Shown: piece after piece, positions 1 through 41,452 of the stretch
Layout: each line of letters opens with the position of its first letter
Numbering within the stretch: position 1 is the stretch's first letter
From: Patescibacteria group bacterium
GTDB taxonomy: Bacteria > Patescibacteriota > Microgenomatia > Levybacterales > UBA12049
DNA: 41,452 nucleotides
Reading direction: 5' to 3'
NCBI GenBank assembly: GCA_023484045.1
Contig: JAMDAA010000036.1
Span: forward strand, 1 to 41,452
Made by a program: the position numbers and the translations under genes
The notes under the pieces: model-generated
The model's database searches: none
Told to the model about the DNA's origin: nothing
What the model saw: the letters and a program-made list of their open reading frames with translations, nothing else

Positions 1-844
1 GCATCTCTTTGTTTTCAAGTAGATTATTAGTCGTCATCACTCTGTCGATCTTATCCGTAAAATTATGGTCTTTAGGGACACGATTTATGATATCAACGAT
101 CGATGGATTGTCTTTTTGTATGTCGAGCATTTTTTTGGCCGTGTCGTTTATTATTAAAAGTTCGTTATTTTTACTTATCATTAAAACTCCGTCTGCCATG
201 CTTTGGATCATCGCCATAAGTTTTCCTTTTTCTGTTGTTAAAACGTCCAAAAGTCTCGACAAAGCGTTTGAGGCCTGGTTTGTTATTTGATAAAGAATCG
301 TCATTTCATCTTCTTTGTAAAGGCCCTGCTTAATAGACGAGATGTTTATAAGGCCGACTACATTGCTATTAATAATAAGAGGAATATTAAAAAATGAGGC
401 TAGAGAAGAAAAATCACTTTCTTCGAGTGCGACACCGGATAAATTTTCGTCGACTATGGTCGGGATTTTTTCCGAGACAAGAGCAGAAAGAGACGCGAGC
501 ATTTTTCCTTTAATTTGATCGATAAAATTTTTACCAACCGGTTCTTCGACTATTGTTTTAAATATTAACTTATCGTCTTTTATGATCATAGAAGAGGTTG
601 TTGAATAAGGGAAAAGGTTTTTCAGACTTCCGGTTATTACATCGACCACTTTCTCGATATTTAATTCATAGCCGATGCGGTCTTGGATTTCTTTTAAAAT
701 CGAAATTTGATAGAGTTGTTGTTTATATTTCTTTTCCCGTTCTGTGAGGGTTCTTCTAGTTTTTTCTTCTTTAAAAGAGATTATCGCCGCGATCGCGGCA
801 AAAATTATAGTAGTGAATATAAATATGTGTTCGGGCAGTTCCAT
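1..844 (-). CDS. Membrane-anchored GAF-PAS sensor protein, probably a histidine kinase; truncated by the window edge
   Basis: Manually translated from ATG at 844, open to the edge. N-terminal TM (MELPEHIFIFTTIIFAAIAAII), GAF-like segment (FFNIPLIINSNVVGLINISS...YKEDEMTILYQITNQASNAL), PAS start (MIQSMADGVLMISKNNELLIINDTAKKML). The kinase core is outside the window. Confidence 0.8.
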   Translation of the reverse strand, partial: MELPEHIFIFTTIIFAAIAAIISFKEEKTRRTLTEREKKYKQQLYQISILKEIQDRIGYELNIEKVVDVITGSLKNLFPYSTTSSMIIKDDKLIFKTIVEEPVGKNFIDQIKGKMLASLSALVSEKIPTIVDENLSGVALEESDFSSLASFFNIPLIINSNVVGLINISSIKQGLYKEDEMTILYQITNQASNALSRLLDVLTTEKGKLMAMIQSMADGVLMISKNNELLIINDTAKKMLDIQKDNPSIVDIINRVPKDHNFTDKIDRVMTTNNLLENKEM

Positions 845-900
845 ACCTTAATAATTTGAAATTATTTTTAGTATAGCATTTTAAATACGAAGATTTAAAT

Positions 901-1236
901 CTATTTTGTGAGGGATTCGAGTTTATCTCCGGTGTTTTTGCTTCCGATGACAATAATATACGTTCCGATTACAAAGAGAGCCTCTTTAATAATCAAAACT
1001 GCCACGGAATAGATATTCGTGGAAAGTTGGAGATAAGAATTTACTGCGTCGATGATTATTCCCATCGCGATAAAAATTACGCCGATCGAAATGCTTTTGA
1101 ATCCCGAAGCAAGAATTCCGGTGCCGAATTTTTTGGTCACAGACGACATGATTACGCCGGCTGTGATCGCGGCGAATGCCGCGATAAAAGATCCCGCTTG
1201 GGCAATTATATTTAATAATCTATCGGTTTCGATCAT
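901..1236 (-). CDS. Small integral membrane protein (about 3 TM helices), unknown function
   Basis: 111-aa ORF with three hydrophobic segments, co-oriented and closely spaced between signalling genes. Confidence 0.75.
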   Translation of the reverse strand: MIETDRLLNIIAQAGSFIAAFAAITAGVIMSSVTKKFGTGILASGFKSISIGVIFIAMGIIIDAVNSYLQLSTNIYSVAVLIIKEALFVIGTYIIVIGSKNTGDKLESLTK

Positions 1237-1257
1237 GATTTATTACTAGCTTACTGG

Positions 1258-1710
1258 CTAGCCCGCTGGTTGGACGGGATTAGGCACTTCCGGATTTTCG
1301 GCAGGCGGTGGAGTAGTGGGGATTGATAAAGGTTGAGAAGTCTCGGAAATCGACGTAGGAGGTGTCGGGTTTGAATTTTGAGGTTGAGAAAGTTGCTCTG
1401 GAGTTATTGTTGGTTGAGCTATGGACTCGGGCTTTATTTGTTCTGTGACTAAGTTAGGGAAGTTTGCGAGTAAAGGCTCCATCGTTTTTTTTACGATAAG
1501 GCCCGAAAGTTCCATAAACTGTTCGATTAGTTTTTGTGTTACCTCTTGCGCGTTGCCGGATACTGCGGTTACGGTTCCATCGTCAGAAATTGTTAATTCT
1601 TTTACGTTTCGTGCTTTGGCAAGCGTTATATCGGGTCCCAAAATAACGATTTGTTTTTTTATAACCTCGCTTAATAGTTTTTTGTGATCTCCGTCTGTTT
1701 GCGGTTGCAT
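1258..1710 (-). CDS. Hypothetical protein with a compact N-terminal domain and Pro/Gln/Thr-rich tail
   Basis: 150-aa ORF starting 3 nt after the receiver gene stop. Confidence 0.75.
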   Translation of the reverse strand: MQPQTDGDHKKLLSEVIKKQIVILGPDITLAKARNVKELTISDDGTVTAVSGNAQEVTQKLIEQFMELSGLIVKKTMEPLLANFPNLVTEQIKPESIAQPTITPEQLSQPQNSNPTPPTSISETSQPLSIPTTPPPAENPEVPNPVQPAG

Positions 1711-1713
1711 AAA

Positions 1714-2097
1714 TTAATTAATCCCTTCCTTTTTTACCTTTAATATATCATTAATCTTCTTTACAAGATCCTCTGGCTCGATTTGATATTTCAAAATATA
1801 ATCCTCAGCGCCCTGTTTCATTGCTTCCTCGACAATTTCTTTTTGGCCAAAGTTTGAGAGCATCGCGACGGGAATCGATTGCGTTGCCTGGTCCTGCTTC
1901 AGCTTTGGCAACAGATCATTGCCTTTTACGTCCGGCAAGATCTGGTCGAGTAAGATTAGGTCCGGTTTTTGGTTCTTTGCCATTTCTAAACCGCTCGCAC
2001 CGTCTTTTGCCGTAATAACTTCGAAATTGTTTTTTTTAAGTGCCGTCGAAAAAATCGTAAGAATCGCATCGTCATCGTCGACGATCAGAATTTTCAT
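1714..2097 (-). CDS. Standalone response regulator receiver (CheY-like)
   Basis: KILIVDDD acidic pocket, DLILLD phosphoacceptor, LS switch and YILK; no output domain. Confidence 0.95.
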   Translation of the reverse strand: MKILIVDDDDAILTIFSTALKKNNFEVITAKDGASGLEMAKNQKPDLILLDQILPDVKGNDLLPKLKQDQATQSIPVAMLSNFGQKEIVEEAMKQGAEDYILKYQIEPEDLVKKINDILKVKKEGIN

Positions 2098-2268
2098 AAA
2101 GTAAGCTTACAATATTTACGCTAGCAGTTATTTTCTTAAAATGCAAGCCCTGAATTTTTCGGGGTAAGGGGTTTATTTATGCAATTAAGATAAGTTTTTT
2201 CTATAGGGTAATGTGAATATTATATTTATCCATCCCGCAGTTACTTTTTAAGAAATTTTAAAAAGATG

Positions 2269-2277
2269 TGGTACAAT
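2269..2277 (+). promoter_or_regulatory. Extended -10 element upstream of argS
   Basis: TG-G-TACAAT ending 10 nt before the ATG at 2288; no SD. Confidence 0.5.
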
Positions 2278-2287
2278 AAGAGTAATT

Positions 2288-4042
2288 ATGCCAATCGCAA
2301 AAAAACTGATAATTTCTGAAGTAAAAAAAATCTTAACAGAAATGGGGTTTAATGGTCTAGAACCCATAGTGGAAATTCCCCAAGATTTATCTCACGGCGA
2401 TTACACATCGAATATTGCAATGACAATATTCTCAAAATCAACCCTTCGACTTCGCTCAGGGCAAGATTTCAAATCACCGATGGAATTGGCCGAAAAAATA
2501 GTTCAAAAACTATTAGCCTCGCAAGGCGACGCCCTGCGAGGCAAGATTTTTAAAATAGAAGCTGGAAAACCGGGTTTCATAAATTTTTGGCTTTCGAATG
2601 AGTACTTATTTAATAGTTTGATACAGAGTGATAGACAAAGAGAGAAAGGAGATAAGTCGCTTGACGGTAAGAAGATTCTGGTTGAGTATGCGCACCCCAA
2701 TACGCATAAAGAATTCCATATTGGACATTTAAGAACAGCTGTAATTGGTGAGTCGATATCAAGACTTATTGAATACGAAGCAGGAAAAGTTCTCAGAACT
2801 AATTATCAAGGAGACATTGGGCCACATGTGGCCAAAGCCATCTTTGGCCTAATTCATAATTCAGAATTCATAATTCAGAATGCGGAGCAAAGACCGCTTG
2901 GGGAACGGATTAAATTTCTTGCCCAGGGTTATGCGAAGGGGAATAAGGCGTATGAGGAAAACGACGAAGCCAGAAAAGAAATTCAGGAAATAAATGTCAG
3001 TTTGTATAAGGGAGAGGAAAAATATAAAGAAATCTGGGAAACAACTAGACAATGGAGTTTAGAATATTTTGAAACAATTTATAAAAAGCTCGGTATAAAA
3101 TTTGACAGATTGTTTTTTGAAAGCGAAACATTCCAAAGGGGGAAAGAGATTGTGTTGAAATATTTGGATGGAATCTTCAAAAAAGACCAAGGGGCGATCA
3201 TTTTCAAAGGGGAAGACTATGGACTTCATAACCGCGTTTTTGTCACCTCAGAAGGCTATGCAACATATGAGGGAAAGGAAATGGCCTTGGCCTTTTTGGA
3301 ATATGAAGCATTTCCTTTTGATCTTGCTCTTCACGTCGTCGCGCAAGAACAAGAAGGATATTTTAAAGTCGTTTTTAAGGCGTTGGAATTGATCGACCCC
3401 AAGTTCAAAAATTCCGAGAAACATCTGTCTTACGGGATGGTCGAGCTAAAGACCGGAAAAATGTCGTCAAGGAGCGGAAATATTATAAGCGCTTTTTGGC
3501 TTATCAACGAAGCGAAAAAAAAGATAAAAAAAGAGTTCACAGAAATCGGTGAAGAAGTGGCCGAAAAGGTGGCAGTAGGTGCGGTTAAATACTCGATGTT
3601 AAGATTTGCGAAGAATTCGAATATCAGTTTTTCTTTTGATGAGTCAATAACACTTCAGGGAAATTCTGGGCCATATCTCCAATACACGTACGCTCGCACA
3701 CAAAGTGTGCTAGCTAAAACTCAAAACTCAAAACTAAAAGATCAAACTCAAAACTTAAAGATCAAAACTAAGGACCTAAATCTCGAGGCGGAGGAGGCGG
3801 CGGTTTTGCGTCAGTTAATCCAGTTTGAAGAGGTAGTCAATAGTGCGGCAGAAAACTTTGCCCCAAACTTAATTTGTAATTATATTTTCGATTTAGCCCA
3901 AAAATTTAATCTTTTTTATCAAAAATACCCGATTTTAAAAAGCGAAAAAGAAGAATTCAGACTTATGCTTAATGAAGCAGTCGGAGACAGGCTCAAAGAA
4001 GGCTTAAATCTTCTAGGAATAGAGGCACTCGAAAGAATGTAG
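2288..4042 (+). CDS. argS: Arginine--tRNA ligase
   Basis: HGDYTSN N-domain, GFINF, PNTHKEFHIGHLR (HIGH), KMSSRSG, GPYLQYTYAR and C-terminal LGIEALERM. Confidence 0.98.
   Translation: MPIAKKLIISEVKKILTEMGFNGLEPIVEIPQDLSHGDYTSNIAMTIFSKSTLRLRSGQDFKSPMELAEKIVQKLLASQGDALRGKIFKIEAGKPGFINFWLSNEYLFNSLIQSDRQREKGDKSLDGKKILVEYAHPNTHKEFHIGHLRTAVIGESISRLIEYEAGKVLRTNYQGDIGPHVAKAIFGLIHNSEFIIQNAEQRPLGERIKFLAQGYAKGNKAYEENDEARKEIQEINVSLYKGEEKYKEIWETTRQWSLEYFETIYKKLGIKFDRLFFESETFQRGKEIVLKYLDGIFKKDQGAIIFKGEDYGLHNRVFVTSEGYATYEGKEMALAFLEYEAFPFDLALHVVAQEQEGYFKVVFKALELIDPKFKNSEKHLSYGMVELKTGKMSSRSGNIISAFWLINEAKKKIKKEFTEIGEEVAEKVAVGAVKYSMLRFAKNSNISFSFDESITLQGNSGPYLQYTYARTQSVLAKTQNSKLKDQTQNLKIKTKDLNLEAEEAAVLRQLIQFEEVVNSAAENFAPNLICNYIFDLAQKFNLFYQKYPILKSEKEEFRLMLNEAVGDRLKEGLNLLGIEALERM
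2442..2461. repeat. Small hairpin element in frame within argS
   Basis: CCCT-TCGACTTCGCTC-AGGG; the same TTCGAC..GCTCAG core recurs at 22108-22157. Confidence 0.7.
2516..2542. repeat. Palindromic element in frame within argS
   Basis: GCCTCGCA-A-GGC-GAC-GCC-C-TGCGAGGC; encodes ASQGDALRG. Confidence 0.75.
2851..2881. repeat. 7-nt tandem array inside argS
   Basis: AATTCAT AATTCAG AATTCAT AATTCAG AAT. Confidence 0.85.
3716..3784. repeat. Degenerate 7-nt tandem array inside argS
   Basis: AAAACTC AAAACTC AAAACTA AAAGATC AAACTC AAAACTT AAAGATC AAAACTA AGGACCT AAATCTC. Confidence 0.8.
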
Positions 4043-4070
4043 ACATGTCAAGGTGTAACCTTTACATGTC
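4042..4070. repeat. REP-like palindrome (ACATGTNAAGG-N5-CCTTTACAT family)
   Basis: GACATGTCAAGG-TGTAA-CCTTTACATGTC; near-identical copies within 8832-8870 and 9729-9765. Confidence 0.85.
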
Positions 4071-4108
4071 GTCTGTTTTGCGGTCACAACGCTTTTTGTG
4101 GATCGTTT

Positions 4109-4186
4109 TTACTGACTTCAAAAACGGGCGAAATACTTAAAGCCGGCCTCAAACTATTAGGTATCGAATCTCCTGAGAAAATGTAG
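4109..4186 (+). pseudogene. Orphan divergent copy of the argS 3' end
   Basis: Translates LLTSKTGEILKAGLKLLGIESPEKM*, aligning without gaps to the argS end MLNEAVGDRLKEGLNLLGIEALERM*; no in-frame ATG seen. Confidence 0.85.
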
Positions 4187-4223
4187 CTTGACAAATAAAG
4201 AGAAAAGTAATATTAATTGTCGA

Positions 4224-4685
4224 ATGCAGGTCTTAGAAGCTTTAGGAAAAATAACGGGAAGGCCTCTGTATGTAGAGCAGCAAAGAGCAAGACTTTGTTT
4301 AAAAAAATCAGTAAGAGCTTTAAAAGAAGCAGGCGCTAGTAAAACAGCAAAGAGAGTAAAAAGGGAGGTGTTTGGAGGATTAGCAGATATAACTAAGATA
4401 GGCGATAACAGCGGGGCGAGAGGATTTAGAATCGAGGGATTCGATGCTGACTGCAGGCGTGTGATTTTTGAGATAGAGGCTCATACAATTAGCCCAAACG
4501 GGAGTTTGTCTATTGTATATAGATCAGAGGATGAGTCGGTTATAAAATATAGAAGGAGTCTTTTGACAATAGAAGAAAACGGGAAGAAAATAGAAGAATG
4601 GAGGGATAAAGAAAAAGTTGAATCCGTAACGGCGGAAGCAATTCGTTCTATATTAAAACCTTACTCTACTGTCGATGACGACTGA
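4224..4685 (+). CDS. Hypothetical protein
   Basis: ORF track 4188..4685. The TTG at 4188 is more likely part of a TTGACA -35 box, so the ATG at 4224 is preferred. No motif recognised. Confidence 0.65.
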   Translation: MQVLEALGKITGRPLYVEQQRARLCLKKSVRALKEAGASKTAKRVKREVFGGLADITKIGDNSGARGFRIEGFDADCRRVIFEIEAHTISPNGSLSIVYRSEDESVIKYRRSLLTIEENGKKIEEWRDKEKVESVTAEAIRSILKPYSTVDDD

Positions 4686-4773
4686 TGTTGTTTCATTAAT
4701 TTACCTTTTGATCTAGTCTCTTGGCAAACGAAAATAAAAGTGGTAGAATGGAACCCTAGATAAAGAATTCTTG

Positions 4774-4883
4774 AAGTAGGAAGTTGGATGTTCTTGAAAT
4801 TGAATATTTGAAGATTTAAACTTTTGATCAAAAGATCAGGATTTAAAGAAATCAAATTCAAATAGTCCAATTTCTAACTCCAA
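4774..4883. repeat. Degenerate inverted 7-nt arrays around a central palindrome
   Basis: AAGTAGG AAGTTGG ... CTTTTGATCAAAAG (perfect 14 bp, 4821-4834) ... TCCAATT TCTAACT CCAA. Confidence 0.5.
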
Positions 4884-4896
4884 AAAATCAGTTAAT

Positions 4897-6183
4897 ATGA
4901 ATTATCACCGAACAACTCTTCCAAACGGCCTCAGAGTAATAAGTATCCCGATGCCCTCGCTCGAAAGCGCAACCGTTTTAGTCGTCGTCGGAGCAGGAAG
5001 CAGATTCGAAAACAAAAACAACAACGGAATTTCTCATTTTCTAGAACACATGGCGTTTAAAGGAACGAAAAAAAGACCGTCGGCAATACAGATTTCGACT
5101 TTAATCGACGGAGTCGGGGGAGAATGCAACGCGTTTACGGGCAAAGAAGAAACCGGTTTTTATATAAAATCGGCCGCAAATCAGGTCGAACTTTCCTTTG
5201 ATATATTATCCGACATGCTTCAGAACTCTCTTTTTGACCCGAAAGAAATAAATAAAGAGCGCGGAGTTATTTTGGAAGAAATTAATTTATACGAGGACAC
5301 ACCGATGCGTAAAATAGGAGATGTTTACGAGTCGCTTTTGTACGGAAATACGCCGATGGGTTGGGATATCGCGGGCAAAAAAGAAATAATTAAAAAAATC
5401 CATAAAAAAGATTTTGTAGATTATATGAAAAATCTTTATAGCGCGAATAATATTGTAATAATAGTTGCCGGAGGAATTAAGCACAATAAAATTGTTCAAT
5501 TTACAGAAAAGTATTTCGGAAAAATGAAGCGTTTTGATACATTAAAATATATTAAGACGATAGAAAAACAAAAAGAACCGAAGTTAACCGTAAAGCCAAA
5601 AAAAACAGAACAAGTTCACATCGCTTTGGGTGTTAGGACAGTTCCGGTTAATCATTCGCACAAATATCCTTTAATGCTTTTAGCGTCAATTTTAGGCGGA
5701 GGAATGAGTTCGCGGCTTTTCCACGAAGTAAGGGAAAAAAGGGGACTCGCGTATTACGTAAGAACTTCTTCGGAGCATTATGAAGACTGCGGAAATCTTA
5801 CTTCTTACGCCGGAGTCGATTCGAAAAGAGTTCAAGAGGCAGTTTCTGTGATACTTTCGCAATACAAGAAAATAAGAAATGGTCTTTTGAATTCAACTTC
5901 TAAAGTTAAAGTAAACGAGTTAAAGAAGGCGAAAGAATTTGTTAAAGGACATTTAATTTTAGAACTTGAAGATAGCCGGTCGGTCGCGGCGTTCTACGCG
6001 AGTCAGGAATTATTGGAAAAACAGATTGACACACCAGAACAGGTTTTAGAGAAAATCGAAAAAGTTACGGTTGAAGATATCGAAGAAGTCGCGAAAAAAT
6101 ATTTTGTCAATAAAAATTTAAACTTAGCTGTGATCGGAAATTTTAACCACGGACAAAGACTCGAAAAAATCCTCGCACTCTAA
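4897..6183 (+). CDS. M16 family zinc metallopeptidase (M16B type)
   Basis: TLPNGL start, inverted zinc motif HFLEH, NAFT, LGGGMSSRLFHEVREKRGLAY. Confidence 0.96.
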   Translation: MNYHRTTLPNGLRVISIPMPSLESATVLVVVGAGSRFENKNNNGISHFLEHMAFKGTKKRPSAIQISTLIDGVGGECNAFTGKEETGFYIKSAANQVELSFDILSDMLQNSLFDPKEINKERGVILEEINLYEDTPMRKIGDVYESLLYGNTPMGWDIAGKKEIIKKIHKKDFVDYMKNLYSANNIVIIVAGGIKHNKIVQFTEKYFGKMKRFDTLKYIKTIEKQKEPKLTVKPKKTEQVHIALGVRTVPVNHSHKYPLMLLASILGGGMSSRLFHEVREKRGLAYYVRTSSEHYEDCGNLTSYAGVDSKRVQEAVSVILSQYKKIRNGLLNSTSKVKVNELKKAKEFVKGHLILELEDSRSVAAFYASQELLEKQIDTPEQVLEKIEKVTVEDIEEVAKKYFVNKNLNLAVIGNFNHGQRLEKILAL

Positions 6184-6233
6184 TCTTCTAAATTTGTGAG
6201 TTAAATTTTAAAATGCTATAGTCAAATTGTTTC

Positions 6234-7355
6234 ATGAGAGGAGAAAAAACGGCTACATCGTTATCGGGAACAATAGATACGGGCAGATTGATTGATTCAG
6301 TTAGAACCGAAGAACCTCAACTTTCCATCATCGACGTAGGTAGATCAGTAGAAGCTATTAGAAGAATACAAGTAGCTGAAAATTGGTTGAGGAAGAAAAA
6401 ATTACAGAAAGGCGATTCTCCATTTTCGATAGAAGATTTAAAAGTAATTGTTCCAGTATTACGACAAACTCCTATTGGTCAAATAGAAAGTTTATTGACT
6501 TCGTCGGGTAATTGTACAAGTTCAGATACAGATCAAAGTAGTATGGTAGACATGCTACTGCATGATTTAAAAACTCCAGAAGTGCTCCTTGGGATAACAG
6601 GCATGGGTTTTTTTAGTCAGTATGAGAGGAGTTTGTTTAAAGGAGATGAGTCTAAAATAAAATTATGGACTGATTTTGTGGAAAAATATGCACTATTTTT
6701 TGATCCTGCTTTTTTAGCGCACCAAAGGCGTGTTTTGCAAAGTGTCCAAACACACACGCAGGAAGAAATAAAGGCGATCGAACCAATTCCATTAAAATTT
6801 TTATTGGAAGATTTATCGGTAATATTTGCGGGTTTAAACATTGCCCGGCCATCTGAAGAACCTGTTTCTTTTAGTTATGCCTGCGCTGATGATATTCTAA
6901 TACGTAACGAAGCCAAAATTTATATAATAATTTACAATCTTTGTAAAAATGCTTTTAAAGTGATGAATCCAACTTACGGGGTAGAATCCCCGGAGGGAGG
7001 GGGAAAGATTGTAGTAAAGGCAATAACTCACAATGAAACTAAAGGGAGAGATTCATTGGAGATTACGGTTTCTGATAACGGACCTGGTATTGATTCAAAT
7101 TTAGTTATAAATAAAGCTTTGGAAATGGGACTAATAGGTCAGGCGGAAGCTTTTTCTATGAGAGTAACCCCTAGTAAAGCGTTACCTTTAATCTTCAAAT
7201 CGGGCTTTTCTCTTGGTAATAGTACTGGATTGGGACTTGCAATTTGTAGACAAAATCTAAAAAAAATAGATGGGGAAAAAGATGGAAGAATATTTGTCGA
7301 TAGTGAAATAGGAAAAGGCACTCGTTTTACCATAACACTTCCGTGTGCGGCCTAA
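6234..7355 (+). CDS. Soluble histidine kinase-like protein (HATPase_c)
   Basis: H-box LLHDLKTP, N-box YNLCKNAFK, G1 DNGPGI, F-box IFKSGFS, G2 GLGLAI and GKGTRFTITLP. Confidence 0.88.
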   Translation: MRGEKTATSLSGTIDTGRLIDSVRTEEPQLSIIDVGRSVEAIRRIQVAENWLRKKKLQKGDSPFSIEDLKVIVPVLRQTPIGQIESLLTSSGNCTSSDTDQSSMVDMLLHDLKTPEVLLGITGMGFFSQYERSLFKGDESKIKLWTDFVEKYALFFDPAFLAHQRRVLQSVQTHTQEEIKAIEPIPLKFLLEDLSVIFAGLNIARPSEEPVSFSYACADDILIRNEAKIYIIIYNLCKNAFKVMNPTYGVESPEGGGKIVVKAITHNETKGRDSLEITVSDNGPGIDSNLVINKALEMGLIGQAEAFSMRVTPSKALPLIFKSGFSLGNSTGLGLAICRQNLKKIDGEKDGRIFVDSEIGKGTRFTITLPCAA

Positions 7356-7364
7356 GTTTTTTTA

Positions 7365-7393
7365 TTGACTTTTCTTTTAATCCTTCTTATGAT
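7365..7393 (+). promoter_or_regulatory. Sigma70-type promoter of ndk
   Basis: TTGACT-17 nt-TATGAT, 12 nt before the ATG at 7406. Confidence 0.65.
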
Positions 7394-7405
7394 ATAAATG
7401 AATTT

Positions 7406-7978
7406 ATGGAACAGACAGTAGTTTTAATAAAACCGGATGGGGTTAAAAGGGGACTCATCGGCGAAATAATTCACCGATTCGAACGAATGGGACTCAAAAT
7501 TGTGGCGATGAAAATGGTTTGGGCTACAGAAGATATGCTTCACAAACACTATGGAACAGATAAAGAATCAACGATTTTAAGACTCGGTAACAAAACACTT
7601 CAAACATACACAAAATACGGCAAAGATGCAAAGAAAGATTTAGGCACAGATGATCCAAAAGAGCTTGGTAAGATGGTTGTTAAATGGCTTTTAGATTATG
7701 TTCAGTCGGGGCCGATTGTTGCTGTTCTTGTTGAGGGAAAGCACGCGGTAGAAAATATGATTACTCTTGCCGGACCGACTATGCCCGTTTCTGCGCAGGC
7801 AGGAACAATTCGTGGTGATTATTCAACCGATTCAGCAGCCTACGCAAATGCAGAAAAGCGGGGAGTTTCCAATTTAATTCATGTCTCAGGAAGTATCGAA
7901 GAGGCAAATTTTGAGAAAACACTCTGGTTTACCCCCGAAGAAATCCATAATTATAAAAGAGTTGAAGAGCTTCTCTAA
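7406..7978 (+). CDS. ndk: Nucleoside diphosphate kinase
   Basis: MEQTVVLIKPDGVKRGLIGEIIHRFE, SGPIVA, GTIRGD and NLIHVS active His; start moved to ATG 7406. Confidence 0.96.
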   Translation: MEQTVVLIKPDGVKRGLIGEIIHRFERMGLKIVAMKMVWATEDMLHKHYGTDKESTILRLGNKTLQTYTKYGKDAKKDLGTDDPKELGKMVVKWLLDYVQSGPIVAVLVEGKHAVENMITLAGPTMPVSAQAGTIRGDYSTDSAAYANAEKRGVSNLIHVSGSIEEANFEKTLWFTPEEIHNYKRVEELL

Positions 7979-8700
7979 TTACTTTTATTAATTTCTTCTA
8001 AAATTAATCGTTTTAATTCTTCGTAGCTAGCCGGGTTTTCGATTCTTTTTCCGTTCAGAAAAAATGTTGGCGTAGCTGTGATTTCGGATTCTCCGCCTTT
8101 TAAATCTTCATTAATCTTTTTCTTAACCTCATCGGAATTATAATCGGCCTGAAATTTTGTTAAATCTAATTTTATCGATTCTGCGTATTTTGTAAAAATT
8201 TTCTCGGCGTCTTTTTGTCCGGCCCATTCAGTCTGTTTTTCAAACAAAATGTTTTGCATCTCCTTAAATTTCCCTTGCTTGTAAGCCGCAAAGCCGGCTT
8301 TTGCCGCTGGAATCGAGGTTTGGTGTTGGGGAAGAGGAAAAAACCGATAAACATATAAAACTTTATCGTTGATCTCGTTTAATAATTGTTTAACCATTAT
8401 GTGATACTGCGCGCACGCCGGGCACTCAAAATCTGAGTATTCTATTAATATAGCTTTTGAGCTATTATTTCCTAGTTTGATGTCTTTTACAGAAACAGCA
8501 GGAATATTCGCGGGTTTTTTCGGAGCGTTTATCAACTTAAATAGCCCGAAGATTATAAGGATTATAAAGATCGGGATACCAATCCATATTAGTAATTTTT
8601 TGATCATGTTTCTTTGTTTTAACGTCGCTTCTTTTTCTACTTTTTCGATCTTTTTAATCTCTTCTTTTTCTCTCTTAGTAAGTTTTTGACCGTGGTCCAT
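7975..8700 (-). CDS. Membrane-anchored DsbA/BdbD-like thiol-disulfide oxidoreductase
   Basis: TM anchor, EYSDFECPAC, RFFPL and cis-Pro loop ATPTFFLNG. Confidence 0.92.
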   Translation of the reverse strand: MDHGQKLTKREKEEIKKIEKVEKEATLKQRNMIKKLLIWIGIPIFIILIIFGLFKLINAPKKPANIPAVSVKDIKLGNNSSKAILIEYSDFECPACAQYHIMVKQLLNEINDKVLYVYRFFPLPQHQTSIPAAKAGFAAYKQGKFKEMQNILFEKQTEWAGQKDAEKIFTKYAESIKLDLTKFQADYNSDEVKKKINEDLKGGESEITATPTFFLNGKRIENPASYEELKRLILEEINKSN

Positions 8701-8831
8701 AGATTTTAAATCTTACCATATTTTAATCCCGAATCTCAACCCCCCCCCGGTTCGCCGCACGAAATTTATATTAACGATTCCGTATCGTTATTACGTTATT
8801 ATTCGTTACATTTTGATTCTAATTACCGCGT

Positions 8832-8870
8832 AACACATGTAAAGGTTCCACCTTTACATACTCTTTACAT
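8832..8870. repeat. Left inverted repeat, internally palindromic
   Basis: AACACATGTAAAGGTTCCACCTTTACATACTCTTTACAT; matches the reverse complement of 9729-9765 with one mismatch and a 2-nt indel. Confidence 0.88.
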
Positions 8871-9005
8871 TTGAATCTCAACCAAAGAGCGATGTTATAT
8901 ATCTAAACTCAAAGATAACAAAAGATAACAAAAATCGTACTTTCTCAAACCAAGCTAACAACATTGACTTATCAGATCAAGCATACTAAAATCCGATTTA
9001 AATTT

Positions 9006-9734
9006 ATGGCAGCCGAACGAAAAATAAATTCAGAAAATAAATCAGGACGAGAGACAGTTTTTCAAAGATCGGTTTGTGCTTGGGTGTTACGACATTTTAA
9101 ACCAGATCCAGAATATCGATCAGAGCCAGCTTTAACAGATGAAGCGCCTTTTGAAGCACAGAAAACTGCGCGAGAAATTTTAGAACAAATATCCGATGGA
9201 GAAATCATTGTTATTTACAAATCTGGGCCAAAACCTAGGCACAAAGCGACTAGAGAATTATTGGTCTCAGAACTAAAAAAACAAGTAAATCGATTAGAAA
9301 GACACATCGAAATTATCGAGCTTCCTGATACAAAGATGTATAAACAAAATTCGTTGAGAACAGCGGGTTTTACAGATGAGTATATAGAAAAGGCAGGAGG
9401 ATTAGAAAACACGGTTTCTTATTGGCTTAGAACCTCTGATTCGATGGGAAATGTAGTTGATACGCCCGAAGAAGTAACGTTGAGATTAAAAGGGCTCATC
9501 AATGGATTATTTAGATTTACGAATTCTTACGGGCTCGGGCCTAAAGTTAATTGGATTCTTATCACTTCTGGGGAAATACTTGCTCCATTTATTTGTAAGG
9601 AATTCAAGGTTGCTGAAGGATTAGAGCCGGGGGAATGGGTATCATTTAATGTGGGCAACGGAGGATCTCTAGATATGGTGGAGATGAAGTATTGGCAAGG
9701 ACAATCTAAAAGCATAGATCTAAATGATATGTAA
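9006..9734 (+). CDS. Divergent histidine phosphatase superfamily protein
   Basis: WVLRHF (RH motif), SGPKPRHKAT (SPxxRAxxT-like), ETP-like DTPEEV, ILITSG where SHG is expected; ATG at 9006 preferred. Confidence 0.65.
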   Translation: MAAERKINSENKSGRETVFQRSVCAWVLRHFKPDPEYRSEPALTDEAPFEAQKTAREILEQISDGEIIVIYKSGPKPRHKATRELLVSELKKQVNRLERHIEIIELPDTKMYKQNSLRTAGFTDEYIEKAGGLENTVSYWLRTSDSMGNVVDTPEEVTLRLKGLINGLFRFTNSYGLGPKVNWILITSGEILAPFICKEFKVAEGLEPGEWVSFNVGNGGSLDMVEMKYWQGQSKSIDLNDM

Positions 9735-9765
9735 AGTATGTAAAGGTGTAACCTTTACATGTGTT
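9729..9765. repeat. Right inverted repeat, internally palindromic
   Basis: ATGTAAAGTATGTAAAGGTGTAACCTTTACATGTGTT; contains the last codon and stop of the enclosed gene. Confidence 0.88.
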
Positions 9766-9774
9766 TGTAGTGTT

Positions 9775-12357
9775 TTAAGGGGTTGGGTTTGGAGCGGCGG
9801 CTTCGGCAGGACAGTTAACCAAAGCTTTATTTATTTCATCCGGAGTTTTGTTTTCGGTCGTCATTTGCTCTCTTTTTACTTTACATTCGTTTATACTTGG
9901 GAAATAACAATGGGTCTTTGGTTCTGTTCCTGGCACAAAATACTCCTCAGACATTTTTGGACATCTGGCACAAGGCAAAAGTCCGTTTACAGCACAGATT
10001 TTAACCTTTACCATACCGGTCGGGGTATCAAAACTACCGCCTGATTTGCCCTTGAGAACATTTGTCATAATTTCATTCCAAATCGGTGCCGCACCAGTAA
10101 TTCCGGAGGTTAAAGTTGGGTTCATCGGTGAATTATTATTGTTTCCTACCCACGTTGCGACTAAAAAATCCGGAGTGTACCCGATCGTCCAGTTGTCTCT
10201 TTTCTCGTTTGTCGTCCCCGTTTTTACGGCCACTTTGTGTTCGGGGATTTCGAGTTTCGCGTAAGGGCCAAAGGCGGGCATTCTCGCGTCGTTATCGGAA
10301 AGGATGTTCGTTAGTTGATAAGCTGTGGTTTCCGGAATTACTCTCTCCCCGTCGGCCGCAGAGGCCTGCGCTTCCATTCCCATTTTTGCGAGCAAGCTTT
10401 TGTTCACTGTTTTTTCGTTTTCTTCGATCGTTTTACCATTTCGGTCTGTTATCTTTTCGACAGCTTTAAGATCCCGTCTTACTCCCATGTTCGGCAATAC
10501 CCCGTAGGCGGTTGCGAGTTCTGTCATTTTAACATCGCCCGCCCCAAGAGTTAGCGAAAGACCGTAATTTTTGAGATTTTTCCACGATTCGATTCCCATT
10601 TTCCGACCCAACTCGACCATTTTGTCCGGTCCGTACGTGTTTAAAACTTTAACAGCGGGAATATTCAGAGACATCGCGAGCGCTTGTTTTAAAGTGACAG
10701 GACCGCGGAATTTGCCGTCATAATTTACCGGCGCGTATGTTTCCCACGCATTACTATAAGAAACAGGGGAATCTACGATTATCGTTCCGGGAGTAAATTT
10801 ACCCCAGGATAGGGCGTAGGCATAATTTACCATTTTAATCGAAGATCCGGGTTGACGTCTTGCGACAGTTACGTTTACCTGACCTTCGTGTTTATCGTCA
10901 AAATAATCCCGAGATCCTACCATCGCCAGAATGCGTCCGTTTCTTGGTTCTGTGACTAAAGACGCGGCGTTAGAAATCCAATACATTTGTTCGACTTCTT
11001 CAACGTTTTCTTTAACAATCTTCTCAGCCATAAGTTGAATCGGTAAATCAAGAGTAGTTCGAATTGTTAAGCCGCCTTCTTGTACGAGCTTTTTGCCGTA
11101 TTTATGTTCTAATTCATCGATTACCCAGAAAACAAAATGGGGAGCCTGGATTTGGTTGTCGATAGAATAGAATACTAATTCTTTTTTATAAGCATCGTCG
11201 GCTTGTTTTTTAGTAATAAATTTCTTTTCGACCATCGCATCCAAAACCCTTTTTTGGTTTTTCTTATAAACGTCTCTTTTAGTCAGATACGGAGAATTTT
11301 TGGTCGGTGAGGAAGGAAGACTTGCGAGTAAACTTGCCTCTGCCAGATCGAGTTCAGACGTTTTTTTACCAAAATATTTTCTGGAAGCTGCCTCGATTCC
11401 ATACGCTGTTCCGCCGTAGGGCGTACTGTTTAAATACATTTCGAGTATTTTGTCTTTGGGATAAATTATATCGACCAGAAGCGCAAGATATGCTTCTTTA
11501 ATTTTTCGCTCCATGACCCGTCTGTTATCCCTTAAAAGATTTACCTTGACGAGCTGCTGAGTTATTGTCGAGCCTCCCTGTACGGGTTTTTTCTCGAGAT
11601 TATTTATAAAAGCCCTTGCTAAACCTTTTATGGAAATGCCGCGGTGATTATAAAAGTCTTTGTCTTCATAGGCGATCGTCGCTTGCTTTACAACGTCCGG
11701 AATTTTGTTTAGAGAAACAGGAATGCGATTTACCTCTCCGTTATAGATAACGTATAAAATCTTTCCGTTTTTATCTAAGACTTGACTGGACTGGGGGAGC
11801 GGTTTGTTCATAAGATCGTATGGACTCGGTAGATTTCTTAAAAAAAGCGCATAAAAGGCACCAACTGTTACAAACAATATAAATGTGGCACCGGCTACGG
11901 CATAAGTATATCTTTTTGGAATCGCGATTCTGGTTTCCCGAATTGTTTTTCCATAATTTTTGATACATTTTATTAATGCCTTCTGATTTTTATTAGCGGA
12001 TTCGAACAAATTAGCGTAAAAAACTTCGACGGGAGCTTTTTCATTATGTTTTGCTTTTAATCCAGATCCTTCTAGGAGCTTATTCAGTAGCAATACTAGA
12101 GTTAAACCGAATATAATCGTCGACCAACCGATAAGTTGAATAATATAAACAAAATGGAAAAAAGTAATTTTTATTCTCTTAAAGCAGTAGCTTAAAAGTT
12201 TTAAGTAGCCTAGGAAAAATTTAATCGTTAGCCAACCTACGCTCGTGAAAAATATGGCAAAAACTAAAACGACATTCTTTGATATATTTAATATCTTTTT
12301 ACTAATGTACTTTCCAAAATCATGAACTAATAAATCCAACTCGTTTTCTTTTGACAT
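9775..12357 (-). CDS. Class A penicillin-binding protein (transglycosylase/transpeptidase, PBP1A family)
   Basis: EDKDFYNHRG, GGSTITQQL, RKIKE, YLN; transpeptidase motifs SSIK, SLN and KTG. Confidence 0.96.
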   Translation of the reverse strand: MSKENELDLLVHDFGKYISKKILNISKNVVLVFAIFFTSVGWLTIKFFLGYLKLLSYCFKRIKITFFHFVYIIQLIGWSTIIFGLTLVLLLNKLLEGSGLKAKHNEKAPVEVFYANLFESANKNQKALIKCIKNYGKTIRETRIAIPKRYTYAVAGATFILFVTVGAFYALFLRNLPSPYDLMNKPLPQSSQVLDKNGKILYVIYNGEVNRIPVSLNKIPDVVKQATIAYEDKDFYNHRGISIKGLARAFINNLEKKPVQGGSTITQQLVKVNLLRDNRRVMERKIKEAYLALLVDIIYPKDKILEMYLNSTPYGGTAYGIEAASRKYFGKKTSELDLAEASLLASLPSSPTKNSPYLTKRDVYKKNQKRVLDAMVEKKFITKKQADDAYKKELVFYSIDNQIQAPHFVFWVIDELEHKYGKKLVQEGGLTIRTTLDLPIQLMAEKIVKENVEEVEQMYWISNAASLVTEPRNGRILAMVGSRDYFDDKHEGQVNVTVARRQPGSSIKMVNYAYALSWGKFTPGTIIVDSPVSYSNAWETYAPVNYDGKFRGPVTLKQALAMSLNIPAVKVLNTYGPDKMVELGRKMGIESWKNLKNYGLSLTLGAGDVKMTELATAYGVLPNMGVRRDLKAVEKITDRNGKTIEENEKTVNKSLLAKMGMEAQASAADGERVIPETTAYQLTNILSDNDARMPAFGPYAKLEIPEHKVAVKTGTTNEKRDNWTIGYTPDFLVATWVGNNNNSPMNPTLTSGITGAAPIWNEIMTNVLKGKSGGSFDTPTGMVKVKICAVNGLLPCARCPKMSEEYFVPGTEPKTHCYFPSINECKVKREQMTTENKTPDEINKALVNCPAEAAAPNPTP

Positions 12358-12501
12358 ATGGGCAGTTTGTCTTCGACAATTTTATATACATTTTCATAGT
12401 ATGATTGCATCAATTTGTTTGTCAATAGGCAATTTTATTATGGGTAATAAAAATACTCAAAAAATATTTTTTTTAAAATTTTCGCAAATTATTACAGGAT
12501 A

Positions 12502-12530
12502 TTGTAAAGTAGATTTTGTTCTTTTATGAT
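12502..12530 (+). promoter_or_regulatory. Sigma70-type promoter, probably giving a leaderless mRNA
   Basis: TTGTAA-17 nt-TATGAT ending 6 nt before the GTG at 12537. Confidence 0.55.
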
Positions 12531-12536
12531 TAATTT

Positions 12537-13493
12537 GTGAGCGGTAATAATCATTTTAACGGAAAAGATTTCTTAATCGGCCTTTTCGTTCTTTCTATTA
12601 TAATCATAATTTGTTTTTCCGTAGTCGTGAAAATTTTCCCCGGACTTCTTCCCGCAGGTCTTCGTGAAAACTCAGCAAAGGCAAAAAGTAATTCGGTTGC
12701 AAATCCTAATTTTTGTGACGAATATAAACTTTATAGTTCGATTAAACCCGGTACGAAACTTGAGTATAAAAGAAATATTAGGAGAGTGGATTGGATCGAT
12801 AAAGAATATAATTTTACGGTAAATTACACTGAATCTAAAAAAAATCTGGTTTCGTATGTTGTATCTGGAATCGGAAATTCCCTAGACAAGAATGACATCG
12901 CATGCAGCAGCGACGGGGTACAGATTCTTCCGTTTGACAAAGTTTTGATCGCGCAGCTTTTAAACACTGAGCCGGGTATTTCTGTCAATACAGAAACATT
13001 TTCCTATAAAGTCGGCACAAATTCGGCTTTTCTTTATGACAGCCAGGCGATCGAGCAGGGTACGAGCTGGAATGGGAAAATCGGACTAACAGGTGTACTC
13101 ACAATGCCCAATACGGGAGCATTAAAAGACTTGGGTTATTGTTTTAATCTAAATGCGGATGTGGTTTCTTCTTATGCCGGTGAACAAAAAGTTGCGATCG
13201 ATGCCGGCGAATATAATACGTATAAGATTGATTCAGTATTTATAGCAACTCCAGCAGCAGCATTGGATTTCAGAAGAAAAAGTTTTGAATGTGAAAAATA
13301 TAAAGGAAATTTTTACAGCAAAGCGATGGTTAAAGTAAAACAAGAAGCCTGGTATTCGCCAGGGATCGGGCTTGTTAAGCGACACATAACTCCAATCGAG
13401 GTTTCAGGGCAGACAAATTTTTTGCAGAACGGTAATCTACCTCTAGAAATTACGGACACTCTTGTTTCTTTTAAGCCTGCGAGCGGGAAATAA
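12537..13493 (+). CDS. Membrane-anchored exported beta-rich hypothetical protein
   Basis: N-terminal TM; AGEYNTYKI and WYSPGIGLVK motifs reminiscent of DUF3108/TapB-like proteins. Confidence 0.7.
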   Translation: MSGNNHFNGKDFLIGLFVLSIIIIICFSVVVKIFPGLLPAGLRENSAKAKSNSVANPNFCDEYKLYSSIKPGTKLEYKRNIRRVDWIDKEYNFTVNYTESKKNLVSYVVSGIGNSLDKNDIACSSDGVQILPFDKVLIAQLLNTEPGISVNTETFSYKVGTNSAFLYDSQAIEQGTSWNGKIGLTGVLTMPNTGALKDLGYCFNLNADVVSSYAGEQKVAIDAGEYNTYKIDSVFIATPAAALDFRRKSFECEKYKGNFYSKAMVKVKQEAWYSPGIGLVKRHITPIEVSGQTNFLQNGNLPLEITDTLVSFKPASGK

Positions 13494-14163
13494 GCCTCTT
13501 TTGAACCTGGGAGCTTTTGAGTTCAACGAGCGCGTTTGAAGAGATCCATCGGGCGGCTTTCGAATCAATTTTCTTGATCACTTCTGCGGTTTTGATCGCT
13601 TCTTTGTTCAATCTTAAATTTCTTTTTCCGATTTGGCGGAGTGCCCAGTTGACTGCTTTTTTGACAAAATTTCTTTCGTCGGTCGCTTCTCGTTTTACAA
13701 TCGGAAAAAATTTCAAAAAATCTTGGTCTTTTGCCTTTTTGTCGTGAACCGAAAGCGCGGCCATTAGCACAAAGCCGGTTCGTTTGACAAATTCTTTAGA
13801 ATTTTTACTAAATTCAAACGCTTTTTTCCAGGCAAACGGGGTTTTGTCGAACAAATTACTCACGACTTGGTCGCAAACGTCCCACGAGTCAAAATCAGCA
13901 GTCCACTGATCAATCTGCTTTTCGGTTACGAGTTTTGGATCGTCGATAAATCCTGCGAGTAATCTTGCTTCGTGGATTCCGCTTTCCCAAAGTTCAATCG
14001 CGAGTCCATGGTTTTTTCCTATACCTTTTGCTATATTTCTTATCTCGGGAATCGAAACCCCGAGAGTTCCTTTCGGGTTTATCCCAAACCTCGCCATACC
14101 TGCAACGTTTTTGGGATTAGCGAGTGATTTTAGTTTTTTGACTATATCCTGAGCAGAATTCAT
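13471..14163 (-). CDS. alkD: DNA alkylation repair protein, AlkD family
   Basis: LGVSIPEIR, LWESGIHEAR, DSWDVCD and DERNFVKKAVNWALRQIGK. Confidence 0.9.
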   Translation of the reverse strand: MNSAQDIVKKLKSLANPKNVAGMARFGINPKGTLGVSIPEIRNIAKGIGKNHGLAIELWESGIHEARLLAGFIDDPKLVTEKQIDQWTADFDSWDVCDQVVSNLFDKTPFAWKKAFEFSKNSKEFVKRTGFVLMAALSVHDKKAKDQDFLKFFPIVKREATDERNFVKKAVNWALRQIGKRNLRLNKEAIKTAEVIKKIDSKAARWISSNALVELKSSQVQKRLISRSQA

Positions 14164-14165
14164 AT

Positions 14166-14663
14166 CTATAAGTTAAAACGTTTTTTCCGCGCATCTGTTG
14201 CCATGTCTGATGCTTTTGCTATATCTTGGTCTATTTTTTCTTTTTTGTTAATTCCGACTCCATTAAAAGACACAGAACCCCCGTCTTTAGAGATAGAAAA
14301 CCATTCTATTATCTCTTTGTATCCGTCGGTTCGTCTTGCCGGAACAAATTTGATTCCTGAATCATCGAAAATGACCATTGAGTCATTAATACTAGGCAAG
14401 ATTTTACCTAAGAAAGATTCACCTTCGCCATAAACAAGCCTTCCTAGAAATTTCCCTTCAAAACCTGGATTTGGATGTGGTCTCAATACTATTTCTAAAT
14501 CTAAATTTTCGTATGTGATAAACATACTCTGAATACTCTGATTAGCAAAATATAAGATTTTTCCAGATGTAGCCTCTGCTATTTCTTCAGGTCTAACTTC
14601 TGAGAAATGTTTTATTTCAGGTTTTTGAGAAATCCCGCGTTCTGATGCTGGCGGTAATGCCAT
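14166..14663 (-). CDS. Hypothetical protein
   Basis: 165-aa ORF with SD GAGGTGA and an upstream minus-strand TTGACA-16-TATAAT (14729-14702). Confidence 0.7.
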   Translation of the reverse strand: MALPPASERGISQKPEIKHFSEVRPEEIAEATSGKILYFANQSIQSMFITYENLDLEIVLRPHPNPGFEGKFLGRLVYGEGESFLGKILPSINDSMVIFDDSGIKFVPARRTDGYKEIIEWFSISKDGGSVSFNGVGINKKEKIDQDIAKASDMATDARKKRFNL

Positions 14664-14760
14664 TATTTTTCACCTCTCTTTCTGGACAGAGGAATAGGGG
14701 TATTATAGAACTTTTTGTTTGAATGTCAATTTTTAATTTTATAATCCTATAGCTCACCCA

Positions 14761-14777
14761 TAGGGGTTTAACCCCTA
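14761..14777. repeat. Short palindrome upstream of pyrD
   Basis: TAGGGGTT-T-AACCCCTA. Confidence 0.55.
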
Positions 14778-14832
14778 CAAATTTGACCATTGACAAGAAG
14801 GTTATAAAAGGTTTAAAAATAGAAAAGTTTTT

Positions 14833-15774
14833 ATGGTTAAGACAAAAAAATCTTCAGGCCTCCTTGACCTTTCTGTAAAACTTTGTGGAGTTGTGCTCGA
14901 GAATCCGACTGTTTTATTTTCGGGAATTTATGAGGCGCCCCAAGATTTAATCAACGCTTCTAAAAACGGAGTCGGCGCGATCACGACAAAATCGGTCAGT
15001 ATTAATTTAAGAGAAGGGTACCAACAGCCAAGAATCGTAAAATTTGATCACGGATTTTTAAACGCGGTCGGGCTTAAAAATCCTGGGCTCGAAAAAGCTA
15101 AAGAAGAGCTTAAAAAAATGCTTTCGGAAGCAAAAACTCCGGTAATCACGAGTATCGTTGCCAATAAAACTTCTGAATTTCAGAAACTCGCAAAAGAGAT
15201 AGCGGAGCTAAAACCCCATTTTTTAGAATTAAATCTTTCCTGTCCTAATGTCGAGGCAGAATTCGGCCGGCCGTTTGCGACAGACGCGAAAATTTCGGCA
15301 AAAGTCGTGAAAGCAGTTAAAAAAGTAAGCAAAAAAGTTCCGGTGATCGCAAAACTGACACCCAATGTTTTAGACATAAAAGAAATCGCAAAGGCGGTAG
15401 AAAAAGCGGGCGCGGATTTGATTTCTGCGATAAACACAGTCGGGCCCGGGATGGTGATCGATATTAAAACCAAAAAACCAAAACTCGGAAACAAAAGGGG
15501 AGGAGTTTCGGGTCCGGCGATAAAACCGGTTGCCATTCGTTGTGTTTATGATATTTACGAAGTAGTAAAAATCCCGATTATCGGCGGCGGCGGGATCACC
15601 ACGGGCGAAGATGCGGTCGAAATAATAATGGCAGGTGCAACAGCGGTCGGAATCGGTTCGGCGGTTTATTTACGCGGAAGAAACGTTTTTACAGAAATTT
15701 GTAAAGAAATGGAAACTTTTATGAAAAAAGGAGGATACAAATCATTAAAAGAAATCCGCGGCGCTGCTCATTAA
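14833..15774 (+). CDS. pyrD: Dihydroorotate dehydrogenase, family 1 catalytic subunit
   Basis: GAITTKS, NAVGLKNPG, ELNLSCPN (catalytic Cys), AKLTPN, INT, GGVSGPAIKP. Confidence 0.96.
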   Translation: MVKTKKSSGLLDLSVKLCGVVLENPTVLFSGIYEAPQDLINASKNGVGAITTKSVSINLREGYQQPRIVKFDHGFLNAVGLKNPGLEKAKEELKKMLSEAKTPVITSIVANKTSEFQKLAKEIAELKPHFLELNLSCPNVEAEFGRPFATDAKISAKVVKAVKKVSKKVPVIAKLTPNVLDIKEIAKAVEKAGADLISAINTVGPGMVIDIKTKKPKLGNKRGGVSGPAIKPVAIRCVYDIYEVVKIPIIGGGGITTGEDAVEIIMAGATAVGIGSAVYLRGRNVFTEICKEMETFMKKGGYKSLKEIRGAAH

Positions 15775-15776
15775 AA

Positions 15777-16631
15777 ATGAAGGATAGTTTTATTTCGGCT
15801 ATCAGAAAAAATTGGAAAAAGAAGAAAACGATGGTTTGTGTTGGCTTAGACAGCGAATACAGTAAAATTCCTCAATTTCTTAAAAATAAATATTTTTCTT
15901 GCGAAAAAACGATTTTGGAGTTCAATAAAGCGATTATTAAGAATACTTTTGATCTAGTTTGTTGCTATAAGATTCAGTATGCTTTTTATGGCGCTTTGGG
16001 AGAAGAAGGGATTTCGGCTTTGAGAAAAACGATCGAATATATTCACGAAAGACATCCTGAAATTCCGGTTATTTTAGACGCAAAAAGAAACGATATCGGA
16101 AATACCTCCGAAGCTTACGCGGTTGAAGTTTTCGACAATTTCGGAGCAGACGCTGCAACGATCAATCCCTATTTAGGAAAGGATTCCTGCGAACCGTTTT
16201 TAGAGAGAAAAGACAAAGGCGTAATTCTACTTTGCAGAACTTCAAATCTCGGAGCAGGGGATTTTCAGGATTTAATTACAAATTTCAACGGTAAGAAAAT
16301 GCCTTTGTATCAAGTTGTCGCGACAAAAATTAGCCGGGATTGGAATAGAAACGGAAACTGCTGTTTAGTGATGGGCGCGACATATCCAAAACAGCTCAAA
16401 ATAGTAAGAAATATAACAGGCGATATGCCGTTTTTGGTTCCGGGGATCGGGTCGCAAGGAGGGTACTTGGAAAACACGATAAAAAATGGTATAGATAGTA
16501 AAGGAGCCGGTCTAATTATCAATTCTTCAAGAGGAATTATTTTTGCGTCAAACGATAAAGATTTTGCCCGGAAAGCGAGGGAAGAAGCGATAAAACTCAA
16601 GAGAGATATTGACAAATATAGATATAATTAA
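15777..16631 (+). CDS. pyrF: Orotidine-5'-phosphate decarboxylase (subfamily 2)
   Basis: VCVGLD, ILDAKRNDIGNT, NPYLG, RTSN, LVPGIGSQGG, INSSRGI. Confidence 0.96.
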   Translation: MKDSFISAIRKNWKKKKTMVCVGLDSEYSKIPQFLKNKYFSCEKTILEFNKAIIKNTFDLVCCYKIQYAFYGALGEEGISALRKTIEYIHERHPEIPVILDAKRNDIGNTSEAYAVEVFDNFGADAATINPYLGKDSCEPFLERKDKGVILLCRTSNLGAGDFQDLITNFNGKKMPLYQVVATKISRDWNRNGNCCLVMGATYPKQLKIVRNITGDMPFLVPGIGSQGGYLENTIKNGIDSKGAGLIINSSRGIIFASNDKDFARKAREEAIKLKRDIDKYRYN

Positions 16632-16634
16632 TAT

Positions 16635-16766
16635 GGGTCCTGTCAGAGGTTTCCTTCCCGCCTCCGCTAAAGCTACGGCGGGCAGGCCCGCCAGCGGTGC
16701 TTCGCCCCTCGAAGTCCGGCTCTGCCGGACGAAGTGGGGTCGGGAGCCCTTCCACCTCTGCCACCC
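16635..16766. repeat. GC-rich composite hairpin element between pyrF and pyrE
   Basis: Outer stems GGGT/ACCC, CAGAGGT/ACCTCTG and TCCCG/CGGGA enclose two inner palindromes (16657-16686 and 16704-16740). Confidence 0.75.
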
Positions 16767-16785
16767 GTTACATTTATATAAAGAT

Positions 16786-17385
16786 ATGGAAAAGAAAAAC
16801 CTAGTTTTAAATCTCTTTAAATGCGGGTGCATTAAGTTTGGAGACTTTACTTTAAAATCCGGGATGAAATCGCCGATCTATATTGACCTTCGGGTTTTAG
16901 TTTCCCACCCCGATGTTTTAAAACAAGCGGCCCGCGCTTATATTTCGATTTTAAAAACATTAAAATTTAAACGCATCGCCGGAATCCCATACGCAGCACT
17001 TCCGATCGCGAGCGCGATTAGCCTTTTATCTTCGCGTCCGATGATTTACACCCGCAAAGAAGTAAAAGATTACGGGACAAAAAAGGCGATCGAAGGAATG
17101 TTTAAAAAAGGAGAGAAAATTGTGGTGATCGACGATATGGTTACAACCGGCGCGTCAAAATTCGAGGCTATTAATCCACTCGAAATGGCCGGGCTTAAAA
17201 TTGAAGACGTTGTCGTGTTAATCGATCGGGAACAAGGAGCAAGAAAGCAGCTGGAGAAAAAAGGATATCGCCTGCATGCGGTTTTAGGCTTAACGGGAAC
17301 ATTGGACATCTTTTTTAAAGAGAGAAAAATTACGAAGAAAAAAATGGAAGAAACCCTAAAATTCTTAGCCGCGAATAGGGTTTAA
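16786..17385 (+). CDS. pyrE: Orotate phosphoribosyltransferase
   Basis: FGDFTLKSGMKSPIYIDLR, RKEVKDYG and PRPP motif VVIDDMVTTGAS; true start most likely ATG 16786. Confidence 0.95.
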   Translation: MEKKNLVLNLFKCGCIKFGDFTLKSGMKSPIYIDLRVLVSHPDVLKQAARAYISILKTLKFKRIAGIPYAALPIASAISLLSSRPMIYTRKEVKDYGTKKAIEGMFKKGEKIVVIDDMVTTGASKFEAINPLEMAGLKIEDVVVLIDREQGARKQLEKKGYRLHAVLGLTGTLDIFFKERKITKKKMEETLKFLAANRV

Positions 17386-17401
17386 AACTTTTATTTCTAG
17401 G

Positions 17402-17644
17402 TCAGGCGACTCCTAGCTTGGTTACTTCTTTTCTTGATAGATCAGGCTCTGTAGTTGCTTCTTTTATAGGCGTGAATCCCTTTTTTGTCATCGTACCCAA
17501 TTCGTCATTGACCATGGCTAGTCCACAAAGCTCAGACTCTATGGCATCCTGCTGATAATTTGGGGTGTAATCATTCCAGAAACAATCATTATAATTTAAA
17601 AATAAACATCCGGTGCAAAAGGTTTTTTCTTCGTTTTCTGGCAT
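17402..17644 (-). CDS. Small Cys-rich hypothetical protein
   Basis: 80 aa, CxxC...C...C pattern (FCTGC, DCF, LCG); downstream of tRNA-Pro on the same strand. Confidence 0.55.
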   Translation of the reverse strand: MPENEEKTFCTGCLFLNYNDCFWNDYTPNYQQDAIESELCGLAMVNDELGTMTKKGFTPIKEATTEPDLSRKEVTKLGVA

Positions 17645-17722
17645 ACATTTACATTTATTAATATGGATTCTATTCTAAGTTGTTGCTTCTGTCAAATTGG
17701 TCCGCCTGTAACCGGGTATTTG

Positions 17723-17794
17723 TCGGGGTGCTGGGAATTGAACCCAGTGGCTCTCGGTCCCGAACCGAGCGTGATACCGGTTCACTACACCCCG
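17723..17794 (-). tRNA. tRNA-Pro (CGG)
   Basis: Cloverleaf: acceptor CGGGGTG/CACCCCG, D stem GTGA/TCAC, anticodon arm CTCGG-TTCGGGA-CCGAG, T arm CTGGG-TTCAATT-CCCAG, discriminator A; CCA not encoded. Confidence 0.95.
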
Positions 17795-17834
17795 AACGTT
17801 TTCTATTTTAACCTTCTTAGTGTTAAAATACAAA

Positions 17835-17864
17835 TAAGTAGCTTAAGTTTCTTAAGTTACTTAA
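17835..17864. repeat. 9-nt tandem array upstream of the four-helix-bundle gene
   Basis: TAAGTAGCT TAAGTTTCT TAAGTTACT TAA. Confidence 0.85.
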
Positions 17865-17870
17865 AAGAAG

Positions 17871-18443
17871 ATGTTGCCCAAATATAAATACCTTTTAACC
17901 TACAGGTATTCAGAGATTGTCCATGATTTGACAGTAGAATTTACTAAAAGATTTATTTTGAGCAACTTTAGCAGCTTAGGAGAAAAACCTGACTTTAGGA
18001 CTGCTGATCAGATGAATCAAGCTGCCAGATCTGGTAAGCAAAATATTATTGAGGGAGTTGGGCAAAGCAGGACATCTAAAAAAGGGGAAATAAAGCTTTT
18101 AGGAGTTGCAAATGCTTCTCTAGAAGAATTACTCGCTGATTTTGAAGATTTCTTAAGACAAAGAAAGCTTAAAATATTTCCAAAGACACACTATAAAATA
18201 CAAAACTTTAGAAAAATTGCCTTTCGGTTGACAGCATTAAGTAACTTAAGTCACCTAGGTAACTTAAAAGAAAAGCCAAATTTGCCAAAAAGTCCGGAAG
18301 AAGCCGGAAATTTTCTCCTTACACTTTGTCATCAGGTGACTTATTTGCTTTCGAAACAAATAAAAAGTCTTGAGGAAAAATTTATAAAAGACGGTGGATA
18401 TTCAGAAAACTTGTTTAAAAAGAGACTAAATAGTAAAATATAA
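17871..18443 (+). CDS. Four-helix-bundle protein (23S rRNA IVP/bAvd-like) with suffix domain
   Basis: RTADQMNQAARSGKQNIIEG, ASLEELLADFEDFLRQR, and suffix YLLSKQIKSLEEKFIKDGGYSENL (TIGR04258-like, from memory). Confidence 0.9.
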   Translation: MLPKYKYLLTYRYSEIVHDLTVEFTKRFILSNFSSLGEKPDFRTADQMNQAARSGKQNIIEGVGQSRTSKKGEIKLLGVANASLEELLADFEDFLRQRKLKIFPKTHYKIQNFRKIAFRLTALSNLSHLGNLKEKPNLPKSPEEAGNFLLTLCHQVTYLLSKQIKSLEEKFIKDGGYSENLFKKRLNSKI

Positions 18444-18471
18444 GTCGCCTAAGTTACTTATGTGGCTTAAG
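18441..18471. repeat. 9-nt tandem array between the four-helix-bundle stop and tRNA-Arg
   Basis: TAAGTCGCC TAAGTTACT TATGTGGCT TAAG; the first TAA is the stop codon. Confidence 0.8.
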
Positions 18472-18475
18472 ATTT

Positions 18476-18547
18476 GTCCCCGTAGTTCAACGGATAGAAC
18501 AGACCCGTCCTAAGGGTCCAATGGAGGTCCGACTCCTCTCGGGGACG
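18476..18547 (+). tRNA. tRNA-Arg (CCT)
   Basis: Acceptor GTCCCCG/CGGGGAC, D stem GTTC/GAAC, anticodon arm GACCC-GTCCTAA-GGGTC, T arm GGAGG-TCCGACT-CCTCT, discriminator G. Confidence 0.93.
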
Positions 18548-18566
18548 CTAATGCTTCTCTCGCCAA

Positions 18567-18605
18567 TAAGTAACTTAAGTCACTTAGGAAACTTAAGTTA
18601 CTTAA
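18567..18605. repeat. 9-nt tandem array downstream of tRNA-Arg
   Basis: TAAGTAACT TAAGTCACT TAGGAAACT TAAGTTACT TAA; 28/30 identical to 18238-18267 inside the four-helix-bundle gene. Confidence 0.88.
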
Positions 18606-18608
18606 ATT

Positions 18609-19343
18609 ATGAGCAAGTCTGAAATTATTCGTTTTTTAATTCTCCGTTCGATTGGGAATTTTTTGCTGCTTTTTGCGATTTTTGGGGTTGTCGCAACTTT
18701 TGGCCCTACACTTTATTACGAAGCAAGGTTTCGCATTATTCAGGCGAGGGGAGTGACTTATAAAGTTGAAGATCCTGCTGTTGATACAGGAGTTATAGTT
18801 AGCGGAGAAGGACTGCGAAAGGTTTTGCAAAGGCAAAACGAGACTCAAGTCCCAGTGGGCTTTGCAGAACTTCTTCGTGGTCCAAAAGAGCATGTTTTGA
18901 TACCAAAAGATACACAATTTAGTATTTTGATACCAAAGATTGGTGCGAGTTCAAAAGTGTTTCCAAACGTAGATGCATCCAACGAAAAAGAATTTTTGCC
19001 AGTTTTACAAGAAGGAGTTGCCCATGCCAAGGGTACGGTTTTTCCTGGGAATTTGGGCAATATTTATCTTTTTGCCCATTCAACCGATAATTTTTGGGAT
19101 GTTGGGCGATACAATGCTGTTTTTTATCTCTTAAAAGACTTGTCAAAAGGTGATGATATTATAGTTTTCTTTCAGGACAAAAGACATAATTATGTAGTTA
19201 CGGATTCGATAATAGCTGATCCAAAAGACGTTTCTTATATAGTAAATAGCCAGCAGACAGGAGAAGAAAAACTTATTTTACAAACCTGCTGGCCACCCGG
19301 TACAACATGGAAACGCTTGATAGTTATCGCACGTCCTAAATAG
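18609..19343 (+). CDS. Sortase family protein
   Basis: N-terminal TM, GVAH, GNIYLFAHS (His), LILQTCWP (Cys), KRLIVIA (Arg). Confidence 0.93.
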   Translation: MSKSEIIRFLILRSIGNFLLLFAIFGVVATFGPTLYYEARFRIIQARGVTYKVEDPAVDTGVIVSGEGLRKVLQRQNETQVPVGFAELLRGPKEHVLIPKDTQFSILIPKIGASSKVFPNVDASNEKEFLPVLQEGVAHAKGTVFPGNLGNIYLFAHSTDNFWDVGRYNAVFYLLKDLSKGDDIIVFFQDKRHNYVVTDSIIADPKDVSYIVNSQQTGEEKLILQTCWPPGTTWKRLIVIARPK

Positions 19344-19354
19344 AGATTAGAATA

Positions 19355-19428
19355 AATCAATTGAATCGCGCGGTAGGGCGAGCCTCGCCTTCGGCGGGCC
19401 GCCCGGAACTACCTGGAAGAGATTGATT
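19355..19428. repeat. GC-rich intergenic multi-stem hairpin
   Basis: Nested stems AATCAAT/ATTGATT, GGTAG/CTACC, GGCG/CGCC and apical CGCC-TTC-GGCG, between convergent genes. Confidence 0.6.
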
Positions 19429-19448
19429 GTGATCGCAAGACCCAAATA

Positions 19449-19523
19449 AATTTTTAATTACTAAATTTCAAAAATTAAAACATTTAGATTTGATTAAAAA
19501 TTTAAAATTTCGAATTTAAAATT
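19449..19523. repeat. AT-rich 7-nt arrays without a gene
   Basis: AATTTTT AATTACT AAATTTC ... AAATTTA AAATTTC GAATTTA AAATT. Confidence 0.55.
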
Positions 19524-20730
19524 ATTTTAGTCCCACCGTATAAAGACTTGGGGACAGATCGGGATTTCCGAGGTCTGTTAAAATGACTAACTTTGATCCA
19601 TTGGGCCATGGAAAGATATAGCTATCCAAAAACGGTCCAGCGTAGACGGTTGTAATATTAGAATTGTCATATTCAAAGATATTGATTTTTTTATCCTCGA
19701 CAAATATCAGGTGTTTTGAATCAGGAAACCAAGCCAGACTCGGAAGCCAATTTGAAGTTTTCTTGGTGTTGCCGGCATCGATTCGGAAGTTCTTATCCTC
19801 TTTAATATCATAAACGTATGTATTGCTCTTTGTTAGAGTTCTCTCTTCTATTTCTGAATCTGCGCCGATAATCCTCGGATTAATCACGATCGGCAAAGTT
19901 GCGGATTGGGACGCTTCGTAAAGAACCTTTGTGTCATCGGGCGACCATGCGATCACCCTAAAATTTTCTGAAATCATTTGCCGTAAGTTAGATTTTAGTC
20001 CGATAAGTCTGGATTTTTCTTTATCTTGTTTGTCTTTTTCCCATTGATCTTGATATGTGCTAAGGGTCGCGGTTATGTCTTTTGGGCTTTGGTTAAATCC
20101 GTCGGCTTGAAGTAAATAAATCGTAGGCTGCCTATTTTCTCCCGAGATCGCCGCGATTATTTGTTGTCCATCGGGCGACCACGAAAGTTTTGCCTTTGAA
20201 AATGTGTCGGTTGTGTCGTCAGCGATTTGTGTCGACCCACTCTGGAGTGTAATAATCGGTCTCGTGCTCATATCGAGAACATATGCTCCATTTTTTCGCG
20301 GGGACTGAGAACTTAATGTATAAGTGATTCGGGTTTGGGATGGATCAAGACTTGGGTTATCGATCCCGTTTAAACTTATTCCTTCGAGTTTTGGGTTGGT
20401 TGGGAAAAGTGTGGCTTCGGCCTTAGATACAACCTCTTTTTGTACTTTGATTTTTTTCTCCCACGGAAAATAACCTTCTTTATAGATTTTAATCGCGTAT
20501 GTGCCCGGCCTAAGATTAATTGTATTATCTGTAGCCGTTGTCAAGTGGCCGTCGACAAAAACTTGGGCGCCATTAGGGGAGCTAGTCGCGACGAGAAGAC
20601 CTGTTTCGGAAAATCCGATTTTTCCCTCCCCGAATCCGAAACGATACCCTTTACCATACAAGATTAACATTATTGTGCTGACGGTCAGGAATAGAAAAAT
20701 TACAATCGGAATTAAAATTTGTTTTTTCAC
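19522..20730 (-). CDS. PEGA-domain protein with TolB-like beta-propeller repeats
   Basis: N-terminal TM, PEGA motif (SSPNGAQVFVDG...LRPGTYAIKIYKEGYFPW), repeated WSPDG/WSPDD/WFPDS/WPNG. Confidence 0.88.
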   Translation of the reverse strand: MKKQILIPIVIFLFLTVSTIMLILYGKGYRFGFGEGKIGFSETGLLVATSSPNGAQVFVDGHLTTATDNTINLRPGTYAIKIYKEGYFPWEKKIKVQKEVVSKAEATLFPTNPKLEGISLNGIDNPSLDPSQTRITYTLSSQSPRKNGAYVLDMSTRPIITLQSGSTQIADDTTDTFSKAKLSWSPDGQQIIAAISGENRQPTIYLLQADGFNQSPKDITATLSTYQDQWEKDKQDKEKSRLIGLKSNLRQMISENFRVIAWSPDDTKVLYEASQSATLPIVINPRIIGADSEIEERTLTKSNTYVYDIKEDKNFRIDAGNTKKTSNWLPSLAWFPDSKHLIFVEDKKINIFEYDNSNITTVYAGPFLDSYIFPWPNGSKLVILTDLGNPDLSPSLYTVGLK

Positions 20731-20868
20731 TCCTTATATTATAAGAGGTTAAAATGACTCTTGCAATGTTTAATCTAATCGCTTTATAATCGAACTTAAT
20801 AAGGTCAAAAATCGCTTTTTTGATATATTAAAGTAATATATTGATATATTTTATCAAATTCAATATTT

Positions 20869-21015
20869 ATGTTAAATAAACGAATCGGAATCGATTTGGG
20901 AACCCCGCACAGTCCTTACTTCCTCTCAAGGTTTTCATCCTTGCATCGGAAGGGCGGATGTACGGGGCAAGCTGCTAATTTAAAAAGGAGGGCAGAATGC
21001 TGTCTAAGAGGATAG
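20869..21015 (+). pseudogene. Duplicate mreB 5' end interrupted by a hairpin (48-aa uORF)
   Basis: MLNKRIGIDLGT-[22 codons spanning hairpin 20903-20967]-AAN..., versus the mreB start MLSKRIGIDLGTAN. Confidence 0.85.
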
Positions 21016-22034
21016 GGATTGATTTAGGCACTGCTAACACATTAGTTTATCTTGCCGGAGAAGGAATTGTCTTAAACGAACCGACAGTTGTTGCGGTTAC
21101 CGCGGAGGAGGATCGTGTTGTCGCGGTCGGGAAAGAAGCAAAAGAAATGCTCGGAAGAACTCCCGGGAATATCGTGGCGCTTCGACCGATGCAAGACGGA
21201 GTGATCGCAAACTACACGATAACAGAGGCAATGCTCTCATATTTTATCGACAAGGCATGCGGGAGATCGCGATTTTTTAAACCCGAAGTTATGGTTTGTA
21301 TCCCGTCGGGAGTTACTCAAGTCGAAAGACGCGCGGTTTTGGATGCTGCGATGTCTGCAGGCGCAAAAGTTGTTTATTTAATCGAAGAACCGCTTGCTGC
21401 TGCGATCGGCGCTAAAATTCCGATTGCGCAAGCCGCCGGACACATGATCGTTGACACGGGCGGCGGATCAACAGAATCGGCAGTTATATCGCTCGGCGGA
21501 GTTGTTGTTCATAATTCAGTAAGAGTCGCGGGTAACAAAATCGACGAGGCGATCGCAAGTTACATAAAGAAAAAGTATAACCTTTTGGTTGGGGAAAGAA
21601 CAGCAGAAGAAATTAAAATAGAAATCGGAAATGCGTTGATTTTGCTAAGTGATCAGAAAAAAAATGGTAAAGAGGAAGGAGAGCTAAAGAGAATGGAAAT
21701 CAAAGGAAGAGACAGTGTCTTTGGATTACCGCGGACGATCGATCTTAGCGAGCTCCAGATTTGTGAAGCGATAAGACCTGTATTAATGGATATAATAGAT
21801 TCAGTAAAAGGAGTTTTAGAACAAACTCCTCCGGAATTGGCAAGCGACATTATAGACAAAGGAATTGTAATGTCGGGAGGAACCTCCCTTTTAAAAAATT
21901 TTGATAAGCTTATGACGCAAGTGACCGGGGTGCCGTGTCACGTCGCCGAAGATGCACTTTTGTGTGTTGTCCGCGGAACAGGAGTAGCCCTCGAAAACAT
22001 AGAGCTGTACAAAAGAAGCATAAGTAAGAAGTAA
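20997..22034 (+). CDS. mreB: Rod shape-determining protein MreB/Mbl
   Basis: IGIDLGTANT, EPTVVA, EEPLAAAIGA, DTGGGSTE, TPPELASDI; SD AAGGAGG at 20985-20991. Confidence 0.97.
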   Translation: MLSKRIGIDLGTANTLVYLAGEGIVLNEPTVVAVTAEEDRVVAVGKEAKEMLGRTPGNIVALRPMQDGVIANYTITEAMLSYFIDKACGRSRFFKPEVMVCIPSGVTQVERRAVLDAAMSAGAKVVYLIEEPLAAAIGAKIPIAQAAGHMIVDTGGGSTESAVISLGGVVVHNSVRVAGNKIDEAIASYIKKKYNLLVGERTAEEIKIEIGNALILLSDQKKNGKEEGELKRMEIKGRDSVFGLPRTIDLSELQICEAIRPVLMDIIDSVKGVLEQTPPELASDIIDKGIVMSGGTSLLKNFDKLMTQVTGVPCHVAEDALLCVVRGTGVALENIELYKRSISKK

Positions 22035-22176
22035 ACTCAAAGTTCAAATGTCAAATCTCAAATCTACATCTAAAATCTCAAAGTTTGATAAGTTTTAGTT
22101 TTGCGTTTTGACACATTCGACTTTGCTCAGTGTCAATCCTGAGCTTGTCGAAGGATTGATTTTTGCGTTTTGAGCT
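22033..22176. repeat. Gene-less inverted 7-nt cassette with an inserted double hairpin
   Basis: Left arm AAACTCA AAGTTCA AATGTCA AATCTCA...; right arm GTTTTA GTTTTGC GTTTTGA [insert] TTTTTGC GTTTTGA. Confidence 0.8.
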
Positions 22177-22416
22177 ATTATTGTCCTATAATATAAATTA
22201 AGATATTTTTAATGAAAAAATAGGGGTTAAAAAAGATATGAAAATTACAAATGGTCGATTGTATAGTAGTTTAAATATTAAAATCAAAAAAAACTTAAAA
22301 TTTCTGAAGCAAATGAACTAAAGATACCGTGCCTAATTTTGTATAACTAAAATGTTCAAAATAAGTAAATAACGCATATTAAAAGTTTTTGATATCTAGT
22401 CTTATAGTTTAAAAAT

Positions 22417-23133
22417 ATGTTGGTGAAAAATTTTTTGCTCGGAGTAGGGGTTACAAACGCCTCAAAAGAGGAAATCTTAGAGTATTTAATAAAAGGCCTA
22501 AAAGAGCCTTCGGAAAAGTACTATATTGTGACCCCAAATCCCGAAATTTTAGTCTATGCAAGTAGACATAAAGACTTCAAGAAAATATTAAATAACGCAC
22601 GATTAGCTTTACCTGACGGGATAGGCGTAATTTGGGCCGGAAAAATTTTAGGAAAAAGATTTAAACAAAAAATCACTGGCGTCGATTTTATGAAAAAGGT
22701 TTGTGAAAAAGTATCGGAAAAGCCTATAACGATAGGACTTATGGGAGGTAGGGGTGGGGTAGCAGACCGTACTGCCGAGTGCTTACGAAAAAAATACCCC
22801 GGATTGAAGATTGGATTTATCGGAGAAGAATGGCCAAATGTTAAGGTTGGACATGAAATAGACATTTTGTTTGTCGCTTATGGGTTTCCAAAACAAGAAA
22901 TTTGGATGAGTGAAAATTTAGATAAACTTCCGGTTAAAGTTATGATGGGGGTCGGAGGGGCGTTTGATTATATAAGCGGAGAAGTTCCGCGCGCACCGGT
23001 TTGGGTTCAAAAAATTGGATTCGAATGGTTTTATCGTCTCGTTCATGAGCCCTGGCGACTAAAACGTCAACTCGCGCTTTTAGAATTTATCTACCTTGTC
23101 CTCAAAGAAAAGATCTTAAGTTTTCCAAAGTAA
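22417..23133 (+). CDS. WecB/TagA/CpsF family glycosyltransferase (GT26)
   Basis: IVTPNPE, PDGIG, ITGVD, VAYGFPKQE, GVGGAFD, RAP, EWFYRL and EPWR. Confidence 0.95.
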   Translation: MLVKNFLLGVGVTNASKEEILEYLIKGLKEPSEKYYIVTPNPEILVYASRHKDFKKILNNARLALPDGIGVIWAGKILGKRFKQKITGVDFMKKVCEKVSEKPITIGLMGGRGGVADRTAECLRKKYPGLKIGFIGEEWPNVKVGHEIDILFVAYGFPKQEIWMSENLDKLPVKVMMGVGGAFDYISGEVPRAPVWVQKIGFEWFYRLVHEPWRLKRQLALLEFIYLVLKEKILSFPK

Positions 23134-23155
23134 GTTATGATATAATGCCGCTAAT

Positions 23156-24352
23156 ATGGCTAATTTGAAGATTCTTTATCTTCAAACTTTTCCGGTTTTT
23201 GGTTCGGGCTCGGGAACATACGCCCGCGAGCTAGCCCGTGAGGTCGCTAAAAAATACAAAGTCGCGATGGTCGTGCCAGAGAAAAGAGAAATTCCTGGCG
23301 TCAAAATCTACAACGTTAATCTACCTGTCAAAATTGCTTTTACCGGTCATCCGGAATGGCCGGATTGCAAGCTCTATACAAAGGTCGGAGGAAAAGAGCT
23401 TTCTGCAAACTATCTCGCTTATTTTCAAAAAACGATCGAAGCAGTCAACGATTTTCAACCCAATATTATTCATGTCCATCATTTAATGCCGCTTACATGG
23501 ATCGCGAGGTTTGTTAAAATCGCTTACGGACTAAATTTTATGGTTACTGTTCACGGGTCAGAACTTCCGACTTTGGAAAACGACAAGCGCTACCCCTTTT
23601 TAACCGCTGAAGCGTTGCATAAGGCTGTTCGAATTATTCCAAACAGTTTTTGGACTAGAGACTGGATGATCAAAGTTTTGGGCAACGGCTTTAAAGACCA
23701 AATCAGAGTTATTCCAGGCGGAGTCGATGTCAATAAGTTCAAAAAAGTCGAAACAAAAGATATCGACGAAAAATATGACTTAAAAGGTAAAAAAGTTGCT
23801 ATTTTTGCCGGTAAACTGACTCCTTATAAAGGAGTAAAATATCTTATATACGCCGCAAAAAAAATAAAAGGAGAGGTTCTTATTTTAGGTGACGGTCCGG
23901 AAAAGAAAAAGCTCGAGGGAATTGTCGCCGAAGAAAAAATTAATAACGTTAGATTTATCGGTCACTTAAGCGGTAATACGAATCTTCTGGTTAAATTTTA
24001 TAGCCGTGCGAATGTTTTTGTCGCGCCATCGGTCTGGGACGAACCATTGGGACTTGTAATTTTGGAATCGATGGCGTGTGAAACGCCGGTTGTCGTTACC
24101 CGAAAAGGTGGTATTCCTTTAGCTGTTAAAGATGGAAAAACAGGGTTATTTATCCGGCCGAGAAACGCAAATGATATCGCCGATAAAGTTAATTATCTTT
24201 TTTCGAATGAAGAAAAAAGGCTGAAAATGGCAAAAGAAGCAAGAAGAATCGCAGTCGAAAGATTTAACTGGAAGACAATCGCTCAAAGATTTATCGATAA
24301 ATATCAAAAATTCGCTTCCATTAATAAATTTGCGACAAACAATAAGGTGTGA
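23156..24352 (+). CDS. Glycosyltransferase family 4
   Basis: IHVHH, TVHG, IPGGVD, GKLTPYKG and EPLGLVILE (E-x7-E). Confidence 0.93.
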   Translation: MANLKILYLQTFPVFGSGSGTYARELAREVAKKYKVAMVVPEKREIPGVKIYNVNLPVKIAFTGHPEWPDCKLYTKVGGKELSANYLAYFQKTIEAVNDFQPNIIHVHHLMPLTWIARFVKIAYGLNFMVTVHGSELPTLENDKRYPFLTAEALHKAVRIIPNSFWTRDWMIKVLGNGFKDQIRVIPGGVDVNKFKKVETKDIDEKYDLKGKKVAIFAGKLTPYKGVKYLIYAAKKIKGEVLILGDGPEKKKLEGIVAEEKINNVRFIGHLSGNTNLLVKFYSRANVFVAPSVWDEPLGLVILESMACETPVVVTRKGGIPLAVKDGKTGLFIRPRNANDIADKVNYLFSNEEKRLKMAKEARRIAVERFNWKTIAQRFIDKYQKFASINKFATNNKV

Positions 24353-24364
24353 TAAGTTTGATTT

Positions 24365-25537
24365 ATGTTGGATAGCAGTGCAGAGATCTCTCCGGCTCCA
24401 GAAATAAAAACTTCAGACAGGATCAGTCTTTATAAAAGTCAAAATCTCGAGGTTTTTATCCCTAAGAAGCCAAATATTCCTTTAAATGAAGGATTGCACG
24501 TTCGGGTTTCTGGACAACATGATTCCATGGATCCTCCAAAGCAGGTTTTGTCAAGATATTTAGAAGGATTGGGAGTCGCTAAGGTAATCGCAGAAAGCGG
24601 GGTAACCCGGGAGCTTTGGGCAAACACGAGGCTTGAAAAGGGCCAAGTTGTTAGCGTATACGGTCGGGTTCCGGGAGAAGTTGATTCGTGGAGAAAACCG
24701 GTCGATACAAATAATCGGGAAGCAGCCAATATTGATACGATCGAACCGCAATATCCGGAGAAGCGCTTACAGGAATTATGTCAAAGATATCTTCCGAAAT
24801 GGGATGTACTTGCCCAAAAAATGGAGTTGTTTGGCAACGGAGTAAAGGGAAGCGATCTCGAAGGAAATAATAGCGGAGATCCTATTATCTGGGAAAATGA
24901 CACATTAACAGTCCAAATAATAAAAAATCGTCATCTTGATGGTTACCATTTAGTAGTAAATCCGAAAGAAGGTTTTAGTCGCCAATGGCAGACGGTTAAA
25001 GAAACAAGAGACGATAAAGAACAGCAGAAAATGATTCAAAAATATGTTTTATCAACGATCGAGGCAACCGCAGTAGCGATGGGGGTTAGGCAACTTCTTT
25101 CCGGCGGCAGAGGTGAAATACATAATAGCGGCAATTGGGCCGGTGGTCTTAAAACGATCGAAGAAGGAGGAAAGTTATCGATGCAGGAATTGGACGATAA
25201 TCTTAAAAAAGAGAAGAAATTACATAGAGCAGATTTAGAAACGTCTGAAACACGCTTTGGTACAAGTATGCATGCGCACGTATATATCCCCAAGGAAGGA
25301 GATGTGGTAGTGTTGCCTCCAATGTCTTTGGGCGAAGCAAAGTCAAAAAGAGAAGATGCGGAAAGTAGAGGATTATCAACACAAGAATTCGACAATATAA
25401 TAAATCAGTGGGAAGTTATTCCGCCAACATCAGAAGAGCAAATGAGGGAGATTCAAGCAATGATCGGAAACGGAAAGTTAACAAAATGGCTCGAGGAAAA
25501 TTGTCGTGGACCACTTATTACTGCCCAAGCGGCCTAA
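24365..25537 (+). CDS. Hypothetical protein with a HIT-like HxH motif
   Basis: 390-aa ORF; GYHLVVNPK, IHNSGN and MHAHVYIP appear in HIT-fold order. Confidence 0.65.
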   Translation: MLDSSAEISPAPEIKTSDRISLYKSQNLEVFIPKKPNIPLNEGLHVRVSGQHDSMDPPKQVLSRYLEGLGVAKVIAESGVTRELWANTRLEKGQVVSVYGRVPGEVDSWRKPVDTNNREAANIDTIEPQYPEKRLQELCQRYLPKWDVLAQKMELFGNGVKGSDLEGNNSGDPIIWENDTLTVQIIKNRHLDGYHLVVNPKEGFSRQWQTVKETRDDKEQQKMIQKYVLSTIEATAVAMGVRQLLSGGRGEIHNSGNWAGGLKTIEEGGKLSMQELDDNLKKEKKLHRADLETSETRFGTSMHAHVYIPKEGDVVVLPPMSLGEAKSKREDAESRGLSTQEFDNIINQWEVIPPTSEEQMREIQAMIGNGKLTKWLEENCRGPLITAQAA

Positions 25538-25579
25538 ATACTCGTAGTATTTTGTCTACAATAGATTTATAATTATCTT

Positions 25580-26737
25580 ATGAGGATCGGTTTTCTTCTT
25601 CCCTCGATTTTTATGTATCCCCGTTTTTCGACAGGTAGAATTTTTGCTCCTGGAAATTTAGGTCGGGTTCTTGTCGACGGGTTAATTTCAAAGGGACACG
25701 AAGTTTATTTTTATACTGCTCCGACTGTTTCTTCAAAAGCAGAAGTGATCGCGGGAGATGAAAGCCTTTTATCTAAAGACCCCTTTTATTTTCTTTTTCG
25801 GAACCGGTCGAAAGAAGAACAACTCTACACAACATCAGAAATCAGGAAGCGCGATTTTGAATACGCTTTAACACTCAAAGCCTATCAAGATGCCAAGAAT
25901 AGTAAGTTGGATATAATTCATTCTTATCATGATTTCGGCGCGCATTATTTTAATGAACTAACAGGATTTCCGACTGTTTATACGCTTCACGACCCGATGC
26001 CAAAAAGCCAGGACACTATCGAATATCTCCGCTTTACAAAATTCCCAAACCATAATTATGTCTCGATAAGCAATCGTCAAAGAAATAATTTTCCGATAAA
26101 TTTTGTCGACACGGTTTATCACGGTGTTAATATCGATGAATATCAATTCGGGCAGGGAAACGGTAATTATCTGATTCATTTTGGAAGGATTCTTGAAGAT
26201 AAGGGGACGCATATTGCAATCGACGTAGCAAAAAAACTCGGAATTCCTTTAAAAATTGCGTCGAGTTCTGTAAAGGCAAATGTTTCTCAAGTTTATTACG
26301 ATGAAAAAATTAAGCCGCAAGTCGACGGAAAAAATATTTTAGAAGTAGGTTTTCTCGAGGGGAAAGACAAATCGGATTATATCGGTAACGCCTTGGCTTT
26401 TGTTTTTCCGCTTCAGTGGGAAGAACCTTTTGGAATGGTGACTATCGAGGCGATGGCTTGCGGAACTCCTGCTATACTATTTAATAGAGGGAGTGCTTCT
26501 GAGCTTGTTCGAGATGGTGTTACGGGGTTTGTTATAGACCCCGATGACGAAGAAAGACCGGGAAAAGGATCATGGATTATTAAAAAACAGGGGATAGAAG
26601 GACTTATCGAAGCCGTTCAAAGAATAAAAGAGATCGATCGAAAGGCGTGTCGAAGTCACATAGAAGAAAATTTTACGATCGGAAAAATGGTTGAAAATTA
26701 CGAAAAAGTCTACAAAAAAGTTCTCGGAAAAAAGTAA
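25580..26737 (+). CDS. Glycosyltransferase family 4
   Basis: YTLH, VSIS, TVYHG, GRILEDKG and EPFGMVTIEAMACGTP. Confidence 0.93.
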   Translation: MRIGFLLPSIFMYPRFSTGRIFAPGNLGRVLVDGLISKGHEVYFYTAPTVSSKAEVIAGDESLLSKDPFYFLFRNRSKEEQLYTTSEIRKRDFEYALTLKAYQDAKNSKLDIIHSYHDFGAHYFNELTGFPTVYTLHDPMPKSQDTIEYLRFTKFPNHNYVSISNRQRNNFPINFVDTVYHGVNIDEYQFGQGNGNYLIHFGRILEDKGTHIAIDVAKKLGIPLKIASSSVKANVSQVYYDEKIKPQVDGKNILEVGFLEGKDKSDYIGNALAFVFPLQWEEPFGMVTIEAMACGTPAILFNRGSASELVRDGVTGFVIDPDDEERPGKGSWIIKKQGIEGLIEAVQRIKEIDRKACRSHIEENFTIGKMVENYEKVYKKVLGKK

Positions 26738-26761
26738 AAATTTCAAATCGCATAAAAAATT

Positions 26762-28231
26762 ATGGATAAAAAGATAAAAGTTTTAATGGTGGGTTACGAA
26801 GCAGACCCTTTTTACAAACACGGAGGATTGGGTGACGTAATCGGTTCTTTGCCAAAAGCGCTTTCCGGTCTTAATGTTGATTGCCGGGTTGTTATTCCTT
26901 ATTACCAGGCGATTAAAGAAAAATTCATTTCTAATGTATTTAATCTTAAAGAAGAAAGAATCGGCGAGTTTTTAATTCATTTTGGAGAAAAAGACGAGCA
27001 AATAGGAATATATAAAAGCGTTCTACCCGGGAGTAATGTAATTATTTATTTTTTAAGCAACAGGAAAAATCTTTCTTACATTAATACGCGCGGTCGTAAC
27101 AAAAAAATTGATCAATTCGCATTTTTTGATCTGGCAGTCAGCCATTTTATTCTATGGCTTCGTAGTAAATCAAAATGGACACCCGCGATAGTCCATTGTA
27201 ACGACTGGCATACGTCTCTTATCCCTTTTATTCTGCAAAAACAAATTAATACTCCGATTCCAACGCTTCTTACGATTCACAATTTTGAATATCAGGGCCG
27301 CGGGTCGATTAAGGTTTTAGACCTATTACATATTAAAGATAAAGATGTGGTTGAGTTTAAAAAAGGAACCCCGGTTACGGAAATAAACATATTAGGAGAA
27401 GGGATTATGGACGCAACGCGAGTTTCGACTGTCTCTCCAAATTACGCAAAAGAAATCATTAACAATAGTAATTGTCATGGGCAAATTTACAGTTATATGC
27501 GAAGAAGGGAAAGAGAAAAGGGTAAAAGCAATTTTCTATCGGGAATTCTTAACGGAATTGATTATAATATTTGGGATTCTAAAAATGACGGATTGATTTA
27601 TCATAGATATGATATATCTGATTGGCAGCTCGGTAAGAAAATCAATAAAGAGGATCTTCTAAAAAGCCTCAATCTTAAAGACAGGCCGACTTTTTGTTTT
27701 ATCGGCCGGATGGCAAAACAAAAAGGAATAGATCTATTAGTAAGAGCGATAAACAGGATTGTAAATCTTGATGTTAATCTTATTTTTCTCGGCGACGGCG
27801 ATTCAAATATTAAAAAAAGTCTGTTTAAAGCGCAGGAAAAATACAAAGATAATATTAGGACAGAATTTTTTTACAGCGAGGAACTTGCCCATAAACTTTA
27901 TGCGAGTTCCGATTTTATTTTGATTCCTTCTCATTTTGAACCTTGCGGTCTTATCCAAATGATCGCGATGCGCTACGGCACTTTGCCGGTCGCGTCCAAA
28001 ACCGGAGGACTTAAAGATTCGATTAAAAATAACAGCACTGGTTTTCTTTTTGAAAAAAATTCAACCCGATCATTAGTTAAAACGATTAGGAAAGCATTAA
28101 GAGTCTATAAATGGAACGAAAAATATCAAAAAATGACTGAAAGAGCGATGAAAACTGATTTTTCCTGGAGGAAAAGTGCCAAAAAATATAAAAAATTGTA
28201 TTTTGAGATCCTTAAGGAAGAATCGATTTGA
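26762..28231 (+). CDS. glgA: Glycogen synthase (GT5)
   Basis: KHGGLGDV (KxGGL), HCNDWHT, TIHN, GILNGID, EPCGLIQMIAMRYG, KTGGL and DFSW. Confidence 0.95.
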   Translation: MDKKIKVLMVGYEADPFYKHGGLGDVIGSLPKALSGLNVDCRVVIPYYQAIKEKFISNVFNLKEERIGEFLIHFGEKDEQIGIYKSVLPGSNVIIYFLSNRKNLSYINTRGRNKKIDQFAFFDLAVSHFILWLRSKSKWTPAIVHCNDWHTSLIPFILQKQINTPIPTLLTIHNFEYQGRGSIKVLDLLHIKDKDVVEFKKGTPVTEINILGEGIMDATRVSTVSPNYAKEIINNSNCHGQIYSYMRRREREKGKSNFLSGILNGIDYNIWDSKNDGLIYHRYDISDWQLGKKINKEDLLKSLNLKDRPTFCFIGRMAKQKGIDLLVRAINRIVNLDVNLIFLGDGDSNIKKSLFKAQEKYKDNIRTEFFYSEELAHKLYASSDFILIPSHFEPCGLIQMIAMRYGTLPVASKTGGLKDSIKNNSTGFLFEKNSTRSLVKTIRKALRVYKWNEKYQKMTERAMKTDFSWRKSAKKYKKLYFEILKEESI

Positions 28232-28281
28232 TTGAATTCTCTTATTGCATTTATTGGGTTTCTATCGTTTAATAGGATTAG

Positions 28282-28686
28282 ATGTCAAATCAAAATTCAA
28301 ATTTCAAAAATCAAAGTCTAGATAAAAAATCAAAGCCAGAAGTTCGGTATCGAGCATTTTATTTGTCGATTGATATCATTAAGTTTCTTGATAAATTAGA
28401 ATATAAACAATCAGTCAAAATAATATCCGATCAGTTGATTCGATGTGTTACCTCAATCGGGGCAAATATTGTAGAAGCAAAATCATCTTCTTCTAAAAGA
28501 GAATTTCTAAATTACTTTCAAATAGCTCTAAAATCCGCAAATGAAGCAAAATATTGGCTTTTTATGTTAAAAGAATTATTCCCCAAGGAAAAAGAAGAAA
28601 TAGATATTTTTCTAAAAGAAGTGGATGAGATTTCAAGAATTATAGGAACAAGTATATTAACGATGAAAGGTAAAAGAAATCTTTAA
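28282..28686 (+). CDS. Four-helix-bundle protein (23S rRNA IVP family)
   Basis: DQLIRCVTSIGANIVEA, SKREF and IALKSANEAKYWL (TIGR02436/PF05635-like, from memory); first 12 codons are a 7-nt array. Confidence 0.93.
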   Translation: MSNQNSNFKNQSLDKKSKPEVRYRAFYLSIDIIKFLDKLEYKQSVKIISDQLIRCVTSIGANIVEAKSSSSKREFLNYFQIALKSANEAKYWLFMLKELFPKEKEEIDIFLKEVDEISRIIGTSILTMKGKRNL

Positions 28687-28699
28687 GCTTTAAACTAGG

Positions 28700-28729
28700 A
28701 TTTGATTTTTGCTTTTTGATTTTTAATTT
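28700..28729. repeat. T-rich 7-nt array closing the four-helix-bundle cassette
   Basis: ATTTGA TTTTTGC TTTTTGA TTTTTAA TTT; roughly complementary to 28282-28319 and 17/18 identical to 22156-22173. Confidence 0.75.
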
Positions 28730-28734
28730 ATTTT

Positions 28735-29709
28735 ATGGCAGAATTTGAATTTCTTCAGAATCCGATTACAAAAAAATGGGTTATATCTGCACCCCGAAGG
28801 GCCAAAAGACCGGATATCGCTAAAGGTTCTGAGCCGCCGTGTCCTTTCTGTGTCGGACGGGAAAAAGACGAAAAAGAAGTTTACAGAATCCCTGCCCGCA
28901 ATGCTAGCGCAAGCGTTGCAGGCGGGGGAGGCAAAGAGGGTGATGCTAATTGGTTGGTTCGAGTAATTCCGAATAAATTCCCTTTTGCGCCGATACACGA
29001 AGTTATAGTCCATTCTCCCGATCATCGCAAAAATTTTGACGAGCTTCCGCTTCCTCATATAGAACTTATTATTAAAACGTATAGACAACGTTTTAACGAG
29101 CATCAAAAAAAAGGACAGGTTTGCATTTTCCATAATCGGGGAGAACGGGGTGGGGAAAGCTTGCCGCATCCTCATACGCAGCTTGCAGTTGTTCCTTTTG
29201 AGGTTAAAATGGAGCTTTCTAGGCTTGATCCGCAAGCTTCTGTAGGCCAAGCCCCGAAAGCTTTGGGAATTTATTCAAATACCTCAGAGAACCAGATAGT
29301 CGAAAGTGAGATGCTGGAAACTCCATGTTTTTACCTTTTTTGTCCTAAAACGAGTCAATGGCCGGATGAAGTCTGGATCGCACCGAAAAGTCGCGGTAGA
29401 TTGTTTGGAGAAATAACAGACGAAGAGATTACAGATTTTGCCTATACCCTTCAAAGGCTTATTCAAATTTTTGATCATCGGCACGGTAACGAATTTCCCT
29501 TTAATTTTTATATTTATCCGGGCGGGGATTGGTATTTAAGGCTTATTCCGCGACAAAAAACAATCGGAGGATTTGAGTTGGTAACCGGAATTTTTGTCAA
29601 CACGCAAAATCCCAAAGAAACTTTAAGCTTTATAAAAGAGCATTTCGAAAAACCCGATATCGAGAAAATAAAACTGCAGCATCAAGCAGAATATTTCAGA
29701 CACGTCTAA
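28735..29709 (+). CDS. galT: GalT-family hexose-1-phosphate nucleotidyltransferase
   Basis: RRAKRP, CPFC, VRVIPNKFP, HEVIV and GESLPHPHTQ (HPH). Substrate cannot be determined from sequence. Confidence 0.85.
   Translation: MAEFEFLQNPITKKWVISAPRRAKRPDIAKGSEPPCPFCVGREKDEKEVYRIPARNASASVAGGGGKEGDANWLVRVIPNKFPFAPIHEVIVHSPDHRKNFDELPLPHIELIIKTYRQRFNEHQKKGQVCIFHNRGERGGESLPHPHTQLAVVPFEVKMELSRLDPQASVGQAPKALGIYSNTSENQIVESEMLETPCFYLFCPKTSQWPDEVWIAPKSRGRLFGEITDEEITDFAYTLQRLIQIFDHRHGNEFPFNFYIYPGGDWYLRLIPRQKTIGGFELVTGIFVNTQNPKETLSFIKEHFEKPDIEKIKLQHQAEYFRHV
28891..28926. repeat. 36-bp palindromic element in frame within the galT-like gene
   Basis: CCTGCCCGCAATGCT-AGCGCA-AGCGTTGCAGGCGGG, encoding PARNASASVAGG. 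Confidence 0.8.
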
Positions 29710-29728
29710 AATTAGCTAACTGTTTAGA

Positions 29729-31510
29729 CTAATTTACTTTTACTCCATTCATCTTTACTCCGTTAAATTTTATAGCAGGAACAAGAGTGGGTGTTGGTGT
29801 TGGAGTAGGCGTTGAGTAATTGACTGTTAAATACGTTCTTCGCGTGGGAAAATCAACATTTGTGCCGGGCTGTATCCAAATCCACTCGTTGGCGGTGTTT
29901 GCGACTCCATTATCCCGGGAACTTTTAAAACAATAAAAAGTAGAGCCGGTTTTATTAATCCAGGCTGTGTCCAAATTCGGGCTAGTTGGACTGCCGGTTG
30001 CTCCAGTAGTAAACCAGATAACAGGGTTTGAATTATTATTACTGTCGCTATAACTGTTATAACAGCCGGTATAATTACCCTGCATATTTCCAGAGTTAAG
30101 CGGCGACGTCCAATTGTATTTTAGTATCTGCACATTAAAACTAATAGCAGACGAGCATTCACCAGTACCAGTGCAGTCAGTTGTTAAAGTAGCGTTATTA
30201 ACAATGCCGGAACTGCCGATAGAACTGGTATCAAAAGAATAAAAGTTTCTATATATGGTATATTGTGGGCCACCTTTTGCATCAAGATAAGCGCGTCCTA
30301 ACCACATGTGGTGACCATTTGCATTAGCAAAATTATACGCAGTAGTATGTGCTGTATTATAGTTAGTTGATTGGCCCTCAATGTATCCTTGAGTGGATTC
30401 AGCATAGCTAGTTATGTCTGGGTCGATGGTAATAGGGTAAATTAGTTTATTAAGCATGCCGGCAGCAATACCAGTGTAGAGGTATTGAGTATTGTTGACT
30501 TTTTGCGCAAACCATTTAGTAAAGACATTTTGTCCTGTTGCTTGTTTTGTTTGCGGCAGGGGAAATGTTTGGCTGCCAAGAGTAATAGGTTCTGTTACCC
30601 AGCCATCAGGTAAATCAAGCCCTTTGACTTCTGTTTCCATGACCAGCCAATCATCAGAGTCCTTTCCAATAATTTGTCCTAAGTCGGGTTTTTGATAAAA
30701 GGTTAGCTCTTCAACTAATCCATCTGGATTGCCTAAGGTATAAACGTGGGAAAAATCAGAAGTTTTCATAATGTACTGGTTACCCTTAATTTGGCCTTGA
30801 GGAAGATCGGCTATTTTTTTATATATTTTAGTATTAGGGTTATACAAGCCAAAAGAGATAGTTTCTTCCTCAAAAGGTGTGTTTTTGAAAATAACGACAC
30901 CGTCTTTATTAATAACAATGGGGATGCCGGAAGCTGTTATTTCGTCTTCCCCATCTTTTAATGTGTTATCAATTGGTTCCCATTCGTCACCTTCCTTATA
31001 AAAAATTGGGTTTGGAGTAAAAACACCTCGGATAGTGCCATCAGCCTCTCTAAAATGGACAGATGTGGTATTAGTTTTGATAATTTGTTTACCCTTTTGA
31101 TCTGGTTGCTCTTTGAAGTATAAGGCTAGAAAAGAACCCGCAGAGGGTTTAGGAAAGGTTGATCCCGGCAGACCATTGCCCCAGTTAAATTCGAAAGAAG
31201 AATCGGCATCACTCGCATAAACGTCGGGATTTAACAGTTCCAACCTGTATTTACCCGTTACGACTGTTTTGTCTTTTAAACTAATCCGAAAAACCTCGGA
31301 GCCGGTCTTGTAAATTTCTGACTCTACTTCTTCGTTATTTTTCTCCCTGATGATTTTAACTCGAGGTGGTTTACCATTCGGGGAGAAGAAAGTAAAGATT
31401 GGCACTTCAGAAATAGAGAAATCATTTTTAGGATACTCTAAGGCTTGAGCAGGAATGGCTAATATTAAAAATAGTACAAGAGGGAGAAATAGAGACAGTA
31501 TTTTTTTCAT
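29729..31510 (-). CDS. Secreted multidomain protein
   Basis: Signal peptide (AQA), WEPIDNTL...YPITIDP segment, DNRLRE-like YRNFYSFDTSSI...NNATL region, PT linker and short C-terminal tail. Confidence 0.8.
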   Translation of the reverse strand: MKKILSLFLPLVLFLILAIPAQALEYPKNDFSISEVPIFTFFSPNGKPPRVKIIREKNNEEVESEIYKTGSEVFRISLKDKTVVTGKYRLELLNPDVYASDADSSFEFNWGNGLPGSTFPKPSAGSFLALYFKEQPDQKGKQIIKTNTTSVHFREADGTIRGVFTPNPIFYKEGDEWEPIDNTLKDGEDEITASGIPIVINKDGVVIFKNTPFEEETISFGLYNPNTKIYKKIADLPQGQIKGNQYIMKTSDFSHVYTLGNPDGLVEELTFYQKPDLGQIIGKDSDDWLVMETEVKGLDLPDGWVTEPITLGSQTFPLPQTKQATGQNVFTKWFAQKVNNTQYLYTGIAAGMLNKLIYPITIDPDITSYAESTQGYIEGQSTNYNTAHTTAYNFANANGHHMWLGRAYLDAKGGPQYTIYRNFYSFDTSSIGSSGIVNNATLTTDCTGTGECSSAISFNVQILKYNWTSPLNSGNMQGNYTGCYNSYSDSNNNSNPVIWFTTGATGSPTSPNLDTAWINKTGSTFYCFKSSRDNGVANTANEWIWIQPGTNVDFPTRRTYLTVNYSTPTPTPTPTLVPAIKFNGVKMNGVKVN

Positions 31511-31537
31511 GAATATTTTTAATATATCATATAATAA

Positions 31538-32311
31538 TTAATTTTTTTCCGGCTTCCAGGCTTGAAGCCTTTTTTCTAAAAAATTAACCAATAGTGTTAA
31601 AGCTAGTCCCAAAAAGATAATAATAATTACCATTGCAAAAAGTTTATCCGTTTGAAAGGTGTTGCCAAAATAAGTGATTAGATAGCCTATGCCTTTATTG
31701 GAGACATAAAATTCCGCTACCAGCATCCCGGATAGCCCTCTAATAACTGCCATTCGTAGCCCGCTGGCAATAAAAGGCAATGTCGCGGGGAAAATAATAT
31801 TAGTAATAATCTTTAAGTCGCTACCCCCAAAAGACTTGCCAAGCCGGATAAAATCATGGTCAATATTTCTGACTCCGGCGATCGTGTTGATTAGAATCGG
31901 GAAAAAAGCAGCCAGAAATACTATAGTTACCTTTGGCCAGAAACCCAAACCGATCCAAATCAGAATTAGCGGGAAGATGGCAATAGTGGGCATGGCATAA
32001 AAGGAAGTTAGGAGGGGACTAAAAAACCAATGAATCTTTTTGTACCAGCCGAAGAAAATGCCAAGGATTACCCCAAAGATAACTGCCAAGCCTATTCCCA
32101 GGAAAAATTCTTCTAGGCTTGCCAGTAAATGCTCGTAGATTAATCCTTGGGCAAATAATTGGTGTAATGAGATAACAACTTGATGAGGAGGAGTTAGAAA
32201 TAAGGGATTATTTACTACGAATAAGGCTATAACTTCCCAGAGGATAATAAAAGCAATTAAGCCCAGGATGCCAAGCTTGATGTTTAATCCGAATAATTCT
32301 TTTTTTCTCAT
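31538..32311 (-). CDS. ABC transporter permease, SsuC/TauC/NrtB family
   Basis: About 6 TM helices, PTIAIFPL, EAA-like loop (RLGKSFGGS...IIFPATLPFIASGLR), VAE and GIGYLI. Confidence 0.93.
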   Translation of the reverse strand: MRKKELFGLNIKLGILGLIAFIILWEVIALFVVNNPLFLTPPHQVVISLHQLFAQGLIYEHLLASLEEFFLGIGLAVIFGVILGIFFGWYKKIHWFFSPLLTSFYAMPTIAIFPLILIWIGLGFWPKVTIVFLAAFFPILINTIAGVRNIDHDFIRLGKSFGGSDLKIITNIIFPATLPFIASGLRMAVIRGLSGMLVAEFYVSNKGIGYLITYFGNTFQTDKLFAMVIIIIFLGLALTLLVNFLEKRLQAWKPEKN

Positions 32312-33100
32312 CTATTTGGTCCCTTCTTGAGCAAGCAGAAGTCTTACTCTGTTTTTAACCGACAAAAACGACCGGTTTTTTTTAAAACTTACCTTACGGT
32401 CTTTTCCTAAATTGGTATTAACAATTGTCTTTATTTCTCCAGGCCCGGGGCTCAATAACAGAATCCGGTCGGCTAAAAATACAGCCTCGTCAATATCATG
32501 CGTCACAAAAATAAAAGTTTTTTTACTAATGAGAAAAATCCGCCGTAATTCTAGCTGTAGTTTCTCTTTGGTAATTAAATCAAGATGGGAAAAAGGTTCA
32601 TCCAAAAGTAGCACCTCTGGGTTACAAACATAGGCCCTTGCCAAATTAACCCGTTGTTTTAATCCGCCTGAAAGCTCGTGAGGATAAAAATTCTTAAAAT
32701 TACCAAGGCCAAAAAGGTTTAGAGTTTTGTCGATATCATTTTGTTTATTTTTCGGGCTGATGCCGGATATCTCAAGCCCAAGGGTGATATTACTATGAAC
32801 TGTTCTCCATGGCAGCAAAAGTGCATCCTGAAAAACCATAGTTATTTGTTTTTTTAAAGTATTATGGCTGTTTTTTATAAAGATTGTTCCACTTGTTGGC
32901 CTAATTAAACCAGCCAAGCAATTTAATATTGTTGTTTTGCCACAACCAGAAGGACCAATGATCGCAAGAAATTCGCCTTTTAGAACGTCAAAGCTAATGT
33001 CGTTAATTGCTAGAAGATTTTTTTTATCGTTTGAATAACTAACACTTAAATCGCTAACTTTAATTTTAATTGACTTTTTACTTTTATTTTTACTTGACAT
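32312..33100 (-). CDS. ABC transporter ATP-binding protein, SsuB/TauB family
   Basis: GPSGCGKT, VFQ..LLPW, LSGG, LLLDEPF and VTHDIDEA. Confidence 0.96.
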   Translation of the reverse strand: MSSKNKSKKSIKIKVSDLSVSYSNDKKNLLAINDISFDVLKGEFLAIIGPSGCGKTTILNCLAGLIRPTSGTIFIKNSHNTLKKQITMVFQDALLLPWRTVHSNITLGLEISGISPKNKQNDIDKTLNLFGLGNFKNFYPHELSGGLKQRVNLARAYVCNPEVLLLDEPFSHLDLITKEKLQLELRRIFLISKKTFIFVTHDIDEAVFLADRILLLSPGPGEIKTIVNTNLGKDRKVSFKKNRSFLSVKNRVRLLLAQEGTK

Positions 33101-33121
33101 ATTATGCTACAACTATATAAT
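33094..33121 (+). promoter_or_regulatory. Sigma70 promoter of the substrate-binding protein gene
   Basis: TTGACA-16 nt-TATAAT; the -35 box overlaps the start codon of the divergent ATPase gene. Confidence 0.6.
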
Positions 33122-33131
33122 GTAAACTATT

Positions 33132-34163
33132 ATGAAAAACAGAAATATTAGTCTACTTTTAATTTTTGTTGTTATCGGTGCTCTTATTTATTGGTTATTA
33201 TTAAATAATAAACCTGCTAGTAAATCAACTATTACCAAAACTCCTTTGACAAAAGTCAGGCTGGCCTATATTAGCAGTAATTTATTCCAACTTCCACTAA
33301 TAGTAGCTGAGGAAAAAGGTTACTTTAACGAGAATGGAATAGAAGTAAAACTTGATCCATTAAGCGAAAGGGTCCCCGTGCAGCTTAATAGTAATCTTGA
33401 TGATATTGGTATTACCCAAAATTACGGTTTATTAATATCAGCCGTTCAGGGAGGGAATTTAGTTTGGATAGGGTCGATATTAAACAACAGAAATGTCGTG
33501 GTTGTTTCCGATAAGCCTATTAATCGGATTAAAACTCTCGCTACTACTCAAAATTCTTATTATGATCATCTTAATAAAGAAGTAATGAAAATAAATAAAA
33601 ACCTCGAGAATGTGGAAATATTAAATATTAAATCACAACCCACGAGACTAGAGTCTTTAGCGGCAGGAAAAGTCGACGCTGCTTTAGTTGAAGAAACGCT
33701 TTGGGTGGCTTTTCAAAAAAAGAATAATCTCACCGGTTCTTATAAAGTAATATTCAACACTTCGGATTATTCTGATCTTTTTGATCCGGTAGTTATAGGT
33801 GTTAGGGTTGATTATCTTAAAACTAACCAGCCGGCTGTTGAAAGCTTTTATAAGAGCATGATTGAATCAATCAGCTGGATAAGGGAACACAGAAAGGAAG
33901 CTGTTGGTCTTTTTAAAAAGAGCTCAATGGGAATGTCTGACGAGGAAGCGCAAATTTATGTAAATAGTTATATTGAATCAAGCAACAATTTACAACTTGT
34001 GCCCAATACAACCACTGCCGGCAAAAGTCTTAAATTTATAGAATCTGATGTCGCTAATTATAAAAAGTATGATTTAGACCATTATATTAATTTATCTGTT
34101 ATTAAGTCTTTAGAAAAGAGCGGGTTTTTATCTAAATTTTCGTTTACTTCAAGTGGGAAATAA
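33132..34163 (+). CDS. ABC substrate-binding protein, SsuA/NMT1/THI5-like, TM-anchored
   Basis: N-terminal TM, VRLAY, LPLIVAEEKGYFNENGIEV, LAAGKVDAA and FYKSMIESISWI. Confidence 0.9.
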   Translation: MKNRNISLLLIFVVIGALIYWLLLNNKPASKSTITKTPLTKVRLAYISSNLFQLPLIVAEEKGYFNENGIEVKLDPLSERVPVQLNSNLDDIGITQNYGLLISAVQGGNLVWIGSILNNRNVVVVSDKPINRIKTLATTQNSYYDHLNKEVMKINKNLENVEILNIKSQPTRLESLAAGKVDAALVEETLWVAFQKKNNLTGSYKVIFNTSDYSDLFDPVVIGVRVDYLKTNQPAVESFYKSMIESISWIREHRKEAVGLFKKSSMGMSDEEAQIYVNSYIESSNNLQLVPNTTTAGKSLKFIESDVANYKKYDLDHYINLSVIKSLEKSGFLSKFSFTSSGK

Positions 34164-35412
34164 TACGCTTTCTTTTTACCTCGGGGAGGAAAGCATTTAC
34201 GAATTCAATCTCAAGCGGCAAAAAAGCTCCTTTTTGAACTAAGTCTATCAACCTAGACCTGCTTGAAATATATAAATTATTGCTGACATATTCAGTTATT
34301 CTAACTTGTAGCTGTTGATTATTCTTGCGGTCGTTTTTTGCTATTAATTGCAATTTCAGCCGGGTAATAAATTTGCCTTCGTGAATTTCTTCAAAAACAT
34401 GCAGTTTCCAATCATCTGCTAAATAGTCAGTAAAGGGTAGTAGGACTTGCTCGATTAATCCAGTGTAAATAAAAGCTCCGGCAATTTTGATCATATCGAG
34501 TCCTAGTTTGCCCTTGACTTCCATAATAATTTTTTCCCCACAGAGACATATTTTTTGTTGAAAAGATACGCTATCACCTGTTTTATATCTAATCAGGGGA
34601 AAATTTGCTTTTGTAGACATCCGGGTGATCGCGAGTTCACTTTCTGCCTCCGGATTTAATAGTTCATAAAAAGTATCTGAAAGCGGATGAAAAAAGCGCG
34701 GCATCTCTTTTGCTAAAAAGCCGCAACGGTCCCCGAGTTTGGAAGCTTCGGAGCTTGCATAAGTGAAATCAAAATAAGCATTAGGAAATTCTCGCTTAAG
34801 AAATGCGAATTTTTGTTCGGAACAATATTCACCCCTTAAGGATATATGATTTATGCGGCTTAAAGAATATTCTTTTTTTAGAAAAGGGGCAAAATAATAT
34901 AACGTTGTGGCTGATGTGAAAACAGAGTCAATCTTGACATTTTTAGCAATTTTGGCAGTCAGAGGTAAATTGTTGATATCGCCGGGAATAACCATAACTC
35001 CTTTTGTATTTGCTAAAAGCCACATCATCCTAAAATTTGCTTGTAGAATCGGAAATAACAATAAGCATCTCTTAACTCTTAACCCGTCAAAAAATTTTAA
35101 AGTTGACTTAGGAATTGTATAATTTTTCGAGAATAAGATAAGAGGCGTTTTAGAATCTGTTGTCCCGCTTGAGACAGCGATGTTTTTAATATTTTTGACA
35201 GGAAAATAAATCCTTTTTTCGGGATCAGTATTAAGTAACTCTTTTCTTGTTAAAAAGGGCAGTTTTTTAAAATCAGCTAAAGTTTTTATTTCTTGCCAGC
35301 TTTTTACTCCGTGTTTTTGGTATTTCAAACGATAAAACGAAGAATAAGGACTATCCCAAACGAATTGAAGGACTTTTTTAATTTTTCTGAAGGGAGCTTG
35401 AGGGTACTCCAT
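34144..35412 (-). CDS. PaaK/F390-synthetase-like adenylate-forming ligase (ANL superfamily)
   Basis: FYR..Y, DFKKLPFLTR, P-loop SSGTT, GE, YASSE, FPLIRYKTGD, hinge GKLGLDMIKIAG and C-terminal KRKRI. Confidence 0.88.
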   Translation of the reverse strand: MEYPQAPFRKIKKVLQFVWDSPYSSFYRLKYQKHGVKSWQEIKTLADFKKLPFLTRKELLNTDPEKRIYFPVKNIKNIAVSSGTTDSKTPLILFSKNYTIPKSTLKFFDGLRVKRCLLLFPILQANFRMMWLLANTKGVMVIPGDINNLPLTAKIAKNVKIDSVFTSATTLYYFAPFLKKEYSLSRINHISLRGEYCSEQKFAFLKREFPNAYFDFTYASSEASKLGDRCGFLAKEMPRFFHPLSDTFYELLNPEAESELAITRMSTKANFPLIRYKTGDSVSFQQKICLCGEKIIMEVKGKLGLDMIKIAGAFIYTGLIEQVLLPFTDYLADDWKLHVFEEIHEGKFITRLKLQLIAKNDRKNNQQLQVRITEYVSNNLYISSRSRLIDLVQKGAFLPLEIEFVNAFLPEVKRKRIISHLK

Positions 35413-35451
35413 GCGGGTATTGTAACAAAAAAAATATTAATTAACTACAAA

Positions 35452-37101
35452 TTACCGGATATTGTTATTATACTCGACCGACAGCTCTTGTAGTGTTTTA
35501 ATATCTTGTTTGCCGTAATAAGACTTTATCTGTTCTTGATCCCAATAAGGTAAATCATCGGGATTATTTGAAGTTACCTGCCTGTGGTCGATAAATTTTG
35601 GCTTTTCAGATAGTCTCCAAACAGAGGGTGAAAAAGTAAGGTATGTTAGGCTCCAGGCGCTGCGGGGTAGATAAAAACTAGAAAGGAGATTACTCTCGTT
35701 GATTATTTGGCTTTTCCTGTTTGCCGCAAATAGCCAGTTCCATTCGTAAATAATTTTTTTGATAACCATTGGAAAGTTACTTAATTGGCGATTTATAATA
35801 AGGTACCTTTGTAATAATTTCTCTTTACTGTCTTGATCTGAGACGTTATTATAAAAAAAAGCGTAATAGGTTGAAAGATATGAAGCCTGCTGATATGAAG
35901 GCATGGAAGAACTAAAAAAACTTTTTTCCAAACTTCCGGCTGGGCCGACTCCATTTAAAAGCGGTTTTTGCCGGTATGTTTGGATAAAATAATCTAATGT
36001 TGCAAGTCTTGGCTCAAAACTCAAGTCGGGACATAGATAGTTCATCGTTTCTCTCTGCCAGAACCATTCGTATCCCTTAGGGAAGTCATTCTCCCACCCA
36101 TTCCTAGCAACGTGGCGAAAATAATTATTTGAAGCAAGTTTGAGGCCTAAAAATGTATTTTCCTCGGCTTCAAGCCGAAAATCCCGTTTTTTAAACACAT
36201 AATAAGGAAACTCTTCGGCGGAGCCAAAACAAGCGCCAGTTGCAAGATAGGGGCCGTTGATAGTTTTTTTTTCTTCATTGTCGGTTCCAACAAAAAGCAA
36301 GCTCGAGCTTAATATTTTAGGGGGCGATTGAATAATGGGGGAGTTTGCGGGTTTAATAAAGGCGGCGGCTGGCCGATAACAGCCGGCTCCGGACGAGAGA
36401 CAGCCGGCTCTTTTATCCACCTCGGCTTTTAAGGCAGATGCGTTTTTTTCTAAAAGATTAAGATCGGATAAAATAATTTTTTTGGAGCTAACGGATTTGA
36501 GAAAAACCAGATTACCTTGCGGAATCTCATTCTGGTGGTTTTTGATGGTTTTAATAAAATCACTACTATCTTTTTGATATTTTTGCGCGGCTTGTTTGTA
36601 GGTAATTAGAAGATTTTCGGCTGATATATCACCGGGTTTTGCCAAAAATTGTCCCTCTGCCTGCTTAACAGTATCTAAAGAAGATAGAAAAGAAGTAGGG
36701 AAGAGATGGGGATATTTGGAATGATTAGTAGTAAAAGTATCTTCAACTGTTCTTAAGCCATTGACTGCATTTTTTAATCCGGAAATATCCAAGTCGGGAC
36801 TGATAAAGAGGGGATCTTCCTTAGTTAATAAATAAAAATAGACAAGCTGTTTTACTTGTTGCTTCTGATTGTAGTTGATTGGTCGGTTATCCCAAGCGGT
36901 AATCGTACCCTTTTTAAAGCTGTAGTCTCTATTCCCAGATCTTAATTTTTCAATAGTGATATCATTGATTGATCTGGAATTATCAAACAGGTTTAAATTA
37001 CGAAAAACTACAGGTAAAATAATGGCAAGTATTGTCCCTAGCAAAAAGAAAACAAGATAAAATTTCTTCACAGAGAATCTATTATATCCCAACTTATTCA
37101 C
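35452..37101 (-). CDS. Large single-pass membrane protein with an extracytoplasmic domain of unknown function
   Basis: 549 aa; basic N-terminus plus TM, then a helical domain with four Cys. No family recognised. Confidence 0.8.
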   Translation of the reverse strand: MNKLGYNRFSVKKFYLVFFLLGTILAIILPVVFRNLNLFDNSRSINDITIEKLRSGNRDYSFKKGTITAWDNRPINYNQKQQVKQLVYFYLLTKEDPLFISPDLDISGLKNAVNGLRTVEDTFTTNHSKYPHLFPTSFLSSLDTVKQAEGQFLAKPGDISAENLLITYKQAAQKYQKDSSDFIKTIKNHQNEIPQGNLVFLKSVSSKKIILSDLNLLEKNASALKAEVDKRAGCLSSGAGCYRPAAAFIKPANSPIIQSPPKILSSSLLFVGTDNEEKKTINGPYLATGACFGSAEEFPYYVFKKRDFRLEAEENTFLGLKLASNNYFRHVARNGWENDFPKGYEWFWQRETMNYLCPDLSFEPRLATLDYFIQTYRQKPLLNGVGPAGSLEKSFFSSSMPSYQQASYLSTYYAFFYNNVSDQDSKEKLLQRYLIINRQLSNFPMVIKKIIYEWNWLFAANRKSQIINESNLLSSFYLPRSAWSLTYLTFSPSVWRLSEKPKFIDHRQVTSNNPDDLPYWDQEQIKSYYGKQDIKTLQELSVEYNNNIR

Positions 37102-37154
37102 AATTTAATACTTGCAAATTAAAGCATTTTAATACAAACTGGGCTTAGGGGGAA

Positions 37155-37421
37155 ATGAAAATTAAAACACTTAAAACTTCTTCCAAGCTTTTTCTTTGTA
37201 CCATGCTTGGCTTTGGGTTGGTATTTTGTCTGGAAAAACTCGCTAATGCAAAAATTATTTTTCCATCCGCAGCCCAATCGACAATCTCAGCAGACATTAA
37301 TCCTAAAACATTGATTTGTCAGGCCGATCCTCCGCAAACAATAGATCAATCTTCTATTCTGGGAAAACAGGCGATGGAGAATAAGGCCTGTTTATTTATC
37401 GGCTGTGGCGGATTTTTCTAA
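37155..37421 (+). CDS. Small exported peptide ending CLFIGCGGFF; candidate signal or RiPP precursor
   Basis: SD-like AGGGGG, basic N-region, hydrophobic helix, ANA cleavage motif, low-complexity linker; the stop directly follows CGGFF. Confidence 0.75.
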   Translation: MKIKTLKTSSKLFLCTMLGFGLVFCLEKLANAKIIFPSAAQSTISADINPKTLICQADPPQTIDQSSILGKQAMENKACLFIGCGGFF

Positions 37422-37544
37422 AAAGGTTGCCATTGGCATACCCGTTCAAAATATTTTGTCAACCTCGCAAGGTAAAGTGTTCTCTGTCTTTTTTCGTCTT
37501 TATGAACAACATTTGTTCTAAATACCAATAGAGTCTTTTTGTAT

Positions 37545-37970
37545 TTATCTTATTAAATTACTTGCTTGTATACCGAATAATTGATGCCAGTAATTAAAAG
37601 TTAAAATTTGATAAATATCTCTTTTTTTCATTAGAACTACATTTAATGCTTCTCTAAAATTAATATCTTTTTCCTTATTCGCTTTTAAAATTCTTAATGC
37701 CGAGACGAAATCTGTCTTTTGAGGGAATATGATTTCTATTTCTGAAATAAGAATTATGTCTAAAAATTCTAGAGCTAAAGAATTACTTGCTTCGCGGGCA
37801 AGTGTATAATAGGCCTCTGTTATATTATGAGAGCTCGTAGAAACCTGATATTCTAATCTTCCCAAAGTATCAAAAGCCCTTATTGTTTTTTGATGATTAG
37901 GATCGGCCCTGTCGATAAAAGAATATAAAACCGTAGAATCGATAAAAATTTTACTTGACTGAATAGACAT
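37545..37970 (-). CDS. PIN-domain (VapC-like) protein with a non-canonical active site
   Basis: IFIDST, D.NH, TSSHNITE; INFREA and LTFN where Asp residues are expected. Confidence 0.85.
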   Translation of the reverse strand: MSIQSSKIFIDSTVLYSFIDRADPNHQKTIRAFDTLGRLEYQVSTSSHNITEAYYTLAREASNSLALEFLDIILISEIEIIFPQKTDFVSALRILKANKEKDINFREALNVVLMKKRDIYQILTFNYWHQLFGIQASNLIR

Positions 37971-37974
37971 AATT

Positions 37975-38247
37975 TTATGATTTATTCATACTTAATCCTC
38001 TTGCCCTTAGTCTAAAAAACGGATCGGAGAGCGAAAACGGCTTTTTCTTTTTTGTTTTTAAGCCTGGGTTTTTCTGGACATTTGGAGTAAAACCTTCGAT
38101 AAAACTTCTTAAATCACTGGCGGATATTCTTATATTCCCACCAGCCCTAAAGGCGTTTAATTTTTCTTCCCTAATATATCTTCTAATCGTTAAGGGGTGT
38201 ACTTTTAGTATTAATGCAACTTGAGAAACACTGTAATACTCATCCAT
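37975..38247 (-). CDS. Excisionase-type HTH (HTH_17) protein, putative antitoxin or regulator
   Basis: YYSVSQVALILKVHPLTIRRYIREEKLNAFRAGGNIRISASDL; 4 nt upstream of the PIN gene. Confidence 0.9.
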   Translation of the reverse strand: MDEYYSVSQVALILKVHPLTIRRYIREEKLNAFRAGGNIRISASDLRSFIEGFTPNVQKNPGLKTKKKKPFSLSDPFFRLRARGLSMNKS

Positions 38248-38272
38248 AAAAGACTATGCAATTATATGTAAT

Positions 38273-38301
38273 AATATACAATATTATATAAACTTTGTCA
38301 A
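38273..38301 (-). promoter_or_regulatory. Sigma70 promoter of the HTH-PIN operon
   Basis: Minus strand TTGACA-17 nt-TATATT. Confidence 0.55.
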
Positions 38302-38335
38302 GATTTGACTCTTTTATAGTATAAACCTCAAACTA

Positions 38336-38367
38336 TACCTATGCATAGATTAATCTATGCATAGGTA
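38336..38367. promoter_or_regulatory. Perfect 32-bp palindrome, candidate operator
   Basis: TACCTATGCATAGATT/AATCTATGCATAGGTA, ending 4 nt before the ATG at 38372. Confidence 0.75.
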
Positions 38368-38371
38368 ATAT

Positions 38372-41300
38372 ATGTCTAAAAGTCTGCCCATAAACGAAAA
38401 TAGAAAATTAGTAGTTATTAGCGAAGCAGCAAAAATTCTAGGAGTGTCGATCGATACCATAAGACGATGGGATAAGACTGGGATTTTGCATTCAACCCGG
38501 CCAAACGGAAAAAACCGTTATTTTTCCGTAGAGGAACTAGAAGAAATTAAATTTTCACAAAGCTTGCCGATTTCGGAAGCATCCAAAAGACTCGGAATTT
38601 CCGAAACTACCTTAAGAAGACTTGATACAAAAGGAATTTTAAAGGCAAAAAGGAATAAAAATAAAGAGAGGGTTTATGATAGGGAAGCCCTGGATAAATT
38701 TCTTAATTCTGACTATTTTCTCCGTAAAAAGGAAATCGAGGATGAAATTCTTAAACCATTAGTTTCACTTCCGGAAAACAAGAAAAAAGAATCAAGATTT
38801 CAGACAAGACAAAAGATAATCGGTGCGTTAGTCCAAGACAACACCGAAAAGATAATCCATTTGTGGAATTTTAGAAAAGCATTTCTTTTAAGCACGTTAT
38901 TGCCAATCACCATTTTCATTTTTTTAGTCGCGATTATCACGATTTTATTTTTGCTCTTCCCTTTGCAAACGGCAAAATGGTTTGGGTATAGGAAGCCCGA
39001 AAATTTGATTAGTTATGTAAATTCAATAGATAGAGGTCAAGTTTTAGGAGCTCAAACCTCACAAGGGAATGAGATTACAGGACAAGTATTGGGAGTAATG
39101 CTTAGGCCTGTAAGCGCGGTGTCGTTGGAAGTTGTTAAAGTAGTTAATAAAAATACGTATGATGAGATTACGGCAGAGCAAAAGATAAAAAACGTAAATG
39201 ATATTTTAAAGATAAATTCTAATGGAGAGATTGTGGTCGAAAAACAGCTAATGCTTCCAGACAGTTCTTATCTAAAGATTCCCGATCAGAAAGTGGTAGT
39301 AAATTTAAATTCAGAACTTGTTGACGGTAAAAAACCCGGAAGCGGAGAAGGAGATTTAACTGTTTGGGGAGTCGGAGGATCGATTCCTGGACTTATTATT
39401 AATTCATCAGATCTCGTGGACGGAGCGGTGACAACGGAAAAATTAGCTGCGAACGCTGTAACTACAGGAAAAATCGCCGACGGAGCGATTACATCTGCAA
39501 AATTTGTTTCTGGTTTAACTTTTACTCCGAGTGATAATTCCGTAACGAGCGCCAAGATAGTTGACGGGACAATAGTTGATATAGACATATCTTCTTCGGC
39601 GTCGATCAGTGATTCCAAACTTGCGCAAATTACATCTTCTAATAAAGTTGCCGGTAGCGCAATTCAACTTTCTTCAACAGGCGGTTTAGTCAATAATTCG
39701 GGATTGTCGTTAAAAACAACATGCACTACTAGTCAGGTTTTAGTTTGGGACGGTAGTACTTGGGCTTGCGGTACAGGCGGAGGATCAGGAACGATAACAG
39801 CAGTTGTTGCCGGATCGGGATTAACGGGGGGCGGGACATCCGGTTCGGTTACATTAGCGGTATCGGGATTAACGGTTTCCCATTTTGCATCAGCCAATAT
39901 TTCTCAATGGACAAACAATTCGGAATATCTTACTTTATTAACGTTTCCGTATAACTCGACAAATCTTACGATTAATGGTTCAAATAAACTAGATACAATT
40001 CAGGGAATTTCAACAGCCGCTACGCCAACCTTTGCCGGATTGTACGTAACGGGTAATATGGGTATCGGGACAACGACTCCTTTTTCTCCTCTTCATATTT
40101 CCGGAGGAAACACGGGAGGAAGATCGGTTGCGATTTTTGACCAGACAGGTGCGTCGAGTAACGACATACTCTCCGCCTCAGCTTCCGGAGCGACAAAGAT
40201 GACTCTTAACAATGGTGGGGATTTAACACTCTCCGGTAATGTATCAATCGCAACGGGTAAAACATACTCCATTAGCGGTTCCACGAGCCAGACTTATGCC
40301 TCTGCTGTCTGTGTCACAACAACAGGAGGAATTGTAACGGGAACAGGAGCGTGTACCGGGGGTAGTACTACAGATTACTGGACTCTTGCAAACGGTACTC
40401 TCTATCCTGTCAATACTACTCTCGATGTCTTAATCGGTGGAACTGCAACGAGTGGCGCTAATTTTGCAAAATTTGCATTCACCGGAGTTAACGGGAGTAA
40501 TACTCCGACAGCTTCCATATCGGCGGGAACTGCAGGAGGAGTTTACCTAACATCAACAGGAATACTAGCCACAACAGCGAGACAAACATTAACGCTCGGA
40601 GATTCGACGACGACTGGGAATGTAATATTTAATCAAGCGGGAAATGTTGGTATCGGGACAACAAGCCCAAGAAGTAATCTTCATATATCAGACAGTGGAC
40701 AATACAAGCCCAATTTAATGATTGAAGGGACATATAACGGATCTGCAAGTGACGCAAATTTATATATTAAAAGGACAAAAAATAATGCTGTTCTCTCGAA
40801 CTGGGATACAATCGGATATGTTAGATTCACCTCTATTAATTCTACTCCTACCCAAACAGACTATGCCCGCATAAATGGACAGGTTGGTTCTTCGACTGCT
40901 GGATCGGAAAGAGGTTCTTTAAACTTTGAAGTCATGGATAATGGAAGCATTATAACCTTTTTAAGGTTCAACGGCTATGATACTGTTGTCAACGACAATA
41001 AAAATAATATTGATTTTTACGTTAGAGGACAAGTTGATTCTAATTTGCTCTTTGCGGATGCAAGTTTAAACAGTATCGGTGTTGGGACTGGATCTCCCCT
41101 CTCTCTTCTCCATGTATCAGGAGGAAATATTGGAGGTAGGGCTTTGGCGATATTTGATCAGAGAGGAGCAACAGCAAATGATATCTTAACAGCCTCAGCT
41201 TCCGGAGCAACAAAATTAACTCTTGGTAATGCAGGAGATTTAACTGTAACTGGGAATGTAGCGGCAGGAACAGGAAAAGCGTTTTATGTCGGATCAACCC

Positions 41301-41452
41301 AAGGCCAAACCTACGGATCAGCTGTGTGTGTAACCACAACCGGCGGAATAGTTACGGGAACTGCGGCCTGCCCAGGAGGAACAGGGGGAAGTAATTGGAC
41401 TCTGGAAAACGGAACACTGCATCCGAATAACGCCACTCTCGATGTCTTAATC
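38372..41452 (+). CDS. Giant surface protein: two MerR-like HTHs, TM helix, tail-fibre/adhesin-like repeats; truncated by the window edge
   Basis: Manually translated, 1027 codons without a stop. ISEAAKILGVSIDTIRRWD and ISEASKRLGISETTLRRLD, TM LPITIFIFLVAIITILFLLF, QVLG twice, DGAVTTEKLAANAVTTGKIADGAITSAK, and GN(M/V)GIGTT(T/S)P repeats. Confidence 0.9.
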   Translation, partial: MSKSLPINENRKLVVISEAAKILGVSIDTIRRWDKTGILHSTRPNGKNRYFSVEELEEIKFSQSLPISEASKRLGISETTLRRLDTKGILKAKRNKNKERVYDREALDKFLNSDYFLRKKEIEDEILKPLVSLPENKKKESRFQTRQKIIGALVQDNTEKIIHLWNFRKAFLLSTLLPITIFIFLVAIITILFLLFPLQTAKWFGYRKPENLISYVNSIDRGQVLGAQTSQGNEITGQVLGVMLRPVSAVSLEVVKVVNKNTYDEITAEQKIKNVNDILKINSNGEIVVEKQLMLPDSSYLKIPDQKVVVNLNSELVDGKKPGSGEGDLTVWGVGGSIPGLIINSSDLVDGAVTTEKLAANAVTTGKIADGAITSAKFVSGLTFTPSDNSVTSAKIVDGTIVDIDISSSASISDSKLAQITSSNKVAGSAIQLSSTGGLVNNSGLSLKTTCTTSQVLVWDGSTWACGTGGGSGTITAVVAGSGLTGGGTSGSVTLAVSGLTVSHFASANISQWTNNSEYLTLLTFPYNSTNLTINGSNKLDTIQGISTAATPTFAGLYVTGNMGIGTTTPFSPLHISGGNTGGRSVAIFDQTGASSNDILSASASGATKMTLNNGGDLTLSGNVSIATGKTYSISGSTSQTYASAVCVTTTGGIVTGTGACTGGSTTDYWTLANGTLYPVNTTLDVLIGGTATSGANFAKFAFTGVNGSNTPTASISAGTAGGVYLTSTGILATTARQTLTLGDSTTTGNVIFNQAGNVGIGTTSPRSNLHISDSGQYKPNLMIEGTYNGSASDANLYIKRTKNNAVLSNWDTIGYVRFTSINSTPTQTDYARINGQVGSSTAGSERGSLNFEVMDNGSIITFLRFNGYDTVVNDNKNNIDFYVRGQVDSNLLFADASLNSIGVGTGSPLSLLHVSGGNIGGRALAIFDQRGATANDILTASASGATKLTLGNAGDLTVTGNVAAGTGKAFYVGSTQGQTYGSAVCVTTTGGIVTGTAACPGGTGGSNWTLENGTLHPNNATLDVLI
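40051..41452 (+). repeat. Internal duplication of an approximately 128-aa module in the giant protein
   Basis: About 40051-40435 and 41068-41452 both read G.GT..P...LH.SGGN.GGR..AIFDQ.GA...SASGATK...SAVCVTTTGGIVTGT.AC...WTL.NGTL.P.N.TLDVLI; offset 1017 nt. Confidence 0.9.

Follow-up and report, generated by a model that had tools for sequence, protein, structure and literature searches.

The window, by which we mean the whole stretch of 41,452 nucleotides analyzed, contains a 190-aa gene that lies between two divergent tRNA genes and is surrounded and interrupted by five arrays of a nine-nucleotide unit. The unit is YTARGTNAC (also written in the phase C-Y-T-A-R-G-T-N-A), with six fixed letters and three free ones (Y, R and N). 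The gene neighbours are tRNAs, pyrE and a sortase. The features are the following:

17722..17794, minus strand: tRNA-Pro(CGG), a native host gene divergent from tRNA-Arg (Rfam/tRNA call)
17821..17829, plus strand: TG-n-TAAAAT extended -10-like box, read from the sequence; putative tRNA-Arg promoter
17834..17864, no strand assigned: upstream array of three nonamer units; predicted hairpin of -13.1 kcal/mol
17871..18443, plus strand: 190-aa four-helix-bundle gene with a suffix domain (TIGR02436 and TIGR04258); pI 9.8
17958..17981, no strand assigned: site A, a weak, worn in-frame array of two units (pattern scan)
18237..18267, no strand assigned: site B, an in-frame array reading LSNLSHLGNL (pattern scan, codon analysis)
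18440..18471, no strand assigned: stop-codon array, ending 4 nt before tRNA-Arg
18476..18548, plus strand: tRNA-Arg(CCT), native host gene and landing site, outside the module
18566..18605, no strand assigned: post-tRNA array of four units, between tRNA-Arg and the sortase ATG
18609..19343, plus strand: sortase-family gene, a native neighbour used for finding empty loci
28282..28729, plus strand: comparator, a TIGR02436 gene of the short type (28282-28686) and its inverted arms of period 7 (28290-28315 and 28701-28729)

With one mismatch allowed, the 14-letter pattern YTARGTNRCYTARG has 23 matches in the window, 22 of which fall inside 17834-18606; in shuffled sequences it has a mean of 1.36 and a maximum of 8. 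The earlier note, made on the sequence alone, had placed arrays before the gene, in frame inside it, at its stop codon and after tRNA-Arg, with a weaker in-frame one near 17958. All five were located, far above the shuffled level, the weak one being worn and two units long. The post-tRNA array stops 3 nt before the sortase ATG and behaves as a solo array at a start codon. Beyond the locus, the nonamer word has only one further hit (2 units) in the whole 900-kb assembly, and the arrays of this genome are not spread beyond the locus. The sole word match elsewhere in the window is a worn nonamer-like run in a penicillin-binding protein gene (12184-12214).

The units were also said to be nearly palindromic, so that arrays could pair with each other, and in-silico folding agrees: the arrays fold on themselves and with one another at -12 to -36 kcal/mol. 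The strongest predicted duplex joins the upstream and post-tRNA arrays and would enclose the gene and the tRNA. The upstream and stop-codon arrays pair at -19.5 kcal/mol in silico, and other pairings win in the folded transcript. The tRNA fold is predicted intact in every transcript fold, and only the two tRNAs exceed the Rfam gathering score over 16500-20000. The 28/30 identity reported between the arrays at 18238 and 18567 is exact, yet it is only mildly unusual: when 69 in-gene arrays of other genomes were matched against the post-tRNA array, 6 reached 28/30 or better. As proof of copying from the gene this identity found no support, given that at least 28 matching positions occur in 3 of 50 same-locus pairs and in 70 of 2750 different-locus pairs.

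The gene passes the cut-offs of TIGR04258 (54.9 bits, cut-off 40) and TIGR02436 (33 bits, cut-off 24), both relatives of PF05635, and is a member on both counts; the family entry gives no function. PF05635 itself scores 31.4 bits, just below its cut-off of 33.8, and no other family is hit. No match was returned by phmmer against the PDB or by Foldseek at E<=0.001, and PADLOC gave no defence-gene hit. A search for evidence of expression listed no RNA sample containing the locus. The predicted model has a mean pLDDT of 91 and is almost all helix; site A forms the loop after helix 1, which has low pLDDT and a length that varies among homologues. In structure comparison of the model, the matches are Xcc0516 (2gsc; Z 14.9, rmsd 1.6, 112 aligned), BT_0352 (2rld; Z 13.0) and Avd (Z 11.2, rmsd 2.7, 114 aligned), of which only the top one stands clearly apart because unrelated helical bundles begin at Z 10.8. 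A profile search reaches Xcc0516 at E 0.0011, and the motifs Q..A..S...NI.EG and SL.EL are common to both proteins. The proposed kinship with the 23S rRNA IVS protein and Avd was borne out in that the modelled fold is S23p/Avd-like by structure comparison.

The protein has 3649 homologues at E<=0.001, and comparison with five of them indicates purifying selection (pN 0.16-0.18 against pS 0.69-0.84). Two of the sequences retrieved, G202 and L040, carry an identical gene. The S23p/TIGR02436 family is large, its entry carries no function, and periodic short repeats near starts are puzzling in their own right (PMC4679880). In a literature search that covered mainly openly accessible papers, we found no account of the repeat word, its constraint or the tRNA-leader site, no paper for TIGR02436, and nothing relevant for TIGR04258 or for nonamer repeats in Patescibacteria.

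In order to find the site without the gene, 29 related loci were chosen via the downstream sortase, and the tRNA was looked for within the 1.5 kb fetched. A tRNA-Arg(CCT) is present in 25 of the 29 loci, with tRNA-Pro called beside it in 15, and in none does the gene lie between the tRNA and its promoter-like box; one locus carries a 44%-identical paralogue beyond tRNA-Pro. By this comparison tRNA-Arg(CCT) is a native host gene and the landing site, not part of the module. Empty loci of the same layout have a Pro-Arg gap of 46-176 nt, or of about 770 nt with another gene inside. A similar -10-like box precedes tRNA-Arg in empty loci (L006, L030, L334) and, in most occupied loci, the upstream array or the gene. 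The TG-n-TAAAAT box, which is absent from the list of a sigma-70 scan, is likely the tRNA-Arg promoter used by the gene. Given that the upstream array starts 5 nt after this box, which also precedes tRNA-Arg in empty loci, the gene most likely sits in the pre-tRNA-Arg leader. Leaders of tRNAs are released by RNase P.

After partial, broken and duplicate homologues were dropped, 79 distinct full-length ones were retained from 105 loci. Directly before tRNA-Arg(CCT) lie 24 of them, all in one word clade of 56, while the remaining 32 genes of that clade are not called at this tRNA; four homologues of other clades precede tRNA-Ala. The state of the site varies among close relatives. The gene is present in G086, and in five congeners it was not detected at this position. 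A second genus has three occupied genomes (G353, G355 and G361), two empty ones (G209 and G321) and one with an unrelated 212-aa gene (G234); in G271 and G194, 15 nt of array, set directly between box and tRNA, are all that remains, and such a remnant would be the expected product of deletion between two arrays. Hence, the comparison of empty and occupied loci proposed in the note gave a site that is occupied, empty, scarred or held by a passenger, and it is this pattern, together with the comparison of fixed and free letters given below, that is new here. The pre-tRNA-Arg leader is thereby seen as a landing site shared across Microgenomates.

The note's further suggestion, that the module brackets a rare-codon tRNA and perhaps controls it, was not upheld. 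Of the 23 occupied loci long enough to judge (a 24th was too short), 2 have a post-tRNA array, so this array was rejected as a conserved part of the module. AGG accounts for 14.9% of 7814 Arg codons and is the second commonest Arg codon. Given that the tRNA is native, that AGG is not rare and that 28/30 identity is only mildly unusual, the bracket is a local coincidence of a leader gene with an array of the solo type at the start codon that follows. The locus also differs from an integrative element that targets tRNAs, for which an integrase and a duplicated tRNA end are expected: it has one ORF, no recombinase family hit and no third tRNA-like match at E<=1, and the gene lies upstream of an intact tRNA. 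Contig comparison returned homologues of other organisms; among the matches listed, all of them contigs, there was no empty allele of this strain and no excision or transposition joint.

Other arrangements were observed around this gap. In L291, a partial homologue lies in the same Pro/Arg gap, oriented towards tRNA-Pro. Another passenger, of about 210 aa, occupies the tRNA-Pro/tRNA-Arg gap of several genomes (L002, L018, L310:4090-4728); it has a weak N-terminal HTH hit and an LYW(A/G)EG motif, possibly LAGLIDADG-like. In L033, L038, L040, L045 and L056, one or both halves (5', 3') of a second tRNA-Arg-like sequence flank an intact tRNA-Arg, which sits inside the anticodon loop of this older copy; in L033, the breaks carry short inverted repeats. 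In L092 (G032 C49), what is left of the gene's 3' end is followed by the 5' half of a tRNA-Arg, the break lying in the anticodon loop.

One of five 9-nt words could be assigned to 75 of the 79 distinct homologues, with word classes that were defined after viewing the sequences and labels that kin share. Two trees were built, a quick tree with SH-aLRT support and a FastTree with the array columns masked. The masked tree requires 7 changes of word, against at least 20 in 500 shuffles, yet the FastTree support of the word clade fell to 0.39 under this masking. Lineages place different words in the same two loops and flanks, and hence encode different, unrelated peptides there. These results support the idea of a protein with a cognate periodic repeat, in that the word tracks the clade and, as presented below, locks codons inside the gene.

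The note had further assigned period 9 to the subfamily with the suffix domain and period 7 to the short one. The former stands for 75 of 79 genes. Among 22 short-type loci from five genomes, scored with a detector run without a control, period 7 is best on at least one side in 19, and period 8 is found on both sides in two, so the correlation of period with clade was found with a period-8 exception. This genome has seven short-type and two long genes, and 73 period-7 tandem rows. The second long-type gene (L079, G000 C23:3920-4435) has another in-frame word (TAAGAC/TAGGTC type) and no clear flanking arrays, which makes this paralogue a specificity control built into the genome. Short-type genes with period-8 arms were observed in L374 (G000 C21:17333-17700) and L375, and several solo period-8 arrays in the same genome. 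In L067:3001-4275, a homologue runs into a pilin-like ORF via its stop-side array, giving a 424-aa fusion.

Codon usage inside the gene shows that the word is constrained as nucleic acid. Site B, defined by columns of the protein alignment, is 12 residues long in 49 of the 56 clade genes. Its Asn codons are AAC in 93 of 102 cases, compared with 105 of 315 elsewhere, and its Ser codons are AGY in 129 of 142, compared with 157 of 452 elsewhere; Asp is GAC in 49 of 51 and His is CAC in 20 of 21. The median pS is 0.49 at site B and 0.84 in the rest of the gene, where other synonymous sites are near saturation. A function of the LSNLSHLGNL peptide itself was rejected, since other lineages encode other peptides there and the codons are locked. 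Between G119 and G161, congeners with about 80% identical DNA, 8 of the 17 arrays in the fetched G119 regions have a covered orthologue, and 6 of these are ungapped. In these six, differences are found at 5 of 138 fixed, 22 of 69 free and 49 of 301 flank positions, in a comparison whose query side was picked for good units and whose flanks include coding sequence. Likewise, units within an array vary at Y, R and N and keep the six letters, and 100 of 110 arrays near genes have 3-4 units.

Three strand-bias tests gave no support to control at the RNA level. No excess of G.U-compatible changes was found on the sense strand; flanking hairpins are more stable on the sense strand in 17 and on the antisense strand in 22 of 40 cases; and the arm duplexes of short genes are more stable on the sense strand in 8 of 20. 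Selection for a sense-strand RNA hairpin thus left no signal. Y and R vary almost independently within a unit, and hairpin covariation is weak, with p 0.016 when units are shuffled across arrays and 0.13 when they are shuffled within arrays. The lack of strand preference favours recognition of letters, in dsDNA or in a hairpin of either strand, over selection for an mRNA stem. RNA binding may nevertheless be compatible with it; in paired nonamer arrays, one base of each unit would stay unpaired.

Among 301 genomes of the class, the nonamer pattern occurs in 49 and a homologue in 76. Arrays are present in 38 of the 76 genomes with a homologue and in 11 of the 225 without, a table that counts kin as independent and is partly circular because in-gene arrays count. 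When a metagenome scan started from the arrays, the gene was present in 18 of the 124 loci listed, and in 3 of the 38 with at least 1 kb on both sides. According to simple ORF calls, 95 solo arrays divide into 41 in ORFs, 42 at co-directional, 7 at convergent and 2 at divergent junctions, and 3 unplaced; background junctions are co-directional, convergent and divergent in the ratio 232:34:31. Nine of the 42 co-directional arrays end exactly in YTATG, and 5 more do so one worn unit later. Solo arrays are strand-symmetric (C1 30, G4 29).

Their positions change among relatives. Of the 11 congeners (out of 19) in which one stop-start junction could be read, two carry a 9-nt array there, four carry an insert of the 7-nt type or another kind, and five have 1-8 nt. 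At three junctions, a 9-nt array in one of G119 and G161 corresponds to a 7-nt or REP-like repeat in the other; at one in-frame site, the two differ by exactly three units (1 versus 4; 27 nt). About ten clean arrays occur in G234, where no cognate gene was found, so arrays can persist after the gene or be there before it. At one junction, an array seemed to have overwritten host codons; this reading was dropped, since those codons are identical in a congener that lacks the 9-nt array. A nonamer array lies in the spacer just past the 16S rRNA 3' end at L313:746 and L402:1502, kept in two congeners. Nonamer runs of 12-16 units in inverted blocks occur in L107, L111 and L122, which are short contigs without the gene.

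In the quick tree, the nearest neighbours of the window's gene are Daviesbacteria genes (SH-aLRT 93), to which it is 72-73% identical, compared with 39-41% for the sortases. With a host of the same family, the gene is 72% and the sortase 66% identical. This suggests the gene moved between lineages, judging by sequence identity; alternatively, one old insertion followed by many losses, with protein identity flattened by constraint, could give the same picture. No target-site duplication was readable in the pairs compared, because the closest pairs are 70-85% identical. A TA duplication, which would fit arrays that start in TAA/TAG and end in TATG, was set aside given that no pair is close enough to read it. 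Phage as a vehicle was also set aside: a single-sequence query found no homologue in viral contigs, and none of the 9 viral arrays among the matches listed is accompanied by the gene. The locus has no transposase, recombinase or reverse transcriptase (RT) belonging to the element, and an RT (PF00078) was not found in this genome, G000, which is 92% complete, nor in 3 of 4 other array-rich genomes.

The reading we prefer, with a confidence evenly balanced between acceptance and doubt, is a selfish gene-plus-repeat element, in which an Avd-fold protein binds its word, and gene and arrays act like RAYTs and REPINs. The tRNA promoter would drive the gene, whose transcript would belong to the leader of the pre-tRNA, and the gene product would form an Avd-like ring that reads about four units, more probably in double-stranded form or in a hairpin of either strand than in mRNA only. 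The gene would move between lineages, possibly via recombination at the conserved tRNA flanks, and would be lost by deletion between arrays. The arrays would serve as the element's handles, with solo copies spreading into tolerant loops and junctions. The occupied, empty and scarred sites, the clade-linked word, the letter constraint, the solo arrays and the fold likely speak for such an element. Against it, most perfect arrays have no gene nearby, no array-writing enzyme was found at the locus, and the fixed letters kept in solo arrays are at least as compatible with sites useful to the host as with dead copies. Such retention would be expected if the element kept refreshing the arrays, and likewise if the host used them.

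Since solo arrays keep their fixed letters, two host-serving explanations retain some weight. One is translational control, in which the protein would bind arrays in mRNA, limit its own synthesis and tune initiation at host genes with solo arrays at their start codons. The conserved letters, the solo arrays that end in YTATG (9/42, with 5 more one worn unit on) and the post-tRNA array 3 nt before the sortase ATG are what this explanation expects; moreover, heptamer runs upstream of starts were proposed as regulator sites in Beggiatoaceae (PMC4679880), and Avd binds RNA (10.1101/2023.10.23.563531). We nonetheless regard it as somewhat unlikely, given that the sense strand has no advantage (17 versus 22 of 40; 8/20) and no G.U excess, that 41 of 95 solo arrays are inside ORFs and one lies just after a 16S rRNA 3' end, and that the same junction exchanges unrelated repeats or is empty in congeners. 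The other explanation is a domesticated DNA-binding system, in which the arrays would be dyad sites of a chromosome-binding protein useful to the host, kept by selection and not by selfish spread. The dyad-symmetric word, the near independence of Y and R and the strand symmetry of solo arrays suit it, as does a basic protein (pI 9.8) under purifying selection; yet the patchy distribution (76 of 301 genomes), the presence of several lineages with different words in one genome and the lack of a fixed position of solo arrays among congeners make it quite unlikely.

Two further explanations fare worse. Arrays could be a neutral by-product of slippage and hairpin-driven template switching from chance seeds, hitch-hiking with a transferred gene, and the orthologous site with 1 unit against 4 in a congener (a 27-nt difference) is of the kind expected. 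This is very improbable, however, considering that units differ at Y, R and N and keep six letters, that 100 of 110 arrays have 3-4 units, that fixed letters change less than flanks and that the word tracks the clade. Control of tRNA-Arg(CCT), with arrays enclosing the pre-tRNA and the protein gating its processing, could call on the -36 kcal/mol duplex of the upstream and post-tRNA arrays, the strongest in silico, on the fact that all 24 pre-Arg genes are in this word clade, and on the complementarity of the anticodon loop TCCTAAG with a CTTAGGA unit variant. It is hardly credible in view of a post-tRNA array in 2 of 23 loci, 32 of 56 clade genes not called at this tRNA, an AGG codon that is not rare, a tRNA fold intact in all folds and a gap that also takes other passenger genes.

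We also consider it unlikely that the helix-bundle protein itself mobilises periodic-repeat elements, as a widespread class, with a ring that reads about four units of its word, writes or refreshes arrays and moves the gene, using no DDE, HUH or serine/tyrosine recombinase and no RT that belongs to it. If it were, the S23p/IVS family would gain a function, and lineage-specific 7-, 8- and 9-nt repeats in many bacteria would be explained. Given a precise candidate ligand (six fixed and three free letters, about four units) and the paralogue as a control, the function of the family is directly testable.

Short fixed-word repeat runs comparable to these arrays also include the cyanobacterial STRR. 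Runs of the TAACTGA heptamer occur in Beggiatoaceae, Cyanobacteria and Bacteroidetes just upstream of start codons (PMC4679880). They are alike in that short fixed-word runs end before starts and overlap stops, and unlike the nonamer arrays in having period 7 and no palindrome. The main text of PMC4679880 does not contain 'four helix', '23S' or 'S23', so the repeats are not linked to this protein family there. The 23S rRNA IVS of Coxiella has tandem heptamers upstream of its S23p ORF and a terminal stem that is cleaved by RNase III (PMC4990558). ORF-bearing IVSs of this type share the S23p-type bundle, as the fold matches 2gsc and 2rld indicate. They lie in 23S rRNA, whereas the present gene lies between tRNA-Pro and tRNA-Arg and has period 9, a self-complementary word, and in-frame and solo copies.

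The layout resembles that of REP/REPIN-RAYT systems (PMC3116915), where a gene is flanked by its own short palindromic repeats with lineage-specific words and solo hairpin copies; here too, the gene has its cognate repeats on both sides, and they differ according to the gene's lineage. However, the HUH (Y1) tyrosine transposase of those systems is replaced by an all-helical bundle with PF05635 hits only, the repeats form periodic tandem runs, and 41 of 95 solo copies are inside ORFs. Solo copies are dispersed in relatives, not in this genome. In Avd pentamers, crevices between the protomers take up flipped-out bases of an RNA stem-loop and so grip it (10.1101/2023.10.23.563531). The Avd of diversity-generating retroelements (DGRs) is alike in fold and basic charge and sets a precedent for a pentamer that grips a stem-loop, yet the locus has no adjacent RT and no other DGR parts, and the protein has an extra suffix domain.

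Other repeats were observed in the window. Two in-frame 7-nt arrays lie within argS (2850-2881 and 3716-3769), a gene that also takes 9-nt arrays in other genomes (L104, L106, L310), and GC-rich short inverted repeats of the CCCGCC...GGCGGG type are present at gene junctions (16660-16750 and 19370-19400).

Follow-up and report, generated by a model that had tools for sequence, protein, structure and literature searches.

Cyanobacterial STRRs are grouped with the other 7-nt tandem repeats of bacteria, all of unexplained origin. In the available passages of two papers, the units GGGAATC of Xanthomonas and Nostoc (PMC4692102) and TAACTGA of Beggiatoaceae (PMC4679880) form 7-nt tandem arrays that lie close to start and stop codons and frequently come in inverted pairs, as do the arrays described here; Rehm 2015 noted that four units are preferred and that inverted pairs are numerous (PMC4692102). 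Neither main text contains 'four helix' or 'intervening', and the link to a gene is not made there. For Coxiella, the available text of Warrier 2016 describes heptamers before the S23p gene of a 23S rRNA intervening sequence (IVS) whose stem is near-perfect over 28 bp; RNase III cleaves this IVS in vitro, one of the sites being at the first repeat (PMC4990558). Because of this cutting, some members of the family can be regarded as processed in rRNA. The same source cites a long-standing proposal that the IVS is mobilised by its ORF. Four-helix-bundle (FHB) genes are further reported in cas loci (PMC3936711, in part) and simply listed in the portions available of PMC8700078 and PMC5524665, and the accessible text of a survey of CPR rRNA places the ORF at scattered rRNA sites with repeats unmentioned (bioRxiv 2024.02.27.582315). 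A literature search with most subscription journals outside its scope found no general description of FHB genes with repeats, the Coxiella IVS heptamers being the sole printed case. The cassette reported here joins two open questions, namely the role of the S23p/IVS family and the over-representation of 7-nt tandem repeats in many bacteria.

The stretch of DNA analysed, referred to as the window, comprises 41,452 nt of a Patescibacteria contig (JAMDAA010000036.1, assembly GCA_023484045.1), and its features are collected in Table 1. The host genome, G000, is 900 kb in size, 92% complete and contains 9 FHB genes. Profile searches scored ORF 28282-28686 at 88 bits against TIGR02436 (cut-off 24) and 75 bits against PF05635. 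The first-pass annotation had placed an FHB unit between glgA and galT, and the TIGR02095 (443 bits) and PF01087 matches of the neighbours bear this out. The two arms it described are both real and inverted, and the right one does end 5 nt before galT; they are nevertheless longer than it stated (about 17 codons on the left, not 12), and the right arm, which it put after the stop codon, includes that codon. Aligned across 43 of the 54 clade members, the arms follow one plan of four TCAAA-NN units, a 5-nt phase slip and then one or two further units. At the arms, TRF reported TCAAAAT x3.7 (28290-28315) and TTTGATT x4.1 (28701-28729). Given that G000 yielded 94 period-7 TRF rows against 1, 3 and 2 in three shuffles, and that the flank complementarity of the cassette exceeded all 50 shuffles, the heptad arms are not due to chance. 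Promoters were not enriched directly 5' of the left arm (13 vs 5 vs 8 of 107). A GC-rich palindrome, of a kind often nested in heptad arms (for example at 22115-22155 of the window), also lies in galT at about 28890-28926.

Table 1. Features of the window and their coordinates
Feature	Position	Strand	Remarks
argS solo heptad array, in frame	2850-2881	+	G001: different unit, same place
argS solo array, in frame, with arm-type phase slip	3714-3769	+	G001: equal length, variant units
Gene-less arm pair of another FHB clade	4770-4893	+	just before M16 peptidase start
Second cassette	17835-18605	+	9-nt TAAGTNACY arrays before, inside and after FHB gene
TIGR04258-suffix FHB gene of second cassette	17871-18443		
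tRNA-Arg(CCT)	18476-18548		between downstream 9-nt arrays of second cassette
Gene-less arm element	19445-19522	.	best arm match L152, score 70 vs median 26
Left plus right arm element without gene	22034-22175	+	at mreB stop; GC-rich palindrome (22115-22155) inside right arm
glgA, upstream host gene	26762-28231	+	TIGR02095, 443 bits
FHB gene (TIGR02436/PF05635)	28282-28686	+	ORF of 134 aa
Left arm	28285-28336	+	four TCAAA-NN heptads, 5-nt slip (CTAGA), two more heptads; about 17 codons
Right arm	28681-28729	-	left-arm architecture on opposite strand; includes stop codon; galT ATG 5 nt on
galT-family gene, downstream host gene	28735-29709	+	PF01087; TIGR00209 below cut-off

The AlphaFold model of the FHB protein has four helices (pLDDT 89) and a disordered, arm-encoded N-terminus (residues 1-15, pLDDT below 50). 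Its best structural matches were 2RLD and 2GSC, entries of five chains each, followed by Avd (TM 0.67/0.79), and by homology the protein is probably a homopentamer. Across 62 sequences with identities down to 16%, E65 and E88 never vary and Q51, S58 and N62 hardly do; R54 also belongs to the near-invariant set, and the resulting motif RxxxSxxxNxxE matches that given for the FHB family in the available text of Zhang 2014 (PMC3936711). The features of the TIGR02436/PF05635 family, an HMM score above cut-off, four long helices and this motif, are thus all present. Purifying selection on the protein is strong, with a median dN/dS to clade members of about 0.08 (16 of 34 pairs, the others being saturated). 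Translation leaves out the left arm in 17 of 38 clade members, and the constraint on the arm therefore acts on nucleic acid. PF05635 was the sole domain match of ORF 28282-28686, which has no HUH Y1 domain and, by domain and structure searches, no GIY-YIG nuclease domain; profile and structure searches identified no recognised transposase in the unit. We know of no catalytic activity for the four-helix-bundle fold.

Arms are a general property of these genes. We collected 134 FHB genes, 128 of them with enough flank, and found flank complementarity above all 50 shuffles in 108 of the 128, against 9 of 200 control genes. A first, permissive duplex score had failed to separate FHB genes from controls, and the stricter score was used in its place. 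The gene's own partner arm ranked in the top five for 95 of 128 FHB genes. Cross-complementarity between elements was present in 0.4% of pairs with protein identities under 25% and climbed to 89% of pairs at 65-80%, and units of 7, 8 and 9 nt follow clades in a tree of 119 FHB proteins, many of whose forks are unresolved. A true DGR Avd, encoded beside an RT gene in a relative, has no arms. Across 41 family genomes, whose members are kin and not independent, FHB count (0-20) correlated with matches to the four-heptad pattern (rho 0.79); the 12 FHB-free genomes held 0-5 matches, and the 25 with two or more FHB genes held a median of 20. The reversed heptad pattern was unsuitable as a null, as it matches other heptad families (rho 0.67). 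These genome-level correlations may partly reflect lineages that tolerate all small repeats, and the MAGs are related and incomplete. The second cassette provides a sharper test than the genome-wide heptad correlation: its 9-nt pattern gave 6, 3 and 35 matches in the three genomes that hold the closest proteins (100, 73 and 66%), and of the remaining 38 genomes 36 had none and two had 1-2. Within the gene of that cassette the 9-nt array is in frame, and an Rfam search of the window returned one tRNA and nothing else. Arrays outlast their cognate gene, as G001, a genome of the same genus, has 41 heptad arrays and a single FHB gene of another unit type. RAYT-REP systems have inverted cognate repeats evolving together with their gene and a repeat abundance that tracks it, and both were found here.

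Occupancy of sites by the cassette is patchy. All 17 of the closest GTDB homologues (53-77%) have arms, and their neighbours are all different. The 54 distinct clade proteins, drawn from GTDB and metagenome matches, fall into about 40 flank clusters, a number that short contigs may inflate, and none of the others is at glgA-galT; for close pairs at different loci, DNA similarity is mostly bounded by the arm tips. The first-pass annotation had proposed a search for patchy presence between glgA and galT in relatives. This comparison showed that glgA directly adjoins galT, free of any cassette, in G008 and G061; these are two of six relatives with a true glgA, three others having different neighbours and one being cut by a contig end. 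No FHB gene was found upstream of galT at the 27 of 29 galT loci of relatives with upstream DNA, two being cut off. In G001 (78.9% nucleotide identity) the cassette is missing at all five testable sites of G000, for example on C21, where a 1-nt gap stands opposite 430 nt of G000, and the single cassette of G001 is absent from G000. The glgA-galT junction is an assembly gap in G001 and is not among the five. At Pedobacter nuoF-nuoG, the cassette is present in 3 of the 30 loci examined, out of 59 matched genomes, and a remnant in one. The spacer there ranges from 2 to 760 nt with several unrelated inserts, an insertion hot spot (L320-L349), and the nuoF stop codon comes from the FHB left arm. 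Terminal inverted repeats and patchy insertion, as expected of an insertion sequence or MITE, are therefore both observed. With some 40 contexts, homology that ends at the arms and the five vacant sites in G001, the earlier proposal of a minimal mobile cassette is supported, and its mobility is very likely.

Movement may be ancient or infrequent, because no near-identical cassettes at different loci were found in CPR (the closest pairs have 0.8-0.87 protein identity) and synonymous sites are near saturation between clade members. The Pedobacter FHB copies are vertically inherited. In one groundwater contig pair, a close relative carries the cassette at the same glgA-galT site. Over 27986-28778 of the window, this relative matches at 95-97% identity from 28245 onwards, across the cassette and on into galT, with a glgA 3' end of just 83% identity and a different spacer; a recombination tract that begins just upstream of the cassette is possible in this one low-depth contig pair. 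A joint in one metagenome contig that skips 28309-28701 was considered as an empty allele and rejected, because one of its sides spans just 22 nt. FHB homologues were present in 27 plasmid records. A search of IMG/VR found no relative; two weak phage matches were noted separately. In an Acidobacteria record (L076:138-1560), an FHB cassette lies between CRISPR-like direct repeats and is followed by a second FHB gene.

A Nostoc plasmid module, of which we compared three filled and six empty copies with flanks of about 83-95% identity, allowed a target junction to be inspected. A 430-nt cassette with near-perfect heptad arms replaces 175 nt at this site, and there is no target-site duplication; the CPR pairs, with their 79% identity, have diverged too far for duplication to be judged. 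Two filled versions have the right junction in common and differ at the left, so that the deletion of the target could be secondary. As this is a single site, we only infer replace-type integration.

Arms also occur without the gene. The first-pass annotation had listed 'empty copies' at 22033 and possibly at 4774 and 19449, which are all real elements; gene-less copies are, however, mostly arm-only inserts or relics rather than empty targets. The G001 version of the element at 22034-22175 is 99 nt shorter; 140 nt of that at 4774 (best arm match L137, score 68 vs median 24) and 62 nt of that at 19449 are absent from G001, and for both of these the best-matching arms belong to other FHB clades. 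Solo arrays of three, four and five units numbered 15, 42 and 5, with none longer and 2-7 in all in shuffles; slippage would not yield this distribution, because array lengths peak at four units. Thirty-seven of the 62 lie inside ORFs and six have the 5-nt slip of the arms. Of 43 G000 arrays comparable in G001, 17 represent length gains of at least 21 nt, 14 have an array in G001 as well (seven with another unit), nine face no array at similar length and three are longer in G001. An array was thus kept at the orthologous site in 14 of 43 cases, often with a changed unit, compared with 3 of 298 random sites. The reverse comparison, starting from G001 arrays, gave 0 gains in 27 (p 1e-4). This asymmetry fits recent activity in the FHB-rich G000 and is confounded by the 8 Y1 genes of G000 against none in G001. 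Seven inserts in reading frames, judged by eye, all have lengths that are multiples of three.

Several gene-less arms touch coding sequence. At C15:8186-8289 and C23:1655-1747 of G000, gene-less arm pairs form the starts of genes that have another repeat family in G001; by eye these starts resemble signal peptides, the A-rich arm giving a Lys-rich and the T-rich arm a hydrophobic stretch. A 70-nt gene-less arm pair at C32:57683-57719 of G000, between co-oriented genes, is absent from G001 and bears the unit of the C35 FHB clade present in G000. Even as relics, then, arms reshape host genes at stop and start regions, in in-frame loops (argS) and in apparent signal peptides.

Among 859 ORFs of G000, the genes best bracketed by repeats include FHB, Y1, GIY-YIG and TrpR-like genes, every one of these groups having a repeat type of its own. 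Ssn-like GIY-YIG genes lie at C36:51757 and C38:20015 of G000, which also has RAYT-like Y1 genes, and cognate palindromes accompany them; it is palindromes of this sort that are nested in the heptad arm at 22115-22155 and in galT. The four TrpR-like (PF01371) genes (C22:2395, C9:18629, C32:70310 and C14:20819) have an AT-rich inverted repeat each and are possibly another gene-plus-repeat family.

Given these observations, the reading we favour, with moderate confidence, is a selfish gene-plus-repeat system of the RAYT/REP kind, in which an Avd-like FHB pentamer would recognise its own unit and assist replace-type insertion. The pentamer, predicted by homology, would bind four to five TCAAA cores spaced by free dinucleotides, the substrate being either DNA or a hairpin of both arms. 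Integration would take the form of a replace-type patch, made by the invariant polar site of the FHB protein or by a host or trans-acting enzyme, and arms with or without the FHB gene would be pasted into new DNA sites. Full cassettes would survive mainly at stop/start junctions, and arm-only patches in frame in loops. Pairing of arm RNA would be a side property that lets RNase III cut some copies out of rRNA.

Four other explanations deserve consideration, one of which makes RNA pairing central. The first-pass annotation held that pairing of the arms in mRNA loops out the ORF as in an IVS. In the predicted fold of 28270-28740, the check it had suggested, the arms do pair (with 25 pairs expected within the 471 nt and 12 when the context is 1.2 kb), but the whole unit is no more stable than shuffles (z 0.07). 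G.U and A.C numbered 191 and 181 across 108 elements and 78 and 95 in 43 clade members, that is, without G.U bias. Spacer dinucleotides were complementary in 12% of cases in register vs 24% off register, the sense duplex was the stronger in 20 of 49, and variable columns paired at 41% vs 37% when permuted, a small excess confounded by subclades. Independent copies of a motif on opposite strands would give this pattern of no G.U bias, unpaired spacers and no sense asymmetry. Looping out of the ORF is possible; the G.U counts, spacers and z score lend it no comparative support. We therefore consider it unlikely that the cassette is an IVS of mRNA, with arms that pair in the transcript so that RNase III removes the FHB segment and the flanking operon mRNAs stay usable. 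The Coxiella 23S IVS, whose S23p gene and heptamers accompany cutting in vitro (PMC4990558, available text), speaks for it; G000 encodes RNase III, the gene downstream of the cassette is co-oriented in 91 of 111 cases, and the Nostoc arms are near-perfectly complementary. The predicted arm duplex of -22 kcal/mol is nonetheless interrupted by periodic internal loops, with a longest run of 11 bp against the 28 bp of the Coxiella stem. Single arms inside genes and clade-specific units would also be left unexplained.

Somewhat less probable still is a minimal retro-element, in which an Avd-like pentamer binds its own transcript through the arms and lends it to an RT acting in trans, with solo arrays as cDNA patches. 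The fold is common to FHB and Avd, Avd is an obligatory RT cofactor over which RNA lies (bioRxiv 2023.10.23.563531, in the text available), and short overwriting patches fit cDNA integration; RT genes were found in 11 of 29 FHB-positive and 1 of 12 FHB-negative genomes (p 0.07). No RT (PF00078) was detected, however, in G000, G001, G010 (20 FHB genes) or G061 (13 FHB genes), MAGs that are 83-92% complete, the sole true DGR Avd observed is armless, and sense-strand asymmetry is absent. To the same low degree we credit a domesticated regulator, a TRAP-like ring that tunes translation by binding repeats close to start and stop codons, with patchiness due to transfer and loss and arrays due to slippage. 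The four-unit peak is unlike slippage, whole arm pairs of 62-140 nt appear as blocks, neighbours have no common function and copy number varies from 0 to 20 within one family. What speaks for regulation is the strong purifying selection, the end of the right arm at -30 to +20 nt of the next ATG in 57 of 73 cases, the retention of arrays with changed units at orthologous sites, and such a role proposed for TAACTGA repeats in the available text of MacGregor 2015. It is very improbable that FHB is mere cargo, moved as a passenger by RAYT-like Y1 or Ssn-like GIY-YIG enzymes of the same genomes. Y1 transposases do co-vary with FHB (present in 16 of the 29 FHB-positive genomes and in 1 of the 12 FHB-negative ones, p 0.006), G000 has 8 of them, and palindromes are often nested in arms, yet 13 of the 29 FHB-positive genomes have no Y1 match, the repeats that accompany the Y1 and GIY-YIG genes are GC-rich palindromes of their own and not heptads, and the unit follows the FHB clade.

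The RAYT/REP-like reading can be extended to a generalisation that is possible and that we regard as rather doubtful. FHB pentamers would act as the mobilising enzymes for minimal elements of a new class, with each clade reading its own unit and writing patches of four to five copies of its own 7-9-nt unit, arm pairs or cassettes over target DNA without duplication. Bacterial heptamer repeats, among them the cyanobacterial STRRs, would then share this origin with ORF-bearing rRNA IVSs and with newly arisen in-frame loops and signal peptides. If FHB does move or write repeats, it would be a repeat-specific DNA-patching agent of 120 residues whose fold is that of no known transposase or nuclease. 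The link between gene and repeat can be tested, as there are carriers in culture and two structures have been solved.

Compared with known systems, the cassette resembles the helix-45 IVS of Coxiella, called selfish in the available text (PMC4990558), in its protein family, in the inverted repeats at its ends and in the heptamers that immediately precede the ORF. It differs in lying between protein genes, glgA and galT, and not in an rRNA helix, in having arms with free spacer bases rather than a near-perfect 28-bp stem, and in its many clades, each with its own unit and gene-less copies genome-wide. The earlier notion that the gene-less copies, the argS arrays and the 9-nt variant form one undescribed system with it is supported, with the caveat that the Coxiella IVS heptamers are in print. 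With DGR Avd (background in the available part of PMC6182149) it has the FHB fold and a probable pentameric barrel in common at 12% identity, whereas a DGR has an RT gene with template and variable repeats, and here there is no RT (no PF00078 match in the 92% complete G000), TR or VR. Ssn with its SRM/NTS hairpins is likewise a small single-domain gene between its own repeats, with an IS-like layout and many cognate pairs across phyla (PMC11893778, available text); FHB lacks the GIY-YIG fold. In RAYT-REP/BIME, too, inverted cognate repeats flank the gene and co-evolve with it, and repeat abundance tracks the gene (PMC2817692, available text), in contrast to the tandem 7-9-nt units found here in place of GC-rich palindromes, and with no HUH/Y1 domain. 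By its defining features the cassette is thus not an rRNA IVS, by location, nor a RAYT, an Ssn, an insertion sequence (no transposase, no duplication) or a DGR. It works like RAYT-REP and has its gene-plus-heptamer layout in common with the Coxiella IVS. The FHB-heptad system stands beside RAYT-REP and Ssn-SRM as a parallel system of a gene with its cognate repeat.

What the first reader, a model, noticed from the sequence alone, without database searches (positions are those of the whole stretch)
31538..37421. Candidate AgrB-independent thiolactone peptide system: CGGFF-ending precursor, PaaK-like ligase, ABC importer, unknown membrane protein
Seen: an 88-aa exported peptide ending CLFIGCGGFF-stop, divergent from a 549-aa membrane protein and a PaaK-like ligase, next to a SsuABC-type transporter; no paa catabolic genes in the window. 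Known: Agr autoinducing peptides are five-residue rings joining a Cys thiol to the C-terminal carboxyl, with two hydrophobic terminal residues (CDFIM, CSSLF), made by AgrB from a precursor with a C-terminal follower. PaaK-type enzymes adenylate aryl-acid carboxylates and transfer them to thiols. Inference (untested): here the Phe carboxyl is already free, so the ligase could adenylate it and close a C-G-G-F-F thiolactone before export, with the ABC system or the 549-aa protein sensing or recapturing it. That would be a new RiPP or quorum-signal route. Alternatives: a CxxxxC disulfide loop, or ordinary aryl-acid uptake and CoA activation. By eye the block from about 29.7 kb also has fewer host-typical TCGA/CGAT words, hinting at an island.
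Basis: partly seen in the sequence, partly recalled or inferred. Interest (0 to 1): 0.85.

Follow-up and report, generated by a model that had tools for sequence, protein, structure and literature searches.

The report
Conserved Cys-tailed peptide, ligase, membrane-protein module
A tiny-genome (Patescibacteria) bacterium carries a rare, conserved and undescribed gene set in which a small membrane-targeted peptide with an invariant cysteine-containing tail always travels with an ATP-using ligase, an unknown surface-side membrane protein and a small-molecule importer, which points to a new way of chemically arming or loading a peptide.

Summary
The 88-aa ORF ending CLFIGCGGFF is one of 17 distinct peptides of 70-104 aa. 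All have an N-terminal hydrophobic helix, a variable linker and a C-terminal C-x-[GN]-F-[FYT] tail.

In 14 of the 15 other loci that hold both a ligase and a p549 homologue, such a peptide lies in the cluster. The exception is a truncated contig. In 401 class genomes the tail occurs only in genomes that carry p549.

The core is peptide + PaaK-family adenylating ligase + a ~550-aa N-anchored protein. This protein gave a confident model with no clear structural match. A small-molecule importer is always adjacent but changes type: ThiY/SsuA-like ABC in most loci, Vut_1 in one, a sodium:solute symporter in one. Ligase and binding-protein genes form convergent pairs and are amplified together.

"Recapture" of the peptide by the ABC system is unlikely.

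My best reading (0.4) is that the ligase couples an imported small molecule to the tail, at the Cys thiol or the terminal carboxylate, and that p549 handles the product outside. This is loosely like DltA-DltX-DltD.

The block also looks like an acquired island.

The parts
37155..37421 (+). Precursor or carrier peptide of 88 aa. It has a K-rich N-terminus plus a 17-residue hydrophobic segment (residues 10-26), a polar variable linker with one Cys, and the conserved tail CLFIGCGGFF-stop.
   Evidence: ORF. RBS. Sixteen homologous peptides elsewhere with the same architecture. Hydrophobic segment and Cys counts. It is the only one of 4095 ORFs of >=40 aa in the genome with this tail.
37389..37418 (+). 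The conserved tail itself (C-L-F-I-G-C-G-G-F-F). The invariant Cys lies 4 residues before the C-terminus.
   Evidence: Alignment A4 has C84, G86 and F87 invariant. The five further tails and P0277 keep C-x-[GN]-F. A DNA pattern scan of 401 genomes found real copies only in p549-bearing genomes.
35452..37101 (-). p549: a 549-aa protein with one N-terminal transmembrane helix and a large, probably extracytoplasmic domain. It belongs to no known family and gave no clear structural match. It is a core partner of the peptide.
   Evidence: No Pfam or NCBIfam hit. 276 homologues among 1.84 billion representatives. AF2 model at pLDDT 93.2 with helix 11-35. No Foldseek match at E<=0.001, and best VIA Z 6.4, which is generic helices. 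Four near-invariant Cys. Some homologues are fused behind a PMT_2 (GT-C) membrane domain.
34144..35412 (-). PaaK-family (ANL superfamily) adenylate-forming ligase of 422 aa, cytoplasmic, with no signal sequence.
   Evidence: NCBIfam PaaK/FlxY/DVU_1553 at E 1e-14 to 1e-17, far below cut-offs. The family profile matches PDB 4r1l at E 2e-26 over residues 5-392, and also NatL2/AjiA1. Conserved SSGTT, xSE, RYKTGD, G..D..K..G and the C-terminal Lys413.
33132..34163 (+). Membrane-anchored substrate-binding protein of the NMT1/ThiY/SsuA type. It is convergent with the ligase gene and overlaps it by 20 bases.
   Evidence: Pfam NMT1 at 4e-19. AF2 pLDDT 88.8. Foldseek top hits are ThiY 3ix1, Thi5, SsuA, the thiamin binder 4nmy, TauA and PqqT. 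The convergent ligase/SBP pair recurs in 10 other loci.
32312..33100 (-). ABC importer ATPase (NitT/TauT-type)
   Evidence: ABC_tran at 2e-35. Best NCBIfam hits are SaoA and the taurine and nitrate ATPases, all below cut-off.
31538..32311 (-). ABC importer permease (NitT/TauT-type)
   Evidence: BPD_transp_1 at 1e-29. Best NCBIfam hits are SaoP, TauC and SsuC, all below cut-off.
33094..33121 (+). Perfect sigma-70-like promoter (TTGACA-16-TATAAT) ending 11 bases before the binding-protein start codon.
   Evidence: 12 of 12 matches. The overall number of promoter-like sites in the region is not above shuffles (30 against 29.4), so only this site is notable.
29729..31510 (-). A 593-aa secreted protein with a PT-rich linker and a K/N-repeat C-terminus. 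It lies inside the low-TCGA block. Its membership of the system is uncertain.
   Evidence: ORF, no family. Similar C-termini occur on the DUF2341 proteins next to the cluster in L015 and L025. Homology to the same-genus genome stops at 29709, just before this gene.

Best explanation
This is a conserved, previously undescribed Patescibacteria module built around a small membrane-targeted peptide. The business end of the peptide is its extreme C-terminal tail, [C]-[LM]-[FYW]-x-[GD]-C-x-[GN]-F-[FYT].

Proposed mechanism (inferred, not shown):
1. A small molecule is taken up by the adjacent importer. This is usually a ThiY/SsuA-type ABC system, replaced in some lineages by a Vut_1 or a sodium:solute transporter.
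2. The cytoplasmic PaaK-family ligase spends ATP to form an acyl-adenylate and couples that small molecule to the peptide tail. Either an imported acid is loaded as a thioester on the invariant Cys, or the tail's terminal carboxylate is adenylated and joined to an imported nucleophile.
3. The peptide is then inserted or exported through its N-terminal helix, so the modified tail sits outside.
4. There the N-anchored ~550-aa protein binds it and transfers, reads or releases the group.

In logic this resembles DltA (ANL ligase), DltX (a small TM peptide whose C-terminal motif is a transient acyl carrier) and DltD (an N-anchored extracytoplasmic transferase). There is no homology to the Dlt membrane parts.

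Shown here: the parts, their strict co-occurrence, the tail conservation, the ligase's intact adenylation motifs, the small-molecule type of the binding protein and the changes of importer type.

Inferred: every chemical step, the topology and the role of p549.
For: (1) Co-occurrence. Of 15 other loci that hold both ligase and p549 (L015, L016, L017, L023, L025, L028, L029, L030, L033, L034, L064-L068), 14 have a 70-104-aa ORF with the tail. The exception, L025, is a 12-kb contig that ends inside the binding-protein array, beyond which the peptide lies in the related L015.
- In 401 class genomes p549 is in 5.
- The tail DNA pattern hit 21 genomes, but only 4 hits are real ORFs. All four are in p549 genomes, and the fifth p549 genome has only a 2.7-kb contig.
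- In a phylum sample p549 is in 6 of 401, and all 5 new genomes have ligase + peptide.

(2) An importer component is adjacent in all 15 loci, but it is of three unrelated kinds.
- NMT1-type binding protein, with or without ABC genes, in 13.
- Vut_1 directly after the ligase in L065. That 99%-complete genome has no permease homologue with this query.
- A sodium:solute symporter directly before p549-ligase in L034.

(3) Ligase and binding-protein genes form convergent tail-to-tail pairs in the window and 10 other loci. Their copy numbers rise together (3/3 in L015, 2/2 in L016) while the peptide stays single. The ligase paralogue groups are old.

(4) The binding protein models as a ThiY/Thi5/SsuA/TauA/PqqT-like small-molecule binder.

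(5) The ligase keeps all ANL core motifs, including the C-terminal Lys.

(6) The invariant Cys looks like a lone functional thiol. Cys counts after the hydrophobic segment are 3 in 12 peptides, 2 in 4 and 1 in 1. The one-Cys peptide keeps only the invariant Cys.

(7) CoA as the acceptor is not obviously available. CoaE was not found over its cut-off in any of 6 cluster-bearing genomes (92-100% complete), and DFP was not found in G000. The controls rang in 10 of 14 and 14 of 14 reference genomes.

(8) Precedents read as passages or abstracts:
- The DltX C-terminal motif acts as a transient acyl carrier that binds DltD (PMC13653941).
- Signal-peptide-bearing RiPP precursors are modified before export (PMC13056109, abstract).
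- Peptide C-terminal carboxylates are adenylated by AS-like enzymes (PMC13060819).
Against: - No result here shows contact between the ligase and the peptide.
- PaaK-family enzymes with known function act on small acids and use CoA or small nucleophiles. None is known to use a peptide thiol or a peptide C-terminus (my knowledge of the family plus the names).
- The genome has 4 GNAT acetyltransferase genes, so acyl-CoA of some origin probably exists in the cell.
- If the tail is loaded inside and used outside, one ribosomal peptide is spent per group, which is costly.
- No membrane acyltransferase (MBOAT) was found in the genome, so the Dlt-like route across the membrane is missing.
- Topology is only a charge-bias inference. 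The N-flank is more positive in 10 of 17 peptides, equal in 5 and reversed in 2.
- The identity of the small molecule is unknown, and no riboswitch was found in the window or 14 loci.
Confidence: 0.4

Rival explanations
1. The ligase adenylates the peptide's own C-terminal Phe carboxylate and the Cys four residues upstream attacks it, giving a 5-residue C-x-G-F-F thiolactone without AgrB. The cyclised tail is exported as a signal, or stays tethered as a reactive thioester.
For: - The Cys-to-terminus spacing is exactly Agr-like in 15 of 17 tails. The ring would have a central Gly/Asn and two aromatic terminal residues.
- The motif sits at the extreme C-terminus with a free carboxylate.
- The ligase's relatives bind aryl-alkyl acids, and a C-terminal Phe resembles these (inference).
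- Peptide, ligase and p549 co-occur strictly.
- ATP-driven, adenylation-based thiolactone formation on a ribosomal peptide has a precedent in the ThiF-like GrcB (PMC12596934, passages).
- No AgrB-like family was seen in the block.
Against: - Two of 17 tails have one extra residue after the aromatic pair (FTY, FFE), which changes the ring size or needs trimming.
- The model does not explain why a small-molecule importer of three different families is always adjacent, or why ligase and binding-protein genes pair and multiply together around one peptide.
- No PaaK-family enzyme is known to take a peptide C-terminus.
Confidence: 0.2
2. Ordinary salvage. The importer takes up a small carboxylic acid or vitamin-like precursor, and the ligase activates it to a CoA thioester or an amide for the cell's own metabolism. 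The peptide and p549 form a separate extracytoplasmic accessory pair, for example to release, capture or sense the substrate at the host surface. They are co-inherited because they serve the same nutrient.
For: - PaaK-family precedent for small acids.
- The binding-protein fold belongs to vitamin-precursor and sulfonate binders.
- The replacing transporters are Vut_1 (queuosine-precursor type) and a PanF/PutP-like symporter.
- Ligase and binding-protein genes are amplified together.
- Patescibacteria are known auxotrophs (general knowledge).
- GNAT genes imply that acyl-CoA is used.
Against: - The strict triad of peptide, ligase and p549 persists when the importer type changes (L065, L034). 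This ties the ligase more tightly to the peptide and p549 than to any one transporter.
- No paa catabolic oxygenase was found.
- No CoaE was found in 6 of 6 cluster genomes.
- It leaves an invariant Cys-aromatic tail without a role.
Confidence: 0.2
3. The peptide is an unmodified secreted or tethered ligand: a CX4C disulfide loop, a metal- or thiol-binding tail, or a small regulator of p549 or the transporter. On this view the ligase has nothing to do with it chemically.
For: - Two tail Cys are spaced by four residues in 15 of 17 peptides.
- Both the peptide and p549 are probably extracytoplasmic. p549 has four near-invariant Cys.
- The peptide gene is adjacent to p549 in most loci.
Against: - The first tail Cys is absent in 2 of 17 peptides. 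One peptide has a single Cys, and 13 of 17 have an odd number. A tail disulfide therefore cannot be the conserved feature.
- In four loci the peptide gene sits directly beside a ligase gene: upstream on the same strand in L015, L032 and L033, and convergent in L034.
- This does not explain the strict linkage to a cytoplasmic ATP-using enzyme.
Confidence: 0.1

Closest known systems
Agr autoinducing-peptide system (AgrD precursor, AgrB membrane endopeptidase)
   Same: It has a small ribosomal peptide with an N-terminal membrane-targeting helix. A Cys lies four residues before the residue that would close a 5-residue ring. The last ring positions are hydrophobic or aromatic.
   Different: No AgrB-type protein is in the block. 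The precursor has no C-terminal follower to cleave (15 of 17 end at the ring position). An ATP-using ANL ligase is present instead. No AgrC/AgrA-type sensor pair was seen among the conserved genes. A small-molecule importer is always adjacent.
Dlt D-alanylation pathway (DltA ligase, DltC, DltB MBOAT, DltX, DltD)
   Same: An ANL-superfamily ligase starts the pathway in the cytoplasm. There is a small single-helix peptide whose conserved aromatic motif at the extreme, extracytoplasmic C-terminus carries the acyl group (PMC13653941, passages). There is also an N-terminally anchored extracytoplasmic partner protein.
   Different: The ligase is of the PaaK subfamily, not DltA. No MBOAT was found in the genome. 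No carrier protein was seen in the cluster. p549 has no SGNH/DltD family hit and no matching fold. The candidate carrier residue is Cys rather than the DltX motif. The similarity is of logic only.
RiPP pathways that adenylate a peptide carboxylate (ThiF-like GrcB thiolactone, MccB/PaaA; asparagine-synthetase-like PesC/TsrC)
   Same: ATP-dependent activation of a carboxylate on a ribosomal peptide. For GrcB this is followed by Cys attack to give a thiolactone (PMC12596934). [quoted passage not shown]
   Different: Those enzymes belong to the E1/ThiF-like or asparagine-synthetase superfamilies and often carry a peptide-recognition domain. Here the enzyme is a PaaK-family ANL ligase with no extra domain. 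My paper searches found no ANL precedent.
Phenylacetate-CoA ligase PaaK and PaaK-like ligases (PDB 4r1l, 2y27; NatL2/AjiA1)
   Same: The same fold family. The profile match to 4r1l has E 2e-26 over nearly the full length and shares the CxCG and ANL core motifs.
   Different: It scores 58-63 bits against equivalog cut-offs of 646-700. No paa catabolic genes were found. It is embedded with a peptide gene and p549.
NitT/TauT-family ABC importers (ThiXYZ, SsuABC, TauABC)
   Same: Permease, ATPase and an NMT1-type binding protein. The binding-protein model is closest to ThiY, Thi5, SsuA, TauA and PqqT.
   Different: All hits are below equivalog cut-offs and the ligand is unknown. The binding-protein gene is paired tail-to-tail with a ligase gene. 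The whole importer is replaceable by unrelated transporters.
Signal-peptide-bearing RiPPs (bufferins, DAG-RiPPs)
   Same: The precursor carries a Sec-type N-terminal helix and a conserved Cys-containing C-terminal motif that is modified before export (PMC13056109, abstract).
   Different: Those use MNIO (DUF692) enzymes and the lipoprotein pathway. No such family was seen here, and there is no lipobox.

Membership tests
Agr quorum-sensing system | AgrB-family integral-membrane endopeptidase encoded with the precursor | tested here: not met
   A Pfam scan of all nine proteins of the block gave no AgrB hit. The genes conserved across loci are only ligase, p549, peptide and importer. The rest of the genome was not searched for AgrB.
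Agr quorum-sensing system | Precursor with a C-terminal follower that is cleaved when the ring closes | tested here: not met
   15 of 17 peptides end at the would-be ring residue. Two have one extra residue.
Agr quorum-sensing system | Cys placed so that a 5-residue thiolactone ring with a hydrophobic end can form | tested here: met
   C-x-[GN]-F-[FYT] is present in 17 of 17 peptides, and the chain ends there in 15 of 17. Ring formation itself cannot be tested here.
Phenylacetate-CoA ligase PaaK (equivalog) | Score above the curated NCBIfam cut-off | tested here: not met
   63.3 and 57.8 bits against cut-offs of 700 and 646.3.
Phenylacetate-CoA ligase PaaK (equivalog) | Genomic association with the paa ring-oxygenase pathway | tested here: not met
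   PF05138 (PaaA/PaaC) gave 0 matches in G000, which is 92% complete. The control rang in 4 of 14 genomes.
PaaK-like subfamily of ANL adenylate-forming enzymes | Full-length similarity to solved PaaK-like ligases and conserved adenylation motifs, including the C-terminal catalytic Lys | tested here: met
   The profile matches 4r1l at E 2e-26 over residues 5-392. Invariant or near-invariant S82-G83-T84, E222, R275-Y276-T278-G279-D280, G301, D306, G312 and K413.
NitT/TauT-type ABC importer | Permease + ATPase + NMT1/SsuA-type binding protein | tested here: met
   Pfam BPD_transp_1 1e-29, ABC_tran 2e-35, NMT1 4e-19. The binding-protein model is nearest ThiY/SsuA. The substrate is not determined.
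Dlt-type acyl relay | MBOAT membrane acyltransferase (DltB) | tested here: not met
   PF03062 gave 0 matches in G000. The control rang in 3 of 14 genomes.
Dlt-type acyl relay | Small TM peptide with a conserved extracytoplasmic C-terminal motif acting as acyl carrier | not testable with these tools
   The architecture is analogous. Carrier function needs biochemistry. Sequence relatedness to DltX was not tested.
Dlt-type acyl relay | DltD-type (SGNH-like) extracytoplasmic transferase | tested here: inconclusive
   p549 has no Pfam or NCBIfam hit, no Foldseek match at E<=0.001 and a best VIA Z of 6.4 to unrelated helical proteins. A weak or missing match does not exclude a shared fold.
ThiF-like adenylyltransferase RiPPs | E1/ThiF-like adenylating enzyme next to the precursor | tested here: not met
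   No ThiF-family hit among the block's proteins. The only ATP-using enzyme apart from the ABC ATPase is the ANL ligase.

The most novel reading that the evidence does not exclude
ATP spent in the cytoplasm is stored as a thioester on the peptide's invariant Cys. This is either a C-x-G-F-F thiolactone or an S-acyl group from an imported acid. The peptide carries it across the membrane on a ~50-residue tether.

Outside, where no ATP exists, p549 uses this activated tail for covalent chemistry. It would either acylate the envelope, the neighbouring giant surface proteins or the host cell, or act as a membrane-tethered 'chemical harpoon' that fixes an episymbiont to its host.

That would be a new ribosomal, single-use trans-membrane acyl carrier and the first peptide-directed PaaK-family ligase.
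Probability: 0.15. Interest if true: 0.9.

Novelty: new variant of a known kind. Interest (0 to 1): 0.75.

Why it matters
Patescibacteria (CPR) make up a large share of bacterial diversity. They live attached to other cells and have almost no characterised surface or signalling chemistry.

This is a sharply defined, testable module. It has a single-copy peptide with an invariant Cys-aromatic tail, an ATP-dependent ligase, a confidently modelled protein with no known family and no clear structural match, and a swappable importer.

If the ligase modifies the peptide, it would add an ANL/PaaK-type enzyme to the short list of enzymes that activate or load ribosomal peptides. It would also give a route by which cytoplasmic ATP energy could be exported as a thioester.

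If instead the system is a salvage pathway, the peptide-p549 pair would be a new extracytoplasmic accessory for nutrient capture by obligate symbionts.

Either way, two protein families (the peptide and p549) gain a first functional context. The small size of the system makes heterologous reconstitution realistic.

Tried and rejected
**Complex prediction.** Ligase (alignment A2) was paired with peptide residues 49-88 (alignment A4). The score was ipSAE 0.00 in two runs, verdict 'no answer', and the controls were not run. This counts neither for nor against binding.

**RNA evidence.** The look-up of sequencing runs listed 5 DNA holders (mine-tailings and sediment metagenomes) and no RNA holder. 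This says nothing about expression.

**p549 identity.**
- Foldseek against PDB gave nothing at E<=0.001.
- The best VIA-align wide score was Z 6.4, to GPCR-like helical bundles, which the tool's own note treats as a common arrangement.
- The Atlas gave no usable hit.
- The profile against PDB sequences gave nothing below E 0.2.
- The model was searched whole, not domain by domain, so 'no known fold' is not proven.

**Other negative searches.**
- Binding protein by sequence against PDB: no hit. The structural search did work.
- Riboswitch search, meant to identify the imported ligand: only tRNAs, in the window plus 6 loci, and nothing in 8 further loci, at gathering thresholds.
- The peptide by single-sequence search found only itself in 5.8 billion proteins, with no convincing hit in 60 relatives. 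A profile search found 7, one of them new. These word-indexed searches under-report short peptides.

**Ideas rejected.**
- The tail is a sorting signal shared with the neighbouring giant surface proteins. None of six checked ends with it, and only 1 of 4095 genome ORFs has it.
- Radical SAM genes are part of the core. They occur next to the cluster only in L029 and L030.

**Rows dropped from the counts.**
- L027, whose gene coordinates and peptide are identical to L017.
- L022, L024, L026 and L031, which are too short or lack p549.
- L032, which holds the peptide plus only the first 30 residues of a ligase.

**Literature.** Seven searches found no description of this cluster or tail. Subscription journals are not covered and supplements were closed.

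Full report
**What is in the window.**
The window is contig C10 of a 0.9-Mb, 92%-complete, 38-contig genome. Its relatives carry Daviesbacteria/Microgenomates names in public records, so it is a Patescibacteria (CPR) bacterium.

Family scans give the following.
- A BPD_transp_1 permease, an ABC_tran ATPase and an NMT1/SsuA-type binding protein. Their best NCBIfam neighbours are SaoP/SaoA, TauC/TauB and SsuC, all far below equivalog cut-offs.
- A ligase with no Pfam hit. Its NCBIfam hits to PaaK, FlxY and DVU_1553-type ligases are weak, at 51-63 bits against cut-offs of 300-700.
- No family at all for the 549-aa protein ('p549'), the 88-aa ORF, or the neighbouring 593-aa secreted protein.

**The peptide is real, and the cluster is conserved.**
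Single-sequence searches with the 88-aa ORF found only itself and nothing convincing in 60 related genomes. I therefore went through its neighbours.

The ligase has 463 homologues at E<=0.001, almost all unnamed or 'hypothetical', from CPR records. p549 has 276 homologues among 1.84 billion cluster representatives.

Fetching DNA around ligase homologues gave 3 genome loci and 10 metagenome loci. Fetching around p549 homologues gave more.

Fifteen loci other than the window hold both a ligase and a p549 homologue. In 14 of them a 70-104-aa ORF with the same architecture and the same C-terminal tail lies in the cluster.
- The one exception, L025, is a 12-kb contig that stops inside the binding-protein array. 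In its close relative L015 the peptide gene lies just beyond that array.
- L032, a 3-kb contig, holds a peptide gene followed by the start of a ligase gene.

With P0277 from a profile search there are 17 distinct peptides.

The reverse test also holds.
- In 401 genomes sampled across the class, p549 occurs in 5.
- A degenerate DNA pattern for the tail hit 21 genomes (the backwards-read control pattern also scored scattered hits). Only 4 hits lie in long open frames with the motif exactly 10 codons before the stop, and these are 4 of the 5 p549 genomes. The fifth p549 gene sits on a 2.7-kb contig.
- In a phylum-wide sample of 401, p549 occurs in G000 and in 5 of 10 genomes of one other family. 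All five have ligase and peptide next to it.
- The four class-level tail sequences differ by synonymous third-base changes at the Gly, Cys, Gly and Phe codons, as expected for selection on the protein.

**Anatomy of the peptide.**
All 17 peptides have a strongly hydrophobic 17-residue segment near the N-terminus (mean Kyte-Doolittle 1.9-3.2). A polar, poorly conserved linker and then the tail follow.

Tail conservation:
- Across the 17, C-x-[GN]-F is invariant.
- The next residue is F in 15, Y in 1 and T in 1.
- The chain ends there in 15. One more residue follows in 2 (…FTY, …FFE).
- The residue before the invariant Cys is G in 16 and D in 1.
- A second Cys five residues upstream is present in 15 of 17 and replaced by F or A in two.

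After the hydrophobic segment there are 3 Cys in 12 peptides, 2 in 4 and 1 in 1. The single-Cys peptide keeps only the invariant one. A CX4C disulfide therefore cannot be the conserved feature. The pattern fits a lone functional thiol (inference).

Charge bias favours N-in/C-out in 10 of 17 peptides, is neutral in 5 and reversed in 2 (my reading). Export of the tail is therefore likely but not certain. In the window's peptide an A-N-A motif after the helix could be a signal-peptidase site (by eye only).

**The ligase.**
A profile of the family matches solved PaaK-like ligases over nearly its full length: 4r1l at E 2e-26, and also 2y27, the 2-hydroxyisobutyryl-CoA synthetase, and the benzoxazole ligases AjiA1/NatL2.

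The P-loop-like SSGTT, the xSE, RYKTGD and G…D…K…G motifs and a C-terminal Lys are invariant or nearly so. It should therefore adenylate a carboxylate.

It has no signal sequence and no extra domain. It is not an equivalog of PaaK, and the genome has no PaaA/PaaC.

**p549.**
AlphaFold2 with 66 homologues gives a confident model (pLDDT 93.2, pTM 0.90). It has one N-terminal helix (residues 11-35) and a large helical/β domain.

No match was found by any route:
- Foldseek against PDB: nothing at E<=0.001.
- VIA-align against 48,161 chains: best Z 6.4, to unrelated helical bundles.
- Profile-to-PDB sequence search: nothing.
- Protein Atlas: nothing.

Four Cys (C234, C241, C291, C357) and several polar residues (E95, D213, N220, E227, R231, Y355, E392, R432) are invariant or nearly so. 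Some homologues are fused behind a PMT_2-type (GT-C) multi-pass membrane domain. Both points fit an extracytoplasmic location (inference).

The peptide gene is directly next to p549 in most loci, usually convergent or divergent. In the rest it is directly next to a ligase gene.

**The importer.**
The binding-protein model (pLDDT 88.8) is closest to ThiY (3ix1), Thi5, SsuA, a thiamin binder, TauA and PqqT. All of these bind small molecules.

Ligase and binding-protein genes lie tail-to-tail, often overlapping by a few bases, in the window and in 10 other loci. They are amplified together (3+3 in L015, 2+2 in L016) while the peptide, p549, permease and ATPase stay single. The ligase paralogue groups are old rather than recent copies.

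The importer changes kind.
- L065 comes from a 99%-complete genome with no permease homologue found. It has a Vut_1 / queuosine-precursor-transporter-like gene directly after the ligase.
- L034 has a sodium:solute symporter, with PanF and PutP as nearest models, directly before p549-ligase.

The invariant core is thus peptide + ligase + p549. A small-molecule importer is always at hand: 13 loci with an NMT1-type binding protein, 1 with Vut_1 and 1 with SSF, out of 15.

**Genome context.**
- CoaE was not found over its cut-off in any of six cluster-bearing genomes (92-100% complete).
- The DFP domain of CoaBC was not found in G000. Four GNAT genes are present.
- No MBOAT was found.

The block looks acquired.
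- TCGA/CGAT/ATCG words are three-fold depleted between about 30 and 38 kb.
- Similarity to the same-genus genome G001 stops exactly at the galT stop codon at 29,709.
- The ligase was not found in the other 36 sampled genomes of the same family.
- A PIN/HTH pair sits at the right edge.

**How it most likely works.**
Any explanation has to account for four things at once:
- a cytoplasmic carboxylate-activating enzyme;
- a small-molecule importer that co-varies with it;
- a single peptide with an invariant Cys-aromatic extreme C-terminus;
- an N-anchored outside-facing protein.

The reading that uses all four is that the ligase couples an imported small molecule to the tail. It would do so either as a thioester on the invariant Cys or through the terminal carboxylate. 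The peptide then presents the product outside, where p549 acts on it (confidence 0.4).

The nearest worked-out logic is the Dlt relay. There DltX, a small TM peptide, uses its conserved C-terminal motif as a transient acyl carrier and docks it into the N-anchored DltD (PMC13653941, passages read). The membrane parts here are unrelated, and there is no MBOAT.

It has a chemical precedent in ThiF-like GrcB (PMC12596934, passages). It leaves the importers and the ligase/binding-protein co-amplification unexplained, and it must cope with two tails that have an extra residue.

Plain salvage with CoA activation (0.2) fits the enzyme family and the transporter types. It leaves the peptide-p549 pair, which is the most tightly linked part, without a role.

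An unmodified disulfide or metal ligand (0.1) is weakened by the Cys pattern.

**Novelty and limits.**
No curated family (Pfam, NCBIfam), solved structure or paper found in seven searches describes this peptide, p549 or the cluster. Subscription literature and supplements were not searchable.

I file it as a new variant of the known kind 'ribosomal peptide plus ATP-dependent carboxylate-activating enzyme plus transporter'. It has an enzyme superfamily not previously tied to peptides and two new protein families. It fails the defining tests for Agr, Dlt, ThiF-type RiPPs and true PaaK. Every chemical step is still inference.

The complex prediction gave no verdict and no RNA data were found. Both are reported only as tried.

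Noticed in passing
window 29729-38300: The low-TCGA/CGAT block (6.4 against 19.4 words per kb) starts right after the galT stop, where similarity to the same-genus genome G001 ends. It ends near a PIN-domain/HTH_17 gene pair (37545-38247). This looks like a horizontally acquired island of about 8.5 kb carrying the whole system.
   Followed up: partly
window 33094-33132: A perfect TTGACA-16-TATAAT promoter ends 11 bases before the binding-protein ATG. The gap to the divergent ATPase gene is only 31 bases. This suggests a leaderless or near-leaderless mRNA.
   Followed up: no
window 29729-31510; L015 14591-16600; L025 9382-11439: The 593-aa secreted protein next to the cluster ends in a PT-rich linker followed by short K/N-rich repeats. 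So do the DUF2341 proteins that flank the cluster in L015 and L025. Giant surface-protein genes of 1566-2815 aa also abut the peptide gene in L017, L023 and L065. None carries the Cys tail.
   Followed up: partly
L029 898-2726; L030 4534-7257: In one divergent lineage, two or three radical SAM genes sit divergently upstream of the cluster operon. Their best but sub-threshold hits are HxsC/HxsC4, MoaA and AhbD. Beside them is a 382-aa membrane protein with a weak prepilin-peptidase hit. They were not seen in the other loci.
   Followed up: partly
proteins P0163 and P0147 (homologues of window 35452-37101): Two p549 homologues of 916-932 aa carry an extra N-terminal multi-pass domain of about 400 aa. 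It is PMT_2 (GT-C glycosyltransferase) in P0163, with a weak Agl23-like hit in P0147. This hints that the p549 domain works on the outer face with lipid-linked or glycan chemistry. Their gene neighbourhoods could not be fetched.
   Followed up: partly
whole genome G000 and genomes G147, G222, G409, G483, G654: No dephospho-CoA kinase (CoaE) match over its cut-off was found in any of six cluster-bearing genomes, and no CoaBC DFP domain in G000. Yet G000 has four GNAT acetyltransferase genes. How these cells obtain CoA is open.
   Followed up: partly
L024 374-4449 and window 28735-29709: In metagenome contig L024 a ligase-permease-ATPase set lies next to a galT gene 61% identical to the window's galT. 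The cluster therefore neighbours galT in two different arrangements.
   Followed up: no
window 38372-41452: A protein of more than 1027 aa runs off the window. It starts with two helix-turn-helix-like repeats (by eye similar to the HTH_17 protein at 37975-38247). A hydrophobic helix and a long Gly/Thr/Ser-rich repetitive region follow. This is an odd combination and was not scanned against families.
   Followed up: no
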